From an uncultured Bacilli bacterium (lineage in GTDB: Bacteria > Bacillota_I > Bacilli_A > RF39 > UBA660): a stretch of DNA of 64,000 nucleotides. The position numbers and the translations under genes are program-made. Location: contig CAKPDF010000001.1 of assembly GCA_934148535.1 (NCBI GenBank), positions 127,361-191,360 of the forward strand. The letters are read 5' to 3'. Below, piece after piece: positions 1 to 64,000 of the stretch; within the stretch, counting starts at the first letter, position 1, and every line of letters starts with the position of its first letter. Below the pieces are notes generated by a model that saw nothing but the letters and a program-made list of their open reading frames with translations, did no database searches and was not told the DNA's origin.

Positions 1-652
1 TTGATATTCCTTCATTATATGGCATCGTTTCATAATAATTACCATTTTCTAGATATTCAATATCAGAAATTTTTTGCCATGAACTATTATATTTCATAGC
101 ACTAACCGGAACACTGCTGCCTACTTTATCATAAACATTAATCATATTGTACTCACCGTCAGTAGAGTATTTGTATAATTTTTCAAATTTGCCGTTTGCA
201 TCTGAAAATACTTTTCTACTCCAAAGTCCACTATCATTGTCGTCAAAATATTCTATACTATAAGAACCATCTTCATTAACATATTTAATTGATCGAACAT
301 TTCCAGATTCATAGTAACTAGTTATATTATCATTTTGGTAGCTAGTATTTTCTTCTGTGGTCTCAGTATTTTCAACTTCTTCTATAGGTGCAACATCTTG
401 GCTTTCCTCCGATACATCATTATTTATGTTATCTCCCGTTGTAAAACCTAATGGTACTCCATTTTCTGTAACCAAATAAACGTCATCATATCCGGCTACT
501 TCTTCAATGTCAACACTATTATTTTCGTCTCCCCAATAATCTGTATTTATTGAATCAATAGATAAAAATGAACCATTACTAGCATTAGATGCTGTTGTGG
601 CTATTTTACTGAAATCTAAACTTGGCACGCTTACTTTTTTTATTATTCCCAT
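1..652 (-). CDS. hypothetical protein, partial. Starts at 652 and its 3' end runs off the window; Asn/Asp/Ser-rich with no clear domain
   Basis: Open frame on the minus strand from ATG at 650-652, preceded by AGGTGA SD (revcomp of 659-664). No stop before the window edge. Confidence 0.4.
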   Translation of the reverse strand, partial: MGIIKKVSVPSLDFSKIATTASNASNGSFLSIDSINTDYWGDENNSVDIEEVAGYDDVYLVTENGVPLGFTTGDNINNDVSEESQDVAPIEEVENTETTEENTSYQNDNITSYYESGNVRSIKYVNEDGSYSIEYFDDNDSGLWSRKVFSDANGKFEKLYKYSTDGEYNMINVYDKVGSSVPVSAMKYNSSWQKISDIEYLENGNYYETMPYNEGIS

Positions 653-732
653 ATATTATCACCTAATAAAATATTAACAAAATTTATTATAAAAGTAAAG
701 GTATAATTTTAAATTTTCTCTTATAAAAAGAG

Positions 733-1482
733 TTATTTTGAAACTCTTTGTTGAACTTTTGATTCTACTAATAGTGTCAATTTTATTGGAGATATTTTTG
801 TTAATACTCTATTTAGTTTCATATTTGGTGGGACTATTACTAGTTTATTTGCAAACATATTATTTATTGCATATCTAGCAGCGTAAGTAGCACTTATAGG
901 TTTTATGTTAAATTTTACATTTGCTACATTATTAAAATTAGTCGTTACTGGTCCAGGGCAGAATACAGATATTTTTACATTACTATTTTCTTGTTTTAAT
1001 TCTTCGCTAATTGCTAGTGATAAATTTAAAACATATGATTTAGTAGCGTAATACGTAGCCATATATGGACCAGGCATAAATCCTGCCATTGAGGCTACAT
1101 TTAATATTCTACCATAATTTCTTTTAGTAAAATCTTTTAGGAATAATTTTGTTAATATGTGATATGCTTTTATATTTAAATCAATCATATTTAATTCTTT
1201 GGATAGTGATGTTTCTGTAAAATTACCTGCATCTCCAAATCCAGCATTATTTATTAGTATATCAATATTTTCTTTTTCTAATTGTTTATGTAGTTTTATA
1301 CAATTTTCTGGAACACTTAAATCTGTTTCTATTTTTTTTACTTTATTTTTATAATATTCATAGATGTTATCTAGTTTTTTTCTATCTGTTGATACTACGT
1401 ATAGTTCATATCCTAAACTTAATAGATATTCTGCGATTGACTTTCCAATTCCTGAACTTGCTCCTGTTACTAATGCTTTCAT
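733..1482 (-). CDS. SDR-family short-chain dehydrogenase/reductase
   Basis: TGASSGIGK Rossmann motif, NNAG motif, catalytic YxxxK (YYATK); 249 aa. Confidence 0.85.
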   Translation of the reverse strand: MKALVTGASSGIGKSIAEYLLSLGYELYVVSTDRKKLDNIYEYYKNKVKKIETDLSVPENCIKLHKQLEKENIDILINNAGFGDAGNFTETSLSKELNMIDLNIKAYHILTKLFLKDFTKRNYGRILNVASMAGFMPGPYMATYYATKSYVLNLSLAISEELKQENSNVKISVFCPGPVTTNFNNVANVKFNIKPISATYAARYAINNMFANKLVIVPPNMKLNRVLTKISPIKLTLLVESKVQQRVSK

Positions 1483-1495
1483 ATTTCCTCCTATA

Positions 1496-1933
1496 TTATA
1501 AGTATGGTTTTAGTAATTCTATATTTTCTTTTCCAAAATCTAATAATTTCTTTGCTAGATTTAATATGTCTTTATCAGCATTTTTCTCATACATGTCTAT
1601 TTTTTTGGTTATATCAAGGTTTCCCATAGTAAAACCTTTTGTTAGCATATCTGCTACTCTAGCATCACTGTTATCTTTTAACATTTCCATTTTAATTCCC
1701 ATATATGATGAAATATCTGCTATAAATCCTTTTTCTTTCTTTTCTACTTTGTATTTTTTTAATAATTTTTCGCTATCTTTGACAAAGTTTTCATATCCTT
1801 TTAATTCACCTTCTAATATTTTCTTTATTTTGTTATCTTTGTTGTTTATTATTCTTATTAAAGTAGTTGTACTTTTTACTCCCATACTTGCATTTTCATA
1901 AATATATAATAGTAGTTCATTATTTTCATTCAT
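1496..1933 (-). CDS. hypothetical protein (145 aa)
   Basis: ORF with an SD-like GGAGG immediately downstream of the SDR gene's stop; no recognisable motif. Confidence 0.4.
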   Translation of the reverse strand: MNENNELLLYIYENASMGVKSTTTLIRIINNKDNKIKKILEGELKGYENFVKDSEKLLKKYKVEKKEKGFIADISSYMGIKMEMLKDNSDARVADMLTKGFTMGNLDITKKIDMYEKNADKDILNLAKKLLDFGKENIELLKPYL

Positions 1934-1977
1934 AATAAATCATCCTTTCATATTTATTATAAATAAAATAGTTTTTT

Positions 1978-2679
1978 TTATACTTCTTTTGTTTTACTAA
2001 TTTTTTTAGTTTTAGGTCTTTCGTTAATTATTTTATTATATATAGAATATATTTCTTCAGTGGTTAATTCATCTTTATTTTTATCAATTTTTAAAAGTAT
2101 TAAATCATTTAAAAAATAAAATATTTTTTCTGCTAATTCGGCATCAGATGAAAATGCTGAAGGGTTTAATTTTAAAGATTTTTTATCATTATAAAGTGAA
2201 ATATTTTTAGGCATACCTTTTTTCAAAACTATGTTACCTAATACAAATATACTGCCATTACTTACGTATTCCCAAAATTCTGGGCTTTCATACTTTGGTA
2301 ATTTGGCTATATTTGAATTTACTAATAGGTATACTTGTTTAGATTGATTTTTAAGATAGGTTGTAGTTGTTATAAGCTTATAATCTAAATTATAATGATT
2401 ACTTACTATTTCTTTAATTACTTCTAATAAAGATAGATCAAATGTTGCTTTACTTTTCATATTGTTTATTCTATCAATAATTGAAGTTTTCATTTCTCTT
2501 ACATCTTTTCTTACTAATGTTATTCTTTCATTTAATAAATCTAGGTATTCTTCTGCATTTTTTTCTTTCTTTTCTTTGTTATAGAGTATTTCTAATTCTT
2601 TTAACCAGGTAGCATTTGCTTCAATTGCTTCTTCTGTTAGAGATACACCTAATTTATCTTTTAAGTAGTTATTTATCAT
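1978..2679 (-). CDS. hypothetical protein (233 aa)
   Basis: Long ORF downstream of rplQ. No recognisable motif. Confidence 0.4.
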   Translation of the reverse strand: MINNYLKDKLGVSLTEEAIEANATWLKELEILYNKEKKEKNAEEYLDLLNERITLVRKDVREMKTSIIDRINNMKSKATFDLSLLEVIKEIVSNHYNLDYKLITTTTYLKNQSKQVYLLVNSNIAKLPKYESPEFWEYVSNGSIFVLGNIVLKKGMPKNISLYNDKKSLKLNPSAFSSDAELAEKIFYFLNDLILLKIDKNKDELTTEEIYSIYNKIINERPKTKKISKTKEV

Positions 2680-2761
2680 AATTCACCTCATTTTTTAATA
2701 ATTCTTTATTAAATTATATCATATTAAGAAAAAAAAAGAAACATACTTATGTATGCTTCAG

Positions 2762-3103
2762 TTATACTAATTCTAAGATAACCATTAAAGCGTTATCTCC
2801 TTTTCTTTCAGTTGTTTTAATAATTCTAGTATATCCACCCATTCTATCAGCATAACGAGGTGCTAATTCATTAAATACTTTATTAACACAAGTTTCGTCA
2901 TTGTGTAAGAATGCTAGGGCTAATCTTCTTGATACTAGAGTATTTTTCTTTCCATATGTTACCATTTTATCAAAACTTTTTCTAACTTCTTTAGCTCTTG
3001 TTTCAGTTGTAACAATACGCTCATTTTCAATTAGTTGCTTTGTTAAAGTTGCTAACATACTTCTTCTATGTTTGTTATCTCTTCCTAGTTTTCTATAAGC
3101 CAT
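2762..3103 (-). CDS. rplQ: 50S ribosomal protein L17
   Basis: Conserved L17 sequence; last gene of the alpha operon after rpoA. Confidence 0.95.
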
Positions 3104-3116
3104 AATATCCTCCTAA

Positions 3117-4073
3117 CTAATCTTCATCTCTGAAATTTAGACCCATACCTTTAACTTTATCAATTACTTCTTTTAATGATTTTTTACCTAAATTTCTAAT
3201 TTTCATCATTTCATTTTCAGACTTGTCTGTTAAATCTCTTAAAGTTAAGATTCCTGCTCTTTTTAAGCAATTATATGCTCTTACAGATAGATCTAAGTCA
3301 TCAATTGAAGTTTCTAATGCTTTCATATTAGGGTCTTCTGCTTTGGAACTCATTAATCCAGTTTCATCTGCTATTTCATTTAAGTCTGCTAAAATTTCAA
3401 AATGTTCTATTAAAATTCTACTAGCTAATGCTACAGATTCTTCTGGAGTGATGCTTCCGTTTGTCCATACTTCTAATATTAATTTATCATAGTTATTATC
3501 TTGTCCTACACGTGCTGATTCTACTTCGTAATTTATTCTTTCTATTGGAGCATATAGACTATCAATAAATATTACATTTTGTTTTGATTTATCTCCATAT
3601 AATACTTTATTTTCTTCTGCTCTATTATATCCACGACCGTTTGATATAGTCATTTCCATATTTATGCTTCCGCCTTCTACTAAAGTACAAATTAATTGTT
3701 CTGGATTTAATATTTCGATATCAGCATCACATTCGATTTGAGCTGCTGTTACTTCTCCAGGTTTATCAGCGTGTATTCTTAACATTAAGCTATAATCATC
3801 AGAATGATTCTTTATAACAACACTTTTAAGGTTAAGAACGATTGCTGTAACATCTTCAATAACTCCATCTATTTTTTGAAATTCATGAGCTACACCATCA
3901 ATTTTAACACTTGTGATTGCATCTCCTGGTAATGATGATAGCATTACTCTTCTTAATGCATTTCCTAATGTTGTTCCAAATCCTCTTTCTAGAGGTTCTA
4001 TTTCAAATTTTCCATAATTATCGCTTTCAATATATTCTTTTACTTTATATTCAGGTTTTTCGAATTTTAACAT
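3117..4073 (-). CDS. rpoA: DNA-directed RNA polymerase subunit alpha
   Basis: N-terminal domain plus C-terminal alpha-CTD (SVRAYNCLKRAGI); 318 aa; operon position. Confidence 0.95.
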   Translation of the reverse strand: MLKFEKPEYKVKEYIESDNYGKFEIEPLERGFGTTLGNALRRVMLSSLPGDAITSVKIDGVAHEFQKIDGVIEDVTAIVLNLKSVVIKNHSDDYSLMLRIHADKPGEVTAAQIECDADIEILNPEQLICTLVEGGSINMEMTISNGRGYNRAEENKVLYGDKSKQNVIFIDSLYAPIERINYEVESARVGQDNNYDKLILEVWTNGSITPEESVALASRILIEHFEILADLNEIADETGLMSSKAEDPNMKALETSIDDLDLSVRAYNCLKRAGILTLRDLTDKSENEMMKIRNLGKKSLKEVIDKVKGMGLNFRDED

Positions 4074-4094
4074 TTTAACACACTCCCTTTCTAA

Positions 4095-4490
4095 TTATCC
4101 ACGACGTTTTTTTGGTGGACGACAACCATTATGTGGAATTGGTGTTACGTCTGTTATCTTTGTTACTTCTAGACCTGCTGTTTGCAATGAACGAATTGCT
4201 GCTTCACGACCAGCACCTAATCCTTTTACAAATACTTCTACTTTTTTCATTCCGAACATTTCTGCAGCTTTTTGTCCTGCTAATTCAGCACTCTTTCCAG
4301 CTGCATATGGAGTAGATTTCTTACTTCCTTTAACTCCTTGAGTTCCAGAAGAAGCCCAGCATAAAGCGTTTCCTTCTTGGTCAGTTATTGTTACAACTGT
4401 ATTATTAAATGTTGAACGAATATGTACTACACCATTTACTACTGTCTTCTTTACTTTACGTTTTCTTGCATTATATTTTCCTTTTGCCAT
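4095..4490 (-). CDS. rpsK: 30S ribosomal protein S11
   Basis: Conserved S11 sequence and operon position. Confidence 0.95.
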
Positions 4491-4514
4491 ACAAGTTAAC
4501 CTCCTTATTACCTA

Positions 4515-4880
4515 TTATTTCTTCTTATTAGCTACAACTTTTCCTTTTCCTTTACGAGTTCTAGCATTTCTATTTGTTCTTTGACCTCTTACAGGTAATC
4601 CTTTAATGTGTCTTTTTCCTCTGTAACAACCAATTTCTTTTAGATTTTTGATATTAGTTGCTATTTCTCTTCTTAAGTCACCTTCAACAATATATTTGTC
4701 AATTTCTTTTCTGATGCTTGCTAAATCTTCTTCTGTTAAATCTTTAGCTTTTTTGTTAATATCAACGTTAGCATCATTAAGAATTTTTTTAGATAACTTT
4801 CTTCCAATACCATAGATATATGTTAAAGATATTTCAATTCTTTTATTATCTGGTATATCTACACCTTTTATACGTGCCAT
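4515..4880 (-). CDS. rpsM: 30S ribosomal protein S13
   Basis: [11 protein letters not shown]-terminus, operon position. Confidence 0.95.
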
Positions 4881-4895
4881 TATTATTCCTCCCTA

Positions 4896-5009
4896 TTAAC
4901 CTTGTTTTTGCTTATGTTTTGGATTTTTACAAATAACCATAAGCCTACCATTTCTTTTAATAACTTTGCATTTCTCACAAATAGGTTTAACTGACGCTCT
5001 AACTTTCAT
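4896..5009 (-). CDS. rpmJ: 50S ribosomal protein L36 (zinc-binding type)
   Basis: Manually translated 37 aa [37 protein letters not shown] with C-x2-C-x12-C-x4-H. GGAGGA SD; lies between infA and rpsM. Absent from the ORF track because it is under 60 aa. Confidence 0.85.
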
Positions 5010-5020
5010 TTTCATTCCTC

Positions 5021-5239
5021 CTATTTTTTATTATACACTATACGCCCATGTGTTAAATCATAAGGTGACAATTCTATAACTACTTTATCACCTGGTAAGA
5101 TACGTATATTGTTTACGCGCATTTTACCAGAAACATGGGCTTCTACTATGTGACCGCCTTCGATTTCAACTTTAAATTTTCCTCCAGGTAAAATGTCTAT
5201 TACTTTACCTTCTGTTTCAATACATTCGCTTTTACTCAC
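5021..5239 (-). CDS. infA: translation initiation factor IF-1
   Basis: 72 aa S1-like fold, conserved IF-1 sequence. Confidence 0.95.
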
Positions 5240-5326
5240 ATTATCATCTCCTAACTCTCATTTTAGAGATTTTTATCACCTATATACTTCAGCACCTTAT
5301 ATGTGCATACTCAATATAAGTAATAT

Positions 5327-5983
5327 TTAAATAATTATTTTTTTAATTTCATTAAATATATCTTGTGCTGAATCTTCTTTATTTATTTTTATTCTACTTA
5401 AAACACCTAACTTATCATAGTAATCTATTAATTCTTTAGTATTATTAATATATGTATCAAATCTATTTAAGAAAGTTTCTTTGTTATCATCGCTTCTAAT
5501 TTTAAGGGTATTATTGCATTTATCACAAATTCCTTCTTTGATAGGCTTTAATGATTCTATATTTAAGTTATATGATGCTCCACAATTCGGACATACTATC
5601 CTACTTAGTGTTCTTTCAAGTGCTAAAGATTTATCAATATCTAAAAATATTACACTACCTAAATCTTTATTTAATTCTTTTAATAGATTTTCATAAATTT
5701 TTGCTTGAGTAACATTTCTAGGGTAACCATCTAAGATATAACCATTTGCGCAATCACTTTTTGATAATCTATTTTTTAGTAATGTTGTTATTGTTTCATC
5801 ACTAATTAGATTACCTTTATCCATTTCTTGCTTTAAGTAAACTCCTAAATCCGAACCAGAATTTACTTCTTCTCTTAAAAGATCACCAGTTGATATATGA
5901 GGAATATTATATTCAGCACTTACCAATTTTGATTGAGTTCCCTTACCTGCAGCAGGTGGGGCAATAAATATAATATTCTTCAT
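5327..5983 (-). CDS. adk: adenylate kinase (zinc-lid type)
   Basis: P-loop GKGTQ, LID domain with CPNCG...CDKC zinc knuckle; follows secY. Confidence 0.95.
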   Translation of the reverse strand: MKNIIFIAPPAAGKGTQSKLVSAEYNIPHISTGDLLREEVNSGSDLGVYLKQEMDKGNLISDETITTLLKNRLSKSDCANGYILDGYPRNVTQAKIYENLLKELNKDLGSVIFLDIDKSLALERTLSRIVCPNCGASYNLNIESLKPIKEGICDKCNNTLKIRSDDNKETFLNRFDTYINNTKELIDYYDKLGVLSRIKINKEDSAQDIFNEIKKIII

Positions 5984-7239
5984 TATCTAACACCTCTATA
6001 ATTTCTATTTACTAAACTGCTTTCTAATTGTTTACAAGTTTCTATTGCTACTCCTACAACTATTAAGATACTAGTTCCTCCAACGCTTACGCTTGTTGGT
6101 AAGTTAGTAGATATAAAACTTGAGAATACAATTGGAAGTCCTGCTATTGCAGCAATGAATATTGCTCCTATTAGAGTTATTCTTCCTAATACAGTTTTAA
6201 TATAATTGATAGTTTCTTTTCCTGGTCTTACTCCTGGAATATAACCACCTTGTCTTGATAAATTCTTTGATAGTTCACTTGGATTTACTTGGATAAAAGT
6301 ATATAAGAAACTAAAAGCAAATATCAAGATTATGTAAGCTGCAAATCCTGTTGGAGTTGTGTAGTTTACATATTTTGTTACGAATGTTACAAAGCTATTT
6401 TCACTTTTCATAATTCCCGCTATAAATGTTGGTACAGTAAAGATTACTGATGCAAAGATTACTGGCATAACATTAGCAGAATTTAATTTGAAAGGTATAT
6501 AGTTTTGTTTTGCTCCGTAAGCTGAATTTGTTTGATTAGAATATTGGATAGGAATTCTTCTTTCAGATTCTTGAACAAATACTACTAATACAATTATTGC
6601 AATATATGCTAGTATAAATATAATGAATTCAATTATTCCTAAGAATAGTGAAGCATTATCTAATACAAGTGCTTTAAATGTATCAATAAATGTTTGAGGA
6701 ACTGTAGCTAGAATACCAGCCATTATTATTAAGGATGTTCCATTTCCAATTCCTTTTTGTGTTATTTGGTCTCCTAACCATAATAGGAAAGAAGTACCTG
6801 CTGTTAAGATTAAAGATACTCTTAAATATTCTATAGCAGTTCCATTATTAATCATTGCAAATGACATTGCAAATCCTTGAATGAATGCTATTATTATTCC
6901 TAGATATCTTGTAATCTGATTTATTTTTTGTCTTCCTGTTGGACCACTTTCTTTTAATTCTGTAAAATATGGAAAGATATCCATTTGAAGTAAACTTGTT
7001 ATAATTGATGCTGATATATATGGCATAACTCCTAATGCAAATATTGAGAAATTCTTAAGTGAACCTCCAGTAATTGCATTATATAAGTCACCAAAATCAA
7101 CATTTTTTAATGAAGTTACTCCAGGTACTGGAATAGTTGTACCTGCTATAAATATTAGTAAACAAATAAAAGTGAACCCTATTCTTTTTCTTATGTCTTT
7201 ATTCTTAGGACTTGCTAAGAGTTTAAGGTTTTTAAACAT
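5983..7239 (-). CDS. secY: preprotein translocase subunit SecY
   Basis: 10-TM SecY sequence. 1-nt overlap with adk. Confidence 0.95.
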   Translation of the reverse strand: MFKNLKLLASPKNKDIRKRIGFTFICLLIFIAGTTIPVPGVTSLKNVDFGDLYNAITGGSLKNFSIFALGVMPYISASIITSLLQMDIFPYFTELKESGPTGRQKINQITRYLGIIIAFIQGFAMSFAMINNGTAIEYLRVSLILTAGTSFLLWLGDQITQKGIGNGTSLIIMAGILATVPQTFIDTFKALVLDNASLFLGIIEFIIFILAYIAIIVLVVFVQESERRIPIQYSNQTNSAYGAKQNYIPFKLNSANVMPVIFASVIFTVPTFIAGIMKSENSFVTFVTKYVNYTTPTGFAAYIILIFAFSFLYTFIQVNPSELSKNLSRQGGYIPGVRPGKETINYIKTVLGRITLIGAIFIAAIAGLPIVFSSFISTNLPTSVSVGGTSILIVVGVAIETCKQLESSLVNRNYRGVR

Positions 7240-7240
7240 C

Positions 7241-7678
7241 TTAGATCACCTCTATTTTTCCACCAATTGCTTCAATCTTTGTTTTTGCACTAGCTGTAAA
7301 TTTATTAGCTTTTACAGTTAATTTTTTAGTTAATTCTCCATTTCCTAATACTTTAATTCCGTCTAATCTCTTTTTGATTAATCCAGTTTCTAGTAATAAT
7401 TCTGGAGTTACTATTGTTCCGTCTTCAAATCTATTTAAATCACTTACATTAATGCAAGCATAAAAAGTTTTGAAGTTGTAATTGTTGAATCCTCTTTTTG
7501 ATAATCTTCTGAATAGTGGTAATTGTCCACCTTCAAATCCTAATCTTACGCCGCCGCCACTTCTAGCGTTTTGTCCTTTTTCACCTTTTCCAGCTGTTTT
7601 TGAGTATTTTCCTCCACGTCCAACTCTTTTTTTCTTAGTAGTTGAACCGTAGGCAGGTTGTAATTCGTTTAATTTCAT
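7241..7678 (-). CDS. rplO: 50S ribosomal protein L15
   Basis: Conserved L15 sequence; directly abuts rpsE with no rpmD between. Confidence 0.95.
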
Positions 7679-8256
7679 TATCCTCTAATCTCCTCAATAG
7701 TTTTTCCTCTTAATTCAGCAACATGTGCTGGGCTCTTTTGACCTTTTAGGGCATTTAAAGTTGCTCTAGCCATATTGATTTTTGTGCTTGAACCAAGACT
7801 TTTTGAAAGGACATCTTTTACTCCGGCTAATTCTAGTACATCTCTAACTGGTCCTCCAGCTTTTACACCAGTACCTTCAGCAGCAGGTTTAAGCATTACT
7901 TTTACTGCTCCTTCTTTGGTAATTATTTCGTGTGAGATTGTACGATTATCAATTAATTCAACATTGATTAGGTTTTTGTTAGCAGCCTGTGTTGCTTTCT
8001 TTACTGCATCTGGCATTTCGTTTGCTTTTCCAGTTCCTAATCCTACTTTTCCTTTTCTGTTTCCTACTACTACTGTAGCTGAAAAACGAAATTTACGACC
8101 ACCTTTTACAACTTTTGTTACACGATTAATATCGATAACTTTTTCTTCTAAGTCACTTTTTGGCTTATTGAAATTGTTGCGGTTACGACGTTTACCATTG
8201 TTGTTTTTTCTTTGTTGTTCATTTTTTATTTCTTTCTTAACGTTTTCTTCGCTCAT
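7678..8256 (-). CDS. rpsE: 30S ribosomal protein S5 (with ~30-aa basic low-complexity N-terminal extension)
   Basis: Core [12 protein letters not shown]... S5 motif; N-terminal K/N/R-rich extension. Confidence 0.95.
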
Positions 8257-8271
8257 AGGTTTTCCTCCTTA

Positions 8272-8634
8272 TTAGAATTCTAAGCCGTTTTCACGTGCTG
8301 CTTCTGCTAAAGCTTTTACACGTCCATGATATAGGTATCCACCTCTATCAAAAACAACTTTTGTAATTTTTGCTTTTTTTGCTCTTTTAGCTATTTCTTC
8401 ACCGATTAATTTTGCAGCTTCTACGTTACCACCATTTTTAATTTTTAATTCTTTTTCTAGAGTTGAAGCACTAACTAAAGTTACACCTTTTTCATCATCG
8501 ATGATTTGAGCAGTGATATTTGCGTTTGAACGGAAGACATTCAATCTTGGTCTTTCACTTGTTCCTGATAAATCAGTACGTATTCTTGAGTGTCTTTCTT
8601 TACGCATATCATTTCTTGATACTTTATTTATCAT
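8272..8634 (-). CDS. rplR: 50S ribosomal protein L18
   Basis: Conserved L18 sequence. Confidence 0.95.
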
Positions 8635-8654
8635 AAGTCCATCTCACTTTCTTA

Positions 8655-9194
8655 TTATTTAGATGCTTTCTTTCCTTCTTTACGACGGATAACTTCTCCA
8701 GCATACTTAATACCTTTACCTTTATATGGTTCAGGTGCTCTTAAGGATCTTATTTCTGCTGCAAATTGACCAACAGCACATTTGTCAATTCCACTTATTT
8801 CTATTTCAGTATTGCTTATAGCTTTTACTTCTAAGTTTGATGGAATATCAACGTTATCTAAGTGTGATTTACCATCTTGAACTGATAATACATTTCCTTT
8901 AACAGTGAAACGGTAACCAACACCGACGATTTCTAATCCTTTTTTGTAACCTTCACTTACACCAATCATCATATTTCTGATGTTTGCATTTGTAGTTCCT
9001 TGCATTTCATTTGTGTGTTTTAGGTTATTTAATTTTGTAATTGTAATTTTATTATCTTCAATTTCTACTTTTATATCTTTGTATATTTCTAAAGATAATT
9101 CACCTTTTGGTCCTTTTACTTTTAATTCTTGTCCATTTAATTCTACATTAACTTTTTCAGGTATTGTTAATACTCTGTTTCCAATACGACTCAT
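8655..9194 (-). CDS. rplF: 50S ribosomal protein L6
   Basis: Conserved L6 sequence. Confidence 0.95.
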   Translation of the reverse strand: MSRIGNRVLTIPEKVNVELNGQELKVKGPKGELSLEIYKDIKVEIEDNKITITKLNNLKHTNEMQGTTNANIRNMMIGVSEGYKKGLEIVGVGYRFTVKGNVLSVQDGKSHLDNVDIPSNLEVKAISNTEIEISGIDKCAVGQFAAEIRSLRAPEPYKGKGIKYAGEVIRRKEGKKASK

Positions 9195-9205
9195 TCGTAT
9201 CCTCC

Positions 9206-9598
9206 TTACCAGATATAAGCGATTACTTCTCCACCAACGTTGTTTTTACGAGCTAATTTATCAGTCATAACTCCTTTTGGTGTTGAAATAATAGCTATTC
9301 CTAAACCATTTAATACTCTTGGAATATCTTCTGCTTTTGCGTATACTCTAAGTCCTGGTTTAGAAATTCTTTTTAATCCAGTAATTACTCTTTCTTTCTT
9401 ATCGCTATATTTTAAAGTTAATGTTAGGATATTTTGAACGTCATTTTTATTTACTTTGAAATCTGTAATGAATCCTTCATCTTTTAAGATAGCAGCAATT
9501 TGCTCCTTCATTTTAGAAGATGGCATTGTAACGTTTGCAGCACGATTTTGGTTTGCATTACGGATTCTTGTAAGCATATCTGCGATTGGATCTGTCAT
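9206..9598 (-). CDS. rpsH: 30S ribosomal protein S8
   Basis: Conserved S8 sequence. Confidence 0.95.
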
Positions 9599-9648
9599 TA
9601 AAATCCCTCCTTCTTTTATATACTAGTATTTCTAGTTTTTTGGTAATT

Positions 9649-9834
9649 CTACCAACTTGATTTTTTTACACCTGGTATTTGTCCTTTATATGCTAATTCT
9701 CTGAAACAAATACGGCATATACCAAACTTGCTCATTACTGCATGTGGTCTTCCACATCTTGAGCAACGACTATATTTTCTTGTACTAAATTTTGGTTCTT
9801 TTTGTGATTTAATAATCATTGACTTTCTTGCCAT
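9649..9834 (-). CDS. rpsZ: 30S ribosomal protein S14 type Z (zinc-binding, 61 aa)
   Basis: [10 protein letters not shown]...CRICFR with C-x2-C...C-x2-C; short Z-type S14. Confidence 0.93.
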
Positions 9835-9845
9835 TGTTTTCCTCC

Positions 9846-10385
9846 TTATTTCCTAAAAGGAATTCCAAGTTCTTTTAGTAAATCATAAGCTTCTTCATTT
9901 GTTTTAGCAGTTGTAACGATAACGATGTCCATTCCTCTTACTTTTACAACTTCATCAAAATTAATTTCTGGGAATATTAATTGTTCTTTAATTCCAATTG
10001 TATAGTTTCCTCTTCCATCAAAGCTTTTTGGTGAAAGTCCTCTGAAATCTCTTACACGTGGTAATGAGATTGAAATTAACTTATCTAAGAAGGTATACAT
10101 TTTATCTCCTCTTAATGTTACTTTACATCCGATTTTATGTCCTTCTCTTAATTTAAATGAAGCTATAGATTTTTTAGCAGTTGTTTCTACTGGTTTTAAT
10201 CCAGTTATTTTTTCTAGGTCAGATACTGCTGCTTCTAGCATTTTTGAATTTGCTACAGCATCTCCAACACCCATATTAACAACGATTTTTTCTATTTTTG
10301 GTACTAACATAACAGTACTATATTTATGACTAGCCATTAGACTTGGAACAACTTCATTTTTATATTTTTCTTCTAGGCGGTTCAT
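9846..10385 (-). CDS. rplE: 50S ribosomal protein L5
   Basis: Conserved L5 sequence. Confidence 0.95.
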
Positions 10386-10438
10386 TGAAAATCCACCCTC
10401 CTTCCAAACTAGTTTGCAAATAAATTTATATTAATAAT

Positions 10439-10702
10439 TTATTTTTCTTTGCTTTTTGTTTCTTTTTTTGCTACTTTCTTTGCAGCTTTTTCTTCAATTT
10501 TTTTAACATTAGATCTATGGATAGGTGCTTCTGTTTCAATTATTTCACCAGTACCACCATTGTTTCTAGGTTTTAAATGTTTCTTTACTAAATTAACACC
10601 TTCAACAATTACTTTTTCATCTAACACTTTGGTAATTTTTCCAGTTTTACCTTTATTAGCACCTGCTATAACGGTAACTTTATCACCAGTTTTTAGTTTC
10701 AT
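10439..10702 (-). CDS. rplX: 50S ribosomal protein L24
   Basis: KOW motif, lysine-rich tail. Confidence 0.93.
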
Positions 10703-10725
10703 ACTATCCCTCCTTAAATATAGGT

Positions 10726-11112
10726 TTATAGCACGTCTTTAGCTAAACTTACGATTTTCATAAATCCTTCATCTCTAAGTTCGCGCGCTACTGGACCTAA
10801 AACACGAGTTCCGACTGGGCTCTTATCATCTTTGATAATTACGCAAGCGTTGTCATCAAATTTAATATAGCTTCCATCTTCTCTTCTAACTCCGAACTTA
10901 CTTCTAACGATAACAGCTTTCACAACTTTTCCTTTTTTCACATTACCATTAGGAGTAGCTTTTTTAACTGTACCAACAACGATATCGCCGATGTTTCCAG
11001 TTTTTACTTTACTTCCACCAAGAACTCTGATTACTAGTAATTCACGAGCTCCGCAGTTATCTGCTACTTTTAAACGACTCTCTTGTTGTATCATTTGTCT
11101 TTCCTCCTTCAA
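10726..11112 (-). CDS. rplN: 50S ribosomal protein L14
   Basis: [16 protein letters not shown]... conserved L14. Confidence 0.95.
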
Positions 11113-11121
11113 ATAGATATA

Positions 11122-11379
11122 TTATAGAATAACAGCTTTTTCAATAACTTCAACTAATTCATATCTTTTTGTTTTAGATAATGGTCTAGTTGCTACAAGA
11201 CGAACTTTATCTCCAACATGTGCTGTATTATTTTCGTCATGAGCTGCATATTTTTTTGAATATTTAACTCTCTTTCCATAAATTGGGTTCTTCTTATAAG
11301 TTTCTACTTTAACAGTTATTGTTTTGTCTGTAGCATCACTTACAACAACACCAATTAATTCACGCTTATTTTCATTCAT
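11122..11379 (-). CDS. rpsQ: 30S ribosomal protein S17
   Basis: Conserved S17. Confidence 0.95.
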
Positions 11380-11394
11380 AAGGACTACCTCCTT

Positions 11395-11589
11395 TTAACC
11401 TTCTATTTCGCGTTCTTTAAGAATAGTTTTAAATCTTGCAACGTCTTTTCTTAATTCCTTAACTCTAGCAGGATTTTCAAGACTTCCTGTTGCTTGTTTG
11501 AATCTTAATTTTAATAACTCTTCTTTAGACTCTACGATCTTTTTATTAATTTCTTCAGTGGTTAACTTTCTTATTTCATTAGTCTTCAT
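11395..11589 (-). CDS. rpmC: 50S ribosomal protein L29
   Basis: [14 protein letters not shown] matches the L29 N-terminus. The true start is probably the ATG at 11587-11589 rather than the longest-ORF start at 11601. Confidence 0.9.
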
Positions 11590-12010
11590 TATTATCACCA
11601 CTACTTTCTTTTTTTACAAATTTACATTTGATTGGTAATTTGTGAGAAGCTAATCTTAATGCTTCTCTTGCTGTTGCTTCATCAACTTCAGCAACTTCAA
11701 ACATTATTTTTCCTTCTTTAACTACAGCTACCCATACTTCTGGTTCACCTTTACCTTTTCCTTGACGAGTTTCAAGTGGTTTTTTAGTTAAAGATAAGTT
11801 AGGGAAAATGTTAACCCATACTTTTCCACCACGTTTCATATATCTTGTCATAGCAACACGAGCTGCTTCGATTTGTTGAGATGTAATCCAAGCTCCTTCT
11901 TTAGCCATTAATCCATATGTACCAAAGTGAAGTTCTGTATTACCTTTACTCTTTCCTTCATATCTTAGACGGAAAGTTTTTCTATGCTTAGTTCTTTTTG
12001 GCATTAACAT
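11579..12010 (-). CDS. rplP: 50S ribosomal protein L16
   Basis: [11 protein letters not shown]... conserved L16. Confidence 0.95.
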
Positions 12011-12656
12011 GAGAATTACCTCCCTTACTTTCTAAGATTTCTCCTTTGTATATCCATACTTTTACACCGATTTTTCCATATGTTGTATCAGCTTCTGCTG
12101 TAGCATAATCAATATCAGCTCTTAAAGTATGAAGTGGGGTTGTTCCTTCTGAATAACCTTCACTACGAGCAATATCTGCTCCTCCTAAACGTCCAGATAC
12201 TAAAGTTTTGATTCCTTTAGCTCCTGCTTTCATTGTGTTTCTGATTGCTTTCTTTTGTGCAACTCTAAATGATACACGATTTTCTATGTTATGGGCAATG
12301 TTATCAGCTACTAATTGTGCATTTAAATCTGCATTCTTTTCTTCTATTACAGAAATTTGAACATCTTCGTTAACCATTTTTGAAATTTTTTTCTTAACGT
12401 TTTCGATTTCAGTACCATTTTGTCCGATAACTAAACCTGGTTTTGAAACATGCATAATTACTTCACATCTCTTTGGATTTCTTTCAATAACAATCTTAGA
12501 GATACCAGCAGTTTTGAATGTTTTTTCTAAGTATTTACGAATTTGGATATCGTTATTTAGATTTTTAGCGAAATCTTTGTTATTTGCATACCATTTTGAT
12601 TCCCAATCTTTGTTGATACCAATTCTAAGTCCTATTGGACTAACTTTTTGTCCCAT
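11988..12656 (-). CDS. rpsC: 30S ribosomal protein S3
   Basis: KH domain, conserved S3. Confidence 0.95.
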
Positions 12657-12670
12657 TAACGCATCCTCCT

Positions 12671-13027
12671 TTACTTATTTTTTTCACTTACAATTATTGT
12701 AATGTGACTTGTTTTATGATCATTTCTTCCAACGTGTCCACGTGAGTCCATTTTAGCTCTTTTCATTACTAATCCTTCATCTACGTAACAAGTTTTTACA
12801 TATAAGTTTTCTTCATTTAAATTAAAATTATTTACAGCATTAGCAGTTGCAGAGTTTAATACTTTTTCGATTACTCTTGCTGCTCTTTGTGGTTGGTTTG
12901 CTAAGATTGCTCTAGCTTCGCTTACACTTTTTCCTCTGATTAAATCGATTATTAATCTTGTTTTACGAGGAGCAATTCTTACTGTTAATGCTTTCGCTTT
13001 AGCTTCTGTTCTTTCCATTGCTTTCAC
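12671..13027 (-). CDS. rplV: 50S ribosomal protein L22
   Basis: Conserved L22. Confidence 0.95.
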
Positions 13028-13042
13028 GCCTTTCTATAAGTT

Positions 13043-13312
13043 TTACTTTTTCTTATCGTCGCCGTGTCCACCAAATTTACGAGTCATAGAGAACTCACCT
13101 AATTTATGTCCTACCATATCCTCAGTTACATAAACTGGAATAAATTCTTTACCATTATGTACTGCAAAAGTGTGTCCAATAAAATCAGGATAAATTGTTG
13201 AACGACGAGACCATGTTTTAATAACTTCTTTTTTTCCAGATTCATTCATTTTTTGAACCTTAGCTAGTAATCTTTCGAATACGTAAGGTCCTTTCTTTAA
13301 ACTTCTTGCCAT
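13043..13312 (-). CDS. rpsS: 30S ribosomal protein S19
   Basis: Conserved S19. Confidence 0.95.
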
Positions 13313-13329
13313 CTTATTTCATCCTTTCT

Positions 13330-14163
13330 TTATTTCTTTTTACGACGAGTCACGATATATTTATCTGATTCTTTTTTATTTTTTCTTGTCTTATATCCTA
13401 ATGCTGGTTTACCCCAAGGTGTCATTGGTCCACTTCTACCTACTGGAGCTCTACCTTCACCACCACCATGTGGGTGATCATTAGGGTTCATAACAGAACC
13501 ACGAACTGTAGGTCTTATTCCTTTGTATCTTGTACGACCAGCTTTACCTACTTTTACTAATTCGTAATCTTCATTTCCTACTACACCAATTGTAGCACGG
13601 CAAGTACCTAATATTTTTCTTGTCTCACCACTTGCTAATCTAATTAGAACATATTTACCTTCACGTCCTAGGATTTGAGCACTATTTCCAGCACTTCTTG
13701 CAAGTTGTCCTCCTTTACCAGGTCTTAATTCAATATTGTGAATTACAGTACCTACTGGGATGTTCATTATTTCCATAGTATTTCCTACTTTAACATCTAC
13801 TTTTGTACCTGATTCAACAATTGCTCCAACTTCTAATCCTTTAGGAGCAAGAATATAAGATTTTACACCGTCTTTGTAAGTAATTAAAGCAATATTTGCT
13901 GATCTGTTTGGATCATATTCAATACTTGTTACTTTTGCAGTGATACCATCTTTAATTCTTTTGAAATCAATCAAACGGTATTTTCTTTTTACACCGCCAC
14001 CACGATGTCTGACAGTTATTTTTCCTTGATTGTTACGACCATTAGTTTTAGATTTAGTTACTACTAAACTTTTTTCAGGAGTTGTTTTTGTAATCTCTTC
14101 ATTATTTAAATAACTTTTTTGTCTTTGTCCTGGTGTATTTGGTTTTAATACTCTTGTTGACAT
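13330..14163 (-). CDS. rplB: 50S ribosomal protein L2
   Basis: Conserved L2 (GGGEGR, HPHGGG-like region). Confidence 0.95.
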
Positions 14164-14181
14164 TTTTATTTCCTCCTTTTA

Positions 14182-14457
14182 TTAGTCGAAACTAATAGTG
14201 TTTCCTTCTGCTAATTTTACAATAGCTTTTTTATATAATTTTGTTTTACCTGTATATTTTCCAACTCTTTTATTTTTTGGATGAATATTTGAGGTAGTAA
14301 CATTTTCAACTTTAACATTGAATATTTGTTCAATTGCTTGTCTTATTTGAGTTTTATTTGCTCTAACATCAACTTTGAACGCATATTTTCTTTCTGCTTC
14401 CATAGCAGCTGATTTTTCTGTTATTATAGGTGCAAAAATAATATCGTAATTATTCAT
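14182..14457 (-). CDS. rplW: 50S ribosomal protein L23
   Basis: Conserved L23. Confidence 0.93.
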   Translation of the reverse strand: MNNYDIIFAPIITEKSAAMEAERKYAFKVDVRANKTQIRQAIEQIFNVKVENVTTSNIHPKNKRVGKYTGKTKLYKKAIVKLAEGNTISFD

Positions 14458-15085
14458 TTGTTAGCACCTCCTCTAATTTATTTAATGCAGACTCTGTTAT
14501 TAATAAGTTGTCAGCACTTACTAAATCTAAACTGTTTAATTCGTTAAATAAAACTATTTTTACATTTGCTAAGTTTCTTGAAGCTAAGCAAACATTTTCA
14601 TCTAATTCATCTAATACAACTAATACTTTATGATTTGTTAAGTTTAACTTGTTTAATAAAGTAGTCATTTCTTTTGTTTTGTTTGTTTCGAATTTGATTG
14701 CATCTACTACTACTAACTCTTTATCTGTTAATTTGTAAGATAGAGCTGATAATAATGCTAATCTCTTTTCTTTCTTATTTATTTTCTTTTTGTAGTTCTT
14801 ATTTGGGTTTGGTCCAAATACGATTCCACCGCCACGCCATTGAGTAGCTCTGATACTTCCTTGACGAGCATTTCCTGTTCCTTTTTGTCTCCAAGGCTTT
14901 CTTCCGCCTCCAGAAACTTCACTTCTAGTTTTTGTAGAAGCATTTGACATTCTTGCATTTGATCTTATTGCAATTATGTCGTTATGTAATACAGCATCAT
15001 TTGGTTCTATAGTCCAAACGTTATCTTTTAATTTAATATCCTTAACCTTTTCACCACTTTGGCTTAAAATATCTATCTTAGACAT
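14450..15085 (-). CDS. rplD: 50S ribosomal protein L4
   Basis: Conserved L4. Confidence 0.95.
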   Translation of the reverse strand: MSKIDILSQSGEKVKDIKLKDNVWTIEPNDAVLHNDIIAIRSNARMSNASTKTRSEVSGGGRKPWRQKGTGNARQGSIRATQWRGGGIVFGPNPNKNYKKKINKKEKRLALLSALSYKLTDKELVVVDAIKFETNKTKEMTTLLNKLNLTNHKVLVVLDELDENVCLASRNLANVKIVLFNELNSLDLVSADNLLITESALNKLEEVLTNE

Positions 15086-15142
15086 TATTTTTCCTCCTTT
15101 GTCATCACAACTAAATATTATGTATTGTAATTATATAATCTT

Positions 15143-15874
15143 TTATTCTTCTGTTTGTGATGCAGTGTCTTCTTTAGTTTCTGTTACTTCTGCTTGAGTT
15201 TCTTCTTCATTGATATAAGTAATTAATTCAACTTTTTCATTTACTTTATCCATGTTTTTGATAGCAGATTTAACAAATACTAAAGATTTTTTAGGTCCTG
15301 GAACATTTCCTTTAATTAAGATAACATTTTTGTCTAAATCAATTTGTATTACTTCTAGATTTTGAACTGTTACTTGTTCTCCACCCATATGTCCAGGCAT
15401 TTTCTTTCCTGGTAAAACTCTCATTGGTAACATTGTACCAAGTGATCCTACACCACGATGATATTGGCTACCGTGTCCCATTGGTCCACGTGATTGATTC
15501 CAACGTTTAATAACACCTTGAAATCCTTTTCCTTTAGAAGTACCGGTTACGTCAACCATTTCTCCTTCAGTAAAGATGTCTGCTTTGATCTCTTGACCTA
15601 AGCTATAATTACTAACATCGACACCTCTAAGTTCTCTTAAGAAGCGCTTAGGTGTTGTGTTAGCTTTCTTTAGATGACCTGTTTCAGGTTTATTGCTTCT
15701 AGTTTCTTTCTTTTCTACTGCAGATAATTGAATTGCATCATAACCATCATTAGCAACTGTTTTAATTTGGCTGATAACGTTTGGTTCTACTTCAATTACT
15801 GTTACTGGAACTAGTTTTCCATTTTTAGCAAAAACTTGAGTCATCCCAATCTTACGACCTAAGATTCCTTTCAT
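15143..15874 (-). CDS. rplC: 50S ribosomal protein L3 (with acidic C-terminal extension)
   Basis: Conserved L3 core; ~30-aa E/T-rich tail. Confidence 0.95.
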
Positions 15875-15886
15875 TTTTTCTTCCTC

Positions 15887-16195
15887 CTAATATTTGATTT
15901 GTATATCAACACCGCTAGGTAAATCTAGATGTGATAATGCATCTATTGTTTCTTTACTTGGGTTATTGATGTCAATTAATCTTTTGTGTGTACGACTCTC
16001 GAATTGTTCTCTTGAATCTTTATACTTGTGAACAGCTCTTAGAATTGTATACTTTTGAACTTCAGTTGGTAATGGTACTGGACCACTTACTTCACCACCA
16101 GTTCTTTTTACTGTTGCTACTATTTTTGCAGCAGCTTCATCAAGAATTGTGTGTTCATATGCCTTTAGTTTGATTCTAACCTTTGTATTTGACAT
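15887..16195 (-). CDS. rpsJ: 30S ribosomal protein S10
   Basis: Conserved S10; first gene of the cluster. Confidence 0.95.
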
Positions 16196-16329
16196 ATTTC
16201 TTCCTCCCTTCGCCTATATCTAGTATAGACATAGCTCCGAACAAATTACCTGATAACCCTTTTAAATATTTTACAACTTAACCGGGTGTATCAGCAACTT
16301 TGCACATCTTCGCCATCTACACGATTGTT

Positions 16330-16358
16330 ATTGTACTATATATTTAAAGGTTTTGCAA
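16330..16358 (-). promoter_or_regulatory. Candidate sigma-A promoter of the S10 operon (TTGCAA-17-TACAAT on minus strand), giving a ~125-nt leader
   Basis: -35 at 16353-16358, 17-nt spacer, -10 revcomp of attgta at 16330-16335. Confidence 0.4.
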
Positions 16359-16506
16359 GTGTTTTTTTGTAAGTTTTTGTATTTTTTTTGTTTTTGATTA
16401 ATCAGCGCATAGTTAATAGATAGAAGCGCTGTTATTAATATATAGAATAATATAATAATTATCTTTGTTTTCCCTATCTTCTTTCCTATATATTAATAAT
16501 AAAAGA

Positions 16507-16538
16507 CTAGAGTTTGCTCTCTAGTCTATTTTTTTAGC
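16507..16538 (-). terminator. Hairpin (agactagag/ctctagtct) with flanking T/A runs; likely the alaS terminator
   Basis: 9-bp perfect stem, 6-nt loop, T-rich flank; lies 60 bp downstream of the alaS stop. Confidence 0.5.
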
Positions 16539-16597
16539 TGCCAATTTACAAGGCTGGCTTCACCTGCTTTTTTATTATATTATAAGTTTTTGAAGAT

Positions 16598-19288
16598 TTA
16601 CATATTTTTAATTTGTTCTTTTACTTCTGCTAGGTATTCTGCTATATCTGTAGCATTATTACCTCCACCTTGAGCAAACTTAGGACTTCCTCCTCCGTTG
16701 CCGTTACATTTTAAAGATATTTCTTTTACTATTGTTCCAGTGTTTACTTTTGAAGAAGATTTTGCTATTAGGTTTACGCTAGTACCGTTTATATTTGCTA
16801 ATAGTATAAATGCATTATCTAATTTATTATCTATTGCATCTGCTATTTGTTTTAATATTGTTGTTTCATAATTTTCACAGATTGCTACTACTACATTAAT
16901 TCCGTTTATTTCTTCTTTGGAATCTAAGAATACACTTAAATCACTTACTGATTTTTTTGTTTTTTCTTCTATGTATTTACGTTCTAATTCTTTAATAGCA
17001 TCTTTTAAGTATAATATTTTTTCTTTATATGATACTACGTCTTTATAACTTGTTAATTCGTTTGTGCTCATATCAAAATTAAATGGTATATCTAGTCCTA
17101 ATGTTTTTATATCAGTTAATATTTTTTTGATTTTTTCTAGTAATCTAGTTATTTCTTCATAATATGGCTTTACTGTTTCTTTTAGAGCATCATTAATTTT
17201 ATTGTTTGTTGCTCCTACTAATCTGAAGGTATCAGCTCCTTTATTTTCTAGAGATACTATTGCAAACTTACCAATATCTTTAGTATTTTTTACATGGGTT
17301 CCTCCACATAATTCTACTGAGTCTCCAATTGTTACTACTCTTACAATATTTCCATATTTATTTTCAAATAATGCCATAGCACCTTTTTTCTTAGCTTCTT
17401 CTAATGGTAGATATTCTATTTTTGTATCAATATTTTGATTTATTTTTTCATTTACTTTATCTTCTATTTTCTCAATTAATTCATCGCTTAATCTTCCGTG
17501 ATAGATAAAATCAAATCTGAAGGTATTTTCATCTACCCTAGAACCTGCTTGGTGAACGTTATCTCCTAAAACATCTTGTAATGTTTTTTGTAGTATATGG
17601 GTAGCACTATGATTTCTTGCTGTAGCCATTCTTTCTTCTTGTAATACATGAGTTAGTATTTCTTCACCTTTTGTTAAGGTACCTTCTAATACTTTTACGT
17701 GTAATAGATGTTGTTTGTTTGGTGCTTTTATTACGTCTAGTACTTCTAATTTACAATTATCATTTTTTAGGTATCCTTTGTCTGCTACTTGTCCTCCACT
17801 TTCGGCATAGAATGGATTATCTTTTATGAATATATATCCTTCATCAGTGATACTATCTACAAATTCATTATTTTTTATTATATCTAATACTTCTGTTTTA
17901 GATCCTAGAGTATCATAACCTATAAAGTTGCTTTCTTTAGTATAATTTATTAACAATTCATTTTGAAGATTCATACTACTTTCTACTTTACGATTTTGTC
18001 TTGCCATTTCTTTTTGGGCATCCATATATTTTTGGAATTCTTCTATATTTACTGTGAATCCTTTTTCTTCTGCTGCTTCTTCCGTTAATTCTATTGGGAA
18101 ACCATATGTATCATATAATTTAAATGCGTCAAGACCTGATATTTGTTTATTTGTTTGAGAGGAGAATATTTCTTCTAATCTTTTTTCTCCTGATTTTAAT
18201 GTTTTTTTGAATAAGTCTTCTTCTTTTGATATTTGTTCTTTTACTTCTTCCTTGGTTTTTAATAAATATGGATATATAGCACTATATTTATCTACTACTA
18301 CATCTACTAAATCTCCTAAGAATGATTTTTCTATATTTAATTTTCTTCCCATTCTTACAGATCTTCTTAATAATCTTCTTAGTACATATCCTCTTCCATA
18401 ATTTTCAAATGTTGCTCCATCAGATAAGGCAAATACTAATGTTCTTATATGATCTACAATTACTTTGAATTCTTTTCTTTTATTATAAGGTAGTCCACTT
18501 ATTTCTTCTAGGGCGTGTATCATTGGTAAAAACAAATCTGTTTCATAGTTAGTTTCTGCATCTTGGAAGATACAAGCCATTCTTTCTACTCCCATTCCTG
18601 TATCTATATTCTTACTTGGTAATTCTTCATATTCTTCTCTTGGTACACCTTTTTTGGCATTGTATTGACTAAATACGTTATTCCATATTTCTATGTATCT
18701 ATCATTTTCTATATCATCTTGTAATAATTTTATTCCTAATTTATCTTTGTCGTACTTTTCTCCTCTATCATAGAATATTTCACTGTCAGGGCCACTTGGA
18801 CCTTCTCCTATTTCCCAATAATTGCCTTCTAATTTTACTATATGGGATGGATCTATCCCTAAAGTTACCCATAAATTATATGCTTCTAAGTCTGTTGGAT
18901 ATACCGTTACATATAATTTATTTACATCAATATCAAAGTATTCTTTGCTTGTTAATAATTCGAATGCCCAAGTTAGAGCTTCTTTTTTGAAATAATCTCC
19001 AATAGAGAAGTTACCTAACATTTGAAAGAATGTATGGTGTCTAGCAGTTACTCCAACATTTTCTATATCATTAGTTCTGATACATTTTTGACAACTTGTT
19101 AGTCTTCTACAAGGAGGAACTACACTTCCATCAAAATATTTTTTTAGTGGTGTTACTCCAGCGTTTACCCATAAAATACTAGGATCATTATGTGGTATTA
19201 GTGATGAGCTTTCTACTTCTAAATGGCCTTTACTTACAAAGAAATCTATATATGTTCTTATTATTTGTTCACTTGTTAATTTTTTCAT
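16598..19288 (-). CDS. alaS: alanine--tRNA ligase
   Basis: 896 aa. N-terminal class II core, editing domain with HSATH...CGGTH zinc motif, C-terminal DHHA1-like region. Confidence 0.95.
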   Translation of the reverse strand: MKKLTSEQIIRTYIDFFVSKGHLEVESSSLIPHNDPSILWVNAGVTPLKKYFDGSVVPPCRRLTSCQKCIRTNDIENVGVTARHHTFFQMLGNFSIGDYFKKEALTWAFELLTSKEYFDIDVNKLYVTVYPTDLEAYNLWVTLGIDPSHIVKLEGNYWEIGEGPSGPDSEIFYDRGEKYDKDKLGIKLLQDDIENDRYIEIWNNVFSQYNAKKGVPREEYEELPSKNIDTGMGVERMACIFQDAETNYETDLFLPMIHALEEISGLPYNKRKEFKVIVDHIRTLVFALSDGATFENYGRGYVLRRLLRRSVRMGRKLNIEKSFLGDLVDVVVDKYSAIYPYLLKTKEEVKEQISKEEDLFKKTLKSGEKRLEEIFSSQTNKQISGLDAFKLYDTYGFPIELTEEAAEEKGFTVNIEEFQKYMDAQKEMARQNRKVESSMNLQNELLINYTKESNFIGYDTLGSKTEVLDIIKNNEFVDSITDEGYIFIKDNPFYAESGGQVADKGYLKNDNCKLEVLDVIKAPNKQHLLHVKVLEGTLTKGEEILTHVLQEERMATARNHSATHILQKTLQDVLGDNVHQAGSRVDENTFRFDFIYHGRLSDELIEKIEDKVNEKINQNIDTKIEYLPLEEAKKKGAMALFENKYGNIVRVVTIGDSVELCGGTHVKNTKDIGKFAIVSLENKGADTFRLVGATNNKINDALKETVKPYYEEITRLLEKIKKILTDIKTLGLDIPFNFDMSTNELTSYKDVVSYKEKILYLKDAIKELERKYIEEKTKKSVSDLSVFLDSKEEINGINVVVAICENYETTILKQIADAIDNKLDNAFILLANINGTSVNLIAKSSSKVNTGTIVKEISLKCNGNGGGSPKFAQGGGNNATDIAEYLAEVKEQIKNM

Positions 19289-19292
19289 GTTA

Positions 19293-19844
19293 TTACTTCC
19301 TTTCTAAATCTAATAAGATATCATTTAATAATTTTTCATATTCTTCTAAACTTCTGTTGTTACAAATATAATAATCTGCATAGGCAATAGGTGGAGCTTT
19401 AGCGATATTGTTAATTTCTGCTAGGTCTCTTTCTTTTGCTTCGGTAGATGTTAATGGTCTTATAACTCTATTTTCTAATCTATTATATCTTATTTTTTTA
19501 TCTGTTACTATTGCAATTGTAGTAAATTTTTCTTTTAACTCATTTTCTAATATTTGATATTCATCCCAAGAGTATAATCCATCTAATACTACATTTGATT
19601 TTTTTGATAATTCTAATATCTTTGGTAATAATATTTTAGCGTACGCTGCCATACCATATTCTTTTCTTAATTTTTCTCTCATCATTTTTTCATTTTGGGG
19701 ATTTACTTCAAGATTTTCTTCTTTTAGTTTATCCATGGTAACTCCTCCAAAATATACTTTCTCGTAGCCTTTACTTACTAATATGTCAGTAGCAATACTT
19801 TTTCCACTACCACACATTCCTACTATAGCAATTATTTTATTCAT
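19293..19844 (-). CDS. P-loop NTPase, putative nucleotide/nucleoside kinase
   Basis: Walker A GMCGSGKS at the N-terminus; 183 aa; 4 nt upstream of alaS. Confidence 0.55.
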   Translation of the reverse strand: MNKIIAIVGMCGSGKSIATDILVSKGYEKVYFGGVTMDKLKEENLEVNPQNEKMMREKLRKEYGMAAYAKILLPKILELSKKSNVVLDGLYSWDEYQILENELKEKFTTIAIVTDKKIRYNRLENRVIRPLTSTEAKERDLAEINNIAKAPPIAYADYYICNNRSLEEYEKLLNDILLDLERK

Positions 19845-20415
19845 TACTTTCTCCTCTTTTCTGTAGGGATTTGAATATGTTTATGGTATCTTCTTTTAAT
19901 GATTCAATATCATCATTTTCTATAATATAATCAAAGTTATTATAATTATCTAATGAGGTTTCTGTTACATCTTGTAATTGTTCTTTAGTTAAACCGCTTA
20001 TATAATTACTTCTTTTTACTTGGATTGATACTACATTGGTAAAAACATTTTTAATTGTATCTATTTCTTTAGGAAATCTAACATCATTAATAATTATTAC
20101 ATCTTTAAAATATGAATATATTTTTATATCCTCTATCTGTCTATTAATAAATATATTTTCTAGTCCTAATTTTCCTTTTATTAATTCAGAGCTTAATTTT
20201 TGTAATAAATCTCGTGGTTTATTATTTTCATCTTCTATATTCCAATCTGTAATATTATGAATATATTCTTTTAAATATTTTGTATACGGCGAGATTATTA
20301 CTTCTTTTTTTTCTTTAATAAACTCACTTTCTAATATTTTAGATACTGTATTTTTACCACTTCTTGCTTTACCTGCAATTAAGATAATTATAGGATTTCT
20401 ATTTTTAAATACCAT
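19837..20415 (-). CDS. deoxynucleoside monophosphate kinase-like P-loop protein
   Basis: N-terminal IAGKARSGKNT resembles the GxxRSGKDT motif of T4-type dNMP kinases; overlaps the next gene by 8 nt. Confidence 0.5.
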   Translation of the reverse strand: MVFKNRNPIIILIAGKARSGKNTVSKILESEFIKEKKEVIISPYTKYLKEYIHNITDWNIEDENNKPRDLLQKLSSELIKGKLGLENIFINRQIEDIKIYSYFKDVIIINDVRFPKEIDTIKNVFTNVVSIQVKRSNYISGLTKEQLQDVTETSLDNYNNFDYIIENDDIESLKEDTINIFKSLQKRGESNE

Positions 20416-20465
20416 TATATTCCTCCTTAAATCTACTATAGATTATATCAAATATAAGAAAAAAA

Positions 20466-20496
20466 AGAAATAGATTTTTAATATTTTTCTATTTCT
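20466..20496 (-). terminator. Rho-independent terminator (agaaatag/ctatttct stem) after the GerM-like gene
   Basis: 8-9 bp stem with 15-nt AT loop; T-run on the minus strand (plus A-run 20453-20465). Confidence 0.5.
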
Positions 20497-20560
20497 TTGC
20501 AGTTATTTATTCATTGATTATAAATAATATTTTTCTATTTATAACGCTTTACATAATATA

Positions 20561-21517
20561 TTATTCTACATAATTGTTAATTTCTTTATTTTCTACTAAA
20601 AAATCAACCTCTTTTACATCACTATATAAATCTTGAACAGACAAACTTATAGTATAAATTACTTCCTCTAAAATATTATTACTAGCAATATCATCTAAAA
20701 TAGAATTATTAAAATTAAGTTTTAATATACCATCTTCCAATTTATAATCTAATAATTCTGTACCACCATTCAGATAACTCATAAGATTAGTTTCATATAT
20801 AGGCGCTGCAGCTAACTCATCTACTATTATCTTAATCTTATCATTATCTTCCTTATTATTAATGTATCTAGTAACAGGAACATAATATTTATTATCATTA
20901 TAACTACTAACATAATAGACAGTATAAGAATCTATATTCTTTAAACTAGTAATCTCAAATTTTTTATTAATACCATAACTCTTATCTAAAACAGTCGGTA
21001 ATATCTTACCACTATGAGGTAATTTATTTAAATCATTCCCCTCTACCTGAATCTTAACCTTATCAATTCCATCAACACTAGTTAAAGTATATATTAATGA
21101 CTCAATCATTTTTTCTTCATAATCATTTTTTATATCCATTAGTTCAGAAGAAAAATTAATAAATAAAATGTTATCTTCTAATTTAATATCTAAAATAGAA
21201 GTACCAGCAGGAATAATAGGTTTAAACCCATTAGGAATAATAGAACTTTTGCCACCATCTAAAGTAAGCCCACTAATAAGTTCTCTAGCTACATTAATAG
21301 AATCACAATTACAAGTAGCAATACTAGTTCTAGCAACATAATCATTAGAATCAAGTAAATATATACTTTCTACTGTATTATCATAAACATATTCCACATT
21401 ACTATTATCTATCTTTAATTCTCTATCGGAATTATCTGGAATTAAATACAGAAGTAATAATGCAAATAACGCTAAAGAAGAAACCATAATTTTACGAATA
21501 GACATCCTTTTAAGCAT
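20561..21517 (-). CDS. membrane-anchored protein, possible GerM-like (GerMN domain) sporulation/germination protein
   Basis: N-terminal TM helix followed by two roughly repeated ~130-aa modules. Adjacent to gerE. Assignment by resemblance only. Confidence 0.35.
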   Translation of the reverse strand: MLKRMSIRKIMVSSLALFALLLLYLIPDNSDRELKIDNSNVEYVYDNTVESIYLLDSNDYVARTSIATCNCDSINVARELISGLTLDGGKSSIIPNGFKPIIPAGTSILDIKLEDNILFINFSSELMDIKNDYEEKMIESLIYTLTSVDGIDKVKIQVEGNDLNKLPHSGKILPTVLDKSYGINKKFEITSLKNIDSYTVYYVSSYNDNKYYVPVTRYINNKEDNDKIKIIVDELAAAPIYETNLMSYLNGGTELLDYKLEDGILKLNFNNSILDDIASNNILEEVIYTISLSVQDLYSDVKEVDFLVENKEINNYVE

Positions 21518-21581
21518 CTAAATCACCTAATAAATTGTATGAAAGAAATATATTAATATGAAAAAAAGTCACAATAGTGAC

Positions 21582-21788
21582 TTATAAAGTAATATTTCCC
21601 AACTTGATCAACTCTACAACAGCCTGAGCCCTACCTTTAACACCTAATTTCTGCATAGCATTTGAGATATGATTTCTTACAGTCTTCTCACTTATTCTCA
21701 AACTCTCTGCTATTTCTCTAGTAGACATATTTTTTACAAGTAGCGAAAATACTTCCTGTTCTCTTTTAGTTAAAATACTCTTTTTCAT
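21582..21788 (-). CDS. gerE: LuxR-type HTH spore transcription regulator GerE
   Basis: 68 aa. LTKREQEVFSLLV...ISEKTVRNHISNAMQKLGVKGRAQAVVEL is near-identical to the B. subtilis GerE core. Confidence 0.8.
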   Translation of the reverse strand: MKKSILTKREQEVFSLLVKNMSTREIAESLRISEKTVRNHISNAMQKLGVKGRAQAVVELIKLGNITL

Positions 21789-21862
21789 ACTTACCTACTT
21801 TACATATGGGGTGGATACTTTCATATTATTGTATGAAAAAAAGTATAATGTGTTCTAGTAGT

Positions 21863-22354
21863 TTACTCAAACTGAACAGAAATATACATTTTTGTTTCAA
21901 ATTGTTCTTGAACTAATCTCATAATATTATTAGCAAGTTCCTTAGATTTTTCACACCCAGTAGCAACAACTCTAACTTCAGTTTTATCTATTTTTGTAAA
22001 ATTATCACACTTATACTCAGATTTAATTTTATTTTCTACATCTTCTTCTTTACCACTATTTTCACTAATAGACTTTAATTTTTCATAAGCCAAATTTTTA
22101 TCCTCAGTACTAACATTTAAATCAGTAAGAGTTTCTTGTAACTCTGCTATCTGTCCATTAACTTCTTCTTCATTTTCTATTTTCATTGTTTCTATAATAT
22201 TTTTTTCTTCTACTTCTACACTAACATCAGATAAATCATTATTATCATTACCAGCAGACTCTAATAAAGTATTAGGCATAGTAACATAATAAATACTTAG
22301 AACAAGTACTAAACTAAATAAAGTTAAAAACCATAAATTCTTTTTATTTATCAT
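21863..22354 (-). CDS. hypothetical membrane-anchored protein (163 aa)
   Basis: N-terminal TM helix, acidic middle region, conserved-looking C-terminal ~50 aa. Confidence 0.4.
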   Translation of the reverse strand: MINKKNLWFLTLFSLVLVLSIYYVTMPNTLLESAGNDNNDLSDVSVEVEEKNIIETMKIENEEEVNGQIAELQETLTDLNVSTEDKNLAYEKLKSISENSGKEEDVENKIKSEYKCDNFTKIDKTEVRVVATGCEKSKELANNIMRLVQEQFETKMYISVQFE

Positions 22355-22404
22355 ATATATTTCCTCTTTTCCATTAAAATATATGATAATTACAAAAATT
22401 TATT

Positions 22405-22923
22405 CTAATATATACCTAATATTTTTCTAATACTATCACTATCAAGTTCATTTACTCTAAAATTACCATTTTCATCTTTTATTACTTCAAAAAGGATTGT
22501 ATAAGTAACTTTATCCTTAGTATTTTTTAATCTCTTAATTCTTTCATCGTGATAACTATCTACTCCTACACTATCCTTATTAACTTCTTGATTTAATTCT
22601 TTTATTGTTCTAGCAAAATCTTTAACTGTAACTTCTACCTTTACTATAGCCTCATCACCATCTTGCGTTTCATCCTTAATATTATATGATAAAGAACTAA
22701 TTTGTTTTTTCAAAATCTTTTCATATTCATCTTTTTGATTATTATTAATATTATCACCATCAGTAAGAAGATTTAACAATTCCTCCATATTAATAGAATC
22801 ATCAACTTTTTGATATTTTGAAATTTTTTCCTCAACCTTACTAGTAGGTGTATTATTCAATTTACAGCCCACTAATAAAAAAATAACTAAAATTGGTATT
22901 ATAAATATTATTTTCTTCTTCAT
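22405..22923 (-). CDS. lipoprotein (172 aa)
   Basis: Signal peptide with LLVGC lipobox. Confidence 0.55.
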   Translation of the reverse strand: MKKKIIFIIPILVIFLLVGCKLNNTPTSKVEEKISKYQKVDDSINMEELLNLLTDGDNINNNQKDEYEKILKKQISSLSYNIKDETQDGDEAIVKVEVTVKDFARTIKELNQEVNKDSVGVDSYHDERIKRLKNTKDKVTYTILFEVIKDENGNFRVNELDSDSIRKILGIY

Positions 22924-22968
22924 ATTATCACCCTCAAAAATAATATTCCCAAAATTTAGTTATTTATT

Positions 22969-23583
22969 CTAAAATTCATAACTACTTAAAATTTCTAATA
23001 TCATATCTTTACTAAAACCTTGATTCATTAAATTAGTATAAATTTTATTTTTTAATTTAAAACCATTATTTTTTTTATCAGACTTTAAATATTTTTCTAT
23101 CAACTTATTAATTTTTTCTCTCATTATTTCTTTATCAAATAAATTATAATTATTTTCAATAATATTCTCATCAATACCAGCATTGCGAAGTTCCAAGATT
23201 ATTTTATATTCACCCTGCATAGAAAACATCATTTTATCATGAATAAAACATTTACAAAAATAATCATCATTTATAATATTATTTTTCTTTAATTTATTTA
23301 CTACCTTATTTATTTGTTCATCTGATGCCTTTTTTTTAATCAAATAATTTCTTATTTCTTTTTCACTTCTTAACCTCGATTTAATATAAGATAAACAATT
23401 ATGATAAAATTCTGCTATAACATTATCATTATTAATATTATCATACTTAACACTATCAATATTTTTATTATATAATAAACCATCATCTAAAATAACATCT
23501 TCATACAAATCAAGAACTTCACCATTATCTAAAAACAATCTATACTTATCTTTAGATATCCTCTCGTAGCGATCTATTCTCAT
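22969..23583 (-). CDS. recX: RecX-family regulatory protein
   Basis: 204 aa with the tandem helical-repeat pattern typical of RecX (e.g. YIKSRLRSEKEIRNYLIKK...INKVVNKLKKNNIINDDYF). Confidence 0.55.
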   Translation of the reverse strand: MRIDRYERISKDKYRLFLDNGEVLDLYEDVILDDGLLYNKNIDSVKYDNINNDNVIAEFYHNCLSYIKSRLRSEKEIRNYLIKKKASDEQINKVVNKLKKNNIINDDYFCKCFIHDKMMFSMQGEYKIILELRNAGIDENIIENNYNLFDKEIMREKINKLIEKYLKSDKKNNGFKLKNKIYTNLMNQGFSKDMILEILSSYEF

Positions 23584-23608
23584 TATATCACCTCAATATA
23601 AAAAGTCA

Positions 23609-24175
23609 TTATACATACATATAATGGCTTCTTCTAACTATTTTTTCATCATTCTTATCTGATGCATACTTTGAAACTAAACAAACACTACCAGACTTAA
23701 GACTACTAGGTACATCAATAATTCTTTGATTCTTAGAACCTTTAAACTTTAAATCAAAACTTTTTAGTGCTAAAACAAATCTACCATCAACCAAGACATC
23801 AATATTTTTTAAAAAATTCATAATATATGGATTATTATCACTCTGTTCAATTAATTGTTCATAAGTAAAACCAGTATAACACCATACATTAAGTCCCATT
23901 TCCTTACAATGACTAGCAATAATAGAACAAGCTTCAGCCTGAGACATAGGATCTCCACCCGAAAATGTTATACCATCTTGTCCTTCTAAAGTATCTATTT
24001 TCTTTATAACATCATCAATATCAAGCAAAAATCCGCCATCAAAAGAATGAGTCTCAGGATTGTGACAGCCATAACAATTATGTGTACAACCCTGAGTCCA
24101 TATCACACTACGAATACCTTCACCATCAACTATACTATCTCTTTGAATTTGATCCGTAGCAAGTCTAATCTTCAT
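23609..24175 (-). CDS. nrdG: anaerobic ribonucleoside-triphosphate reductase activating protein (radical SAM)
   Basis: GCTHNCYGC (C-x3-C-x2-C) cluster near the N-terminus; 188 aa; immediately downstream of nrdD. Confidence 0.85.
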   Translation of the reverse strand: MKIRLATDQIQRDSIVDGEGIRSVIWTQGCTHNCYGCHNPETHSFDGGFLLDIDDVIKKIDTLEGQDGITFSGGDPMSQAEACSIIASHCKEMGLNVWCYTGFTYEQLIEQSDNNPYIMNFLKNIDVLVDGRFVLALKSFDLKFKGSKNQRIIDVPSSLKSGSVCLVSKYASDKNDEKIVRRSHYMYV

Positions 24176-24177
24176 AA

Positions 24178-24351
24178 TTATTTATCAATAATTCCTTCTG
24201 TACCATGCTTAACTCTATCGTGTTCTTCAGCCTTCTTACCATTATTAAATCTATCAAGAGTACCAACTAAATATCCAGTAATTCTTCTTATTCTCTCAAA
24301 TCCAACACCCTCACCAACTAATTTTTCTTCTTTAACTTCTTCAGTTTTCAT
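24178..24351 (-). CDS. stand-alone glycyl-radical module of class III RNR (57 aa), separate ORF between nrdD and nrdG
   Basis: Manual translation MKTEEVKEEKLVGEGVGFERIRRITGYLVGTLDRFNNGKKAEEHDRVKHGTEGIIDK. RITGY...GK.EE..RVKH matches the NrdD C-terminal glycyl-radical consensus (RxxGY). Own SD AGAAGGAG 9 nt upstream; different frame from nrdD. Confidence 0.6.
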   Translation of the reverse strand: MKTEEVKEEKLVGEGVGFERIRRITGYLVGTLDRFNNGKKAEEHDRVKHGTEGIIDK

Positions 24352-24368
24352 AATAACATACTCCTTCT

Positions 24369-26657
24369 TTACTTATTATTTTTTATTTTATCAACGCTAA
24401 CTCCCTCGTATGCTTTTCTTCCACATCCAGGACAAACATCACCAATAATTCCAACATAACCACAAACTGGATCTCTATCAACTGGATGATTAATAGCACA
24501 ATATCCCATATTGTTTTCTTTCATAATACGAACTATTTTTTCAAATGCTTCTAGATTTTGAGTAGTATCACCGTCAAGTTCAATATAACTAATATGTCCT
24601 GCATTAGTAAGTTCGTGATAAGGAGCTTCCTTCTTTATTTTATTAACAATAGAAATATTGTAATATACTGGAACATGGAAAGAATTAGTATAATAATCTC
24701 TATCAGTTACTCCCTTAATCTTACCATATATTGCCTTATCAATATTAACAAATCTTCCAGATAATCCCTCAGCAGGAGTAGCAAGACAAGTAAAATTCAA
24801 ATTATATGTCTCCGAATATTCATCACACTTCTCGCGCATAAACTTAACAATTTTTAATCCAAGTTTTTGAGCCTCATCACTCTCTCCATGATGTTTACCA
24901 ATCAAAGCCTTCAAACATTCAGCAAGTCCAATAAATCCAATACTTAAAGTACCATGTTTTAATACCTTTCTTAACCTATCAGTAGGTTTTAATTTTTCTG
25001 AATCTATCCAAACACCTTGTTCCAATAAGAATGGAAAATTATAACTTCTCTTATTACATTGAATTTCAAATCTTTCAAGTAATTGATCTTTTACCATATC
25101 CATTAATTCTCCAAGTTCCTCAAAGAAACCTTTCTCATCTGTTTTATCATTAGTAACAATACCATGTTTAATTCCTAATCTAGGTAAATTAATAGATGTA
25201 AATGATAAATTACCTCTACCTGGAGTAACAGCCTTGTTAGGATCAACTACATTTCCTATAACTCTAGTACGACATCCCATATAACATACCTCAGTATTAT
25301 AATCCCCCTTATAATATTGAGCATTAAATGGTGAATCCATAAATGAAAAATTAGGAAACAATCTTTTAGCAGAAACCTTACAAGATAACTTAAATAAATC
25401 ATAGTTAGGATCCCCAGGATTATAATTAACTCCCTCTTTTACCTTAAAAATAGATATAGGAAATATTGGAGTTTCATTTTTACCCAAACCAGCATCTACT
25501 GACAATAAATAATTTTTCATAACCATTCTACCTTCAGGCGATGTATCAGTACCAAAATTAATAGATGAAAATGGTACTTGAGCTCCTGCTCTAGAATGCA
25601 TAGTATTTAAATTGTGAACAAATGCTTCCATTGCTTGATAAGTAGCCCTATCAGTCTTAGCCATAGCAGTCTCATAAGCCTTATCAAAAATTCTTCTTAC
25701 CTCACTACTATCCTTATAAAAAGGTTCAAAAACATTAATATCTACTTCAATAGAATTTAATTTATCAACTGTCATTGCAACTTTATCCATATTTACAAAA
25801 CTAATAAAATCAGTAAAATCTAAAAGTTCATAAATTGCTTGTTTAAATTCCTTTTTAAATGTCTTCAAAACTCCTGGTGCCATATAAAAATCAAATGCAG
25901 GAATACTTTGACCACCATGTTGATCATTTTGATTAGACTGAATTGCTATAGCAGCCAAAGCAGAATAAGAATTAATTGATTGAGGCTCTCTCAAATGACC
26001 ATGACCAGTAGAAAAACCTCCCTTAAATAACTTATTCAAATCTATTTGCATACATGTTGTAGTTCCCATGGCTAAGAAATCCATATCATGAATATGAATA
26101 TCACCATTATCATGGGCATCTGCAAATTTCTTCTTCATTAAATATGCCTTTGCAAATTCCTTTGATACAGTAGAACCATATTGCAACATAGTTCCCATAG
26201 CAGAATTACCATCTATATTAGCATTCTCTCTTTTAGCATCTTCTTCAACAGCAGACTTAAGTCCTAATCCCTCTAAAGATTTCAAAAATTTATGCATCTT
26301 TTTCTCATCAGAAAATAGTTGTCTAGACTGTGCTCTTCTCTCACGATATTCAGAAAAAGATTGAAATACATCCTCATATCCACACTTAGTTAAAGACGCT
26401 TCAATTAAATCTTGAATTTCTTCTATCTTAATTTTTTCTTCATTTTTATAATCTTTATTTATCTTCTTTAAAACATTTTGATATACCTTTTGAATATCTT
26501 TCTCAGTATACTTTGTTTCTCCTTCTTCATCAATAATACTATCAAAACCTTTTTTTATTGCAAGAGCAACTTTAGTAGTATCAAAATTAACTTTTTTGCC
26601 GTTTCTCTTTACAACCTTTATAGTATCAATTACTTCTTCAGTATTTGTATTAGCCAT
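24369..26657 (-). CDS. nrdD: anaerobic ribonucleoside-triphosphate reductase large subunit, C-terminally truncated (lacks the glycyl-radical segment)
   Basis: 762 aa; N-terminal ATP-cone-like region; C-terminal zinc ribbon (C...C...CPGC); ends right after the zinc ribbon. Confidence 0.9.
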   Translation of the reverse strand: MANTNTEEVIDTIKVVKRNGKKVNFDTTKVALAIKKGFDSIIDEEGETKYTEKDIQKVYQNVLKKINKDYKNEEKIKIEEIQDLIEASLTKCGYEDVFQSFSEYRERRAQSRQLFSDEKKMHKFLKSLEGLGLKSAVEEDAKRENANIDGNSAMGTMLQYGSTVSKEFAKAYLMKKKFADAHDNGDIHIHDMDFLAMGTTTCMQIDLNKLFKGGFSTGHGHLREPQSINSYSALAAIAIQSNQNDQHGGQSIPAFDFYMAPGVLKTFKKEFKQAIYELLDFTDFISFVNMDKVAMTVDKLNSIEVDINVFEPFYKDSSEVRRIFDKAYETAMAKTDRATYQAMEAFVHNLNTMHSRAGAQVPFSSINFGTDTSPEGRMVMKNYLLSVDAGLGKNETPIFPISIFKVKEGVNYNPGDPNYDLFKLSCKVSAKRLFPNFSFMDSPFNAQYYKGDYNTEVCYMGCRTRVIGNVVDPNKAVTPGRGNLSFTSINLPRLGIKHGIVTNDKTDEKGFFEELGELMDMVKDQLLERFEIQCNKRSYNFPFLLEQGVWIDSEKLKPTDRLRKVLKHGTLSIGFIGLAECLKALIGKHHGESDEAQKLGLKIVKFMREKCDEYSETYNLNFTCLATPAEGLSGRFVNIDKAIYGKIKGVTDRDYYTNSFHVPVYYNISIVNKIKKEAPYHELTNAGHISYIELDGDTTQNLEAFEKIVRIMKENNMGYCAINHPVDRDPVCGYVGIIGDVCPGCGRKAYEGVSVDKIKNNK

Positions 26658-26705
26658 ACTTCACTTCCTCCTAAATGTTTCGTAATCTATCTTACTCACA
26701 ACATC

Positions 26706-26734
26706 ATTATAGAAAATATTAAGTAATATGTCAA
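26706..26734 (-). promoter_or_regulatory. Canonical sigma-A promoter for nrdD (TTGACA-17-TATAAT, minus strand)
   Basis: -35 revcomp of tgtcaa 26729-26734, 17-nt spacer, -10 revcomp of attata 26706-26711; ~45-nt 5'UTR to the nrdD ATG. Confidence 0.6.
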
Positions 26735-27106
26735 TACATTTATACAAACAATTTTATTTTTTATTTTTTTGAATTTTGATTTTAGTTAACAATATGTATT
26801 TTTAATTTTTTTAACTTTTTATAAGATACAGTTTTGTTGTTTCTTTAGCAATAAATTCCTTATTATATAAGGCATTGTTTAACTTTCACGTTAATTAAAA
26901 TAAGTAAATTATTTTTTATTTTTTTTGATTTTTCTCGTTTTACACATTTTACATTTTTTTATTTTTTCAAATTTTATTTAAAATTAAATGATAAGTGTTC
27001 GTGTCTATAATAGTTAATTTTTTAGATTTTTATACTTATTATATGCAATATTTAAAGTAAACAAAAAAAATTATATGTTTGTAAAAAAATAGTCTCATTA
27101 CTGAAA

Positions 27107-27832
27107 CTATTTGCACAAACTATATAATATAGCAATTTCTTTATTTGATAATTTTCTATACTCGCCAGTTTTTAACTCTTTTATATTAAAAATAGCATAT
27201 TTTTCTCTTCTTAACTTTATAACATTATATCCTAATGCCTCAAACATTTTCTTAACCTGATGATTTCTACCCTCATGTATAGTAATCTCAACTATAGACT
27301 TCTCTGTTTTCTTATCTACACTCTTTAGCTTAACTAAAGCTCTACTAGTTTTCTTACCATCAATAACTATACCATTTCTAAGTCTTTTTATAGCATATCC
27401 CGTAACAATACCATCGACTTTAGCAATATAAGTCTTATCAATCTTTGTTGAAGGATGCATTAATTTATTAGCAAGTACCCCATCATTTGTTAAAAGAATT
27501 AATCCAGTAGTATCATAATCCAATCTACCAACAGGATAAATTCTAGTACTAGTATTAATTAAATCAACAACGCATTTTCTATTATGTTCATCCTTTGTAG
27601 TACTAACAACTTCTCTTGGTTTATTTAAAAGATAATACTCATAATTTTTATTATTATCTAAAATATTATTTTCTACTTCAATTCTCTCATTACCCTTAAC
27701 TTTAGTACCAAGTTCATAAACTACCTTTCCATCTACCTTAACTTTACCCTCTTGTATTAATTCCTCAGCCTTTCTCCTAGAACAATATCCTAAATTAGCA
27801 ATAACCTTTTGTAATCTTTCCACATCAATCAC
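27107..27832 (-). CDS. pseudouridine synthase (RsuA/RluB family)
   Basis: N-terminal S4 domain (CSRRKAEELI), catalytic-Asp region VGRLDYDTTGLILLTNDG. Confidence 0.85.
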   Translation of the reverse strand: MIDVERLQKVIANLGYCSRRKAEELIQEGKVKVDGKVVYELGTKVKGNERIEVENNILDNNKNYEYYLLNKPREVVSTTKDEHNRKCVVDLINTSTRIYPVGRLDYDTTGLILLTNDGVLANKLMHPSTKIDKTYIAKVDGIVTGYAIKRLRNGIVIDGKKTSRALVKLKSVDKKTEKSIVEITIHEGRNHQVKKMFEALGYNVIKLRREKYAIFNIKELKTGEYRKLSNKEIAILYSLCK

Positions 27833-27937
27833 CTGAATAAAATTATACTAAATAAACTAAGAAATTACAAGTATATTTTTTGTTTATCTGCCAGTGCTAA
27901 TATATATCTAGGCAGTACTTCAAAATAAATATAATCA

Positions 27938-28792
27938 TTAATTAACTAGCTTTTTATCATTTATATATTCATAATTTAAAAAATTTTTCTCAGTAATAAC
28001 TGTTTTCCCTAATTCATTTTCTAAATTATCACGAGTAATTTTAGCTATATTGCCACCACGTTTTGCAATCTTTTTATTTTCTTCTAATCCATAAGGCTTA
28101 TACTCATTAGCAAGTTCCCTAGTAGCAATTTCTCCTAAATCAGTTAAAACAACCTCTATATCAGTCATATTATCTCTTAAAGATTCTTTTCTGAGTCCCT
28201 TAAAATCTTTATATTCACTTGCTTTCATTCCAGACCATTCTTTATAAATTTCATTAGTAAGTATTCCATATTCCACTCCACTAGATATACCACATTCTTT
28301 CCATACATCAGTTAATTTATTTCTATTTAAGATTCCCTTTAATCTAGATTCTATCCATTTATCAGTATATCCTCTCTTACGATAATAATCAATAGATCTT
28401 TTAATAGCAATCTCAGGATCAAATACTTCGTCTATTCTATCACTTCCCAAAGAAGCCAGCCAAACTTTAAAAGGTTCTGCTTTAGGACTAGGAACAGACT
28501 CAATTAATCTTAAAATACCTTTTGTATCTAATGTATCCGTCTTACGATATTTACCATCTTCTGCCAACATTTTCAACTGGTTAGTAACACTAACCAGTTC
28601 ACTTCCTTCATTATTTAATTTATTTTTTAACCATTTCCAATAATTTCTTGATTTTTGATAATCATTATCAGTTAAAGCACTAATCACATCAATAACACTA
28701 AAATAATAATCTCCTTTCTCACTACTCCATACACTTCTAATAGTATTATTCTCAAATAAATTTGAAATAGTTTTTAATTTACTTTCTACCAT
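27938..28792 (-). CDS. Bro-N domain protein (DinD-like)
   Basis: N-terminal ~110 aa fits the Bro-N pattern (IRSVW..GD.YFSVIDV...L......R..L...DG.YRKTD...GILRLIESVPSPKAEPFKVW). Confidence 0.4.
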   Translation of the reverse strand: MVESKLKTISNLFENNTIRSVWSSEKGDYYFSVIDVISALTDNDYQKSRNYWKWLKNKLNNEGSELVSVTNQLKMLAEDGKYRKTDTLDTKGILRLIESVPSPKAEPFKVWLASLGSDRIDEVFDPEIAIKRSIDYYRKRGYTDKWIESRLKGILNRNKLTDVWKECGISSGVEYGILTNEIYKEWSGMKASEYKDFKGLRKESLRDNMTDIEVVLTDLGEIATRELANEYKPYGLEENKKIAKRGGNIAKITRDNLENELGKTVITEKNFLNYEYINDKKLVN

Positions 28793-28892
28793 AAACCATT
28801 CACCTCATAAAAAAAATATCATATATAAAATTAATTGTCAATGCTTTTCACAAACATTTGTTTGTGAAAAAAATAAGAAGACAAAAATCTTC

Positions 28893-31310
28893 TTACTTTA
28901 CAACAATATTAACTATTTTATTAGGAACAACTATCTCTTTAACAATATCCTTACCAAATATATTTTTATAAACATTATCATTTGCCTTAGCAATTTTTAA
29001 TACTTCTTCCCTATCCATATCCTTATCAACTACAATAGTACCTCTCAATTTACCATTAACTTGTACTCCAATTTCAATAGAAGACTCTAACAATTTACTA
29101 GAATCATATGTAGGCCAAAGACTACTAGAAAATTCATCTCCCAAATTATTTATTTCATTTAATTCTTCAGTAATATGAGGAGCAATAGGATTTAATAAAT
29201 GTAGTAATACCCTATAATCACTCTTAGTAATACTAGGAAGTTTATCCATATCATTTAACAATATCATCAAAGAAGATACAGCAGTATTGTAATTCATACT
29301 AAGAATATCATCTCCTACTTTCTTGATAGTTTTATTAATTAAACTCTCAATACTAGAAGTATAACCAACATTATCATTTAACTTATCTTGCAAATTCCAA
29401 ATACGATTTAAAAATTTATTGCAACCTTTTAATCCATTTTCACTCCAAGAAGCATCCTTAGTATAATCACCAATAAACATTTCATATACTCTAAGAGCAT
29501 CAGCGCCATAATCTCTCACCATATCATCCGGATTAATAACATTTCCCTTACTCTTACTCATCTTTTCGCCATTAGAACCTAATATCATACCATGACTAAC
29601 TCTAGTCCAAATCATTTCTTTATTAGGAACTAATCCAATATTATACAAGAATTGTACCCAAAATCTAGCATACAATAAATGTCTAGCAGTATGTTCCATA
29701 CCACCATTATACCAATCAACCCTATTCCAGTATTTCATCGCATCCATTGATGCAAAACACTTATCATTATGTGGATCCATGAATCTTAAGAAATACCACG
29801 AAGAACCAGCCCAGTTAGGCATAGTATCAGTTTCCCTTCTAGCATATCCACCACACTTAGGACAAGTAGTATCAACAAAAGAAGAAATTTTCGCAAGTGG
29901 ACTTTCACCATCATCAGTAGGTTCATACTCTGCAACATCTGGAAGAAGTAATGGTAATTCTTCCTCTGGTATTGGTTGCCAACCACATTTTTCACAATAT
30001 ACCATAGGAATTGGTTCACCCCAGAATCTCTGCCTAGAAAATATCCAATCTCTCATTTTATAATTAACACATCTCTTAGCAACTCCCATATTCTCTAACT
30101 TATCACAAATTGCTTCTTTAGCATCTTCTACTTTCATACCAGTAAATTCTTCTGAATTAATTAACTTACAATCCTTACCTAAATAATCTCCCTTTTCAAA
30201 AGCACAATTAGAAATATCTCTACCATCTATAACCTGTATCATTTCCAAATTATGTTCTTTAGCATATTCATAATCTCTTTGATCATGTGCTGGGACTGCC
30301 ATAACTGCTCCAGTACCATAACTTCCAAGTACAAAATCTCCTAAAAATACAGGAACTTCTTTACCATTTACAGGATTTATAGCCTTAATACCTTGAACAA
30401 TACATCCACTCTTACCTTTAGATAATTCAGTTCTATCCATATTGCTCTTTTTTGATGTTGCTTCTATATAATCCATTACCTCTTTTTTATTTTCTACCCT
30501 AGGCATAAGTTCTTTAATTAATTCACCATCAGGAGCAATAACAAAGAAAGTAACACCATAAACAGTTTCAATACAAGTAGTAAATATAGAAAACTCACCA
30601 CCACCTACTATTTGTACTTTCATTTCAACCCCTTCAGATTTACCTATCCAATTAATTTGACCTAATTTAACCTTAGGAGCAAAATTAGTATCATCTAACC
30701 CTTTAAGTAAATCCTCAGAATAGTCACTCATTCTAAGCATCCATTGAGATTTTTCTTTCTGAACTACAACAGATCCACATCTCTCACATACTCCACCAGC
30801 AGCATCTTCATTAGATAAAACACTCTTACACTTAGGACACCAATTAACAGGAATAGTATCCTTATAAGCCATACCATGCTTATAAAATTGTAAAAACTGC
30901 CACTGAGTCCACTTATAATACTCAGGATCAGTAGTAGAAAACTCTCTATCCCAATCAAACGAAAATCCCAAGGCTTTCATTTGACCTTTAAAAGTCTTAA
31001 TATTAGCCTTAACAGCATCTTTAGGATGAATATGATTTTTTATTGCATATTGCTCTGCAGGAGCACCAAAAGCATCCCATCCCATAGGATACAATACATT
31101 ATATCCTTGCATTCTCTTAATTCTAGCAATAGCATCTTGCGCTGTATAACTTCTAACATGCCCTACATGTAATCCTGCTCCAGAAGGATAAGGAAACTCA
31201 ACTAATACATAATAAGGTTTCTTATCACTATTATTAACAGCCTTAAAAGTTTTTTCTTTATCCCAATGCTCTTGCCATTTCTTTTCTATTTTTCTATAAT
31301 TATACATCAC
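28893..31310 (-). CDS. leuS: leucine--tRNA ligase
   Basis: 805 aa; HVGH and KMSKS motifs; CP1 editing insertion. Confidence 0.95.
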   Translation of the reverse strand: MMYNYRKIEKKWQEHWDKEKTFKAVNNSDKKPYYVLVEFPYPSGAGLHVGHVRSYTAQDAIARIKRMQGYNVLYPMGWDAFGAPAEQYAIKNHIHPKDAVKANIKTFKGQMKALGFSFDWDREFSTTDPEYYKWTQWQFLQFYKHGMAYKDTIPVNWCPKCKSVLSNEDAAGGVCERCGSVVVQKEKSQWMLRMSDYSEDLLKGLDDTNFAPKVKLGQINWIGKSEGVEMKVQIVGGGEFSIFTTCIETVYGVTFFVIAPDGELIKELMPRVENKKEVMDYIEATSKKSNMDRTELSKGKSGCIVQGIKAINPVNGKEVPVFLGDFVLGSYGTGAVMAVPAHDQRDYEYAKEHNLEMIQVIDGRDISNCAFEKGDYLGKDCKLINSEEFTGMKVEDAKEAICDKLENMGVAKRCVNYKMRDWIFSRQRFWGEPIPMVYCEKCGWQPIPEEELPLLLPDVAEYEPTDDGESPLAKISSFVDTTCPKCGGYARRETDTMPNWAGSSWYFLRFMDPHNDKCFASMDAMKYWNRVDWYNGGMEHTARHLLYARFWVQFLYNIGLVPNKEMIWTRVSHGMILGSNGEKMSKSKGNVINPDDMVRDYGADALRVYEMFIGDYTKDASWSENGLKGCNKFLNRIWNLQDKLNDNVGYTSSIESLINKTIKKVGDDILSMNYNTAVSSLMILLNDMDKLPSITKSDYRVLLHLLNPIAPHITEELNEINNLGDEFSSSLWPTYDSSKLLESSIEIGVQVNGKLRGTIVVDKDMDREEVLKIAKANDNVYKNIFGKDIVKEIVVPNKIVNIVVK

Positions 31311-31668
31311 TCTTACCTTCTTTCCAAATATAATATCTGCCTAACAATCCATAACAAATAACAATTAAAAGTAATAATAATACAATTCCAATTACCACCT
31401 GCAATATAAATCCCTTAACCAATCTTACTACAATAATATAAGTTGTAGAAATAATAAATGTATTAATAAGACTATAAGCCCATACAAATCTCTTATAATT
31501 AATTTTCTTTATATTTAAATGATATACCCCCTTAAGATAATATAACTCCTGAGGAACTTTATTTTTATTATACTTTTGTTTCTTTCTAACAAATAAAAAA
31601 TAATTTAATACGAATATAAGAAAAAAAACTATCAAATACTCAAAAAATGGATTCATAGACATCTTCAC
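31300..31668 (-). CDS. small membrane protein (2-3 TM). The annotated start may be a non-ATG codon; the likely ATG is ~12 nt inside
   Basis: Hydrophobic ORF overlapping the leuS start by 11 nt; TTGTCA-17-TAATAT promoter-like signal upstream. Confidence 0.35.
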   Translation of the reverse strand: MKMSMNPFFEYLIVFFLIFVLNYFLFVRKKQKYNKNKVPQELYYLKGVYHLNIKKINYKRFVWAYSLINTFIISTTYIIVVRLVKGFILQVVIGIVLLLLLIVICYGLLGRYYIWKEGKSDV

Positions 31669-31780
31669 CTTTCACATATAAATATTAGCACATATCTATA
31701 AAATTGACAATATTTTATTTCTCTTTTTATAAATTTTAACAAAGAAATTAAAAATAGTATGAGTTTAATTTCATACTATT

Positions 31781-32431
31781 TTAAATACCATCAATACAAT
31801 TATCATAAATCCATTTTTTTGTTTCAGTATAATCATTTGTTTCATAAAATTTAATTAATACGCTAAAATATTCTCCTATTTTTTCTACAGGCACTGAAAG
31901 TATCCCTTGTCCTAGCCTTATCATTTCTTTATTAGTAACTAAATTAGCAACCCTCTTATTACCATCCTTAAACATTTGACTTCTTTGAATCCAGCAAAAC
32001 AAAGTAATACACATCTCAAGTGGATTTTCTATTTTTTTGATATTATCAAGTTCTTTCTCATAATCACACTCACTAGGTAACTTTGGCCTCCATGATGTAC
32101 CAGTAATACCAACACCACAATCTCTAAAATCACCAAGTGGTTCTATACTTTGCCCCTTACAAATTTGATAATGTATTTTTTTATATAATCTACTGTTAAC
32201 TCCTCATCCACACTATTCAAAACAAATTCCCAAGCATCCTTTAAATCTTTTTAATTTAAGCATATCATCAACTGATATTTTTCCATTATTAACATTATTA
32301 AGAAAATAAACAACATCAACCTCAGTAATTTTTATTCCTTCTAAATTAGCACTTTTATACAAATTATCTACTAATTTTCGCTTAGCAAAAAATATATTGT
32401 CCAATTTAACCATACTATAAATACTTTTCAT
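31781..32431 (-). pseudogene. Fic/DOC-family gene remnant, frame-disrupted, with degenerate active-site motif
   Basis: N-terminal fragment ORF (32213-32431) carries the Fic N-terminal motif LYKSANLEGIKITE. The C-terminal frame (31781-~32150) carries QMFKDGNKRVANL where HPFx[DE]GNGR is expected (His to Gln). The fragments are in different frames and separated by stops. Confidence 0.5.
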
Positions 32432-32462
32432 TTTTTACCACCCTATTTTAAAATTAATAATA

Positions 32463-34772
32463 TTACACAATATCAATATATTCAAGCAAATTTAAAAACA
32501 TATTAATAAATTTAGGTTCAAGTTTATACTTCTTTAACTTCCTAATAGCAATTCTTTTCTTTTTAATAGTCATATTACTAAACATAATATCATCTACTTT
32601 TTCTTTAATAATCGTTTCAATCTCCAAATCATCAATAATACCCTTTATATCATAATTAATTAATTTTACAGCTTCTACTTCTATGTTATTACCACTAACA
32701 TTAACCATAACTGTAGCACTAGTAGCAACATTATTAATAACTACTACCAAATCAGATTTATCTAAATAAGATTGTACAGGATAAGAAACATCATTAACAG
32801 ATACATTAACATTACTATTACCAGTATTTTTAAATCTTATTCTATAATTTCTATTATTAGGAATACTATATTGAGTATCAACAGGCGTCATTTTATATGT
32901 ATAATTATCTTTCTCATACTTAAACTCTAATTTAGTCAAATAATGAACCTCATTCTTATAATCATTACTAATACCATCATCCTCATATAAATTATATACC
33001 CCATCACAACCTGGAAATATAACAAATTCCATATTAATAGGATTAGTCCAACTCATATCAAGCGATAAAGGAATAATACTACCCTCTCTACAAAATACAG
33101 GATAATCCTCATCTTTATAAAAACTCATATAATACTTATTTCCAGGATATTTTCTACCAGTAAGAAAATCATACCACGTTCCCTTAGGAATAAACATTTT
33201 TTGAACTACTCTATTCATAACATCATTTTTAGTCTTAGTAATAGGAATAACCAACATCTCAGTACCTAAAAAATACTGATTTCTATACCTAGGCTCATCA
33301 TATATTTTAGGATAACTATAATATAACGGTTGTATCAAAGGACTACCACTCTTATGATATATATAAGATTCAGTATATAAATAAGGTATTAATTGCATTC
33401 TTAAATTCATATATTTTTTCGTGATCTCTCTTAAACTCTCATTCCATCTCCAAGGTTCTCTCTTATAATATTTGCCACCTTCACTAGATAATAAGAATAT
33501 AGGACTAAAAGTACCAAATTGTATATATCTTAAATACAACTCATCATCTTCAATTCCACCATAATATCCTCCAATAGGATGAGCTATAAAACTTATCCCC
33601 ATATTAGATGCAGATGCATTATAGAATGGTAAAATATTTAAAGTATTAAAATCAACCTTAGTTTTGCCACTAAATATAATAGGATATCTATGCATACTAA
33701 TTCCAGTATTTCTACACATAGTAATACCTCTTTGATTTAACATAGTCTCACAAGCAACATAATAATAATGATTTAGCATAGCTAAATTATTCTTATCATT
33801 TGGATTATTATAGTCCAAATTAAATATATTAATACCCATACTATATAAATTTCTAACATATTGATTAAAATATAAATTTATATTATCCATATTAAATGGC
33901 ATTATACTCTTACCATTTATCCCTTTAAAAGGATCAACTGTAACACCAAGTTTAATATTATTTTTTCTTAAAAAACTAGAAATTTCTATTCCATTAATAA
34001 CTTCATTATTAAACGTATAAGAATTATTTTTTTGCCATTTGTCCCCTAACAAAAACACCGATAATCCAATACCTTCATTATAAAAATTCTTAACTACATC
34101 ATATACATCCTTAGTAGTATACTCTTCATTTTTATACCACCAGTTTCCCAAAGCATATCTTGGAATTAAAGGAGGATACCCACATAAAGTATAATAATCC
34201 TGTAAACATAATCCTAAATCCTTTTTATACATAAATACATATATATCTAATATATCTTTTTCTCTTTCTACAAATTCCATAGAATTCTTTAAAACATAAG
34301 AATTACTATCATCTAATACTGCAAACCCATCAGTAGAATAAAGTCCTTTATCTAGTTTTAATTTAGAAGAAAAATCATCCAATGAGTAATTGATAGTACC
34401 AAAATTTCTGCTCTCGGGATGTCCATAATACCAAACTCTATCGGTACCTTTTAAAGTAATTCTTAAATTACTTCCAGGAGTAAATTTGGAAGACTTAAAA
34501 CTTTTTTCTTTTACATAATCTATAACAAAGTACTTAGTACTAATTTGAATTAAAGTTTCACTATTACTTACAGTAAACATTGATTTGGGAAAATTTCTAA
34601 ATACAACATTTTGAGTAGCTCTATCCTCAAATTTGCCACTAGGACTATACTCTAACCGAGCTAATCTATCAGTTAGGATAGATATGCGATAGTTTTTACC
34701 TAAAATAATATTATCTTTTCTAGCAATTAAATTTTTATTATTTTTTACAAAATATTCTCCCATACTAGCCAT
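32463..34772 (-). CDS. glycoside hydrolase family 31-like protein (cytoplasmic, divergent)
   Basis: 769 aa, no signal peptide. C-terminal region RYPIIFSGKT...HPIGGYYGG...ELYLRYIQFGTFSPIF matches the conserved GH31 block pattern (RYP.WSGD...DIGGF.G...ELY.RW.QFGAF.P.F). Confidence 0.6.
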   Translation of the reverse strand: MASMGEYFVKNNKNLIARKDNIILGKNYRISILTDRLARLEYSPSGKFEDRATQNVVFRNFPKSMFTVSNSETLIQISTKYFVIDYVKEKSFKSSKFTPGSNLRITLKGTDRVWYYGHPESRNFGTINYSLDDFSSKLKLDKGLYSTDGFAVLDDSNSYVLKNSMEFVEREKDILDIYVFMYKKDLGLCLQDYYTLCGYPPLIPRYALGNWWYKNEEYTTKDVYDVVKNFYNEGIGLSVFLLGDKWQKNNSYTFNNEVINGIEISSFLRKNNIKLGVTVDPFKGINGKSIMPFNMDNINLYFNQYVRNLYSMGINIFNLDYNNPNDKNNLAMLNHYYYVACETMLNQRGITMCRNTGISMHRYPIIFSGKTKVDFNTLNILPFYNASASNMGISFIAHPIGGYYGGIEDDELYLRYIQFGTFSPIFLLSSEGGKYYKREPWRWNESLREITKKYMNLRMQLIPYLYTESYIYHKSGSPLIQPLYYSYPKIYDEPRYRNQYFLGTEMLVIPITKTKNDVMNRVVQKMFIPKGTWYDFLTGRKYPGNKYYMSFYKDEDYPVFCREGSIIPLSLDMSWTNPINMEFVIFPGCDGVYNLYEDDGISNDYKNEVHYLTKLEFKYEKDNYTYKMTPVDTQYSIPNNRNYRIRFKNTGNSNVNVSVNDVSYPVQSYLDKSDLVVVINNVATSATVMVNVSGNNIEVEAVKLINYDIKGIIDDLEIETIIKEKVDDIMFSNMTIKKKRIAIRKLKKYKLEPKFINMFLNLLEYIDIV

Positions 34773-34873
34773 ACTATCACCCTTTATTTTCTTATAAATA
34801 TTTTACCAAATTTTTTAAAAAAAGTCATTATCAATTTGAATTTTTTATTTTATTAATAACAAATTCAAATAAA

Positions 34874-35512
34874 CTAATCTATTTTCTTGTTTGCTTCCAA
34901 CTTATTTATTTTTATTCCTTTTTTTGAAAACTTTTCTTCATACTCAGTTGTAATATTAAATACATTCTCCTTATGTAAATCATTAGTCAAATATGTTATA
35001 TTGTAACCATTTTCCTTTAATGAAGTAACTGAATAATTAAATAAATCAATGTTATCTGTCTTCATTTCAATATTCGCAATATTGTTTTTAAATATTTTAT
35101 CATAAGCACTTAAAAATTTTGGACTAGTTAATCTTCTTTTAGCATGCCTATCTTTAGGCCATGGATCTGAAAAATTTAAATATAGTTTACTTATTTCATT
35201 TGAAAATACTTCATCTATTCTTTCGGCATCCATTCTGATTAATTTTAAATTTTCTATCTCTAATTCGTTTGACTTTTGAATAGCTCTTACTATAACACTA
35301 TCAAATTTTTCTATTCCTATAAAATTTATATTAGGAAATTGCAAGGCGTTTTTAATTATAAAATCTCCTTTACCCATTCCAATTTCTATATATATTGGGT
35401 TATTATTTTTAAATACATTTTGCCAATTGCCAATTAATTCATAAGGGTTATCTATGTAATGTGTTCCTTTTGCTATTATTTCTTTTGCACCTTTTACATT
35501 TTTTAATCTCAT
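34874..35512 (-). CDS. trmB: tRNA (guanine46-N7)-methyltransferase
   Basis: 212 aa; SAM-binding EIGMGKG; conserved FSDPWPK motif. Confidence 0.9.
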   Translation of the reverse strand: MRLKNVKGAKEIIAKGTHYIDNPYELIGNWQNVFKNNNPIYIEIGMGKGDFIIKNALQFPNINFIGIEKFDSVIVRAIQKSNELEIENLKLIRMDAERIDEVFSNEISKLYLNFSDPWPKDRHAKRRLTSPKFLSAYDKIFKNNIANIEMKTDNIDLFNYSVTSLKENGYNITYLTNDLHKENVFNITTEYEEKFSKKGIKINKLEANKKID

Positions 35513-36078
35513 TATTCATCACCGCCTTCTTCTTTGTAGTTTGATTTAAATAAATCTTTTTCATCATCTTCTTCTACTTCTATTTTGCTTATATCTGGTA
35601 AATCATCTTTACTCGATAGACCAAAATAATCTAAAAAGTCATCTGTAGTTTTATATAATATTGGTCTTCCTGGTAAATCTGATCTTCCTGCTTCTTTTAT
35701 TAAACCTTTTGCTAATAGTTTTCTTATTATGTAAATTGAGTCTACTCCTCTTAATTCATCTATTTGAGCACGAGTTATTGGTTCATTATATGCTACAATA
35801 GCTAGAGTTTCTAAAGAGGTTTGACTTAATAGTCCGTTTTCTGGATTGTCTAACAATTTTTCATAATAAGCCTTGTGTTCTTGTTTTGTTGTTAGTTTAA
35901 ATGTATTTCCTAAATAATTTATTCTTAATCCTCTATCTTCTTTTTCGTAATTATTTTTTAGAGTATAAATTAATTTCTTTGCTTGTTCTTCATCAAGACT
36001 TAATATTGACATTACTTGTTTTAGGGTTAAACCTTCGTCACCTTGAACGTATAATAGTCCTTCTAATATTCCTTCCAT
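35512..36078 (-). CDS. scpB: segregation and condensation protein B
   Basis: Tandem winged-helix ScpB sequence; 1-nt overlap with trmB, follows scpA. Confidence 0.9.
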   Translation of the reverse strand: MEGILEGLLYVQGDEGLTLKQVMSILSLDEEQAKKLIYTLKNNYEKEDRGLRINYLGNTFKLTTKQEHKAYYEKLLDNPENGLLSQTSLETLAIVAYNEPITRAQIDELRGVDSIYIIRKLLAKGLIKEAGRSDLPGRPILYKTTDDFLDYFGLSSKDDLPDISKIEVEEDDEKDLFKSNYKEEGGDE

Positions 36079-36809
36079 TATTGCACCTTCAATTCTATAT
36101 ATATATCTGAAAAATTATTGTCTTGTTTTATGTCTATTTCCCCTTCTTTTGCTAATTCTAGAATAGACATAAATGTTACTACTATATAACTTTTATTGTA
36201 TTCTTCAAATAATTCTGTAAATTTTGATTTTGTGTGTTCTTTTAAATAATTTTTTATCCACGTTTTTCTTTTCTTTACACTATATTCTTTATTAGTTACT
36301 TTTGTTGATAATGGCTTTTCTTTTTCTTTTCTTTCTAGAAATTTTTCAAAGGCTTTTACTAAATCGTCTACTGTTGTACTACCGTCGTTCGTTATTTCTT
36401 TTTGATACATATCTGTCAGCTTTTCTGGACTTTTAATATATATTTGTTGTCTATTGTGCTCTAGTTCTTTAAAATCTTCTGTTATCATTTTATATTTTTG
36501 ATATTCTATTAGTTTTTGAATTAATTTTTCCCTTGATACTTCTTCTTCGTCTTCTTCATTATCATTATCTTCTTCTTTCTTTTGAGGAAGTAGAGTTTTA
36601 CTTTTTATTTCCATTAATTCTGATGCCATTACTAGATAAGTGGATGCTACATTAATATTTAATTCTTCCATTTTATTTATGTAATCTAAATATTGGTTGG
36701 TTATTTCACTTATTGATATATCTATTATGTCTATATTTGATTTTTTTATTAAGTGTAGTAATAAATCTAATGGTCCATCAAAAGCATCTATTTTTATAGT
36801 GTAATCCAT
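36078..36809 (-). CDS. scpA: segregation and condensation protein A (kleisin)
   Basis: Conserved ScpA N- and C-terminal kleisin regions with acidic linker. Confidence 0.9.
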   Translation of the reverse strand: MDYTIKIDAFDGPLDLLLHLIKKSNIDIIDISISEITNQYLDYINKMEELNINVASTYLVMASELMEIKSKTLLPQKKEEDNDNEEDEEEVSREKLIQKLIEYQKYKMITEDFKELEHNRQQIYIKSPEKLTDMYQKEITNDGSTTVDDLVKAFEKFLERKEKEKPLSTKVTNKEYSVKKRKTWIKNYLKEHTKSKFTELFEEYNKSYIVVTFMSILELAKEGEIDIKQDNNFSDIYIELKVQ

Positions 36810-36861
36810 ATATACCTCCTAGAAAGAAAAAAGCAAAAAGCCTTTTAATATTTGCAATTTA

Positions 36862-36902
36862 ATTATACAATAAAAACTATCATATTTCAACATTGAAATA
36901 TG
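36862..36902 (-). promoter_or_regulatory. Candidate scpA-scpB-trmB promoter (TTGAAA-17-TATAAT) whose -35 lies inside a perfect 10+2+10 bp palindrome (catatttcaa ca ttgaaatatg, 36881-36902)
   Basis: -10 revcomp of attata at 36862-36867; -35 revcomp of tttcaa at 36885-36890; palindrome arms exactly complementary. Confidence 0.45.
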
Positions 36903-37067
36903 ATATTAATTTTTTTGTTTCATGCTTTTTACGATGAATTTCATGTTTTAAATGACAATTAGTAATCTAATGATTAATTTCCATTATTTTCCATTGAAAT
37001 ATTTGATGAATTTTGTTAAAAATAATGTTTATTTTTGTAACAAATATGTTACAATAGAGGTGTAAGA

Positions 37068-37090
37068 GGAAAAAACACCTGGTAGGTGTT
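37068..37090 (-). terminator. Rho-independent terminator of the HTH regulator gene (aacacct ggt aggtgtt + T6 on minus strand)
   Basis: 7-bp stem, 3-nt loop, followed on the minus strand by TTTTTT (plus aaaaaa 37068-37073); overlaps the stop codon. Confidence 0.6.
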
Positions 37091-37353
37091 TATGAATTTG
37101 GTGGTATATAGACAATAATGTCTTCTATTTTACAATCTAATACATAGCAAAATTTAGATATTACGTCTAAATCTATTCTAGTTATTGGAGCGTTAGTATA
37201 GTAAGATTTAACAGTTGTGTGTTTTAGTCCCGTTAGCTTTGTCATTTGATACATTGATATACCATATTTGTCCATTATGGAACTTAATTTGATCTCTACT
37301 TTTCCATAATCTTTTAATTCATTTATTCCTCTTACTTCTTTTAATGCATTCAT
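37090..37353 (-). CDS. XRE/Cro-type helix-turn-helix transcriptional regulator (87 aa)
   Basis: Central segment SMYQMTKLTGLKHTTVKSY matches the HTH_3 pattern. Confidence 0.5.
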   Translation of the reverse strand: MNALKEVRGINELKDYGKVEIKLSSIMDKYGISMYQMTKLTGLKHTTVKSYYTNAPITRIDLDVISKFCYVLDCKIEDIIVYIPPNS

Positions 37354-37456
37354 ACTACTGCCTCCACATTTATTTTAGCATATTTACGCAATTTAAAATA
37401 TGCCATTAGAATGGTGCTGTTAGAATGGTATGAGTTGAGTGTAAAGGGGTGAGAAT

Positions 37457-37681
37457 ATGAAATATGCTGATTTAGCAAAGAAAATTTGTGAAGAAATGTT
37501 AAATTATCCAGTTTCTTCTGAAGGTTTATTGGATGTTTATGACTTTGCATTAAAAAAGCATGGGAAGGAGTATATACAAGATAAAGAGGCTATCCTTGCT
37601 AAAGTTACGCATCATATAACTATTATGGGCTATGACATCGAATGTATAAAGCCTTTAAAGTTTAAAAGTTATATTGATTAA
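37457..37681 (+). CDS. hypothetical small protein (74 aa), divergent from the HTH gene and convergent with sigE
   Basis: ORF with GGGGTGAG SD-like sequence 5 nt upstream of the ATG. Confidence 0.35.
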   Translation: MKYADLAKKICEEMLNYPVSSEGLLDVYDFALKKHGKEYIQDKEAILAKVTHHITIMGYDIECIKPLKFKSYID

Positions 37682-38367
37682 ATTCTAATAATATTGGATA
37701 GATGCTTTATAACTTTTTTCTCTATTCTTGAAATATACGATTGGGAAATGCCTAAGAGGTTCGCTACTTCTTTTTGAGTCATTTCCTTTTTTCCGTTTAA
37801 GCCATATCTTAATTCTATAATTTCTTTATCTCTTCCTTCTAGTTTGCTTACTTCTTCGTATAGCATTTTTTTGTCTAACTCGTCATCTAGGCCTTTGGTG
37901 ACGATATCAGTGTCAGTGCCTAATACATCTTCTAAATGCAATTCATTTCCTTCTGAGTCAAAGCTTAAACTATCTTCAAAGCTTACTTCTGTTCTTTTCT
38001 TTTTTGTCTTTCTTAAATACATCAAAATTTCATTATCAATGCAACGAGAAGCATAGGTTGCTAATTTAATATTTTTATCTAATTTATAGGTATTTACTCC
38101 TTTTATTAATCCTATAGTTCCTATAGAAACTAGATCTTCTAAGTCTACTTTAGTATTTTCATATTTTTTTGCTAAAAATACTACTAATCTTAAATTATGA
38201 ACGATTAATTTATTTCTTGCTTCAACATCCCCTTGCATAGATTTTTCTACATAGTCGTTTTCTTCTTCTTTAGATAATGGTGGGGGTAATATATCTGTAC
38301 TGCCTAAATAGAAAATGTAATTAAATTTCTTTAGTATTTTTTTGATTATGGCTATTATTTTTTTCAT
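37678..38367 (-). CDS. sigE: sporulation sigma factor SigE (pro-sigma-E)
   Basis: YFLGSTDILPPPLSKEEEN pro-sequence junction and KLATYASRCIDNEILMYLR closely match B. subtilis SigE. Likely start is the ATG at 38365-38367 (GGAGGG SD, 6-nt spacer), 1-nt overlap with the spoIIGA stop. Confidence 0.85.
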   Translation of the reverse strand: MKKIIAIIKKILKKFNYIFYLGSTDILPPPLSKEEENDYVEKSMQGDVEARNKLIVHNLRLVVFLAKKYENTKVDLEDLVSIGTIGLIKGVNTYKLDKNIKLATYASRCIDNEILMYLRKTKKKRTEVSFEDSLSFDSEGNELHLEDVLGTDTDIVTKGLDDELDKKMLYEEVSKLEGRDKEIIELRYGLNGKKEMTQKEVANLLGISQSYISRIEKKVIKHLSNIIRI

Positions 38368-39176
38368 TATTTTCCCTCCAATACTTTTTGGCTTAAGATA
38401 CAATCTATTCCATCTATATTGATTTTTTCATTACTTATTCCTATTAAGAAGTTTTTCTTAAATCCTATTCCTTGAATAAATATTTTATCTGGTACTATGC
38501 ATTTTAATATTCCTTGATGATTTAGGCTGTCATATGGGACTAATAATATATTGTTAAGATTATAGTTATAGTAATCTTTTATTAAAGACTTATTGATTAG
38601 GATAATAGGTCTTTTTTTGTATGGATCCGTTAATTTGTTTCCTGTGTCTAAAAAACCAGTTAGTTCTATTTTTTCTCCACTTTTTAGATACAAATCAATA
38701 TTATAGTAGTTTGAATAATTTTCTTTCATTTCTTTTAATTGTTTTACATAGGCAATTATTATTATCGGACTTAATACAATGAGTGCTATAACATTTAAGG
38801 ATAAACCATCAAAGTAAAATGCTAGTCCATCATTTTTATAAGAAAATTGAATATTTAAGAAATATAGAAATCCTCCTAGTATTATTGATGAAGTATAAAG
38901 ATAAAACATGTTTTTTAATGTATATCTTACATCATTGTAACCAAATGTTATAATTACCATTACTAAAGATATTATAACTTTTACTAGAAATAGTACTAGG
39001 CTTTTCATAGGAATAAATAAAGATATTATCGTAATGCTTCCAATTAATGCTCCTACGGCGAGCCTTTTTAAGTTAGTTTGTCTTCTTAAAACGACTCCGG
39101 TTGCAAAGAGTAATAGGAAATCAAAAAGGAAGTTTAAAATTAATACTAAATCAATATATACTGTCATATCCATCAC
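38367..39176 (-). CDS. spoIIGA: sigma-E processing peptidase SpoIIGA
   Basis: 5-TM N-terminal domain similar to B. subtilis SpoIIGA (YIDLVLILNFLFDFLLLFAT...RLAVGALIGS). C-terminal aspartic-protease motif FLDTGN. Confidence 0.8.
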   Translation of the reverse strand: MMDMTVYIDLVLILNFLFDFLLLFATGVVLRRQTNLKRLAVGALIGSITIISLFIPMKSLVLFLVKVIISLVMVIITFGYNDVRYTLKNMFYLYTSSIILGGFLYFLNIQFSYKNDGLAFYFDGLSLNVIALIVLSPIIIIAYVKQLKEMKENYSNYYNIDLYLKSGEKIELTGFLDTGNKLTDPYKKRPIILINKSLIKDYYNYNLNNILLVPYDSLNHQGILKCIVPDKIFIQGIGFKKNFLIGISNEKINIDGIDCILSQKVLEGK

Positions 39177-39230
39177 CAGTATTATTATAAAAAAAATATG
39201 ACAAGTATTCTGTCATATTTTAGTTTAGTT

Positions 39231-41150
39231 TTAATTTTTTATTTTATAGTCATCTTCTAATGAGAAAACTACATTTTCTTCTATCCAATTTTTTCTTGGT
39301 TCTACCGCATCTCCCATTAATACTGATACTCTTTTTTCTGCTAAAGCAGCATCTGTTATGCTTACTTTTACTAGACTTCTTTTTTCTGGATCCATTGTTG
39401 TTTCCCATAATTGACTAGCGTTCATTTCTCCTAGTCCTTTGTATCTTGATATTTTATAATTTGTTTTACCTTTAGTTAAGGCTTTTAATTCTGAATTTTC
39501 CCATACATAATGTTCTTTGTTACCAAAAGTTACATGATATAATGGTGGCATTGCTATAAACAATCTTCCTTCTTCTATCATTGGTTTCATATAACGGTAG
39601 AAAAATGTTAGTAGTAAGCATTGAATATGTGCTCCATCATCATCGGCATCGGTCATGATTATTATTTTTCCATAATTTGCATCTTTTATATTAAAGTTGC
39701 TACCATAACCTGCTCCTACAGTATGGATTAGAGTATTTATTTCTTCATTTTTAAAGATATCTTCTATTTTAGCTTTTTCTGTGTTTATTACTTTTCCTCT
39801 TAGAGGTAATATTGCTTGGGTTTTTCTGTCTCTTCCTTGCTTTGCAGATCCACCTGCTGAGTCTCCCTCTACTATAAATAATTCGCGGGATAATTTATCT
39901 TTTGTTTGAGCCGGAGTTAATTTTCCACTTAATATTTTTTCTATTTTTTTGCTGTCTTTTCCTTTTCTTGTTTCTTCTCTTGCTTTTCTTGCTGCTTCTC
40001 TTGCTTCTTTACCTTTAAGGGCTTTAGTAATTATTACTGTTGCAATGCTTTTGTTTTCTTCTAAGAAATATTTTAATTTTTCAGTAGTTATTGCTTCTAC
40101 TATTGCTCTTGCTGCTGGGGTTCCAAGTTTTGCTTTTGTTTGACCTTCAAATTGTAAAATATCTTCTGGTATTTGAACACTTATGATTGCTGTTAAGCCT
40201 TCTCTTACGTCAGATCCTTCAAATGATTTATCTCTTGGTTTTATAAAATTATTTTCTTTGGCATAATCATTTAATACTTTAGTAATAGCAGTTTTAAATC
40301 CTACTTCATGGGTTCCACCATCACTTGTTTTTACATTGTTTACAAACGATACTATATTTTCTGAATAGCTATCTGTATATTGAAGTGCTACAGAAACATT
40401 TATCTTATCTTTTGAGGCATTAAAACACAATACTTTATGTACTGGTGTTTTTCCTTCGTTTAGATATTCACAAAATGATTCTAATCCATTATTATATACA
40501 TATTTTTCACTTTTATCATCTATTTCATCTATAATTTCAATTGTTAATCCATTAATTAGAAAGGCACATTCTTGCATTCTTTCACATATAGTAGAAAAAT
40601 TAAATACTGTACTAGAAAATATTTCTTTATCTGGCATAAATCTTACTGTTGTTCCAGTTTTATTAGTTTTTCCTATTTTTTTTAGGGGAACATTTAATTT
40701 TCCTCCATCTTTGAAACTAATAAAATATTCATATCCATCTCTTCTAGTCGTAACTTCCATCCAGCTTGATAATGCATTTACAACAGAAGCTCCTACACCG
40801 TGTAATCCTCCAGATACTTTATATCCACCTTCAGTGAATTTACCTCCGGCATGTAAAACTGTATATATTACTTCGGGAGTACTTTTTCCTGATGTATGCA
40901 TTCCTGTTGGTATACCTCTTCCACAGTCGGTTACACTTACAGAGCCATCTTTATGTAGTATAATTGTTAAATGGTTACCATATCCATTTAGTGCTTCGTC
41001 TACTCCATTGTCTACTATTTCCCATACTAGATGGTGTAGTCCTCTTTTATCTGTAGATCCAATATACATACCTGGTCTTTTTCTAACTGCTTCTAGACCT
41101 TCTAGTATTTTTATGGAATTTTCATCGTAATTATTGTTCATTATCATCAC
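39231..41150 (-). CDS. type IIA DNA topoisomerase subunit B (GyrB/ParE family)
   Basis: GHKL ATPase (GLHHLVWEIVDNGVDEA), transducer, Toprim (EGDSAGG) and PLRGK motifs; 639 aa. A GyrB versus ParE assignment is not possible from context. Confidence 0.9.
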   Translation of the reverse strand: MMIMNNNYDENSIKILEGLEAVRKRPGMYIGSTDKRGLHHLVWEIVDNGVDEALNGYGNHLTIILHKDGSVSVTDCGRGIPTGMHTSGKSTPEVIYTVLHAGGKFTEGGYKVSGGLHGVGASVVNALSSWMEVTTRRDGYEYFISFKDGGKLNVPLKKIGKTNKTGTTVRFMPDKEIFSSTVFNFSTICERMQECAFLINGLTIEIIDEIDDKSEKYVYNNGLESFCEYLNEGKTPVHKVLCFNASKDKINVSVALQYTDSYSENIVSFVNNVKTSDGGTHEVGFKTAITKVLNDYAKENNFIKPRDKSFEGSDVREGLTAIISVQIPEDILQFEGQTKAKLGTPAARAIVEAITTEKLKYFLEENKSIATVIITKALKGKEAREAARKAREETRKGKDSKKIEKILSGKLTPAQTKDKLSRELFIVEGDSAGGSAKQGRDRKTQAILPLRGKVINTEKAKIEDIFKNEEINTLIHTVGAGYGSNFNIKDANYGKIIIMTDADDDGAHIQCLLLTFFYRYMKPMIEEGRLFIAMPPLYHVTFGNKEHYVWENSELKALTKGKTNYKISRYKGLGEMNASQLWETTMDPEKRSLVKVSITDAALAEKRVSVLMGDAVEPRKNWIEENVVFSLEDDYKIKN

Positions 41151-41398
41151 TCTCTTCTTTAATATTTTGCTTGAACAAATGGTAAAATTTTTTATTATTT
41201 CTTGTTTAATATAAATTTTAAGTTATGTATTATATGCGTTTACCATCAAGTCTTACTGAAGTAAATATATCATATAAAAATTTGATTGTCAACATTGTTA
41301 ACTGTCTTTTTATGGCACTAAAGCCTAATAAAATATGACTTTTTTTGGTTTTGATATTTTTGTAAAAATAAATGACTAGCAAGAATGCTTGTCATTTA

Positions 41399-42718
41399 TT
41401 ATTCATAGATTGAAAACTGACCAACTGAATATTTTAGATTGTATTTCTCTTTTGGGTATTCAATTATTTGCTTATTAGTTTGTCCTAAATCTTCTTCTTT
41501 ATAGTTTTCTACTATAAATATACAATTTTCTTTTTTACAGATTTTATCTATTTCTTCTATATACCCAAGGTATCCTTTATATCCCATGTTACCATTATTT
41601 ATTAAATCAAATTTATTTATTGTTTGATAATTTGCTAATTTAAGAAAATATGCATTTGATGATAGTACAAATAATTTTTTATTTTTATCTTGCTTTATTA
41701 TATTTAGACATGTCTTATAATTATTTAAATAGTTTTCTTGGCCTTCTGTTATTGTACGATTTTTTAATATATCATTTGTTTCATATTGATAAACTTGTTC
41801 TTTGTCTGTTATATATTTTAATCCTAATATTGATAGCAATGTGATATTAGTAAATAATATTAGATATAATACCATTTTTTTAGAAATAGTATTTTCTATC
41901 AAAAATACATATACTAAAGCGCATAGTCCTACAAAGAAATGATATTTATCGGCTATAGGGATAGTTATTATTTGAAATGCTACTCCATATAAATAATTTA
42001 TTTTTCTAGTTTTAATTATTTTATATATAAAATAGATACTAATACTTATTGTGATTATACTATATATTGAAAATGTCTTATTATTGTCAGTAAAGCTTAG
42101 CATTCCTAAAAAGCAATAATCAATAAATTGGTACAAAGCATTATTTAACATTAGGTATATCATAATTAATAATATTGGTATTATAAATGAAATAATTGTT
42201 TTCTTTTTATTCTTTGATTCTATTAATCCTGGTATTAATAAGGCTATGCCTATCGTTTGTTTAGTTAGAAATATTAAAGATATTATTAAGCCTATATAAA
42301 TGTCTTTTCTTTTACTTTTAGTTGTGTTAATCTCTAATAAAACTATATATAGAAAAAGAGAAAATAAATTATACGATGGTACATATCCTAATATTATTAT
42401 CGGATATAGCATTAATGATTTTATACCTATTTTTTTGTATGCTAATGTTAACATTATTCCTACTATTAAGGCATTATATATATGAAATATTTTAATACTA
42501 TCATTAAATAGCATAAACATTGGTAATATTGTTATTGGATATAATGGTGTTAATATCATATTGAAGTCTTTATATGGTATTAATCCATGATATATATTGT
42601 AGGCAAAGCCATAGTTCCATATCTCATCTCCTGTCATTTTTGCAATGTGAAAACTATAGATATAAGTTAACAATGTATATATTATAAATACTAATAAATA
42701 TTGATACTTCTTTTTCAT
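41399..42718 (-). CDS. polytopic membrane protein (439 aa, ~10 TM + C-terminal soluble domain), possibly polymerase/glycosyltransferase-like
   Basis: Hydrophobicity pattern only. Confidence 0.35.
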   Translation of the reverse strand: MKKKYQYLLVFIIYTLLTYIYSFHIAKMTGDEIWNYGFAYNIYHGLIPYKDFNMILTPLYPITILPMFMLFNDSIKIFHIYNALIVGIMLTLAYKKIGIKSLMLYPIIILGYVPSYNLFSLFLYIVLLEINTTKSKRKDIYIGLIISLIFLTKQTIGIALLIPGLIESKNKKKTIISFIIPILLIMIYLMLNNALYQFIDYCFLGMLSFTDNNKTFSIYSIITISISIYFIYKIIKTRKINYLYGVAFQIITIPIADKYHFFVGLCALVYVFLIENTISKKMVLYLILFTNITLLSILGLKYITDKEQVYQYETNDILKNRTITEGQENYLNNYKTCLNIIKQDKNKKLFVLSSNAYFLKLANYQTINKFDLINNGNMGYKGYLGYIEEIDKICKKENCIFIVENYKEEDLGQTNKQIIEYPKEKYNLKYSVGQFSIYE

Positions 42719-42778
42719 TTTGTCACCTTAAAATGATTATACTATAGTTTAGTAATATAATCAATATAGGTATTATTG

Positions 42779-43822
42779 TTATTCTATTGTTATTTGAAAT
42801 TTAGTTGCTGGTACTCCTAAGACTCCGGCATATCCATCTTGATTGTTAGTTTTTTCGTTATCATATTGCCAACTATAATTGTTTATTTTATATTTTGCTT
42901 TTTTATATGGTCTAATATTTTCTGGGGTATAATAATATACCTCTACTAAATCTATTATATTTCTTCCATCTCCAGCATAACCATTATTAATGTCGTTTAT
43001 ATTATATCCTGTTACATAAGGTAACCAACCTGAGTTTTTTATGTGTATTCTATATTTTATTTTACCTATATCTGTTTTTATTGCTATTGCGGTTATCGGA
43101 TCATTATGCCATCCTGCATAATCGTCTAGATTTTTTACTTCTGGGAGCCAATTATACTTCTTAGTTTTGACTTTATAGTAGACATTTACTTTTTTATTAT
43201 TAATATTAGGATTTATATCAGAAGAAATAATGTTATTTGTCATAGTATTTAAATCAACATTACCTATTATTCCTTCTATGGTTCCAGTGGATGAATATTG
43301 CCAGATATCATAATTTGAACTAATACTAGGCCTATTATTGCTATATTTAGCACACCATATAGAACTATTATTATTTTTTATTTTATTTATATCTAAATAC
43401 GTATTAAACCAATATTCATTAGCATATATTCCTGATTTATATCCTAGATTAGTTATTTGATTAGAAAAGTATTTTGCATAACTGGTTAGGGTATCTTTTC
43501 CTAGGTATGTAGTGCTATCATCTTCCATATCCAAGTATACGCAAAAGGGTTTCATACTAATTTTGGATAGTAATCTAATACAATGTTCTATTTCACTTTG
43601 AATACTTTCTTCTCCTTTTAAATTTTTAGCATATGAGTATAGGTATATTGCAAATGGTATGTTGTTGTTTATACATCCAGATACATTATTCATAAATTGT
43701 TTATCATCTTGAGATTCAATGTTATCTCCATAGCCACATCTTATTATTGCAAAATCTATATTATTTTTTACTAAATTCCAATTGATATTTCCTTGATAAG
43801 AACTTACGTCTATTCCTTTCAT
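42779..43822 (-). CDS. GH25 muramidase (lysozyme) with C-terminal repeat/cell-wall-binding-like region, no signal peptide
   Basis: MKGIDVSSYQGNINW...FAIIRCGYG GH25 catalytic N-terminus. Start placed at the ATG at 43820-43822 with a GGAGGTG SD, because the longer track ORF (to 44002) would run into tRNA-Leu. Confidence 0.7.
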   Translation of the reverse strand: MKGIDVSSYQGNINWNLVKNNIDFAIIRCGYGDNIESQDDKQFMNNVSGCINNNIPFAIYLYSYAKNLKGEESIQSEIEHCIRLLSKISMKPFCVYLDMEDDSTTYLGKDTLTSYAKYFSNQITNLGYKSGIYANEYWFNTYLDINKIKNNNSSIWCAKYSNNRPSISSNYDIWQYSSTGTIEGIIGNVDLNTMTNNIISSDINPNINNKKVNVYYKVKTKKYNWLPEVKNLDDYAGWHNDPITAIAIKTDIGKIKYRIHIKNSGWLPYVTGYNINDINNGYAGDGRNIIDLVEVYYYTPENIRPYKKAKYKINNYSWQYDNEKTNNQDGYAGVLGVPATKFQITIE

Positions 43823-43930
43823 TTTATCACCTCCTAATATAGAATAATCTTTTTTAACTATTTTGACTTTGCTTGTATCTAGATAAAAATAAAAATCCTT
43901 AATAAAATTAAGGACTAAATTTATAAAAAT

Positions 43931-44016
43931 TGGTACCAGCCAAGGGACTTGAACCCTTACGCCATCACTGGTAGTGGATTTTGAGTCCACCGCGTCTACC
44001 ATTCCGCCAGGCTGGC
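43931..44016 (-). tRNA. tRNA-Leu (anticodon CAA), type II with long variable arm, CCA encoded
   Basis: Manual fold: anticodon stem GTGGA/TCCAC, loop CTCAAAA, T-arm GGGTTCAAGTCCC, 3' ACCA. Confidence 0.85.
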
Positions 44017-44118
44017 ATTAATAAAATATATATTTATAATATCATATTTTTTTTGTTTTTTAAAGTATTTTTTGTATTTTTTTTAAAATAGCCAATATCT
44101 AGGGAAACAGATAAAAAA

Positions 44119-45945
44119 TTATCTGTTTTTTAAATACTCATCTAGTACCCTATCTAATTCAATTCTATCAATAGGTTTGGCTAAATAATCATTTAATCCA
44201 TAACTTAAATATTTTTCTTTCATTCCAGTTATTGCATTTGCTGTTAACATTACTACAGGAGTTTTAAAAAAGCTATTTTCTTTTAATTTATAGAATGTTT
44301 CTACTCCACTCATTTCTGGCATCATATCATCCATAAATATTAAATCATATTTGTTAGTTTTTATTTTCTCTAAGCAGTCTGTTCCACTTAAGCAACTATC
44401 TATTTGTAAGTTATATTTTTGTAATAATCTAGATGCTACTTTTATATTTAAGTTATTATCATCTACTATTAGTATTTTTTTATTTGAAAAATCTTTAGTT
44501 TGATTTGTTTCTTCTTTTTGATTTTCAACAATGCTATTAAGTGTTTTAATCTTTTGAGAAATTGTTACTTTGAATGTTGATCCTACTTTTTCTTTTGAGG
44601 ATAATGTTATTTTTCCATTTAACATTTCAGTTAAATTCTTAGTAATAGCAAGTCCTAATCCTGTTCCAGTAATTGTAGAATTTTTAACATTATCGTTTCT
44701 ATCAAATTTATTAAAGATTTTTTCTTGGTTTTCTTTTGATATTCCTATTCCAGTATCACTAACGGATATTTCAATAAGTGCTGTATCTTTTTTGTTATGT
44801 GATTTTATATTTAATTCAATAGTACCAACATCAGTATATTTTACAGCATTGGTCATTAGATTTGTTAATATTTCTTTTATTTTGTTAGCATCTCCATTTA
44901 ATATATATGGAATATCTTGTGAATAATTTGTTACTAGTTTTAATTTTTTGTTTTTTATTCTTGGTTCTATTAGTTTTACTACTTCTTCATAGATATCTTT
45001 CATTTTATAATCTATGTTGTTTATTTCCATATTTCCAGATTCTATTTTGCTGATATTTAAAATACCATTCATTATTTCTAATAGATTATTGCAAGAATAG
45101 ATAATATCTTTTGCTTCTTCTTTTGCTTGTTCTATTGTATTATCTTCTAATATGGCATTACTAAAACCTACTATGGCATTTAGTGGAGTTCTTATTTCAT
45201 GAGACATCGATGATAAAAACTCTGTTTTAGCATTATTTGCTTTTTCTGCGTTATTTTTAGCAAGTTCTAGTTCTTTTATCATTTTTACATCTTGATTTTC
45301 TAAAGTGTAATATATTAAATAATTAATTAATATGATTAGTATTGTATTTTCTATAATATTTGTATTGTATGCTAAATTATATAAATTGTATAAAAATAAC
45401 ATTATTGAACTTGTAATAACAATATTTCTTTTTAATTTATTTTTTCTATTAAGTATTATAGTTATTAATGATAGCAATGAATATATTATACAAAGTACAT
45501 AACTTGGTATTAGTGATGTTCCTTTTAATATAACTTTATTATTTTGGCATAATAAATTAACATTTAAAACAAATGTTAATACTATTCCTAAAACACTTGA
45601 CAGTATTGTTATATTTTTTACATCATTAATAAATTTTTTTCTTCTTTTTAGATATGTAGAAACTGTATATATGAATATACAATTTGCTAAAATAATTAAA
45701 ATACTTAGATTAATTTTTGTTAAAACTTCTAAAATATAGTTTTCAAAATTGTTTATATTTTGAAATTCTATATTCTTTATTAAAATACTTTTTACTATAA
45801 GTAAAATACTATCTACTAATCCTGTTATAATCATCAGAGAAAACACTTTGTTTTCTAGATAATTAAAATGTTTTTTTGAAAAATAAATAATACAAATTAG
45901 CAAGGAAAAGAAGGAAGTAAAGATTGATAATTCTACTTCATTCAT
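44119..45945 (-). CDS. hybrid sensor histidine kinase/response regulator
   Basis: Multi-TM N-terminus, HisKA H-box SHEIRTPLNAIVGFS, HATPase_c (GTGLGLAI), C-terminal receiver (ILIVDDNNLN...DLIFMDDMMPEMSG). Confidence 0.85.
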   Translation of the reverse strand: MNEVELSIFTSFFSLLICIIYFSKKHFNYLENKVFSLMIITGLVDSILLIVKSILIKNIEFQNINNFENYILEVLTKINLSILIILANCIFIYTVSTYLKRRKKFINDVKNITILSSVLGIVLTFVLNVNLLCQNNKVILKGTSLIPSYVLCIIYSLLSLITIILNRKNKLKRNIVITSSIMLFLYNLYNLAYNTNIIENTILIILINYLIYYTLENQDVKMIKELELAKNNAEKANNAKTEFLSSMSHEIRTPLNAIVGFSNAILEDNTIEQAKEEAKDIIYSCNNLLEIMNGILNISKIESGNMEINNIDYKMKDIYEEVVKLIEPRIKNKKLKLVTNYSQDIPYILNGDANKIKEILTNLMTNAVKYTDVGTIELNIKSHNKKDTALIEISVSDTGIGISKENQEKIFNKFDRNDNVKNSTITGTGLGLAITKNLTEMLNGKITLSSKEKVGSTFKVTISQKIKTLNSIVENQKEETNQTKDFSNKKILIVDDNNLNIKVASRLLQKYNLQIDSCLSGTDCLEKIKTNKYDLIFMDDMMPEMSGVETFYKLKENSFFKTPVVMLTANAITGMKEKYLSYGLNDYLAKPIDRIELDRVLDEYLKNR

Positions 45946-46035
45946 ATTGCTTTCCTACTTTCTAGGTATATAATTTTATCATAAAAAAATACTTTAGAAA
46001 AGTATTTTATAATTAGTTTACATATTTTTTACATT

Positions 46036-47295
46036 TTACCAATTTTTACCTTCTACTATCCTCGTGACTAGCATTGATGATGCTGTATCTCCTACTACGT
46101 TTAGCATTGTTGCTGGTGCATCTATTATTGTTGCTATAATTGTTAAGATTGGTAAGGCACTTTGAGGGTAGCCCATCATGCTTATTATTAACATTTCTGA
46201 TATAGTTCCTCCTCCTATTGGAACTGCCGCTATTAGGATGGTTGCAATTAGAGAAACTAGTACTATTTTAGCAATTAATGATACTCCTATTATTTGGGTA
46301 TTAAATAAAGATACTAAAAACATTATTTTAAATACACTACCAATAATTGAACCGTCTTTATGAAAGCTTGTTCCTAGTGGTATTGTTGTTTCTGCTATAT
46401 CATCTGGTATACCTATTTTCTTGGCACATTCTATGTTTATTGGAATAGATGCTGCTGAAGAACAGGTAGAGATAGATGTTAATGTTGCTGGTAATATATT
46501 TTTCCAATATTTTTTAACTCCTATAAATCCTTTTGAGATATATGCATATATTGTGTATATAATTAGGTAGAATAATATTGATACTATTAAATATATTACA
46601 AATGTTTTTAGATATCCAACTGCAATAGATGCTCCAAATGAACCTATTAGGGCTGCAAAATAACAACATATTCCTATTGGGGCATAATACATTATTATTT
46701 TAATTAAATTCATTGTCACTGTGGTTAAGGATTCTAATATTTTTATTAATGGCTTAGTTTTTTCTTTACTCATATTTAAGGAACAGCCAAACAAAAATGA
46801 AAACACTATTAGGGGAAGAATGTTATCTTTGGAAAGCAAGTCTTTAAAGTCATGTACTGTAAGTGCTTGAACTGTCCTTTCTAGTATATTGACTTCTAAA
46901 TCTTGAGTTTGATAATCTTTATCTAATGTTTCTAATATTTTAGCACTATCATCTACTTCGACTAATTTGGTAGTACTTGTTGCTATTAGGCCAATAAAAA
47001 CTGATACTAACGATGTTATTATAAATACTAAAAAGATTGTTCCTATTAATTTTTTTAATCTTTTTGGACTTTCCATCTTACTTATAGAAGTCGTAATTGT
47101 TAAAAATATTAAGGGCACTATAACAACATATAATAAATTTATAAAGATATCTCCTAATGGACTTAAAATTTTCGCATCATTTTTTAGTATTAATCCTAAA
47201 ATTGTTCCTATTATTATTGCTAGTATTAATATTAATGATTGTTTGTAGTTTTTAATTATTCTTTTTATCAAAATAATCACCTCTTTCATTAACAT
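46036..47295 (-). CDS. dicarboxylate/amino acid:cation symporter (DAACS family)
   Basis: 419 aa; multi-TM with hairpin-loop-like serine-rich segments (SISTCSSAASIPIN) typical of GltP/SstT-family transporters. Confidence 0.7.
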   Translation of the reverse strand: MLMKEVIILIKRIIKNYKQSLILILAIIIGTILGLILKNDAKILSPLGDIFINLLYVVIVPLIFLTITTSISKMESPKRLKKLIGTIFLVFIITSLVSVFIGLIATSTTKLVEVDDSAKILETLDKDYQTQDLEVNILERTVQALTVHDFKDLLSKDNILPLIVFSFLFGCSLNMSKEKTKPLIKILESLTTVTMNLIKIIMYYAPIGICCYFAALIGSFGASIAVGYLKTFVIYLIVSILFYLIIYTIYAYISKGFIGVKKYWKNILPATLTSISTCSSAASIPINIECAKKIGIPDDIAETTIPLGTSFHKDGSIIGSVFKIMFLVSLFNTQIIGVSLIAKIVLVSLIATILIAAVPIGGGTISEMLIISMMGYPQSALPILTIIATIIDAPATMLNVVGDTASSMLVTRIVEGKNW

Positions 47296-47390
47296 TATAT
47301 TCTATTTTGGTAATATTTTTTAGTTAGATAAATCCACACAATATTTTCGTAATATTTGTAAAATCCACATTTATATAGTATAATTATAAT

Positions 47391-48947
47391 GTGATATTTA
47401 TGAAGAAAAGTTTTGTTAAAATGAATGTTGATGACAAAGAATTATCTTTAGGTAACTTCTGCAGGTTGCTTAAGAGCTTGGCTGTTAATAAAAGTGCAGC
47501 TTTGCAAGTGGAGGTATTTTCTTGTTTATTTGATGTTGATAGTATTCAAGATACTACTGTTAATAATTATTGTATAGGACTTCGTTCTATTGGTGATGAA
47601 TATAAGCAAAAGTATTTAATATTAAAGAAGAAATATAATAAAGATAAATTTATTATGATTAATATTTGCCTTAGGATTGTTTCTATCTTGGATGGTAATT
47701 TATATTTTAATATTAGTAATAAGGATGGATATTTATTAATCAATTCTAATAAAAAAATTAAGGAATTTTGTTTAAAGTTATATAATATTGCTAAAAATGA
47801 TGCTAGTGTATCTTTGGAAGTTAGTGGTAGTATTTATTCTAAAATATGTGATGGTAACTTATATGAGGCTTTAGTTTATATATTGTTTTATATTATTTTA
47901 GAAAAAAAACAGCCTGTATATGAAGAGGATAAAAAGAAAGATGTGATTGAAAATTTATTAGCACAGTCAAAAATTTCTTCTTCTGATTTAGAGGACTATC
48001 TTAAATTAAAGTTTTGTGAGGGAAGTAATTATTATTTATCTTTGAAAAAACTTGCTAATAATGAAAATGCTTATGCTTGTTTTGAATTAGGATGTTTAGA
48101 ATATGAGGGTAATATTTTTGGAATACCTAGGTATGATGTTGCCTATTCTTATTTTTTAAAAGCTACAAAAATGGATCATCCATCGTCATATTATTATATT
48201 GGAAGAATGTATTTTAATGGAAATATTGGTTCAAGAAAAGATGAAGAGAAGAAAATGGCTTTTGATTATTTTAAGAGAGCTAGTGAACTTGGATGTATAA
48301 GTGCTTTTAACTCTTTGGGACTTTTTTATCTTAAGGGAATATATCCTGTAGAGAAAGATATTGATACTGCTATTAAATATTTTAAAAAAGCTAGTGGTAA
48401 TAATTATGTATATGCTTTTAATAATTTGGGATTAATAGAAGAAAAAAGAAATAATTATTCTATGGCGTTTGAATATTTTAAAAAGAGTGCTGATTTAGGA
48501 GAGAGTTGGGCTTGTAATAGAGTTGGTGAATACTATAGAAAAGGTGTATATGTTGATAAAAACATGGTAGATGCTTTTAATTATTACAATAAGGGATTAG
48601 ATGTTCCTAAGTTATATCTATGTTTTTATAATTTTTATAATTTGGCTAGATATTATTATTTAGAGGGATGTTTAGATATTGTAATTAGTCCTGATAAGAA
48701 TAAGGCTATGGAATATTTGATGGTTGCTAGTGATAATGGTATTATAGAAGCTAATATATTATTATTTTATTACTATATTGAATGTTATTTAAAAAATAAA
48801 GATTCTTCAAATTTAGCTTATGTTTATGAATATAAGAAAAAAATTGAAACTGATTCTCAATATAATAGTACTATTAAAAGAGATATAGAAAATGCATTAA
48901 AAAAAATATCAACTCATAATGATATTGATATTTCCTCTATTATTTAG
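47391..48947 (+). CDS. Sel1-repeat (TPR-like) protein
   Basis: C-terminal half contains >=6 tandem ~36-aa Sel1-like repeats (A..YF.KA...G...A.NNLG..Y..G.GV..D...A..YY.K...). Confidence 0.6.
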   Translation: MIFMKKSFVKMNVDDKELSLGNFCRLLKSLAVNKSAALQVEVFSCLFDVDSIQDTTVNNYCIGLRSIGDEYKQKYLILKKKYNKDKFIMINICLRIVSILDGNLYFNISNKDGYLLINSNKKIKEFCLKLYNIAKNDASVSLEVSGSIYSKICDGNLYEALVYILFYIILEKKQPVYEEDKKKDVIENLLAQSKISSSDLEDYLKLKFCEGSNYYLSLKKLANNENAYACFELGCLEYEGNIFGIPRYDVAYSYFLKATKMDHPSSYYYIGRMYFNGNIGSRKDEEKKMAFDYFKRASELGCISAFNSLGLFYLKGIYPVEKDIDTAIKYFKKASGNNYVYAFNNLGLIEEKRNNYSMAFEYFKKSADLGESWACNRVGEYYRKGVYVDKNMVDAFNYYNKGLDVPKLYLCFYNFYNLARYYYLEGCLDIVISPDKNKAMEYLMVASDNGIIEANILLFYYYIECYLKNKDSSNLAYVYEYKKKIETDSQYNSTIKRDIENALKKISTHNDIDISSII

Positions 48948-49381
48948 TTATATTTAAAGTTTGTTCTCATTTCTCTTTCTGTGTCTCTTTTCTTAATAGT
49001 TTCTCTCTTGTCATAATTTTTCTTACCTTTGCAAAGACCTAATAGTACTTTTGCTTTACTATTTTTAAAATATATTTTTAATGGTATTAAAGTATATCCT
49101 TCTAATGTTATTTTATTTGATAATTTCATTATTTCTTTTTTATGCATTAATAGTTTTCTGGTTCTATCTTCTTCATGATTAAAAATATTGCCTTTTTCAT
49201 ACGCTGATATGTGAGTATTTAATAAAAATAGTTCATTATTTCTTATGATTGCATAACTATCTTTTATATTGGCTTTACCTTCTCTTATAGATTTTATTTC
49301 AGTGCCTTTTAATACTATTCCAACTTCATATTCTTCTTCTATTTCATAATCATATCTTGCTTTTCTATTTAATATTTCCAT
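48944..49381 (-). CDS. smpB: SsrA-binding protein
   Basis: 145 aa; conserved SmpB core (NRKARYDYEI...GIVLKGTEIKS...LLMHK). Confidence 0.9.
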   Translation of the reverse strand: MEILNRKARYDYEIEEEYEVGIVLKGTEIKSIREGKANIKDSYAIIRNNELFLLNTHISAYEKGNIFNHEEDRTRKLLMHKKEIMKLSNKITLEGYTLIPLKIYFKNSKAKVLLGLCKGKKNYDKRETIKKRDTEREMRTNFKYN

Positions 49382-49410
49382 AGGACATTTTTCCTTTCTT
49401 TTATATGTTA

Positions 49411-49472
49411 ATTATATTATTATAATTTTATTTTGTCAATTTTTTGACAAAATGTGGAAGTTGTGCTATTAT
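49411..49472. promoter_or_regulatory. Back-to-back divergent sigma-A promoters inside a perfect palindrome. The minus-strand promoter is TTGACA(49434-49439)-17-TATAAT(49411-49416) for smpB. The plus-strand promoter is TTGACA(49444-49449)-17-TATTAT(49467-49472) for sRNA copy 1
   Basis: ttttgtcaa tttt ttgacaaaa (49431-49452) is a perfect 9-bp-arm palindrome supplying both -35 hexamers. Confidence 0.55.
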
Positions 49473-49603
49473 TAGTATGTAAGCAAGGAAACTTGCATAT
49501 ATTAAAAAAGGAACATTCGATTTTGCAAGTGAATGTCATCCTTAATTTTGTTTGGTGACACTCAGTTTAATGAGTGTCTTTTTATTATGTTTATTAGTAT
49601 TTT
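49465..49603 (+). repeat. Direct repeat copy A (~139 bp, ~90% identical to 49833-49975)
   Basis: Alignment by eye of gctattattagtatg...gacactcagtttaatgagtgtctttttattatgtttattagtattt. Confidence 0.8.
49479..49585 (+). ncRNA. Candidate small RNA, copy 1 (~105 nt), from promoter to intrinsic terminator; convergent with and directly abutting the 3' end of the 30-aa peptide ORF
   Basis: Own promoter; internal alternative stems (TGTAAG/CTTGCA versus ACTTGCA/TGCAAGT); terminator GACACTCA-gtttaa-TGAGTGTC + T5 (49557-49583); no ORF. Confidence 0.45.
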
Positions 49604-49686
49604 ATTACTAATATCAATAATATGGTAAGTAATAAAATTAGACATAGTAATTTTAATAATTTTAAAATAAATGTTTTTATCTTCAT
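49594..49686 (-). CDS. 30-aa hydrophobic peptide MKIKTFILKLLKLLCLILLLTILLILVIKY; type I toxin-like small membrane peptide
   Basis: Manual translation. Strong SD GGAGGTGG 5 nt upstream of the ATG. The SD is pairable with upstream CCTCCA (hairpin CCTCCA-9nt-TGGAGG at 49695-49715). Extended -10 promoter TGATATAAT at 49745-49753. Confidence 0.45.
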   Translation of the reverse strand: MKIKTFILKLLKLLCLILLLTILLILVIKY

Positions 49687-49744
49687 ACTTACCACCTCCA
49701 TTCTATTGTTGGAGGATGACACTCACATCAAATGTTCCTAGATA

Positions 49745-49777
49745 ATTATATCAGATATTTCTATTTTATTTTTACAA
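49745..49777 (-). promoter_or_regulatory. Extended -10 promoter (TGATATAAT) for the 30-aa peptide mRNA; weak -35 (TTGTAA at a 21-nt spacing)
   Basis: Revcomp of attatatca at 49745-49753; gives a ~55-nt structured 5'UTR. Confidence 0.4.
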
Positions 49778-49832
49778 TTTACTAACAGTATTCAAATTCA
49801 CTAGCAGTTACTTGATTTGTTATAACATTTAT

Positions 49833-49975
49833 GCTATTATTAGTATGCAAGCAAGGAAACTTGCATATATTAAAAAATGGAACATTCAATTTTGTAAGTG
49901 AATGTCATCCTCAATGTTTTTTTGGTTTTGACACTCAGTTTAATGAGTGTCTTTTTATTATGTTTATTAGTATTT
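49833..49975 (+). repeat. Direct repeat copy B (~143 bp)
   Basis: See copy A; differs by ~10 substitutions and a short T-tract insertion. Confidence 0.8.
49847..49957 (+). ncRNA. Candidate small RNA, copy 2 (~110 nt): promoter TTGATT(49812-49817)-17-TATTAT(49835-49840), terminator 49930-49956
   Basis: Same architecture as copy 1. Stem substitutions preserve pairing through G-U wobbles (TGCAAG/CTTGCA perfect, ACTTGCA/TGTAAGT wobble). Confidence 0.45.
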
Positions 49976-49996
49976 CTTAATTAGAAAAATAAGCAT

Positions 49997-51211
49997 TTAA
50001 TTGGTGCTTATTTCTTTTACTTTTATATTACTATTTAGAGATGTTATAACATTTTTATATTTTTCATATACTTCTTGATAATTATTTAAGTACGAATTAT
50101 CTATTTTAGAAAATGGCACTATTAAGAAATCTTTATATTCATTTGTATAGTACATATATAGTAATTCATTTTCTAAATTTTTAATAGTTATTTTATTTGT
50201 TTTTAAATCTTTTTCTATTTCTAGAGAGGTCATCAATCCCACTCTATTATCCATATTTACTACTTCATGTGCAGATGCAAAATTACCTAGCGAATATATT
50301 ACTAAAGTATTATTTATATAATCTATTGGCTCTATAACATGGGGATGAGTTCCTATTATTATGTCTACGCCATTATCACTTAAGAATTTTGCAGCATCTT
50401 TTTGATAGGCATTTGGCATATTTTGATATTCTATTCCCCAATGCATTGCTACAAGTAATACATCTACTTTATCTCTTACTCTTTTTATATCCTCTAATAC
50501 TTGTTGTTTATAATTTTGATACTCGATATCTTTTTCTGGATTATTTCCGTTCATAGGCCATATATTTACTAGATAATTTTCATCTTCTGGTACGTTAATT
50601 TCGTTAGTTCCATAAGTATAATTTAGCATTGTATATGTTATTCCATTAGATTCTCTTATATCTATTTTATTTCTTTCTTCTTGACTGGAATAAGAACCTA
50701 CTGCTAAAACATTTTCTTTAGAATTCCAATAATTTCTTGAATTTAATACTGCTTGCTTCCCTCTATCTAGAGTATGATTTGTAGCAAGAGATACTAAATT
50801 AAATCCTGCGTCTATCATTGCATCTGCTACTTCATATGGTGAGTTGAAGGCAGGATATGATGATAATCCTATTTCACTTCCTCCTATGATAGTTTCTTGG
50901 TTGTAGTATGCTATATCGTAATTTGAGACTATACTTTTAATCATTTTATACATTGGTTTAAAGTCATAACTTTCATAATTTGCATTTCTATTTGCTTCTT
51001 CATAAATACTTGAATGTATTAGATTATCTCCTACCATTATTAGAGATGTTGAAGTTGTATTTTTTATATTTTCTTTTTCTATATTTTTATTTTCTTTTTC
51101 TTGTTCTGTTTTGGGAATTAATAATAAAATTATACTTGTTAATAGTATTAATATTAAAATAGATATGATTAAAGACTTAAGTTTTTTAAGTCTTTTGTCT
51201 TTCTTATTCAT
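49997..51211 (-). CDS. CapA/PgsA-family (PGA_cap) metallophosphatase-like membrane-anchored protein, paralog 2
   Basis: N-terminal TM, conserved MHWG.EY and GTHPHV motifs; ~60% identical to the upstream paralog. Confidence 0.75.
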   Translation of the reverse strand: MNKKDKRLKKLKSLIISILILILLTSIILLLIPKTEQEKENKNIEKENIKNTTSTSLIMVGDNLIHSSIYEEANRNANYESYDFKPMYKMIKSIVSNYDIAYYNQETIIGGSEIGLSSYPAFNSPYEVADAMIDAGFNLVSLATNHTLDRGKQAVLNSRNYWNSKENVLAVGSYSSQEERNKIDIRESNGITYTMLNYTYGTNEINVPEDENYLVNIWPMNGNNPEKDIEYQNYKQQVLEDIKRVRDKVDVLLVAMHWGIEYQNMPNAYQKDAAKFLSDNGVDIIIGTHPHVIEPIDYINNTLVIYSLGNFASAHEVVNMDNRVGLMTSLEIEKDLKTNKITIKNLENELLYMYYTNEYKDFLIVPFSKIDNSYLNNYQEVYEKYKNVITSLNSNIKVKEISTN

Positions 51212-52457
51212 ACGCTGGTACTACTTTCATGGTTTCATCATATTTCTGAACTACTGCTTTATATTTTTCATATACTGTTTTATATGATGGTAAATATGTT
51301 TTTATTGCTTCATTAGAAAATGGAACAACTTTAAAATTTCTAAATCCACTATAGTAAGTATATATTAATTCATTTGAAACATCATCTATTTTAATGGTTT
51401 TATCTTTTCCTTTTTCTGTTTTAGTTATTTTAAAACTAGTCATTAGTCCTGTAGTACATTTATAATCAGTACAAGTTGATTGATTTTGATATTGAGCTGA
51501 TATTAGGTTTCCTAATGAATATATTACTAGAGTATTATCTATCCAAGTAACTGGTTGGATTACATGAGGATGAGTTCCTATTATTACATCTACTCCATTA
51601 TCTGCTAAAAATTTTGCCATATCTTTTTCATATTCTGTAGGTTCATGGGTGTATTCTACTCCCCAATGCATTGCTACAAATAATACATCTACTTTATCTC
51701 TTACTCTTTTTATATCTTCTAATACTGTTTTTTTATAATCTTGATATTCTGTATCTTTTTCAGGATCATTTATATCTAAATCTGTAGGCCATACATTTAC
51801 TAAGTATTCTTTCCCTTCTGGTACTTTAATACCATTAGTACCATAGGTATAATTTAACATTGTATATGTTATTCCATTAGATTCTCTTATATCTACTTTA
51901 TTTCTTTCTTCTTCACTGGAATAAGAACCTACTGCTAAAACATTTTCTTTAGAATTCCAATATTCTCTTGAATTTAATACAGCTTTACTTCCTGAATCAA
52001 TTGTATGGTTTGTGGCAAGGGATACTAGATTAAATCCTAAGTCTATCATAGTATCTCCTACTTCATATGGTGAATTGAATGTTGGATAGTCACTTAATCC
52101 GATTTCAGATCCTCCTAAAATTGTTTCTTGGTTATAATATTCTATATCATAATTTGATACTATTGGTTTTAATAATTCATACATTGGTGAGAAGTCATAT
52201 CCGTCATAATTAGCATTTCTATGGGCTTCATTGTAAAGACTTGAATGTATTAAGTTATCTCCTGCTGTTATTACAGAGGTTGTATATACTTTTTCTTTAA
52301 CTTCCTCTTTTGTACCATTATTATTAGATTCTGTTTTTACTTCTTTTTTTAATATTTGTTTACTACAATAAAATATTACTAAAATGAATAATATTACTAA
52401 TGATAGTGCTATAAAAATATTTCCTAGTTTTAATTTTCTTTTTTTCTTTCTATTCAT
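51204..52457 (-). CDS. CapA/PgsA-family (PGA_cap) metallophosphatase-like membrane-anchored protein, paralog 1
   Basis: Same motifs as paralog 2; tandem duplication with 8-nt overlap. Confidence 0.75.
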   Translation of the reverse strand: MNRKKKRKLKLGNIFIALSLVILFILVIFYCSKQILKKEVKTESNNNGTKEEVKEKVYTTSVITAGDNLIHSSLYNEAHRNANYDGYDFSPMYELLKPIVSNYDIEYYNQETILGGSEIGLSDYPTFNSPYEVGDTMIDLGFNLVSLATNHTIDSGSKAVLNSREYWNSKENVLAVGSYSSEEERNKVDIRESNGITYTMLNYTYGTNGIKVPEGKEYLVNVWPTDLDINDPEKDTEYQDYKKTVLEDIKRVRDKVDVLFVAMHWGVEYTHEPTEYEKDMAKFLADNGVDVIIGTHPHVIQPVTWIDNTLVIYSLGNLISAQYQNQSTCTDYKCTTGLMTSFKITKTEKGKDKTIKIDDVSNELIYTYYSGFRNFKVVPFSNEAIKTYLPSYKTVYEKYKAVVQKYDETMKVVPAYE

Positions 52458-52465
52458 AACTTCTC

Positions 52466-54529
52466 CTACTTTTCTACTACTTCAAAATCTATCATAGATG
52501 TATCTTTATTAGCGTTTATTACTTTTACTTTAACTCTATCTCCAAATCTATATTGTTTTTTCTTATCTTGGCTGGTTAACATTTTGGCTTTTTCATTATA
52601 ATTAAATCCTGATGATTTTACTAATCCTTCTATGGTGTTATCTAATTCTACGAAGAATCCAAATTCTTGTACTCCAGATATAACTCCTTCAAAAGTTTCT
52701 CCAATATGATCTTGCATATATTCTGCTTTTTTCATATCGTCTACATCTCTTTCACATTTTACAGCATCTTGTTCTTTGATAGAGCAATGTTCTGCCATTT
52801 CTGGTAATCTTTCAGCCCATTTTTCTATGGTTTGTTCTGAATAATTTTCTTCATAATCTTTTACTAATCTATGTAATATTAGATCTGGATATCTTCTTAT
52901 TGGGGATGTAAAGTGTGAATAACATTTACTTCCTAATCCAAAGTGTCCAATATTTTCGCTAGAGTAAATTGCTTTGGCCTGACATCTTATTGCCATGTCA
53001 TTTAATATATGATAATCTGGTTTATCTTTTAATTGTTCTAATACTTTTTGTAAATCTTTACTAGTTATATTATCTCTTTTTCCTTTTACCACATATCCTC
53101 TTGCTGCTAAGAAGTCAAAAAAGCTTGATAATCTTTCTTCATTTGGTTTATCATGAATACGGTATATTCCTGGTAAATTTTGATAGAATATGTGGCTACC
53201 TACTGTTTCATTAGCGGCTACCATAAAGTTTTCTATCATGTTTTCTCCAGTCCCTTCATTTCTTAATTTGATATCTATTGGATGGCAGTTTTCGTCTACT
53301 ATTATTTTTGCTTCAGGAGAAGAAAATTCTATATAACCTCTAGATATCATTTTTGTTCTTAGTATATCTGATAATTCTTTCATTAATCTTAAGTCATTTA
53401 CGAATGGTTCATAATTTTCTGGAATTTCATTTTTATCTAATATTTGATTTACTTTGTTATAAGTCATTTGAATTCTACTTCTTATTACAGTCTTTCTTAT
53501 GTCATATTTTACTACTTTTCCTTGTTTATTTATTTTCATTAGACAAGATAGCGCTAATCTATCAACATTTGGATTAAGTGAACAGATACCGTTTGATAAT
53601 TTATGAGGTAACATAGGTATAACTCTATCTACTAGATATACACTTGTTGCTCTTTCATATGCTTCATCGTTTAATGGTGTATTTTCTTTTACATAATTAC
53701 TTACATCTGCTATATGAACTCCTAAGTTATATGTTCCATCTTCATTTTTATCTATACTTACTGCATCATCTATATCTTTGGTATCGTCACCATCTATTGT
53801 AAAGATTGTTTTATCTCTTAGGTCTAATCTTCCTATCGTATCTTTTTCTTCTATTTCATCTGGAATGCAATCTAAGTATTTTATTACTTCTTCAGGAAAA
53901 TTTGGTTTAAAGTCATGAGCGTATACGTATGATACTATATCTATACCTACATCATTTTTATGACCTATTACTTTTATTACGTTTGCTAAATATTTGCTTC
54001 CGTTTATTGGTAATACTACAACTTTATGTCCTTCTACTAGACCTTTGCTTGTTTCTTTTGTTACTTGCATATCTATATATTCTTTAGAATCGGGGTGAAC
54101 GTAGCATAATTTATCTTTAAAATAAATTGTACCTACTATTTTACTTTCGTCTCTTTGTAAAATTTTTATTATTTTTCCTTCTGTTTTATCTCCTATTAAT
54201 TCTATTAATACTATGTCGTTATGTCTTGCAGTATTTAAATTGTTTTTATTAATATATATATCGTCTTTACCATTTCCAATTTCTACAAATCCAAAGCCTT
54301 TTCTATTCATTAATAATTTACCTTTTACTAAATGACTATTTTCTAGTAATAGATATTTTTTCTTTTTTTCACTATAATATAATATTCCGAGAGCAGCCAT
54401 TTCTTTTAGTTTTTTATCTAATTTTTGATATTCTTCTATTGTTGTATATCCTAATAGATCGTTAATTTCTATAGTAGATAAATTTGGCCTTTCTTTATTT
54501 GATAATATGTTAATTATGTCGTTTTCCAT
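52466..54529 (-). CDS. rnr: ribonuclease R
   Basis: 687 aa; cold-shock/OB N-terminus, RNB catalytic domain (IDGDDTKDIDDAVS...HIADVS), C-terminal S1 domain. Confidence 0.9.
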   Translation of the reverse strand: MENDIINILSNKERPNLSTIEINDLLGYTTIEEYQKLDKKLKEMAALGILYYSEKKKKYLLLENSHLVKGKLLMNRKGFGFVEIGNGKDDIYINKNNLNTARHNDIVLIELIGDKTEGKIIKILQRDESKIVGTIYFKDKLCYVHPDSKEYIDMQVTKETSKGLVEGHKVVVLPINGSKYLANVIKVIGHKNDVGIDIVSYVYAHDFKPNFPEEVIKYLDCIPDEIEEKDTIGRLDLRDKTIFTIDGDDTKDIDDAVSIDKNEDGTYNLGVHIADVSNYVKENTPLNDEAYERATSVYLVDRVIPMLPHKLSNGICSLNPNVDRLALSCLMKINKQGKVVKYDIRKTVIRSRIQMTYNKVNQILDKNEIPENYEPFVNDLRLMKELSDILRTKMISRGYIEFSSPEAKIIVDENCHPIDIKLRNEGTGENMIENFMVAANETVGSHIFYQNLPGIYRIHDKPNEERLSSFFDFLAARGYVVKGKRDNITSKDLQKVLEQLKDKPDYHILNDMAIRCQAKAIYSSENIGHFGLGSKCYSHFTSPIRRYPDLILHRLVKDYEENYSEQTIEKWAERLPEMAEHCSIKEQDAVKCERDVDDMKKAEYMQDHIGETFEGVISGVQEFGFFVELDNTIEGLVKSSGFNYNEKAKMLTSQDKKKQYRFGDRVKVKVINANKDTSMIDFEVVEK

Positions 54530-54581
54530 ATAAATTCTCCTTCTTATTCTTATTTTATGTAAAAAGACTTACGAGGTAAGT

Positions 54582-54794
54582 CTATAATGATATAAATAAT
54601 GATAGCACAAAGAATGCAACTCCAAGTAACATTGTTACTCTGCTTATGAATAATTCAAATCCTCTTTCTTTACGGTTAGTAAATAAATCAGATGATCCTC
54701 CTTGTACTATTTGACCTGCTGATTCTGCTTTTCCACTTTGTAATAAAACTATTATAATTAGTAATACTGATACTATTAATAAGGCTGTTTCCAT
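54582..54794 (-). CDS. secG: preprotein translocase subunit SecG
   Basis: 70 aa, two TM helices with the conserved LLQSGKAE...GG loop. Confidence 0.85.
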   Translation of the reverse strand: METALLIVSVLLIIIVLLQSGKAESAGQIVQGGSSDLFTNRKERGFELFISRVTMLLGVAFFVLSLFISL

Positions 54795-54888
54795 AAAAAT
54801 TCCTCCTGTTCCGTATTAATTATAACATATTAATAATATATCTACAATATTTTAAATTCAATATTTTGAAATTTTTTGTAAAAAATAG

Positions 54889-54917
54889 TTGACAATGATA
54901 TTATTTGTTGGTATAAT
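54889..54917 (+). promoter_or_regulatory. Canonical sigma-A promoter (TTGACA-17-TATAAT) for the tRNA-Ala/tRNA-Pro pair
   Basis: -35 at 54889-54894, 17-nt spacer, -10 at 54912-54917, 13 nt before the tRNA 5' end. Confidence 0.65.
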
Positions 54918-54930
54918 TTTATTTGTCGAT

Positions 54931-55007
54931 GGGGAATTAGCTCAGTTGGCTAGAGCATCTGCCTTGCACGCAGGGGGTCAAGGGTTCGAGTCCCTTATTC
55001 TCCACCA
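54931..55007 (+). tRNA. tRNA-Ala (anticodon UGC), CCA encoded
   Basis: Manual fold; anticodon loop CTTGCAC; acceptor stem has the diagnostic G3:U70 wobble pair of tRNA-Ala. Confidence 0.9.
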
Positions 55008-55016
55008 TTTATTTTT

Positions 55017-55093
55017 CGGGAAGTAGCTTAGCTTGGTAGAGCGCTACGCTTGGGACGTAGAGGTCGCAGGTTCAAATCCTGTCTTCCCGACCA
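55017..55093 (+). tRNA. tRNA-Pro (anticodon UGG), CCA encoded
   Basis: CGGGAAG acceptor; anticodon stem CTACG/CGTAG, loop CTTGGGA; T-arm GCAGGTTCAAATCCTGT. Confidence 0.9.
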
Positions 55094-55108
55094 GGTAGAA
55101 AATTTTAG

Positions 55109-55133
55109 ATACTAACTTTGTTAGTATTTTTTA
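55109..55133 (+). terminator. Rho-independent terminator after tRNA-Pro (atactaac ttt gttagtat + T6)
   Basis: 8-bp perfect stem followed by a T-run. Confidence 0.65.
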
Positions 55134-55207
55134 TTTACAATACATCTTTATATAGAAATATATGAGATAAATAGTTATATTTAAAAATGGCAATTATTGT
55201 TGCCATT

Positions 55208-56194
55208 TTATTTTTTCAAATATTCTATTGCATCATTAAATGTTTTTATTGAAACTATTTCTATATCATAGTTTTTTTCTTTTTTTACTTCTAATGCTTC
55301 TTCATAATTTCCTTCTGGAACTAATACTACATCCATTTTATTTTTAACTGCACCCATTAATTTGTATTTTATTCCATCTATTTTTCCTACATTACCTTCT
55401 AAATCTATTGTACCAGTTCCTGCTATATTTCTTCCTTTTACTATATCGTCATCTGCTATAACATTATAGATACTTAAGGCCATCATTAATCCACCAGACG
55501 AACCACTTTCACTTTTCTTAAACTTTATATTTATCTCTGGATCTAAATTATATTTATAATTTGTCATAATAACTATACCTATTATTTTTTGACCTTTTTC
55601 TTCAGACATTTTTACATTTATTTCTTTTTCTTTGTTATTTCTTTTAACTGTTAATTTTATTGTATTCCCAACTTCTTGATTTGATATAATTTCTTTTATT
55701 TCACTAGTGCTATTTATTTCTTTATCATTTACTTTAGTTATTATATCACCTATTTTTATACCATTATCTTTAGTAGTTGCTATAACATAACTCATTTTAT
55801 CCTTGACTTCAATATTTTTATTAGCAGATGTATATGCTACATATGTGGCATTGCTAATTGAATTATCTAACATTATTCTATTTCTTTCATATATTTCTTC
55901 CATATCTTCGTTATTTACTTGAACGTCACTCACTTTTTCTACTTTCCAATCTTTAAATAAATATGATAGTAAATATGTAGGTATTGTTGCTTCATATTCA
56001 GTTACGTATAACATATTTAAACTTCCATTTATTTTATTATTTCTATTTTCTGTAGTTATTCTATCACTTATGTCAATTGTACCTCCTGATACATCTATAT
56101 AATATGGTAGTTTTATATTAAATAGCGCTACTATAATGATTAAAGATATTATGAACCATATATCTTGTTTTATAAAATTAATTATTTTTTTCAT
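55208..56194 (-). CDS. SepM/YlbL-family S16 (Lon-like) serine peptidase with PDZ domain
   Basis: N-terminal TM, PDZ segment, Lon-protease catalytic region SGSSGGLMMALSIYNV...GTGTID...GIKYKLMGA. Confidence 0.75.
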   Translation of the reverse strand: MKKIINFIKQDIWFIISLIIIVALFNIKLPYYIDVSGGTIDISDRITTENRNNKINGSLNMLYVTEYEATIPTYLLSYLFKDWKVEKVSDVQVNNEDMEEIYERNRIMLDNSISNATYVAYTSANKNIEVKDKMSYVIATTKDNGIKIGDIITKVNDKEINSTSEIKEIISNQEVGNTIKLTVKRNNKEKEINVKMSEEKGQKIIGIVIMTNYKYNLDPEINIKFKKSESGSSGGLMMALSIYNVIADDDIVKGRNIAGTGTIDLEGNVGKIDGIKYKLMGAVKNKMDVVLVPEGNYEEALEVKKEKNYDIEIVSIKTFNDAIEYLKK

Positions 56195-56257
56195 TGTATC
56201 ACCTTCTTAATTATATTCTTAAAAAGTAGTTTTTTTCATATAATTAATTGTGATAAT

Positions 56258-57190
56258 ATGAAAAAGAAACTTTTTAATTTATTTGTTATTTTATCTTGCA
56301 CTTTTATAATAATTTATTGTATTATTTATAAATCATTAATATTTGAAACTATTTATTTTTCTATGGAAACTTGGATTAAAAATATTGTACCTTCTTTATT
56401 TCCTTTTTTTATTATATCAGATATTTTAATTACATACAATGTGGAAAAATATATTCCTTCTTTTATAATAAATTTTTTTAGTAAGTTATTTAATGTTAGT
56501 GATAAACTTGTTTCTATTTTCTTCTTGTCTATGATTTCTGGATTTCCTAGTAGCGCTAAAAATACTAGAAAATATTATGATTTAGGTTTGATTAGTTTAA
56601 AAGAAGCTAATCATATATTGTTGTTTTCTCATTTTTCTAACCCTTTATTTATCTTATCTACTGTTTCAGTTATGTTTTTTAATAATGAAAAATTAGGGTT
56701 ACCAATATTAATTTCTCACTATTTAGGTAATATAATAATTGGAATTATTTTAAGAAATAAAGCTCCAAAACATAATAATTCTAATAATGAGATTAAAAAT
56801 AAAAATATAAAATTTGGTTTAGTATTTTCTGAATCTATTATATCTGCAATAGATACATTACTATTAATTTTTGGAACATTAACTTGTTTTTTGATTATTT
56901 CTACTTGCATTATTGACTTTCTTAATATTAATTTAAAACTTAGTATTTTAATTAAGAGTATTTTAGAAATTACAATGGGATTAAAAAGTCTTTCTTTAGT
57001 TAATATATCCGATTTGTTAAAAATTGTTATTTCCTCTATGATTATTTCTTTTGGAGGATTATCAGTACATATGCAAATATTATCTCAAATAAGTGATACT
57101 GATATTTCTTATTCTGATTTTTTTATTGCTAGAGTTTTTCATTGTATTGTATCTGGAGTGATGTCTTTATTAATTTGTCTTATAATTTAA
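56258..57190 (+). CDS. nucleoside-recognition (Gate) domain membrane protein, YlbJ-like sporulation integral membrane protein
   Basis: Polytopic membrane protein divergent from the sepM/ylbL homolog (conserved ylbJ-ylbL neighbourhood). Start chosen at the internal ATG (MKKKLFNL), because the longer track ORF overlaps the sepM start. Confidence 0.5.
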   Translation: MKKKLFNLFVILSCTFIIIYCIIYKSLIFETIYFSMETWIKNIVPSLFPFFIISDILITYNVEKYIPSFIINFFSKLFNVSDKLVSIFFLSMISGFPSSAKNTRKYYDLGLISLKEANHILLFSHFSNPLFILSTVSVMFFNNEKLGLPILISHYLGNIIIGIILRNKAPKHNNSNNEIKNKNIKFGLVFSESIISAIDTLLLIFGTLTCFLIISTCIIDFLNINLKLSILIKSILEITMGLKSLSLVNISDLLKIVISSMIISFGGLSVHMQILSQISDTDISYSDFFIARVFHCIVSGVMSLLICLII

Positions 57191-57192
57191 AA

Positions 57193-57216
57193 AAGATAGG
57201 TTTCCCTATCTTAATA
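57193..57216. terminator. Hairpin (agatagg ttt ccctatct) between convergent ylbJ-like and TasA-like P1 genes; T-run on the minus strand
   Basis: 7-8 bp stem; plus aaaa before and taataa after. Confidence 0.45.
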
Positions 57217-57218
57217 AT

Positions 57219-58148
57219 TTATGGTGATACTGTAGTTGTTGTTTCTGTGGTTGTTGTTTCTGTAGTTGTTGTAGTTTGAGATGTTACACCATCTTCATAA
57301 TCTCCAGCTGCACCAATTACACCTGTTACACCTTTTCCATCTCCAGAAGTTGCTCTTATGTATCCTTTAAATGATTTCCCATTACCATCAATCTCTGTTT
57401 GGTCATCTCCGCTTTCTTCAATCCATAAAACAACAGTGTATGTTTTTCTTGGACTTTCTTGAGTCAATGTTGGATGTATTAAACTTTCAAATGTCGCTTT
57501 TTGACTTTCTTCAATGTCAGTTCTAACTTCCATTTTTATTTCATCGTCTGGAGTAGTTGATATTTGCTTTGGCTCTGTAACTCTTGTTCTAGTAACAGTT
57601 TGTACTCCACTGGTATTTGTTGATGTTACATCAGTATATACAGCGAACCATAAATTTTGAAATTTGTTATCAGTTACACCTAAATACATAGTTATTGTTT
57701 GTGGGTTAACATTATCATTTATTATAGTATATGAATATGTACTACATACAGCTGAACCTGAATCATCAATACAAGTTGAATTTGCTTGTTTCTTCTTTAC
57801 TAAACATGTTTCAGGCTCATCTTGTTTATAAGTTACACATTCTTCTGGAACAACATATTTTATTTCCTTTTGCATTGCATAAGCATATTTTGCTATTTGT
57901 GCTGTAGTAGGAATCAAATCATAATTAGCACCTGTATCATCTGTTTCAATACCTAGTTTTAAGCTTGTTGATCCTGTTGTAATACTATTTTCTTCTGCTG
58001 TTCTAGTAGATGTTGTGAAATACGCATATGTTGCTCCAACTATTGCTATAATAATTACTGCAAATGCTATCACAAAATAGAATAAACCTCTACCTTTCTT
58101 CTCATTATTTTTATCATTTTGTACTTGATTTATTTTTTCACTTTCCAT
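57219..58148 (-). CDS. TasA/camelysin-like secreted protein paralog P1 (SipW-cognate-type signal peptide), with C-terminal poly-Thr tail
   Basis: N-terminus: charged region + TM + GATYAYFTTS...NSITTGSTSLKL resembles the TasA/CalY signal region (GGGT[WF]A[AF]F.D...NTFA.GTLDL). Conserved C...AVC..Y motif. Tail TSQTTTTTETTTTETTTTVSP. Confidence 0.55.
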   Translation of the reverse strand: MESEKINQVQNDKNNEKKGRGLFYFVIAFAVIIIAIVGATYAYFTTSTRTAEENSITTGSTSLKLGIETDDTGANYDLIPTTAQIAKYAYAMQKEIKYVVPEECVTYKQDEPETCLVKKKQANSTCIDDSGSAVCSTYSYTIINDNVNPQTITMYLGVTDNKFQNLWFAVYTDVTSTNTSGVQTVTRTRVTEPKQISTTPDDEIKMEVRTDIEESQKATFESLIHPTLTQESPRKTYTVVLWIEESGDDQTEIDGNGKSFKGYIRATSGDGKGVTGVIGAAGDYEDGVTSQTTTTTETTTTETTTTVSP

Positions 58149-58239
58149 ACTTCGTTCCTCCTTTATTTATTATGTATTAAGTATAGCATATTTGACTAAT
58201 AAAAATCAATACTTTTTATTAATTTATTTAAAATTAAAA

Positions 58240-58917
58240 TTATCCAGTATAGTTTCCTGTAATGGCTGCAGAAATTTTACCAGTTATTTTTCCACCACTT
58301 CCCGCAAAAAACGTTACATTTCCAAGAAAAGTTCCTATATCTGTTGCATTTTGTGATACTCCATTATCACTTAACCAAATCATTAAGTATAACTTTAATT
58401 CTTCTTTATCTTTTACACTAAAAGATGGACCTAACGGCATATCTTCTGTTGGTATTACTTTTTTATAGTATATGGAATTATTACTTTCATCTTTGTCTAT
58501 TTCAAGTATTTTTCCATTTTCATCAAATAACCTATAGCTTAAGTTTACAATATTTCCCATTTCTAAATTTATCATTCCTGTTACATAATCTAAATTTGAA
58601 TTGTAATCATATATTTTTATTTCATAAATGTAACAAACTGCGGCATTATTTTTATCTATACATGGAGTATTATTATATCCTGTATAAGCTTTCTCTGATA
58701 ATTCATCTTTCATCGGAATTAAGGTTTTAACCCCATTATTTGGATCTGGATATTTTGGAGTTACCGCTAAATTTAACGAAAGACTTGCTGATGAGGTGTT
58801 GATAGAGTTTTTATCTGTAGTTGCTGATGAGGCAATGTATGCATATGTACTTCCTATGACTATTATTACTATTGTTGTACAGATAAGGATTGTATAAATT
58901 ATTTTTGACTTATTCAT
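58240..58917 (-). CDS. TasA/camelysin-like secreted protein paralog P2
   Basis: MNKSK + TM + GSTYAYIASSATT...NSINTSSASLSL; CIDKNNAAVCYIYEIKIYDY motif. Confidence 0.55.
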   Translation of the reverse strand: MNKSKIIYTILICTTIVIIVIGSTYAYIASSATTDKNSINTSSASLSLNLAVTPKYPDPNNGVKTLIPMKDELSEKAYTGYNNTPCIDKNNAAVCYIYEIKIYDYNSNLDYVTGMINLEMGNIVNLSYRLFDENGKILEIDKDESNNSIYYKKVIPTEDMPLGPSFSVKDKEELKLYLMIWLSDNGVSQNATDIGTFLGNVTFFAGSGGKITGKISAAITGNYTG

Positions 58918-58928
58918 TTTTACTCCTC

Positions 58929-59627
58929 CTAAAATACTGCTGTTATCTCATTTCCTTGAGAAGAAATAAAGATAGCTTGTCCAGAAAAGAAATGTTCTAC
59001 GCCTTGCAAGTCGTCTTGTTTTTCATTTAAATTATGCAACCATATTAGCACATAATATTCTTTCTTTTCTCCTGATTTTATTATATCATCTTCATTTTCT
59101 TGACTGCTTTCTACTAGTAATGCATTTTTATCATCACTTCTATTTAAATTATCATCTTCATTTTTTACTATACCAGATTTTATATTATTAATATTAAATT
59201 CATCTTTACAATTATTACTATAACAGAATTCATCGCCATCATAATATATTCTCATAAATCTCATTTCATCATCATTTACAGTATCTAGTTTTAAATATCC
59301 ATCTAAGTACATTGCAGTATTACCGGTATTATTTACTGTGATTTTATAAATTTGACATACAGCAAAGCCATTCATATCTTGACAATTATTTTCTAAAGCA
59401 TAAGCAGCTTTTTCATCATCCATTGGTATCAATCCATAATGGTCGTTTGTTGATACTTTTTCTACTGATAGTCCAAATGAATAGTTTTTTGTTTCTCCTA
59501 CTAATACTTTTTCGGCAGTTTTCTTAGCTGTAAAATAGGCATATGTTCCAGTTATCACTATTACTATTAAAACAATACATATTAATGTAAAATATATCAT
59601 TTTTCTTGTATTTATATCTTTATTCAT
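58929..59627 (-). CDS. TasA/camelysin-like secreted protein paralog P3
   Basis: TM + GTYAYFTAKKT...; CQDMNGFAVCQIYKITVNNTGN motif; 11-nt gap to P2. Confidence 0.55.
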   Translation of the reverse strand: MNKDINTRKMIYFTLICIVLIVIVITGTYAYFTAKKTAEKVLVGETKNYSFGLSVEKVSTNDHYGLIPMDDEKAAYALENNCQDMNGFAVCQIYKITVNNTGNTAMYLDGYLKLDTVNDDEMRFMRIYYDGDEFCYSNNCKDEFNINNIKSGIVKNEDDNLNRSDDKNALLVESSQENEDDIIKSGEKKEYYVLIWLHNLNEKQDDLQGVEHFFSGQAIFISSQGNEITAVF

Positions 59628-59697
59628 ATTTATATGCTCCTTTATTTTCTATTTATATTTTATCAAAATATAATTGTTATTGCAATAGTTTTATAGC

Positions 59698-59721
59698 AAA
59701 AAAACGCAACCCTAAGGTTGC
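59698..59721 (-). terminator. Rho-independent terminator after P4 (gcaacc ctaa ggttgc + T7 on minus strand)
   Basis: 6-bp GC-rich stem; plus A-run 59695-59704 gives a minus T-run; 19 nt downstream of the P4 stop. Confidence 0.6.
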
Positions 59722-59739
59722 ATTTTATAATTAACTTAA

Positions 59740-60642
59740 TTATGCGTTGTTGTCTGTTGCAGGTCTTCTTGTTAATCCTTGGAATGTAGCAGAAACTTCG
59801 CCACCAGCAGCTGAATTGAATGATACAACTCCATTGAAGAAATTAGTTCCTTCTGTAGAATCTGCAGCTGGATTTTGGTTTGTTCCAGTTTCAGATAACC
59901 ATACTACAAAATATAAATTTGCTTTTGAATTTGTAGCATCAGTATTTGGTTCAAGTCTTTGGTTGAACACTAATGCTGAATTTAAATCTCCAGTTCTTGT
60001 ATAAGAACCATCAGTATGTCCACTCTTTCTCATGTAGTTAATATTGATAAAATCATATTGGTTTCCTGAATATGAGTATTTAGCAGTAGTTCCTGTAGAA
60101 TTTAAATCAACATCGCTTGTTCCTGAAGTTGTAATTGCTGTAAATGGATCAATTCCAGTTGCTCCATTTGCTAATGCTGGAGTTCCTGTTAAAGTGAAAG
60201 CTGTTTCATCTGTAGTAAATACTTGAGCCCATCTCATTGTTGTTTCAGTTTGAGCAGCAGTAGCAGCAAGTCCTCCGGTTAAATTAACATATCCATCAAG
60301 GAATAGACCAGCAGAACCATTATTTGCTAATTCTACTTTGTAGATTTGACATACAGCAGCACCAGTGTCATCAACACATGCTCCTTTTGCACTAGTTACA
60401 GCAGCATTTAACATACCATCAGTCATTGGTATCATACCACCTTTAGTTTCATCAACTGTAGTTACTTTAGTAACTTTTAAATCGAAACTAACTGAAGCAG
60501 CATTACCAGTGATTACATTTTCACCAGCTGTTGCTGATGCAGTGAAGTATGCAAATGTTGCACCAATGATAGCAACTATTAGTGTTGCTACACCAATTAC
60601 ACCATAAAATATTCCCTTTCCGTTATTTTTTTCATTATTCAT
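59740..60642 (-). CDS. TasA/camelysin-like secreted protein paralog P4 (Thr/Ala/Gly-rich, 300 aa)
   Basis: TM + GATFAYFTASATAGENVITGNAASVSFDL; CVDDTGAAVCQIYKVELANNGS motif. Confidence 0.55.
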   Translation of the reverse strand: MNNEKNNGKGIFYGVIGVATLIVAIIGATFAYFTASATAGENVITGNAASVSFDLKVTKVTTVDETKGGMIPMTDGMLNAAVTSAKGACVDDTGAAVCQIYKVELANNGSAGLFLDGYVNLTGGLAATAAQTETTMRWAQVFTTDETAFTLTGTPALANGATGIDPFTAITTSGTSDVDLNSTGTTAKYSYSGNQYDFININYMRKSGHTDGSYTRTGDLNSALVFNQRLEPNTDATNSKANLYFVVWLSETGTNQNPAADSTEGTNFFNGVVSFNSAAGGEVSATFQGLTRRPATDNNA

Positions 60643-60717
60643 TTTTATCTATCCTCCTTACAATAATAAGTATAGCAAAATAGTCTTTAAAAAGCAAGCA
60701 CTTTTTTCTATATTTTT

Positions 60718-62619
60718 CTATATTTTTTTTAATATATTATTTTTGTATACAAAATAATCAATAGTTAATATTATTGGTACAGAAAATACTATTGGTAAAA
60801 TGTACCTAAAACTACCATTTACTGGAGATGCAAGACAAACTAACAATACTGATAATAATGGCGCTAATGGAATTAAATATTTATATTGTTTTTTTCTAAT
60901 TATATATAGAAAAGAAAAAATTAAAAACCAATCATAAAATGCTACATGATTAAAGAACCATAAAAATGGAAATGATGCTTGTATTTGATTTATTTGATGT
61001 GATATTTGTCTAGCATCTTTATATTTTTCTCTTGGAGTTATATTTATATAGGTATTTGTTCCTACTCTGGCATCTACTGCTAAGGTAGCATATCTTTCTC
61101 CTACTTCTGGAAAGAAATATCCATAAGTGCTATTAATTAACGATTCTACATATACTAATGGATATTTCTTTAAATACTTTAACCAAATTCCAAAAAAATC
61201 TTTTAATTCTTCTTTAGTTGCATCTTTGTTATAAGTATCTTTTATTGAATCTGCTAAATCAGGATTATAATTATTTTTCATAGCGTCATAGTTTAAAACT
61301 TTATTTATTATTTCTTCATCTTTAGATGATATTTTACTTGAATTATATTTCACAACTCTTGCTACTTGCATGAATGGTACTGTCAATACTTCTTTTATAC
61401 TGGCATCAGTTACATTTAATGATGGTAATAGTAATTTATCATACATTCCAAATAAAATTAAAGGTAATATTAATACTAGCAATATTTTTTTCCATTTTTT
61501 ATTATATAATATCATTAAGAATGGAAATGATAAAATTATTGTAAAAAAGCCATTATTTCTTAAAGTTAGCACTAATATCATTACAATTATTAATAATATA
61601 GTTTTTAACTTGCTTTTAAAAATACTATCATAATTTCTTACTATTTGTACTAAAAATATTACATATAGTAATGTAAATATTGCACTTGGGGTATCTTTTA
61701 TTGCGGTTATTGCATGGGCTGCTATAGTTGGAGTTAGTCCTATAAAAAATATACTAGACATTCTTATCCATAGTGGTACTTTATTTTTTTTCATATAGTG
61801 TAGCATATAACTAAATATTAATAATAATAGTCCTATTTGTAAAATCGTATATATTAGAGCACCTAAGGTAAAATTTTTAAAATGGTTACCTAGTTTAAAG
61901 ATTAACCCTAATACTACAGTGAATAATGGAGGATGATGTTTGTTTATATATACATCTTGATTAATTAAGTTCATTGTTTTTATACTCCAAGATTCATCTC
62001 TGTGAAAAAATTGACTTAAACAGTCAAATGTATCTCCAGTGGATGCGCCTGGATAATAGTTAATAACATATGGCATCCAGCATAGTAAAATGATTATTAT
62101 TGCTATTACAATTTGATATTTATTTAGTATCTTTTCTATTTTTTGTTGCCTGAGACTTTTTTTTTTGGTTTCTGGCTTTATTTTTATTGAAGTGATTTTT
62201 TTTATAATTGCATAGTATATTAAATAATAACCTATACTAAGTATTGCAAACTTTAAAACTTGAGCACCAGACTCTACAATTGTATTTAATGTATTATCTA
62301 TCCTATAACTTTTTCCTATCAAAGTTATTGCAGTTAATATTATAGATATAGCGGCATTTATAAAACTTTTACTAGTTAATTTACTATTATCAAAATAGAT
62401 ATTGTAATATGCATAATATATAAAAACAAATAGAGTTACATATGCAACGTCAAAATCTTTTAATGATAGCCATATTTCTGTTACAAACTGATATAATTTA
62501 CTTTCTTGGGCATAAAATGCCATGTTAGGCTTACTCAAAGTTACTATAAATACTAGTGTTGATAAGGTTGCAAATATTAAAGTATACATTATTTTATTTA
62601 TTTTTTCTAATTTCTTCAT
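60718..62619 (-). CDS. large polytopic membrane protein (633 aa), putative GT-C-type lipid-linked-sugar transferase (partner of the upstream GT2)
   Basis: ~12 TM segments with an interspersed soluble domain; overlaps the GT2 gene by 26 nt (translational coupling). Family assignment by architecture/context only. Confidence 0.35.
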   Translation of the reverse strand: MKKLEKINKIMYTLIFATLSTLVFIVTLSKPNMAFYAQESKLYQFVTEIWLSLKDFDVAYVTLFVFIYYAYYNIYFDNSKLTSKSFINAAISIILTAITLIGKSYRIDNTLNTIVESGAQVLKFAILSIGYYLIYYAIIKKITSIKIKPETKKKSLRQQKIEKILNKYQIVIAIIIILLCWMPYVINYYPGASTGDTFDCLSQFFHRDESWSIKTMNLINQDVYINKHHPPLFTVVLGLIFKLGNHFKNFTLGALIYTILQIGLLLLIFSYMLHYMKKNKVPLWIRMSSIFFIGLTPTIAAHAITAIKDTPSAIFTLLYVIFLVQIVRNYDSIFKSKLKTILLIIVMILVLTLRNNGFFTIILSFPFLMILYNKKWKKILLVLILPLILFGMYDKLLLPSLNVTDASIKEVLTVPFMQVARVVKYNSSKISSKDEEIINKVLNYDAMKNNYNPDLADSIKDTYNKDATKEELKDFFGIWLKYLKKYPLVYVESLINSTYGYFFPEVGERYATLAVDARVGTNTYINITPREKYKDARQISHQINQIQASFPFLWFFNHVAFYDWFLIFSFLYIIRKKQYKYLIPLAPLLSVLLVCLASPVNGSFRYILPIVFSVPIILTIDYFVYKNNILKKI

Positions 62620-63556
62620 TATTGTTCCTCCTTAATGTATTTAGGTATAATTCAAATAACTGTTTTTGTTTTTTTGCTATTACTTCTAAAATCATACCTG
62701 TTATAAATAATAAAAGCGCTATTACTAATGAAATCATTGATACTATAAGTGATGGGAATTTTGGTACTAGTCCAGTTTTAAAATATTCTATAAATACGGG
62801 CAATCCTAATATTAATGATGTTAGTAAAAAAATTATGGTACATGTATTAAAAAATAATCTAGGTCTATATTCTTTAACCAGTTCTTCAATGGTTTTTATT
62901 ACCATTATGCCATCTTTATATGTGTTTAGTTTGCTTACGCTTCCGATTGGTCTATCTTTATATTCTACGGGGATTGTTTTTATTTTAAAATTTTTATCTA
63001 TAGCATGAATAGTCATTTCTGTTTCTATTTCAAATTTCTTTGATAGTACTGGATAACTTTTTACAAATTCATAGCTAAACGCTCTATAACCAGACATTAT
63101 ATCTTCTATATTTGATTTAAATAATTTGTTTATCAGTTTTCTAACTATGATATTACCTACATTATGAAATGGTCTTTTATTTTCTTGAAAATATGTGCTT
63201 GATAGTCTGTCTCCTACTACCATATCATAATTATCATCTAACACTAACTTACACATTTTTTTTGCAGATGAAACTGGATAGGTATCATCTGCATCTACCA
63301 TTAGGTAACAATCAGCTTCTATTTCTCTAAACATAGTTCTTACAACATTTCCTTTTCCTTGTCTTATTTCTTTTTTTACTATAGCACCTTCTTTTTTCGC
63401 TATTTTACTTGAATTATCTGTAGAATTATTGTCATACACATATATTTTAGCATTTGGTAGGACTTTTTTTAAATCTTTTACTACTTTTCCGATAGTCTTC
63501 TCCTCATTATAACATGGTATTATTACCGCTACGGATTTGCTTTTCATCTTCTCCAC
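62594..63556 (-). CDS. GT2 polyprenyl-phosphate glycosyltransferase (GtrB/CsbB/DPM1-like)
   Basis: VAVIIPCYNEE, DNNSTD, DADD (DXD) motifs; two C-terminal TM helices, as in bactoprenol-P sugar synthases. Confidence 0.8.
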   Translation of the reverse strand: MEKMKSKSVAVIIPCYNEEKTIGKVVKDLKKVLPNAKIYVYDNNSTDNSSKIAKKEGAIVKKEIRQGKGNVVRTMFREIEADCYLMVDADDTYPVSSAKKMCKLVLDDNYDMVVGDRLSSTYFQENKRPFHNVGNIIVRKLINKLFKSNIEDIMSGYRAFSYEFVKSYPVLSKKFEIETEMTIHAIDKNFKIKTIPVEYKDRPIGSVSKLNTYKDGIMVIKTIEELVKEYRPRLFFNTCTIIFLLTSLILGLPVFIEYFKTGLVPKFPSLIVSMISLVIALLLFITGMILEVIAKKQKQLFELYLNTLRRNNNEEIRKNK

Positions 63557-63948
63557 CCCACTAACTTATATATTACAAATATTAACGTTGCAACTCCTAT
63601 AATATTTGATATTGTTTCTATTAAAGTATTTTTATGATATAGTTCATACTTTCCTTCTTTAATAATATCAGCTTCAAGCATTCCATACTTACTCATTGTT
63701 AGTTTTACTTTATTTCCATCTTTATCTTTCAAAATATAATCTAAATAATATATTCTTGGTATTTCTATCTTTGTTTTTTCTTTTAATTTTTTAACTTCAA
63801 ATTTTAAATTTGGAAAACTACTGCTAATTATGCTTATCTTTGTATTATTATCACTAACTATTTCCATCTTTCTTTTTTCAAGGTATGTAGTTCTAAAATA
63901 TCTTGCATTGTTTGTTTTTAATGGCAAATATTCTTGCTGATATCCCAT
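63544..63948 (-). CDS. hypothetical protein with single C-terminal TM anchor (134 aa), first gene of the GT2/GT-C cluster
   Basis: ORF overlapping the GT2 start by 13 nt; no motif recognised. Confidence 0.35.
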   Translation of the reverse strand: MGYQQEYLPLKTNNARYFRTTYLEKRKMEIVSDNNTKISIISSSFPNLKFEVKKLKEKTKIEIPRIYYLDYILKDKDGNKVKLTMSKYGMLEADIIKEGKYELYHKNTLIETISNIIGVATLIFVIYKLVGWRR

Positions 63949-64000
63949 TGCTAGTTTCGATGATAATACATAATCTTCTGTATATTCTTCGTTACTATAA

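What the first reader, a model, noticed from the sequence alone, without database searches (positions are those of the whole stretch)
24178..26657. Class III ribonucleotide reductase with the glycyl-radical module encoded as a separate 57-aa ORF
The 762-aa NrdD ORF ends (…CPGCGRKAYEGVSVDKIKNNK*) just after the C-terminal zinc ribbon. The essential glycyl-radical motif is not in it. Instead, 17 nt downstream in a different frame and behind a strong SD (AGAAGGAG, 9-nt spacer), a 57-aa ORF encodes …FERIRRITGYLVGTLDRFNNGKKAEEHDRVKHG…. This matches the NrdD C-terminal consensus (RRVCGYLG…GK.EEV..RVKH). Either the enzyme is genuinely bipartite, with the radical domain a separate small subunit analogous to the PFL spare part GrcA/YfiD, or nrdD carries a frameshift or nonsense lesion in this strain or assembly.
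Basis: seen in the sequence. Interest (0 to 1): 0.6.

Follow-up and report, generated by a model that had tools for sequence, protein, structure and literature searches.

The report
Two-piece anaerobic ribonucleotide reductase
This bacterium encodes the oxygen-sensitive radical-carrying tip of its anaerobic DNA-precursor enzyme as a separate 57-residue protein; the same arrangement is conserved in many gut and rumen bacteria, and free-standing copies occur in phages, so it looks like a cheap replaceable radical part not yet reported for this enzyme class.

Summary
On the minus strand, nrdD (762 aa, 26657-24369) stops just after its zinc ribbon. Seventeen nt later, behind its own Shine-Dalgarno site and in another frame, a 57-aa ORF (24351-24178) carries the NrdD glycyl-radical motif RIRRITG26YL. 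nrdG follows 2 nt downstream.

It is not a sequencing or frameshift lesion:
- The exact 57-aa protein occurs on 192 contigs, and independent assemblies differ only by synonymous changes.
- 68 of 80 species-level genome loci have the same large-ORF plus small-ORF layout, across Bacilli, Clostridia, Desulfovibrionaceae, Fibrobacter, Succinivibrio and Treponemataceae.
- Spacers run from -83 to +298 nt, in all three relative frames.
- The small core shows dN/dS of about 0.11.
- No split large subunit keeps a radical domain.

The window's large ORF stops exactly where the radical glycine would lie, so it resembles an oxygen-cleaved NrdD.

Related free-standing copies sit in oxygen-defence operons, beside an intact fused NrdD, and in phage genomes.

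Best reading: an obligate two-subunit class III RNR whose radical module is a separate, replaceable, GrcA-like protein. The literature I could search does not describe this.

The parts
24369..26657 (-). nrdD large subunit (762 aa): ATP-cone, 10-stranded barrel and zinc ribbon, with no glycyl-radical loop
   Evidence: Pfam NRDD 640 bits and ATP-cone 54 bits. NCBIfam PRK07111 1024 bits (cutoff 764), covering model positions 3-715 of 746. Aligns to 8P23 residues 9-705.
26331..26621 (-). ATP-cone (residues 13-109) of the large subunit
   Evidence: Pfam PF03477, E = 2.4e-14.
25272..25274 (-). Codon of Cys462, the predicted thiyl-radical cysteine (YMGCRTRV loop) that would receive the radical from Gly26 of the small subunit
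   Evidence: Aligns with the P. copri TMGCRTRV loop, Cys416 (PMC11226230). Coordinates.
24423..24473 (-). Zinc-ribbon region D729-C745 (DPVCGYVGIIGDVCPGC). The first canonical Cys is Asp in this subfamily.
   Evidence: Alignment to the 8P23 segment RCLDCGY...CPKCG. The same DRDPVCG is present in fused and split relatives.
24369..24407 (-). Degenerate remnant of the radical loop (E751-K762, EGVSVDKIKNNK) plus the TAA stop. The stop lies at the position of the radical glycine.
   Evidence: MAFFT alignment with fused relatives. 25 of 39 nt identical, in register, with the small-ORF codons for EGVGFERIRRITG; this is the only non-self 39-mer in the window that reaches that level. The small-subunit profile scores this tail 1.5 bits, against 87-94 bits for fused tails.
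24361..24368 (-). Shine-Dalgarno sequence AGAAGGAG of the small ORF, with a 9-nt spacer to the ATG
   Evidence: Read directly from the sequence. 64 of 75 small ORFs in related loci have an SD-like site.
24178..24351 (-). 57-aa glycyl-radical small subunit (stand-alone NrdD radical loop)
   Evidence: Pfam NRDD positions 533-562 of 562, 32.5 bits against a cutoff of 26.2. Aligns to 8P23 residues 707-738. The exact sequence occurs on 192 contigs, and relatives are 56-60 aa. dN/dS is about 0.11.
24268..24294 (-). Motif RIRRITGYL (R20-L28). The Gly26 codon is at 24274-24276 and is the predicted radical site; Tyr27 follows it.
   Evidence: Invariant in alignment A1. Gly26, Tyr27 and Arg34 align with Gly711, Tyr712 and Arg719 of P. 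copri NrdD (PMC11226230).
23609..24175 (-). nrdG, the radical-SAM activase (188 aa), starting 2 nt after the small ORF
   Evidence: NCBIfam TIGR02491 NrdG 153 bits (cutoff 126) and Pfam Fer4_12 / Radical_SAM. nrdG lies downstream on the same strand in 63 of 75 related loci.
26706..26734 (-). Consensus sigma-70-type promoter (TTGACA, 17 nt, TATAAT) about 50 nt upstream of nrdD; the likely operon promoter
   Evidence: 12 of 12 match in the consensus scan. This is a consensus match only, not shown to be functional.

Best explanation
The locus encodes a class III (anaerobic, formate-type) ribonucleotide reductase built from two polypeptides plus its activase, probably as one operon, nrdD(large)-grd(small)-nrdG.

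Shown here:
- The 762-aa large subunit has every catalytic element of NrdD except the radical loop. These are the ATP-cone, the NxN flap, the HxHD triphosphate site, Cys202, the thiyl Cys462 loop, Glu630 and the zinc ribbon.
- The 57-aa protein is that missing loop: radical Gly26, Tyr27, Arg34 and the following short helix.
- The arrangement is conserved, separately translated and under purifying selection.

Inferred:
- NrdG uses SAM to abstract a hydrogen from Gly26 of the free small protein.
- The activated small protein inserts its loop into the barrel of the large subunit next to Cys462, and catalysis then proceeds as in fused NrdD.
- Oxygen cleaves a glycyl-radical chain at the glycine. 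Here that would destroy only the 57-residue piece, so the cell could restore activity with a new small subunit instead of a new protein of about 820 residues. This is the logic of GrcA/YfiD for pyruvate formate-lyase, made obligatory.

The split arose by duplication of the 3' end of a fused nrdD, followed by decay of the in-cis copy.
For: Anatomy:
- The profile models are partitioned cleanly between the two ORFs.
- Catalytic residues are conserved against 8P23.
- nrdG is adjacent.
- A consensus promoter lies upstream, and no terminator lies between nrdD and the small ORF.

Not an error:
- The exact proteins recur on 192 contigs (small) and 36 contigs (large).
- Three independent assemblies have the same junction and differ only by synonymous SNPs.

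Conservation:
- 68 of 80 species-level loci are split.
- Spacers run from -83 to +298 nt, relative frames 0/1/2 occur 18/28/22 times, and all three stop codons are used.
- 64 of 75 small ORFs have an SD-like site, and nrdG lies downstream in 63 of 75.
- The 150 best representatives of 50%-identity clusters are nearly all 54-136 aa.

Selection: core amino-acid identity is 83% while third-codon-position identity is 39%; median dN/dS is 0.11.

The large subunits need a partner:
- 0 of 120 closest relatives have the Gly motif.
- The small-subunit profile scores fused tails 87-94 bits and all 67 split tails at most 9.8 bits.

Origin:
- Remnant tails align with the radical loop.
- The window tail matches the small ORF codon for codon, with its stop at the Gly position.
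- L064 has an intact fused NrdD plus an extra small radical ORF plus nrdG.

Support for the repair logic:
- Orphan copies sit between superoxide reductase/rubredoxin and a flavodiiron protein/cytochrome bd (L052).
- Others sit next to rubrerythrin with a Crp/Fnr-type regulator (L020, L059, L084-L087).
- Many orphan copies lie in phage genomes beside terminase and endolysin genes.
Against: - There is no biochemical, proteomic or transcript evidence. Radical installation on the free peptide, docking and exchange are all inferred by analogy with YfiD/PFL and from homology to fused NrdD structures.
- No usable structural model of the complex was obtained.
- I could not scan whole genomes, so a second, fused nrdD elsewhere in this organism is not excluded.
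- In many Clostridia-type large subunits the post-ribbon tail (EKLxELRKKYPxMPxF) is itself conserved. That tail therefore has some function this model does not explain.
- The NJ tree places fused forms among split ones, so the number of fission or re-fusion events is unresolved.
Confidence: 0.8

Rival explanations
1. Sequencing or assembly error, or a strain-specific frameshift/nonsense lesion in an ordinary fused nrdD (a pseudogene).
For: The two ORFs are adjacent, in different frames, and together cover the NrdD model. MAG assemblies do contain frameshifted nrdD genes, as in L006 and L017.
Against: - The junction is identical in independent assemblies, which differ only by synonymous SNPs.
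- The layout is conserved in 68 of 80 species loci and in all 120 closest large-subunit clusters.
- The small ORF has its own SD and ATG and a dN/dS of 0.11.
- No single indel restores a fused frame. The large tail is a diverged duplicate of the loop, and about 12 variable residues precede the conserved core of the small ORF.
Confidence: 0.01
2. Programmed recoding (ribosomal frameshift, hop or readthrough) produces a single fused NrdD from the two ORFs.
For: The spacer is short (17 nt), and an A-rich run (ATA AAA AAT AAT AAG) lies at the end of the large ORF.
Against: - Across species the spacer varies from -83 to +298 nt, all three relative frames occur, and all three stop codons are used. 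No recoding signal is conserved.
- In the window, both shifted frames run into a stop: a TAA lies 8 codons upstream of the ATG in the small-ORF frame, and the other frame ends in TGA (read).
- Some spacers contain terminator-like and promoter-like elements, for example L043.
Confidence: 0.02
3. The small protein is only an optional spare part, or a regulator or decoy for NrdG. The true working class III RNR is a fused NrdD encoded elsewhere, and the truncated large ORF is inactive or has another role.
For: Free-standing copies exist apart from any nrdD, in O2-stress operons and in phages. L064 pairs a small ORF with an intact fused NrdD. The rest of this genome was not available.
Against: - The large ORF keeps all catalytic residues and scores far above the NrdD equivalog cutoff.
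- It is co-located with nrdG and the small ORF in 60 or more species.
- An inactive 762-aa protein would not be held at 46-96% identity across phyla.
- The small-subunit profile separates fused and split tails completely, with no intermediates.
Confidence: 0.1
4. Protein trans-splicing or another post-translational ligation rejoins the two chains.
For: Inteins do occur in NrdD: L140, L142 and L147 carry a 1147-aa NrdD with an insertion at the catalytic Cys.
Against: - The junction has no intein-like sequence. The large tail is 12 residues, and the small N-terminus is about 12 variable residues.
- Neither piece matches any intein or Hint family in Pfam.
Confidence: 0.01

Closest known systems
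Canonical fused class III RNR NrdD with activase NrdG (E. coli, phage T4, Prevotella copri; PDB 8P23, 1H78)
   Same: Same fold and family, with the large ORF about 47-50% similar to P. copri NrdD over residues 9-705. It shares the ATP-cone, NxN flap, HxHD motif, thiyl-Cys loop and zinc ribbon. The radical motif R-I-T-G-Y-L-V-G-T is the same, the activase is adjacent, and the active site is formate-type (Asn483 in place of a third Cys).
   Different: The glycyl-radical loop and its following helix are on a separate 57-aa polypeptide. The large chain ends at the position of the radical glycine.
GrcA/YfiD of E. coli and Y06I of phage T4 (autonomous glycyl-radical cofactors, or spare parts, for pyruvate formate-lyase)
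   Same: It is a small stand-alone protein that carries only the glycyl-radical loop of a glycyl radical enzyme, presumably activated by the partner's activase. The partner resembles the O2-cleaved enzyme. Relatives are encoded in O2-stress contexts and in phages (PMC8683613, PMC13450708).
   Different: It is not homologous at the family level: there is no PF01228 or GrcA hit, and the loop is NrdD-type. In this window it is an obligate subunit, because the enzyme has no radical loop of its own. It has no long disordered N-terminal half. Rescue activity has not been tested.
Split class II RNR NrdJa/NrdJb of Pseudomonas aeruginosa
   Same: An RNR catalytic chain naturally divided into two adjacent genes (PMC9669993, citing Crona et al. 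2015).
   Different: It belongs to a different RNR class and uses a different cofactor (B12). [quoted passage not shown]
Class I RNR NrdA/NrdB
   Same: Conceptually similar: the stable radical is stored on a separate, smaller subunit that docks onto the catalytic subunit.
   Different: The radical subunit is unrelated (a ferritin-like di-metal tyrosyl or metal-centred radical). The radical travels by long-range transfer rather than through a loop inserted next to the thiyl cysteine.

Membership tests
Class III RNR catalytic subunit NrdD (Pfam PF13597; NCBIfam PRK07111) | Whole-protein HMM score above the curated cutoff | tested here: met
   Large ORF: NRDD 640 bits (cutoff 26.2) and PRK07111 1024 bits (cutoff 764).
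Class III RNR catalytic subunit NrdD (Pfam PF13597; NCBIfam PRK07111) | Catalytic elements: thiyl-radical Cys loop, first-strand Cys, HxHD triphosphate motif, NxN flap and the Glu that bridges to the GRD Tyr | tested here: met
   C462 (YMGCRTRV), C202, H188/H190/D191, N145/N147 and E630 align with P. copri C416, C171, 157-160, the flap and E581 (PMC11226230).
Class III RNR catalytic subunit NrdD (Pfam PF13597; NCBIfam PRK07111) | C-terminal glycyl-radical motif (R-x-x-G-Y) on the same polypeptide | tested here: not met
   The large ORF stops at model position 715 of 746, and its tail scores 1.5 bits against the radical-loop profile. The motif is on the separate 57-aa ORF.
Class III RNR catalytic subunit NrdD (Pfam PF13597; NCBIfam PRK07111) | Structural Cys4 zinc ribbon before the radical loop | tested here: inconclusive
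   Three Cys are present (C732, C742, C745), with Asp729 in place of the first Cys. The same pattern occurs in fused relatives of this subfamily. Metal binding cannot be tested here.
Class III RNR catalytic subunit NrdD (Pfam PF13597; NCBIfam PRK07111) | Dedicated radical-SAM activase NrdG encoded nearby | tested here: met
   TIGR02491 153 bits (cutoff 126), 2 nt downstream of the small ORF.
GrcA/YfiD autonomous glycyl-radical cofactor (Pfam PF01228 Gly_radical; InterPro IPR011140) | Sequence membership (PFL-type glycine-radical domain) | tested here: not met
   The small ORF has no PF01228 hit and no GrcA NCBIfam hit at E <= 0.1; it matches only the C-terminal ends of NrdD models.
GrcA/YfiD autonomous glycyl-radical cofactor (Pfam PF01228 Gly_radical; InterPro IPR011140) | Small stand-alone protein consisting essentially of a GRE radical loop | tested here: met
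   57 aa, own SD and ATG. The family is 48-144 aa in 75 genome loci, and many copies are orphans.
GrcA/YfiD autonomous glycyl-radical cofactor (Pfam PF01228 Gly_radical; InterPro IPR011140) | The partner enzyme has its own radical domain, so the small protein is a spare rather than an obligate subunit | tested here: not met
   The window's large subunit lacks the loop. This feature is met only in related locus L064, which has an intact fused NrdD plus a small ORF.
GrcA/YfiD autonomous glycyl-radical cofactor (Pfam PF01228 Gly_radical; InterPro IPR011140) | Radical installed by the partner's activase, with activity restored to the O2-cleaved enzyme | not testable with these tools
   Needs EPR and activity assays.
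Programmed recoding site or pseudogene | Conserved frame relation or slippery signal (recoding), or lack of conservation and relaxed selection (pseudogene) | tested here: not met
   Spacer and frame are variable. dN/dS is 0.11. The layout is conserved across phyla.

The most novel reading that the evidence does not exclude
The NrdD glycyl-radical loop has become a free, exchangeable protein 'radical cartridge'.
- In many gut and rumen anaerobes the reductase is permanently kept in the form of an oxygen-cleaved apoenzyme and is loaded in trans by a peptide of about 55 aa.
- Cells carry extra cartridge genes under oxidative-stress control.
- Phages encode their own cartridges to re-arm or take over host anaerobic dNTP synthesis.

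This would be the first spare-part or trans-acting radical subunit system for any glycyl radical enzyme other than pyruvate formate-lyase, and the first phage auxiliary gene of this type for RNR.
Probability: 0.45. Interest if true: 0.9.

Novelty: new variant of a known kind. Interest (0 to 1): 0.78.

Why it matters
Glycyl radical enzymes are destroyed by oxygen through chain cleavage at the radical glycine. Only pyruvate formate-lyase is known to have a repair part (GrcA/YfiD). [quoted passage not shown]

This locus, with its many relatives, gives a concrete and widespread candidate for the essential anaerobic ribonucleotide reductase. It comes in three forms: an obligate split form, an operon-encoded spare beside an intact enzyme, and orphan copies in oxygen-defence operons and in phages.

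Consequences if the reading holds:
- The open question becomes directly testable with three small recombinant proteins.
- It offers a natural system for studying how an activase handles a free radical loop and how the loop enters the barrel.
- It may help explain how strict gut anaerobes keep DNA synthesis going through transient oxygen exposure.
- It affects annotation. The large ORFs are filed as complete NrdD, and the small ORFs as 'hypothetical' or partial NrdD. Phylogenomic surveys that discard proteins under 400 aa would not see the split (PMC9531940).

Tried and rejected
Structure prediction of the complex:
- A single-sequence concatenation of large + small gave an unusable model, mean pLDDT 36.
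- Alignments that mixed full-length and fragment rows were misaligned by MAFFT: small rows landed inside the barrel region, or their FERIRR segment aligned to the remnant tail. No second job was submitted.

Literature:
- Eight full-text searches on split, truncated or bipartite NrdD, on spare part plus RNR, on GrcA plus NrdD, and on phage auxiliary genes found no description of this arrangement.
- Passages checked in eight papers mention only split class II RNR and PFL spare parts.

Other searches:
- GenBank phages held only three unannotated faecal 'Bacteriophage sp.' records with a match.
- Rfam found only tRNAs in the window, so there is no riboswitch or intron at the junction.
- The listing of cluster members gave no organism names.

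Considered and rejected: intein or trans-splicing, group I intron (as in T4 nrdD), recoding, and pseudogene. See the rival explanations.

Not resolved: the exact species of the window. The closest named relatives are 'Bacilli bacterium' MAGs.
Full report
**Observation.** The window is AT-rich (27% G+C) bacterial chromosome carrying housekeeping genes: LeuRS, AlaRS, GyrB-like, RNase R, RecX and sporulation genes.

On the minus strand:
- A 762-aa ORF runs 26657..24369 and ends ...CPGCGRKAYEGVSVDKIKNNK-TAA.
- After 17 nt containing AGAAGGAG, with a 9-nt spacer, a 57-aa ORF follows in another frame (24351..24178): MKTEEVKEEKLVGEGVGFERIRRITGYLVGTLDRFNNGKKAEEHDRVKHGTEGIIDK.
- Two nt after its stop, a 188-aa ORF starts (24175..23609).

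The large ORF is NrdD: Pfam NRDD 640 bits, ATP-cone, and NCBIfam PRK07111 1024 bits against a cutoff of 764. It covers only model positions 3-715 of 746. The small ORF matches positions 711-745 of the same model and the last 30 positions of Pfam NRDD. The third ORF is NrdG, TIGR02491 153 bits against a cutoff of 126.

Against the closest solved structure, Prevotella copri NrdD (8P23), the large ORF aligns to chain residues 9-705 and the small ORF to 707-738.

**Is it a lesion?** No.
- The exact 57-aa protein is on 192 contigs and the exact large protein on 36.
- Three independent metagenome assemblies carry the same 762 + 57 + 188 aa layout. They differ from the window only by synonymous changes (TAC/TAT, GAG/GAA, AAG/AAA), and the junction is identical.
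- The 120 closest clusters of the small protein (81-100% identity) are all 56-60 aa, except one of 79 aa.
- The 120 closest clusters of the large protein (at least 87% identity, 758-769 aa) all lack an R-x-x-G-Y motif in their last 80 residues.
- An exhaustive HMMER search of 1.84 billion cluster representatives found 2064 relatives of the small protein. The best 150 are almost all 54-136 aa.

**Breadth.** The 80 best come from uncultured Bacilli/'Tenericutes', many Clostridia (Oscillospiraceae, Lachnospiraceae, Anaerovoracaceae), Desulfovibrio/Mailhella, Fibrobacter, Succinivibrio/Succinatimonas and Treponemataceae, plus some bins labelled Muribaculaceae. All are from gut or rumen samples.

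- In 68 loci a large ORF of 689-852 aa ends just before a small ORF.
- Two further loci (L006, L017) have the same layout but a frameshifted large gene in the MAG.
- Six loci are fused.
- The spacer ranges from -83 to +298 nt, the relative frame is 0/1/2 in 18/28/22 loci, and the stops are TAA/TAG/TGA in 46/17/5.
- 64 of 75 small ORFs have an SD-like site, and nrdG follows on the same strand in 63 of 75, mostly within 20 nt.

This pattern is that of separate cistrons. It excludes a conserved recoding signal. In the window itself, both alternative frames hit stop codons before any fusion could form.

**Selection.** Across 76 small ORFs, the 38-residue core VGEGVGFERIRRITGYLVGTxDRFNNAKRAEExDRVKH is 83% identical at the protein level but only 39% identical at third codon positions. 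Median dN/dS is 0.11 for the 687 pairs with usable dS. In an alignment of 36 representatives, G13, G15, F18, R20-L28, G30, N36, E42 and D45 are invariant, while the N- and C-terminal tails vary freely.

**What each piece contributes.** The P. copri structure paper describes residues 676-739 as the glycyl radical domain. It consists of a structural Zn site, a buried loop with Gly711 next to Cys416, a short helix (723-730) and a tail. Tyr712 is H-bonded to Glu581, and Arg719 contacts the NxN flap (PMC11226230).

- The window's large ORF keeps the flap (N145, N147), HxHD (H188, H190, D191), C202, the thiyl loop YMGC462RTRV, N483 (the formate-type site), E630 and the ribbon (D729, C732, C742, C745).
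- The small ORF supplies Gly26, Tyr27 and Arg34, which align with Gly711, Tyr712 and Arg719, and the helix.

Together the two ORFs make one complete enzyme. Neither is complete alone.

**Origin.** Fused relatives read CPxCGRxEGxEG(I/V)GFERIRRITGYLVGT... The split large subunits keep, after the ribbon, a diverged copy of this segment.
- Some copies are short (window: EGVSVDKIKNNK).
- Some are medium (GEGVSxEKLRELRKKYPNMPxF...).
- Some are full-length but degenerate. In L009, GVSVEVLRKLGVYRGNTDNCGYCGDINEEKDRTINAV has Val at the radical Gly position.

A profile of the small proteins scores fused tails at 87-94 bits and all 67 split tails at 9.8 bits or less, with nothing in between.

In the window, the last 13 codons of the large ORF match the small ORF's codons for EGVGFERIRRITG at 25 of 39 nt, in register. 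This is the only non-self 39-mer in the 64-kb window to reach that level, and the TAA stop falls on the Gly26 codon position. The window's large subunit therefore has the length of an NrdD cleaved by oxygen at its radical glycine.

Locus L064 shows a plausible intermediate: an intact fused NrdD (779 aa), then a 94-aa ORF with a second RIRRITGYL, then nrdG.

A neighbour-joining tree of the large-subunit cores (46-96% identity) places fused forms among split clades. The number of fission or re-fusion events is therefore open.

**Evidence bearing on function.** Five genome loci carry an orphan small ORF with no nrdD or nrdG within 3.5 kb. Pfam identifies the neighbours:
- L052 (Mailhella): desulfoferrodoxin, a double rubredoxin, the small ORF, a flavodiiron protein and cytochrome bd subunit I.
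- L020 and L059 (Ruminococcus flavefaciens FD-1): a Crp/Fnr-type regulator, the small ORF and rubrerythrin.

The L059 and L064 proteins are a longer subtype of about 87-94 aa with an N-terminal domain of about 50 aa. It forms a large family in Ruminococcus. One member occurs in 2071 blocks of the collection, and in the four assemblies examined it lies between the regulator and rubrerythrin.

In IMG/VR, 59 of the 80 best loci are orphan small ORFs. The neighbours checked are DNA methyltransferase, endolysin, large terminase and replication initiator genes, so these are phage genomes.

Pfam, NCBIfam and PHROGs have no family for these proteins. They hit only the last 30 or so positions of NrdD models.

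**Mechanism proposed.**

Shown:
- The enzyme's parts are encoded on two conserved, separately translated genes next to the activase gene.

Inferred from established glycyl-radical enzymology and the YfiD/PFL precedent (PMC8683613, PMC13450708):
- NrdG installs the radical on Gly26 of the free small protein.
- The loop inserts next to Cys462.
- After oxygen damage only the small protein is cleaved, and it is replaced.

The oxygen-defence and phage contexts of orphan copies fit a repair or re-arming role, but they do not prove it.

**Comparison with known systems.** By every test except one, this is a class III RNR: the radical motif is not on the catalytic chain. It works like GrcA/YfiD but is not a member of that family, since there is no PF01228 match. 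In this window it is obligate rather than a spare. The split class II NrdJa/NrdJb enzyme is an analogy only.

**Novelty.**
- Eight full-text searches and targeted reading found no description of a split NrdD or of an RNR-type autonomous glycyl-radical protein.
- A 2021 paper and a June 2026 review both state that spare parts are known only for PFL.
- The large RNR phylogeny discarded sequences under 400 aa.

The library does not include most subscription journals, so prior notice elsewhere cannot be excluded.

**Limits.**
- There is no experimental evidence.
- There is no complex model.
- I could not check whole genomes for a second nrdD.
- The top-80 samples are ranked by similarity to the small ORF, so the proportions (68 of 80, 59 of 80) describe those samples and are not frequencies among all NrdD genes.

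Noticed in passing
L052:34-3810; L020:2808-4270; L059:1835-3490; L084-L087:4186-5867: Orphan NrdD-type small glycyl-radical ORFs with no nrdD or nrdG nearby sit inside oxygen-defence gene clusters. L052 has desulfoferrodoxin, rubredoxin, the small ORF, a flavodiiron protein and cytochrome bd. The other loci have a Crp/Fnr-type regulator, the small ORF and rubrerythrin.
   Followed up: partly
L088-L167 (IMG/VR), e.g. L089:3501-3644, L095:3501-3635, L104:3501-3638, L112:3501-3638: 59 of the 80 best viral-contig hits are orphan small glycyl-radical ORFs (40-130 aa). In the four loci checked, they lie in phage genomes next to methyltransferase, endolysin, large terminase or replication genes. This looks like an unrecognised phage auxiliary gene, analogous to T4 Y06I for PFL.
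   Followed up: partly
L059:~2610-2873; L064:3354-3638; L125, L133, L159; proteins P0393-P0512: A longer subtype (about 87-116 aa) has a conserved N-terminal domain of about 50 aa (MKVNVIG..S.EEIDAY...DG.FVD..Y.F..PF.RIRRITGYL) of unknown fold. It occurs beside an intact fused NrdD (L064) or next to rubrerythrin (Ruminococcus). It is annotated 'hypothetical protein' or 'anaerobic ribonucleoside-triphosphate reductase'.
   Followed up: partly
L140, L142, L147 (fused NrdD ORFs of 1147 aa): These viral-contig NrdDs carry an insertion of about 375 aa directly at the thiyl-radical cysteine (YMG-C VAKES...SHN-C RTRV). That has the hallmarks of an intein with the catalytic Cys as its +1 residue.
   Followed up: no
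Large-subunit C-termini in L007, L014, L021, L029, L031, L040, L043 and others; and in L004, L008, L022 and proteins P0297-P0392: The tails after the zinc ribbon are themselves conserved by clade: EKLxELRKKYPxMPxFxGxE in Clostridia, Fibrobacter and Desulfovibrio types, and Cys-rich ends (...NSCC, ...TCGGR, ...CDC) in the Bacilli type. This suggests they gained a function of their own, such as docking or redox. The window's tail is the shortest and has no Cys.
   Followed up: no
window 24462-24473 (D729..C732) and the same column in L001-L080: In this NrdD subfamily the first zinc-ribbon cysteine is Asp (HPVDRDPVCGY), in both fused and split members. Succinivibrio and Succinatimonas keep Cys (DRCPVCNY). 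The metal site may therefore be Asp/Cys3.
   Followed up: no
L043:3324-3497 (spacer between nrdD and the small ORF); also L033, L040, L062: Some species have spacers of 100-298 nt holding a terminator-like hairpin, a TTGACA-type promoter and, in L043, an NrdR-box-like palindrome (ACACAATATATTGTG). The small gene and nrdG may therefore be transcribed independently of nrdD there.
   Followed up: no
window 27938-28792 (-): A 284-aa Bro-N domain protein (phage antirepressor-like) lies among housekeeping genes, in the stretch between the pseudouridine synthase gene upstream of nrdD and leuS.
   Followed up: no
L006:2385-3451; L017:1218-3457: The nrdD large genes in these two MAG or chromosome assemblies are broken by frameshifts. 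These are probably assembly errors and are separate from the conserved split.
   Followed up: no

Follow-up and report, generated by a model that had tools for sequence, protein, structure and literature searches.

Organization of the capA-smpB spacer

The spacer between capA and smpB of an uncultured Bacilli bacterium carries two copies of a small RNA (sRNA) gene on the plus strand and, between them on the minus strand, a gene for a 30-aa hydrophobic peptide (Table 1). It was analysed as part of a continuous stretch of 64,000 nucleotides, hereafter the window. The sRNA genes lie in direct repeats (49461-49603 and 49829-49975) that are identical in 136 of 148 aligned columns (92%), bearing out a first-pass annotation of this DNA that had described ~140-bp repeats of ~90% identity. 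Two motifs derived from these repeats occur exactly twice each in the 64-kb window, compared to 0.00 expected from shuffled sequences. The promoter, ~105-nt transcript and terminator that the same annotation had assigned to each repeat are present as well, the transcripts being predictions (~106 nt for the RNA of copy 1). Terminator-like sites were found at two places, with 0.1 expected, and the predicted sRNAs fold better than all 200 of their shuffled versions, with z = -4.3 (-4.25) for copy 1 and z = -3.4 for copy 2.

On the minus strand, the peptide ORF, its Shine-Dalgarno sequence (SD), the hairpin that sequesters the SD and the extended -10 promoter were each found as annotated, and an inverted repeat flanks the ORF. 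The distance from the T-run of sRNA copy 1 to the peptide stop codon is 10 nt, where 9 nt had been given. A tmRNA gene next to smpB was looked for, and none was detected within the 64-kb window. At the other end of the spacer, the repeat continues for 24 nt past the terminator of copy 2 and spans what corresponds to the stop-codon region of the intact gene, a segment that we interpret from its sequence as the probable remnant of a lost peptide gene.

Table 1. Features of the capA-smpB spacer, in window coordinates; arrows give the direction of reading on the minus strand
Feature	Position	Strand	Remarks
smpB own promoter	49439->49411	-	12/12 consensus matches
Promoter, sRNA copy 1	49444..49472	+	TTGACA-17-TATTAT with TG, 11/12 matches, sigma-70-type
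sRNA copy 1 (predicted antitoxin, ~106 nt)	49479..49584	+	start placed from the promoter
Copy 1 hairpin 1	49483-49496	+	GAAA loop; followed by A-rich linker
Copy 1 hairpin 2	49510-49541	+	
Copy 1 terminator hairpin GACACTCAGTTTAATGAGTGTC + T5	49557-49578	+	
Predicted peptide mRNA, ~235 nt, GGAACA... to U6	49504..49738	-	predicted ends
mRNA terminator, hairpin and U6	49541->49510; U6 49509->49504	-	from fold
3' arm of long-distance helix	49510..49542	-	the terminator hairpin, complement of sRNA hairpin 2; inverted repeat I10
Peptide ORF (30 aa, hydrophobic) MKIKTFILKLLKLLCLILLLTILLILVIKY	49594..49686	-	stop codon included
Spacer/start-codon region UGGUAAGU, paired with internal ORF segment ACUUACCA	49623..49694	-	inverted repeat I11, from fold
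SD GGAGGTGG / GGAGGUGG	49699->49692	-	
Anti-SD CCUCCA, upstream, sequesters SD	49715->49710	-	from fold
5' arm of long-distance helix GGAACAUUUGAUGUGAGUGUCAUCCU	49713..49738	-	first 26 nt of mRNA
Extended -10 of peptide mRNA TGATATAAT	49745..49753 (49753->49745)	-	
Promoter, sRNA copy 2	49812..49840	+	TTGATT-17-TATTAT with TG, 9/12 matches, sigma-70-type
sRNA copy 2	49847..49957	+	predicted; without its own peptide gene, divergent from the peptide promoter
Copy 2 terminator GACACTCAGTTTAATGAGTGTC + T5	49930-49951	+	
Putative 3'-end remnant (final codons with the stop) of a peptide gene since lost	49957..49975	-	downstream of sRNA copy 2

A dispersed cassette with variable copy number

The locus was compared with a set of 47 related loci from gut metagenomes and metagenome-assembled genomes (MAGs) of uncultured Bacilli, in which copies were located by nhmmer and pattern searches; 40 further loci were found, nearly all of them in MAGs of uncultured Bacilli. 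Among 38 distinct units there are 34 distinct ORF sequences encoding 32 distinct peptides, with the family consensus MKKRTFIIKxLxxIxIILLLLILLIxVIKK and with length, SD and promoter maintained. Codon position 2 is the least variable in these ORFs, and a -10 box is found at the matching offset, 6-7 nt upstream of GGAAYA, in 38/38 distinct units. An unconserved ORF had been named beforehand as a finding contrary to the toxin-antitoxin reading; the 32 peptide variants keep both length and SD. The 30-aa ORF of the window encodes one hydrophobic stretch, and the C-terminus in the family is merely K-Y or K-K. When nine family peptides and the 42-aa extended ORF of the window were looked up as exact sequences in a collection of 15 billion proteins, one of the ten was present, in a cluster named only "hypothetical protein".

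A convergent sRNA gene lies beside every one of the 53 peptide genes that could be assessed. In these related loci the sRNA promoter stands at a fixed distance and reaches at least 10 of 12 consensus matches in 31/59 distinct upstream regions (3/59 after shuffling), with a TG-extended -10 in 49/59. Hairpin 2 and the terminator of the sRNA show compensatory changes and G·U pairs of the plus strand (alignment A3, 48 copies), with ~23 and ~21 cells, respectively, in which the G·U pair exists on the plus strand only, against ~2 and ~8 in which it exists on the minus strand only. In hairpin 1, G-C pairs change to A-U, U·G wobbles occur on the plus strand and the loop is of the GNRA type; nearly all copies have a plus-strand T-run after the terminator. 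The most conserved part of the sRNA is its 5' third, which nevertheless lies outside the predicted overlap with the mRNA, and this 5' module is near-invariant even in units with a different hairpin 2, terminator and peptide. When duplexes were sought between the module and the cognate mRNA beyond the overlap, z-scores scattered around 0 (-2.1 to +2.2) in the 38 units. The toxin-antitoxin model does not explain the conservation of this 5' third.

About 15 sRNA copies have no peptide gene, some of them adjoining truncated peptide genes, and such solo copies retain intact promoters, hairpins and terminator. Variation of this kind also occurs within the species of the window, where the capA-smpB spacer measures 229 nt with one sRNA gene and no peptide gene, 603-615 nt with two sRNA genes and one peptide gene, or 979-992 nt with three sRNA genes and two peptide genes; the allele with a single copy is chimeric between copies 1 and 2. 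The smpB/capA context is shared only by two loci of this same species (L021 and L029), so the family is not tied to smpB. Elsewhere it forms tandem arrays and occupies several loci per genome in unrelated contexts. Some loci adjoin tRNA or tmRNA genes, and several are situated among housekeeping genes. Carriage by mobile elements was searched for by blastn against plasmids and phages and by a pattern search of IMG/VR viral contigs, without any match, and the flanks that were examined contained neither adjoining CRISPR arrays nor recognisable prophages. Judged from these sequences, the unit is a conserved, dispersed and copy-number-variable cassette. Repeats dispersed through the genome without the peptide had been foreseen as evidence against the proposed module; dispersed they are, together with the peptide.

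Predicted closure of the peptide mRNA and its predicted pairing with the sRNA

The 3' end of the peptide mRNA lies most likely at a minus-strand terminator that is conserved, neither near the stop codon nor in smpB. The first-pass annotation had noted that the mRNA, if read through, would be fully antisense to sRNA copy 1 and continue into smpB; with the terminator, read-through into smpB is the less likely course, and the predicted overlap comprises only 81 of the ~106 nt of the sRNA. The mRNA of the window has a minimum-energy fold of -75.3 kcal/mol (z = -10.2). Its most distinctive feature, absent from the earlier annotation, is a long-distance helix that closes the molecule by pairing its 5' end with the terminator hairpin. 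This 5'-3' helix appeared in the minimum-energy fold of 37 of the 38 distinct mRNAs and also in three mRNAs from two sequence-divergent subfamilies. The SD was paired in the minimum-energy folds of nearly all homologues, and by eye the pairing of the start region is kept in other subgroups with different sequences (UGAUAAAAUG/CAUUUUAUCA, GGUAGA/UCUACC). As modelled, the mRNA is built closed and untranslated, through the 5'-3' helix, an SD held by CCUCC and a start region paired internally.

Comparison of the helix arms supported this fold. Cognate arms pair with a mean of -36.7 kcal/mol, compared to -30.4 kcal/mol for non-cognate ones, and the mean duplex energy is -36.7 on the minus strand versus -27.2 on the plus strand, the minus strand being better in 38/38 units. 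In alignment A4 of the arms, 96.4% of the cells are paired, a percentage inflated by the cutting of the arms at anchors chosen with the structure known, and seven pairs show compensatory changes. Cells changed on both sides number 52, against 20.6 ± 3.7 in shuffled alignments, none of which reached 52 in 500 trials, although this control does not provide a probability, the sequences being related. Sliding the partners by 1-3 columns reduced the structure score from 0.253 in register to at most 0.039. The G·U pairs of the helix are conserved and exist on the minus strand only; the choice of anchors affects this asymmetry and the compensatory changes to a lesser degree. Where the inverted repeat deviates from Watson-Crick pairing, 85 cells are wobbles and 27 are non-pairs. 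RNAalifold applied to a plain MAFFT alignment of full-length mRNAs recovered only 11 of the pairs of the long-distance helix, owing to misaligned 5' ends, and anchored arms together with per-sequence folding were used in place of that alignment.

In the window the sRNA is predicted to be perfectly antisense to the final ~81 nt of the mRNA, in its 3'UTR and not in the ORF, as the convergent transcripts end at staggered one-way terminators; in relatives the overlap takes in at most the last 2-3 codons of the ORF, most often AAA AAA TGA. About 25 nt at the 5' end of the sRNA extend past the mRNA terminator. Since the mRNA 5' end pairs with the terminator region, which lies inside the sRNA gene, the sRNA is antisense to the very partner of that 5' end. 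Co-folding of sRNA and mRNA yielded a gain of -69 kcal/mol for copy 1 and -38.6 kcal/mol for copy 2, and on this prediction copy 2, too, could pair in trans with the mRNA of the peptide. Outside its 5' module, the sRNA co-varies with the neighbouring peptide mRNA (CAUCC/GGAUG in some units, CUACC/GGUAG in others), which ties each sRNA to its neighbour.

A mechanism modelled on bsrG/SR4 (PMC3834814) can be proposed from these features. The minus strand would produce, from the extended -10 promoter, a message of ~235 nt encoding the membrane peptide of 30 aa, and the plus strand a ~106-nt sRNA from its near-consensus promoter. The closing helix would shield both ends of the message, leaving it stable and inert. 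The sRNA would first contact the 3'UTR at its exposed hairpin loop and single-stranded spacer, and would then displace the mRNA 5' arm, to which its hairpin 2 is near-identical in sequence. The resulting long duplex would be a substrate for RNase III, and the toxin message would thus be destroyed. In the unit of the window, the helix that sequesters the SD is predicted to grow from 4 to 6 bp once the 5' arm is freed, a logic matching that of SR4 on bsrG. Copy 2 may be a spare antitoxin that remained after loss of its toxin gene, and recombination between the sRNA repeats may have expanded, contracted or deleted units. We further put forward, as a speculation with a modest chance of being correct, that the antitoxin mimics the mRNA 5' end, hairpin 2 and the 5' arm competing for the terminator hairpin such that one exchange would set both stability and SD occlusion, and that the invariant 5' module is a shared handle (a protein or RNase site, or a stability element) joined to interchangeable targeting domains, which would give reduced-genome gut Bacilli a modular scaffold for several toxin subfamilies.

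Relation to known systems and alternative explanations

On sequence features and by analogy, the locus is probably a chromosomal cassette that resembles type I toxin-antitoxin systems and represents an undescribed family. It combines what is generally expected of type I systems, a short structured mRNA for a small (<60 aa) hydrophobic protein and an antisense RNA gene whose product is, at the sequence level, able to pair with that mRNA. The type I reading of the first-pass annotation holds in the in silico tests (peptide family, convergent sRNA, pairing) and is strengthened by the comparative data. The label of toxin rests on analogy, since neither the peptide nor the sRNA could be matched to a known family of toxins or antitoxins. 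Rfam searches at the gathering threshold returned three tRNAs only over the whole window, and chance-level matches only at E up to 10 between 49300 and 50100; no riboswitch or other family was matched in this check, which the annotation had recommended. The best Rfam match, to Qrr on the minus strand, was rejected, as its 22 bits fall short of the gathering score (50) and reflect merely a pair of hairpins with a U-run. With the peptides as queries, Pfam and NCBIfam yielded no relevant match up to E = 10.

We compared the cassette with described type I systems. Like bsrG/SR4 of B. subtilis, BsrE/G/H and TxpA/RatA, it shows the Gram-positive arrangement of a small hydrophobic toxin mRNA and a convergent sRNA with overlapping 3' ends. 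The proposed assignment to a bsrG/SR4 or txpA/ratA type is supported as to layout; membership in these families is not, no similarity of peptide or sRNA to TxpA/RatA or BsrE/G/H being found in Pfam, NCBIfam or Rfam. To our knowledge, a 5'-3' helix closing onto the terminator hairpin has not been described for bsrG or txpA mRNAs. As in bsrG/SR4, contact through complementary 3' hairpin loops and an RNase III cut would be expected here, and the predicted extension of the SD-sequestering helix (4 to 6 bp) compares with one from 4 to 8 bp that was shown for SR4/bsrG (PMC3834814). According to T1TAdb (PMC8594479), the antisense RNA of TxpA/RatA and BsrE/G/H is located on the 3' side, where it overlaps part of the mRNA and the ORF as well; the overlap predicted in the window is partial and on the 3' side (81 nt of the 3'UTR), the ORF being 10 nt away, and in most relatives it takes in no more of the ORF than its last codons.

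The par system of E. faecalis pAD1 (Fst/RNA II) shares with the cassette convergent promoters, complementary terminator stem-loops as the likely first contact and an antisense RNA outside the ORF (for par, PMC8594479). It differs in having one shared bidirectional terminator in place of two staggered ones, and in the cassette the partner of the mRNA 5' end is the very hairpin of the terminator. Fst is defined by a PXXXG(C) motif in the hydrophobic domain and a charged C-terminal tail (PMC7472228); the peptides described here have neither that motif nor a long charged tail, they did not match the Fst profile (Pfam, NCBIfam, E up to 10), and the Rfam model of RNA II gave no match at its gathering score. 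A second complementarity of the Fst type (DRa/DRb, at the translation start) was considered and rejected on the duplex scores of the sRNA 5' module, which lie around z = 0 in the 38 units. With hok/Sok of plasmid R1 and aapA/IsoA of Helicobacter pylori the likeness lies in a covariation-supported 5'-3' long-distance interaction that closes the full-length mRNA, which in those systems keeps the primary transcript stable and translationally inert until 3' processing (PMC6733600). The same closure is found here as a mechanism, with no sign of homology and no match of the peptides to the Hok/Gef profile. Unlike in those systems, the antitoxin is predicted to be antisense to the 3' partner of the helix, in the 3'UTR, and would therefore compete with the mRNA's own 5' end. 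The type I systems of C. difficile (CD2517.1/RCd8 and others) are likewise described as multi-copy systems of a gut low-GC Firmicute with small hydrophobic toxins and convergent antisense RNAs (PMC5961336, PMC7699646); no Rfam, Pfam or NCBIfam model links them with the cassette.

The toxicity of the peptide being argued by analogy, and the peptide having no similarity to known toxins, the gene could alternatively encode a small membrane protein with a physiological role, for instance in a membrane complex as subunit or modulator, whose level is tuned by a cis-antisense sRNA; the position of several loci among housekeeping genes would suit this. We regard it as rather unlikely, because the peptide gene is dispensable within one species and decays while the sRNA persists, was in no case seen apart from the sRNA, forms tandem arrays, turns up at several places in a genome with unrelated surroundings, and gives an mRNA locked in three ways against translation. 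Dispensability, decay, sRNA pairing, arrays and the locked mRNA fit a selfish toxin-antitoxin cassette better than a housekeeping subunit. A further explanation, compatible with the toxin-antitoxin reading, is that the sRNA acts mainly in trans on other targets through its 5' module (hairpin 1 and CAUAUAAUAAAAAAGG), with the antisense role secondary. This would account for a module that stays near-invariant while hairpin 2, terminator and peptide differ and that, beyond the overlap, is not complementary to the cognate mRNA, as well as for the persistence of solo copies with intact promoters. We give it little weight as the main function, as no target was identified, solo antitoxins are also expected once a toxin is lost, and changes in the remainder of the sRNA go along with those in the neighbouring peptide mRNA.

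The strongest covariation, that of the 5'-3' helix, belongs to the minus-strand RNA, as it would if only this strand were transcribed, the sRNA gene being then simply the 3'UTR and terminator of the mRNA and its plus-strand signals fortuitous. Such an explanation is very improbable in view of the TG-extended, near-consensus plus-strand promoter conserved at a fixed distance, the wobbles and GNRA-type loop of hairpin 1, which lies beyond the mRNA terminator, the excess of plus-only G·U cells in hairpin 2 and terminator, and the T-run that follows, all the more as solo copies keep these features without any peptide mRNA. Finally, multiple copies, tandem arrays, dispersal, occasional proximity to tRNA or tmRNA genes and an inverted repeat around the ORF are also what a non-coding REP- or MITE-like repeat would present, with inverted repeats acting at the DNA level and an accidental ORF. 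That the cassette is such an element is hardly credible given the coding-type substitutions through which ORF, SD and length are maintained over 32 peptide variants, and the failure to match plasmids, phages or viral contigs. Moreover, the excess of one-strand G·U wobbles over non-pairs in the inverted repeat (85 to 27 cells) points to RNA and not to DNA.

As a type I toxin-antitoxin-like system, the cassette would add a family from poorly known, uncultured low-GC gut Bacilli, with unusually good in silico support in the form of presence/absence alleles in one species, arrays, decayed toxin genes beside intact sRNAs, and covariation. It would join two architectures so far described in separate lineages, the Gram-positive 3' overlap and the closing 5'-3' helix of the hok/AapA type, and the targeting of the helix partner by the predicted antitoxin makes the strand-exchange mechanism directly testable. 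With the consensus sequences at hand, loci of this kind can be annotated in metagenomes, and in Firmicutes the cassette may find use in compact orthogonal RNA switches or as a counter-selection marker.

A duplicated sRNA gene and a convergent peptide gene

The direct repeats at this locus, put at about 90% identity by the first-pass annotation, share the same base in 136 of 148 aligned columns (92%), and two motifs derived from them each occur exactly twice in the 64-kb window and in none of 100 shuffles. The promoter, sRNA and terminator that had been assigned to each copy were borne out by the promoter matches, by hairpins followed by T5 (two terminator-like sites found, against 0.1 expected) and by predicted sRNA folds better than those of 200/200 shuffles (z = −4.3 for copy 1 and −3.4 for copy 2). 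As the proposed minus-strand ORF, its SD, the CCUCCA that sequesters it and the extended −10 box were all present too, the earlier description of the locus proved correct.

Features of the repeat-bearing intergenic region and its borders (window coordinates)
Feature	Position	Strand	Remarks
smpB	48944-49381	minus	
First capA-like gene	49997-51211	minus	far border of the region from smpB
Direct repeat, copy 1	49461-49603		between smpB and first capA-like gene
Direct repeat, copy 2	49829-49975		between smpB and first capA-like gene
Copy 1 promoter	49444-49472	plus	sigma-70-type, TTGACA-17-TATTAT + TG, 11/12 matches
Copy 2 promoter	49812-49840	plus	sigma-70-type
Copy 1 terminator	49557-49578	plus	G+C-rich hairpin, then T5
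Copy 2 terminator	49930-49951	plus	G+C-rich hairpin, then T5
Predicted sRNA, copy 1	49479-49584	plus	three hairpins
Predicted sRNA, copy 2	49847-49957	plus	three hairpins
Peptide ORF	49594-49686	minus	
SD of peptide gene		minus	GGAGGUGG; pairs with upstream CCUCCA
Extended −10 box of peptide gene		minus	TGATATAAT

The smpB promoter (49439→49411, 12/12 consensus) stands back to back with that of sRNA copy 1 (together 49411-49472), the two −35 boxes making up the palindrome TTGTCAATTTTTTGACAA (49434-49451); transcription of these divergent genes might be coupled. A 518-aa ORF with faint Sel1-repeat matches (47391-48947, plus strand) converges with smpB, the 3' ends sharing 4 nt. The two capA-like (PGA_cap) paralogues, the second at 51204-52457, have 8 nt in common; next come an RNase R gene (rnr, 52466-54529) and then secG. 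Although smpB is present, no tmRNA gene was found in the whole 64-kb window with ARAGORN or Rfam.

Conservation, distribution and strain alleles

A small ORF of the same peptide family (consensus MKKRTFIIKxLxxIxIILLLLILLIxVIKK) faces most sRNA copies. Conservation of this ORF, the lack of which would have counted against the reading of the first-pass annotation, was found: the ORFs of 38 distinct units have 34 different sequences and encode 32 different peptides, and every one has an SD. Codon position 2 is the least variable in these ORFs, as expected of a hydrophobic coding sequence, and every unit has a promoter, either an extended −10 or a −35/−10 pair with 17-nt spacing, 6-7 nt upstream of a conserved GGAAYA start. 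A profile search of all small ORFs returned 55 peptide genes, and all 53 that were assessable lay beside a convergent sRNA gene, five of these sRNA genes having been missed by nhmmer. About 15 sRNA copies are without a peptide gene, and some adjoin truncated ones; in two related loci (L009:4018-4437 and L016:99-518) an intact sRNA gene stands beside a truncated ORF that appears to be a decayed toxin gene. In the window, positions 49957-49975, after copy 2, repeat the last codons and stop of the peptide gene, which we read as the remnant of a lost one. These comparisons indicate that the peptide gene is real, and a peptide gene always found with the sRNA, together with an sRNA often found without the peptide gene, is what a toxin-antitoxin pair would be expected to show.

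The plus-strand sRNA also appears to be under selection. A promoter at a fixed distance reached at least 10/12 in 31 of 59 distinct upstream regions, compared with 3 of 59 when shuffled, and a TG-extended −10 was present in 49 of the 59. Hairpin 1, the first of the three and located beyond the mRNA terminator, has undergone G-C to A-U changes and has U·G wobbles viable only on the plus strand, and its loop is often GAAA. Across 48 aligned copies, plus-strand G·U pairs occur in hairpin 2 and in the terminator hairpin, the latter also with many compensatory changes; solo copies retain promoter, hairpins and terminator. With signs of selection on this strand too, both strands appear to be transcribed, ending at two staggered one-way terminators. 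In most relatives (for example, L010:1259-1368 and L032:4450-5272) the sRNA U-tract is antisense to the final codons and stop of the peptide gene, AAA AAA TGA, so the conserved C-terminal KK may be constrained by the antitoxin terminator as well as by protein function; in the window's subfamily the peptide ends in KY, with a 10-nt gap to the sRNA instead of overlap.

The most conserved part of the sRNA, its 5' third (hairpin 1 and CAUAUAAUAAAAAAGG), recurs in units that differ in targeting domain and in peptide, yet it falls outside the overlap, and no target for it was detected in the mRNA. This segment could serve as a stability element, as a handle for protein binding or as an internal promoter, the last because it has a TATAAT 7 nt upstream of GGAACA, an arrangement like that of the mRNA promoter; alternatively, it may point to other targets.

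A scan of 185,579 species genomes with the hairpin 2 pattern matched 40 loci, nearly all in MAGs of uncultured gut Bacilli and one in Candidatus Coprosoma intestinipullorum, and nhmmer found 68 sRNA copies across the collected loci, often arrayed with a period of ~350-400 nt. Among relatives the smpB/capA context is common to only two loci, L021 and L029, both from one bin labelled Oribacterium sp. (GenBank CAVJSY01), in which SmpB, the Sel1-repeat protein, CapA and RNase R show 95-99% identity to their counterparts in the window. Four further contigs of this bin bear modules (L020, L022, L037 and L039, making six), indicating several loci per genome. An error of binning or naming probably explains the label, and the bin is probably from the window's species; all matches outside it are from uncultured Bacilli. 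Neighbours of the other loci include housekeeping and tRNA genes, and L047 has a tmRNA gene nearby. The L047 module, of the same family in another species, lies at 5589-5949, ~95 nt from the tmRNA gene, and those of L008, L011 and L033 lie ~50-120 nt from tRNA genes. The cassette had no match in plasmid, phage and viral collections.

Seven metagenome contigs of the same species, obtained by exact look-up of the window's SmpB, vary in the length of the capA-smpB spacer, which tracks the number of units: 229 nt with one sRNA gene and no peptide gene, 603-615 nt with two and one, and 979-992 nt with three and two, respectively. The single-copy allele (L003 and L004, 5772-6000, equivalent to window 49382-49996) has one chimeric sRNA gene, the copy 1 promoter fused to a copy 2-like body, as would be expected if the repeats had recombined and the peptide gene had been lost in the process. 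L006 and L007 carry three sRNAs and two different peptide genes at the same site, which is a natural presence/absence allele series.

A predicted helix closing the peptide mRNA

Plus-strand positions 49529-49542 are an inverted repeat of 49713-49726, and the arms change together in variant units (CAUCC/GGAUG to CUACC/GGUAG); being complementary on the same strand, they would pair both ends of one RNA. Opposite sRNA hairpin 2, the minus strand also forms a hairpin, with U6 after it, and so has a terminator of its own (49541→49504); the predicted minus-strand RNA (49738→49504) folds at −75.3 kcal/mol (z = −10.2), with its first 25-26 nt paired with the terminator region. The antisense overlap with copy 1, which the first-pass annotation made conditional on read-through, is a predicted 81 nt (49504-49584) confined to the 3'UTR, and the mRNA is predicted to end at this terminator instead of reading through into smpB. 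The 5'-3' closing helix is a feature overlooked in that annotation. Of 38 distinct mRNAs, 37 have this helix in their minimum-energy fold, as do three from two divergent subfamilies with different arm sequences. The arms pair at a mean of −36.7 kcal/mol when cognate versus −30.4 when non-cognate, and much more weakly when read on the plus strand (−27.2), the minus strand being better in 38/38 units.

Both arms were aligned (29 distinct rows, 26 pairs) and, with anchors picked when the structure was already known and with related sequences, 96.4% of the cells are paired and seven pairs show compensatory changes. Both-side changes occur in 52 cells compared with 20.6 ± 3.7 after shuffling, none of 500 shuffles being as high, and partners slid by 1-3 columns score at most 0.039, against 0.253 unshifted. 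Several pairs are G·U in most sequences, where the opposite strand would have A·C, and wobble cells far exceed non-pairs (85 versus 27), which argues for selection on the minus-strand RNA as opposed to an inverted repeat kept at the DNA level. We consider it highly probable that the helix is a selected feature of this RNA. Moreover, the SD is paired in nearly all mRNA folds, and a segment inside the ORF pairs with the region of the spacer and start codon, a pairing kept, as judged partly by eye, across subgroups with different sequences (UGGUAAGU/ACUUACCA, UGAUAAAAUG/CAUUUUAUCA and GGUAGA/UCUACC).

Three loci (L028:2945-3364, L030:3287-3706 and L025:420-700) have the family's sRNA promoter and 5' module (hairpin 1 and the A-rich linker) but differ in hairpin 2, terminator and peptide (MKKKDLLISFLILIIILLIVSL, MTKRELSQFIIILLLFFVVITLLFK and MKKKDILIFNLILIIILLVIALLILCIKK). 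The predicted folds of their mRNAs also have the closing helix, and the whole suggests a superfamily with a common antitoxin scaffold.

Proposed mechanism and relation to known systems

The cassette contains two convergent genes, perfectly antisense over ~81 nt; in the mRNA, the 5' end, the SD and the start codon are all predicted to be base-paired. The closing helix would shield both mRNA ends and keep the message stable and silent, a role played by the 5' upstream helix of par RNA I (PMC7472228) and by long-distance interactions in the hok and aapA mRNAs (PMC6733600). The sRNA would make contact with the unpaired loop of the first hairpin in the 3'UTR and with a ~15-nt spacer, and would then displace the mRNA 5' arm, whose sequence is nearly identical to sRNA hairpin 2. 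Strand displacement would yield a long sRNA-mRNA duplex (predicted gain −69 kcal/mol with copy 1 and −38.6 with copy 2, in trans), a putative substrate of RNase III, which cuts such duplexes in the B. subtilis systems (PMC3531473). When the complex is modelled for the window's unit, release of the 5' arm allows the anti-SD helix to extend from 4 to 6 bp, echoing SR4/bsrG, where the corresponding change, from 4 to 8 bp, has been shown (PMC3834814). The toxin could be switched on by loss of the sRNA, or by 3' trimming as in hok and aapA.

A search of Rfam, which contains 13 type I antitoxin families (PMC8594479), matched the repeat to neither a riboswitch nor any other known family, and no Pfam or NCBIfam model matches the family peptides. 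[quoted passage not shown] The lack of a PXXXG motif, of a charged tail and of a second complementarity at the translation start argues against membership of Fst. The closing helix would work similarly to those of hok and aapA, but in those systems it is the 5' part of the mRNA that the antitoxin binds, whereas here the sRNA overlaps the 3'UTR. Given the absent family matches and this mixed layout, we file the cassette as type I toxin-antitoxin-like, a new family of variant architecture that appears to belong to no named one. [quoted passage not shown]

Follow-up and report, generated by a model that had tools for sequence, protein, structure and literature searches.

As of 2014, every type I toxin-antitoxin system known from Gram-positive bacteria had its two RNAs overlapping at the 3' end (PMC4147584). 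In Bacillus subtilis, the convergent pairs txpA/RatA and bsrG/SR4 overlap only there, by about 75 and 120 nt, respectively, and the antitoxins RatA and SR4 act through RNase III; neither RNA is complementary to the ribosome-binding site of its target, which in bsrG lies in a stem (PMC4147584). The par locus of pAD1 (Fst, RNA I-RNA II) is also convergent, with a short antitoxin RNA and a 3' overlap outside the coding region, and SprA1 is a par homologue (PMC4147584). In hok/Sok of plasmid R1, a helix between the 5' and 3' UTRs (tac/fbi) sequesters the ribosome-binding site, and the full-length mRNA is translationally inactive (PMC9841398).

In this study, we analysed a window of 64,000 nucleotides (the whole stretch of DNA under study) from an uncultured Bacilli bacterium. 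We consider it likely that the locus described here is a type I toxin-antitoxin module accompanied by an orphan antitoxin, and that its family, so far undescribed, is common among uncultured gut Bacilli of low GC content. Its features are as follows.

49444 to 49472, plus strand: promoter of sRNA copy 1 (TTGACA, 17-nt spacer, TG-extended TATTAT; 11 of 12 consensus matches)
49477 to 49583, plus strand: sRNA copy 1, candidate antitoxin RNA of ~105 nt (covariance model score, 104.5 bits)
49483 to 49496, plus strand: SL1 of copy 1, a 5' hairpin GCAAG-GAAA-CUUGC with a GNRA loop (pairing probability, 0.99)
49503 to 49593, minus strand: 3' UTR of the candidate toxin mRNA, complementary throughout to the SL2-to-SL3 part of sRNA copy 1
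49504 to 49509, plus strand: A-run directly before SL2, nearly invariant in alignments A2, A3 and A4
49510 to 49541, plus strand: SL2 of copy 1, GGAACAUUC, a loop with UGCAAGU (49524-49530), and GAAUGUCAUCC; shows covariation
49557 to 49583, plus strand: SL3, the intrinsic terminator of copy 1 (8-bp stem and T-run)
49594 to 49686, minus strand: candidate toxin gene, MKIKTFILKLLKLLCLILLLTILLILVIKY, 30 codons and a stop (ATG at 49686-49684)
49687 to 49739, minus strand: leader of the candidate toxin mRNA; its segment 49739-49713 has same-sense likeness to SL2 of the sRNA
49699 to 49695, minus strand: candidate toxin ribosome-binding site, GGAGG
49745 to 49753, minus strand: candidate toxin promoter, an extended -10 element TGaTATAAT ~6-7 nt upstream of AGGAAC
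49812 to 49840, plus strand: promoter of sRNA copy 2 (TTGATT, 17-nt spacer, TG-extended TATTAT)
49845 to 49956, plus strand: sRNA copy 2, orphan antitoxin RNA (106.8 bits)
49851 to 49864, 49879 to 49910 and 49930 to 49951, plus strand: SL1, SL2 and SL3 of copy 2
49967 to 49975, minus strand: remnant of a second toxin gene, its last two codons and stop only (AAA TAC TAA)

A type I system comprises a separate, complementary sRNA and a small (<60 aa) hydrophobic coding gene, and the locus has both, the sRNA being predicted to be transcribed from its own promoter to its own terminator. Gene geometry predicts a perfectly complementary 3'-end overlap of ~75-80 nt between the two transcripts, which makes SL2 and SL3 an exact antisense match to the toxin 3' UTR; a convergent, homologous hydrophobic ORF (22-45 aa, with a ribosome-binding site) adjoins 89 of the 125 homologous sRNAs having enough flank. 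The length of this overlap and an sRNA 5' domain without complementarity to the mRNA recall txpA/RatA and bsrG/SR4. The peptides of those systems (59 and 38 aa), however, are unrelated to the window peptide, which has no family match; their genes lie on prophage or skin elements, whereas the window family is chromosomal and sits by housekeeping genes; and the window sRNA has no RatA-type Rfam match. With par, the locus shares a small hydrophobic toxin of ~30 aa, a convergent arrangement and a Gram-positive-type organism (PMC4147584). It differs in that par has one shared terminator, whereas the window has two hairpins, each predicted to terminate transcription in one direction, and in that the Fst Pfam model gives no match to its toxin. 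In Staphylococcus aureus, SprA1 encodes a membrane-active peptide of 30 aa and overlaps SprA1AS at the 3' end; the antisense RNA has a non-overlapping 5' domain, with which it reportedly acts in trans on the ribosome-binding site and start codon. The window genes share the 3'-end overlap, the 30-aa peptide and the non-overlapping 5' domain; SL1, however, shows no such complementarity, and its sequence varies freely while the hairpin is kept.

Each repeat unit is a stand-alone predicted sRNA gene of ~105-110 nt that has a terminator of its own and a promoter close to consensus. The first-pass annotation had described two sRNA copies with two C/U differences, and this is borne out: units 49461-49602 and 49829-49975 are copies with ~92% identity, the repeat search of the window found three collinear blocks (D1, 96%; D3, 88%; D2, 100% identical) spaced 368-373 nt apart, and a 23-mer of the unit has exactly two occurrences in the window versus 0 expected. 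The start of copy 1, placed at A49477 or G49479 from promoter spacing, is at a conserved distance from a promoter that is itself conserved in genome homologues. A short ORF within the sRNA (UUG CAA GUG..., 11 codons) was judged non-coding, and it is interrupted in copy 2 (UUG UAA). Homologues outside the locus occur in many genomes and metagenomes: 32 genome loci carry the SL1 pattern (the 18-mer genome search gave 55 matches, ~23 of which were discarded as unrelated coding or leader sequences from Nitrososphaerota, Bacteroidota and others), at least 120 metagenome contigs carry the SL2/SL3 pattern, and 114 sequences, 112 of them distinct, match the covariance model. The arrangement of sRNA and convergent ORF recurs on at least 150 genome and metagenome contigs. 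A neutral tandem duplication of intergenic DNA devoid of RNA function would fit the AT-rich intergenic setting of both copies and the loss of the neighbouring gene at one of them, but more than 110 distinct homologues keep the promoter, the hairpins and the terminator, with compensatory changes, and this reading is effectively refuted.

The claim that the repeat encodes a functional, structured RNA rather than neutral DNA is thus upheld by promoter, terminator, homologues and a covarying fold, but the fold is not the one proposed. The first-pass annotation had suggested a conformational switch, with CUUGCA pairing either with a 5' UGYAAG (stem A) or with the UGYAAGU of the SL2 loop (stem B), two mutually exclusive helices kept by compensating substitutions. 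The strands are as stated (UGUAAG 49478-49483, CUUGCA 49492-49497 and UGCAAGU 49524-49530 in copy 1; UGCAAG 49846-49851, CUUGCA 49860-49865 and UGUAAGU 49893-49899 in copy 2), and either helix can be drawn in each copy, stem A having a G.U in copy 1 and being perfect in copy 2, with the opposite for stem B. The T-to-C change is real, although it lies at 49480 versus 49848 and not at 49846; the C-to-T difference is at 49526 versus 49895. As a C or U opposite G always keeps a pair, however, both changes are one-sided and not compensatory: they are pyrimidine transitions facing one and the same G (49495/49863), and the supposedly structure-preserving pattern is no better than chance. Homologues that retain the canonical ACUUGCA arm have U/C at the two positions in 29 cases, U/G in 8, U/U in 7 and C/U in 1, which is not the pattern of a reciprocal flip; the C/U combination is seen in window copy 2 only, its 5' change is a singleton among the 112 distinct homologues, and C49848 and T49895 are both derived states of the orphan copy. 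The case cautions sequence scans in general that C/U differences between paralogues opposite a G do not amount to covariation.

The minimum-energy folds of both copies consist of three hairpins (z-scores, -4.2 and -3.0), with SL1 using CUUGC, a part of the supposedly shared strand. Because the MAFFT alignment A3 misregisters SL1 variants, pairs were counted on A4, a covariance-model-guided alignment with a known bias toward the model structure; on it, SL1, SL2 and SL3 together are 96.8% paired across 112 distinct sequences, two-sided changes occur at 16 of 19 pairs (including all 5 of SL1 and all 8 of SL3), and none of 500 shuffles does as well. The same shuffle controls leave stem A marginal (82.0% paired versus 80.6%; 2/500), a difference that relatedness alone can give, and show no covariation for stem B (84.8% versus 85.4%; 475 of 500 shuffles at least as high). 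In favor of the switch, the loop heptamer complements the 3' arm of SL1 in most of one subfamily (84.8% paired versus 16 to 58% with the partner slid), and stem A is the minimum-energy 5' hairpin of copy 2 if transcription starts at A49845, where its probability is 0.72 (0.006 in copy 1). Stem A is, however, a register-shifted form of the same 5' hairpin as SL1, a shift made possible by the tandem GYAAG-CAAG. Stem B requires SL1 and SL2 both to melt, at a cost of +8.4 to +8.5 kcal/mol and with a pairing probability of ~0 in both copies. Moreover, homologues break both stems: those whose SL1 reads AUGAAG/CUUCAU, GUGAG/CUCAC or GUAAG/CUUAC keep UGCAAGU or CGCAAGU as the loop of SL2 and have no UGYAAG 5' arm. 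That arm is missing in many homologues, the loop partner of stem B is missing in 15 of 32 genome homologues, and the loops of other subfamilies are unrelated. Neither is a regulated gene, as a switch RNA would have, found downstream on the sRNA strand; both copies end in their terminator and are followed by minus-strand genes. A conformational switch is therefore very improbable. An attenuator in which the 3' arm of SL2 and the 5' arm of SL3 would form an antiterminator, an idea suggested by the resemblance of these arms, was likewise rejected because no gene follows on the sRNA strand.

The candidate toxin is a 30-aa peptide with a basic-hydrophobic-basic layout. Its transcription start is placed from the extended -10 element, and homologues have a -10-like element at the same distance from AGGAA. 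Among 40 distinct 30-codon sequences, differences at first, second and third codon positions number 5323, 3965 and 7878, and the synonymous fraction is 0.62 versus 0.25 expected, which argues that the ORF family is really coding and under purifying selection. The label "toxin" comes from the architecture, and toxicity and its neutralization by the sRNA are putative. The peptide could instead be a non-toxic regulatory or structural membrane protein whose expression the antisense RNA merely tunes, as purifying selection, the chromosomal housekeeping neighbourhoods (smpB, efp, rluB and ferredoxin genes) and the lack of matches in the plasmid, phage and viral collections searched might suggest. 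We think this unlikely, given the near-consensus antisense promoter, as in type I toxins, the arrays of two or three modules in tandem, and the frequent loss of the gene with the sRNA kept: 36 of 125 sRNAs (~29%) lack a detectable partner ORF, as does copy 2 of the window. The same share counts against the toxin-antitoxin reading itself.

For this second copy, the homology to module 1 stops at 49975, repeat block D2 being 100% identical up to that point. In a close relative, smpB is followed by three complete modules, with a complete toxin gene after each sRNA. The comparison points to deletion of the second toxin gene, leaving copy 2 as an orphan that can still pair with the mRNA of toxin 1.

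The reverse complement of SL2 is the putative terminator of the toxin mRNA, and the minus strand of the A-run at 49504 to 49509 would supply the U-run after it. The 3' end was placed from this hairpin and U-run; a simple scan for terminators gave no minus-strand call here, the SL2 complement having a 12-nt loop and a bulge. The same element is the predicted 3' partner of a helix that closes the mRNA: the similarity of leader and SL2 is an inverted repeat in the DNA and thus same-sense in the RNAs, so that leader segment 49739-49713 can pair with the mRNA's own 3' end, while CCUCCA (49715-49710) is predicted to pair with the ribosome-binding site. For the window mRNA, the minimum free energy is -76.2 kcal/mol (z = -10.1), with a 5'-3' helix of ~26 bp and with ribosome-binding site and AUG paired in local helices. 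Of 18 loci representing four sequence subfamilies, 17 are predicted to form a 5'-3' helix of 14-30 bp, the exception being a recombinant locus. Mean duplex energies between leader and 3' end are -35 kcal/mol for cognate pairs and -34 within subfamilies, compared to -19 between subfamilies. In 66 distinct pairs, this pairing comprises 1639 Watson-Crick pairs, 135 G.U pairs and 11 single mismatches, the last figure being an understatement because duplex prediction optimizes pairing. These predictions, supported by co-variation, point to a 5'-3' lock with a sequestered ribosome-binding site; with a 3' end elsewhere, the helix would not form as drawn.

A predicted 5'-3' closing helix with co-variation is what the window shares with hok, although the two differ in other respects. 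Sok pairs with the 5' region of 3'-processed mRNA, whereas the window sRNA complements the 3' partner of the lock; the window has no mok-like leader ORF; the peptides are unrelated (no Hok/Gef Pfam match); and hok is a proteobacterial system. We know of no such closing helix reported for txpA/RatA or bsrG/SR4. In par, the repeats DRa and DRb make the 5' ends of the two RNAs complementary and ribosome binding is blocked, whereas the window leader is same-sense with the sRNA, whose 5' domain has no complementarity to it beyond chance: across 20 loci, duplex energies of the 5' 36 nt of the sRNA with toxin leader and ORF equal those of shuffled controls. A par- or SprA1-like pairing was therefore rejected.

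We propose that the reverse complement of SL2 and its U-run would terminate the toxin mRNA and that the full-length message would be closed and untranslatable, as in hok. The abundant sRNA, with SL1 as a 5' stabilizing hairpin, would pair with the toxin 3' UTR, probably touching the exposed SL3 complement first and invading the SL2 complement thereafter. The long duplex would be cut by RNase III and degraded from its 3' end, as for RatA and SR4, and the leader thus set free may refold so that a hairpin keeps the ribosome-binding site sequestered. By binding the 3' partner, the sRNA could in principle also open the closing helix and activate translation instead of repressing it. Antitoxin SL2 and toxin leader are mutual sequence mimics, and both can pair with the same 3'-terminal lock, so that the antitoxin could act by competition. 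We speculate, with considerable doubt, that it competes with the leader for this fold-back element in a three-way switch among closed, sRNA-bound and open, translatable mRNA, which would join a hok-like lock to a RatA-like 3' antisense RNA. To our knowledge, that combination has not been described for any type I system.

The persistence of orphan sRNAs with intact promoters (copy 2; 36 of 125), together with the RNA's three GYAAG motifs and its CCUC-type stretch, which looks like an anti-ribosome-binding-site element, could also mean that the sRNAs act mainly in trans on other mRNAs, with the GCAAG motifs or the C/U-rich 3' arm of SL2 as seeds and the ORF overlap as secondary. This seems very improbable: the conserved, co-varying parts, SL2 and SL3, follow the cognate toxin subfamily, and the sequence of SL1 changes freely provided that pairing stays, unlike a seed, and the 5' domain is no more complementary to its cognate mRNA than shuffled controls are. 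A role of the 5' domain UGUAAGCAAGGAAACUUGCAUAAAAUAAAAAAG as an invariant trans-acting seed or protein-binding site was rejected, since SL1 varies and covaries; its apparent invariance is an ascertainment artefact of the search pattern that an SL2/SL3-anchored scan removes.

The module is unannotated, with neither partner in Rfam, Pfam, NCBIfam or PHROGs. At gathering score, Rfam matched only tRNAs in the window, and at E <= 10 gave only spurious matches in 49380-50030, with no RatA, fstAT or Sok-type family. Pfam and NCBIfam at E <= 10 returned no toxin family, including Fst and Hok/Gef, for eight representative peptides, and a PDB profile search with the peptide gave nothing. The locus had no blastn match in plasmid or phage collections, and scans of IMG/VR with both DNA patterns gave none or chance matches only (46-47% GC; 21-24 bits). 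One peptide variant lies on 921 contigs, annotated only as "hypothetical protein."

A covariance model of the sRNA and a profile of the peptide would allow both genes to be annotated in carrier genomes. Type I systems are difficult to detect through homology, and this family brings natural covariation for the antitoxin fold and the mRNA lock, which provides ready-made designs for mutational tests. The geometry, in which the antisense RNA targets the lock's 3' partner, could reveal how antitoxins with a 3' overlap exert remote control over translation. If confirmed, the locus would represent a new, abundant type I toxin-antitoxin family in the poorly studied, uncultured small-genome Bacilli of the gut.

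The repeat search of the window returned two direct copies of one unit (49461-49602 and 49829-49975), built of three collinear blocks with 96%, 88%, and 100% identity at a spacing of 368 to 373 nt; a 23-mer taken from this unit occurs exactly twice in the 64 kb, with none expected. Both copies carry a σ70-type promoter with a TG-extended −10 element and an intrinsic terminator (8-bp stem plus T-run); the scanned kilobase contains just these two terminator-like sites (0.1 expected). The positions of these signals define the predicted extents of two sRNAs, candidate antitoxins by their arrangement with a convergent small gene, in a window with a G+C content of 25 to 32%.

Predicted features of the locus (window positions)
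48944-49381, minus strand: smpB, flanking gene
About 49477-49583, plus strand: predicted sRNA transcript, copy 1; promoter TTGACA-17-TATTAT, matching 11 of 12 consensus positions
About 49845-49956, plus strand: predicted sRNA transcript, copy 2; promoter TTGATT-17-TATTAT
49686-49594, minus strand, between the sRNA copies: candidate toxin ORF, 30 codons, encoding MKIKTFILKLLKLLCLILLLTILLILVIKY
49753-49745, minus strand: predicted toxin promoter element TGnTATAAT, with AGGAAC 6 to 7 nt downstream, an arrangement that recurs in homologues
SL1: 5′ hairpin of the sRNA, GCAAG-GAAA-CUUGC, 5 bp with a GNRA loop
SL2: middle hairpin, GGAACAUUC ... GAAUGUCAUCC, with a 12-nt loop containing UGYAAGU
SL3: terminator hairpin of the sRNA

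No Rfam family matched the sRNA, and the plasmid and phage collections held no match to the locus. Scanning one genome per species with the pattern AAGCAAGGAAACTTGCAT, which fixes SL1, gave 55 loci, among which 30 contain 32 clear copies of the same gene that share promoter, SL1, A-run, SL2, and terminator and show compensatory changes in SL2 and SL3. Their genomes are labelled uncultured "Bacilli bacterium," "Tenericutes," "Erysipelotrichaceae," and Clostridium sp. CAG:302 and CAG:451. Because this pattern fixed SL1, a second, SL1-free scan of metagenomes was anchored on the SL2 3′ arm and SL3 only; it returned at least 120 contigs, mostly from gut metagenomes among those with informative names. 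A covariance model built on the genome set recognized 114 sRNA copies among the matches listed, 112 of them distinct. Two copies (L024:1956-2073 and L035:5121-5236) are decayed, with degenerate SL1 and promoter and apparently no toxin gene, and look like pseudogenized antitoxins. The 18-mer hairpin AAGCAAGGAAACUUGCAU also occurs early in mRNA leaders of higher GC content with an ORF downstream (L001:4892, L004:1585, L006:1124, and L019:4268), followed about 70 nt downstream by UUUGUAAGU in the first three, which are Clostridia MAGs; these leader matches reach only 22 to 24 bits with the covariance model and are probably due to chance or to an unrelated leader element.

Both copies are predicted to fold into three hairpins (z-scores of −4.2 for copy 1 and −3.0 for copy 2). 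In the covariance-model-guided alignment of the 112 distinct homologues, SL1, SL2, and SL3 together have 96.8% of cells paired (shuffled mean 92.4%; none of 500 shuffles as high; 26 to 50% in slid controls), and 16 of their 19 pairs, including all five of SL1, show both-sided changes; fitting to the model biases this alignment towards SL1 to SL3, and the same compensations are visible by eye in the raw, unaligned sequences. SL1 varies freely in sequence provided that pairing is kept (GCAAG/CUUGC, AUGAAG/CUUCAU, GUGAG/CUCAC, ACAAG/CUUGU, GUAAG/CUUAC, and GCAAA/UUUGC), and it is probably a protective 5′ hairpin. The arms of SL2 (49510-49541) and SL3 (49557-49578) resemble each other (e.g., GAAUGUC/GAGUGUC; GUUGAGUAC/AUUGAGUAC) within every subfamily and change together across subfamilies, so that the SL3-complement offers the toxin leader a possible second pairing register.

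The first-pass annotation had instead proposed a switch between two mutually exclusive helices sharing CUUGCA. Both can indeed be drawn in both copies, stem A as UGUAAG/CUUGCA in copy 1 and UGCAAG/CUUGCA in copy 2, and stem B as ACUUGCA/UGCAAGU and ACUUGCA/UGUAAGU, respectively. The two C/U differences are likewise real (49480 T versus 49848 C, and 49526 C versus 49895 T), although the coordinate 49846 assigned to the first is incorrect. They are, however, not compensatory: both face the same G of CUUGCA, and since exchanging one pyrimidine for the other opposite G never loses the pair, each is one-sided. Nor does the alignment support substitutions that preserve two exclusive stems, as stem B lacks covariation (84.8% of cells paired; shuffled mean 85.4%; 475 of 500 shuffles at least as high) and stem A is marginal (82.0%; shuffled mean 80.6%; 2 of 500, values that relatedness alone can yield). 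Homologues whose substitutions break both stems exist, an observation set beforehand as counting against the proposal; many SL1 variants lack any UGYAAG 5′ arm, most have no compensating change in the SL2 loop, which stays UGCAAGU, UGUAAGU, or CGCAAGU, and 15 of the 32 genome-set members have unrelated SL2 loops. The partition function of copy 1 gives SL1 a probability of 0.99, stem A 0.006, and stem B 0. For copy 2, if transcription starts at A49845, stem A (7 bp) reaches 0.72 versus 0.27 for SL1, because the U-to-C change makes this shifted register slightly better; a C at that position occurs once among the homologues, in copy 2 alone. Forcing stem B costs 8.4 to 8.5 kcal/mol in both copies, since SL1 and SL2 must both melt. 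As modeled, stem A is the same 5′ hairpin in a shifted register, enabled by the tandem GYAAG-CAAG, and stem B is implausible as a conformation of the unbound sRNA.

A GGAGG ribosome-binding site precedes the candidate toxin ORF by 8 nt, and the genome loci carry a homologous convergent ORF at a distance of about 100 to 200 nt from where the sRNA begins. Among the matches listed, such an ORF adjoins 89 of the 125 sRNA copies with at least 230 nt of flank, the criteria used detecting no partner for the other 36. The consensus peptide is MK-x-K-T-F-I-x-K-V-L-R-L-I-x-I-I-L-L-L-x-T-L-L-V-L-x-I-K-K. Across 40 distinct 30-codon sequences, differences at the three codon positions number 5323, 3965, and 7878, and 62% of single-base codon differences are synonymous (25% expected), which marks the ORF as a real gene. 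The peptide has no family match in Pfam, NCBIfam, PHROG, or PDB, and one variant is present on 921 contigs as "hypothetical protein."

The toxin leader (49739-49713) resembles SL2 in the same sense (GGAACAUUUGAU..GUGAGUGUCAUCC) and continues straight into CCUCCA, the predicted partner of the ribosome-binding site. Past the stop codon, the mRNA sequence matches SL3 and SL2 exactly in antisense and continues into UUUUUU, the complement of the nearly invariant sRNA A-run. We take the SL2-complement with this U-run to be the toxin mRNA terminator, which a simple terminator scan did not call because of its 12-nt loop and bulged stem. The mRNA segment 49745-49503 folds with a minimum free energy of −76.2 kcal/mol (z = −10.1); in this predicted fold, a 26-bp helix joins leader and 3′ end, and both the ribosome-binding site and the AUG are paired. 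Of 18 loci drawn from four subfamilies whose stem sequences differ, 17 are predicted to form such a closing helix, 14 to 30 bp long; the mean energy of leader/3′-end duplexes is −35 kcal/mol when the partners are cognate, −34 when both come from one subfamily, and −19 when they come from different subfamilies. The 66 distinct pairs contain 1639 Watson-Crick pairs, 135 G·U pairs, and 11 single mismatches, counts somewhat favored by a duplex method that optimizes pairing; thus, leader and sRNA differ almost only in ways that keep the leader paired with the 3′ end, which argues for selection on the 5′-3′ helix, beyond common descent alone. The sole locus for which the helix is not predicted, L027:6874-6994 (minus strand), is an apparent recombinant that joins GUUGAGUAC-type SL2/SL3 to a GUGAGUAUC leader and a MKIKTFI...-type toxin ORF. 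Separately, complementarity exists between the sequence around the start codon (UGGUAAGUAUGAAGAU) and a stretch within the same ORF (AUUUUAUUACUUACCA) (49623-49638 and 49679-49694, minus-strand mRNA); such pairing would lock initiation locally, in addition to the closing helix.

L118, a metagenome contig closely related to the window, places the two copies in context: there, three complete modules come after smpB, every one with an sRNA and a toxin gene facing each other, and modules one and two are near-identical to those of the window, including the distinctive spacer of copy 2. Module 2 of the window is homologous to module 1 only as far as 49975, and the second toxin gene is reduced to AAA-TAC-TAA, abutting the terminator of a PGA_cap gene; copy 2 therefore appears, from this comparison, to be an orphan antitoxin, and sRNAs lacking a partner ORF are common (the 36 of 125 above). 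Its L118 counterpart has U at the 5′ variable position and C in the loop, so both C/U differences are derived in the orphan, which fits drift within the tolerance of pairing opposite G, not selection for two helices. Three sRNA copies lie in tandem in L118 (1-1050), L146, L153, and L157, and L118 holds two specificity types, with different SL2 loop and toxin, side by side and adjoining smpB. In low-GC Gram-positive genomes, rnr, smpB, and ssrA usually form a cluster. In the window, rnr and smpB are separated by the candidate toxin-antitoxin modules and two PGA_cap genes, and neither ARAGORN nor Rfam found a tmRNA gene in the whole 64-kb window, although smpB is present. The PGA_cap (CapA-like) paralogues are in tandem (49997-51211 and 51204-52457, minus strand, 8-nt overlap), each with a basic-hydrophobic segment at its N terminus; besides these and RNase R, the flanking genes encode a Sel1-repeat protein and an SDF-family symporter.

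The convergent transcripts of txpA/RatA and bsrG/SR4 overlap at their 3′ ends only, by ∼75 and ∼120 nt, respectively (PMC4147584), and the full-length hok toxin mRNA is closed by a 5′-3′ helix, the tac/fbi lock (PMC9841398). By analogy, we infer that the architecture here joins a RatA/SR4-like 3′ overlap to a hok-like 5′-3′ closure. The module nonetheless falls outside Fst/par, having neither a family match nor DRa/DRb-type complementarity, and outside hok, having no family match and an antisense RNA that targets the opposite mRNA end; the sRNA likewise belongs to none of the Rfam antitoxin families. Complementarity between the sRNA 5′ domain and the toxin mRNA does not exceed that of shuffled controls, which disfavors a par- or SprA1-like mode. 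In the mechanism we propose, the toxin mRNA would be made in, or relax into, a closed untranslatable form; the sRNA, transcribed from its near-consensus promoter, would dock on the exposed SL3-complement and zip on through the SL2-complement into a duplex of ∼75 to 80 bp, which would then be cleaved and degraded. The displaced leader would refold into a hairpin plus the CCUCCA/UGGAGG helix, and toxin translation would thereby stay off. The unusual feature of this family would then be that the antisense RNA, judging from the sequences, is directed against the 3′ strand of the lock within the mRNA itself and in this way mimics the leader.
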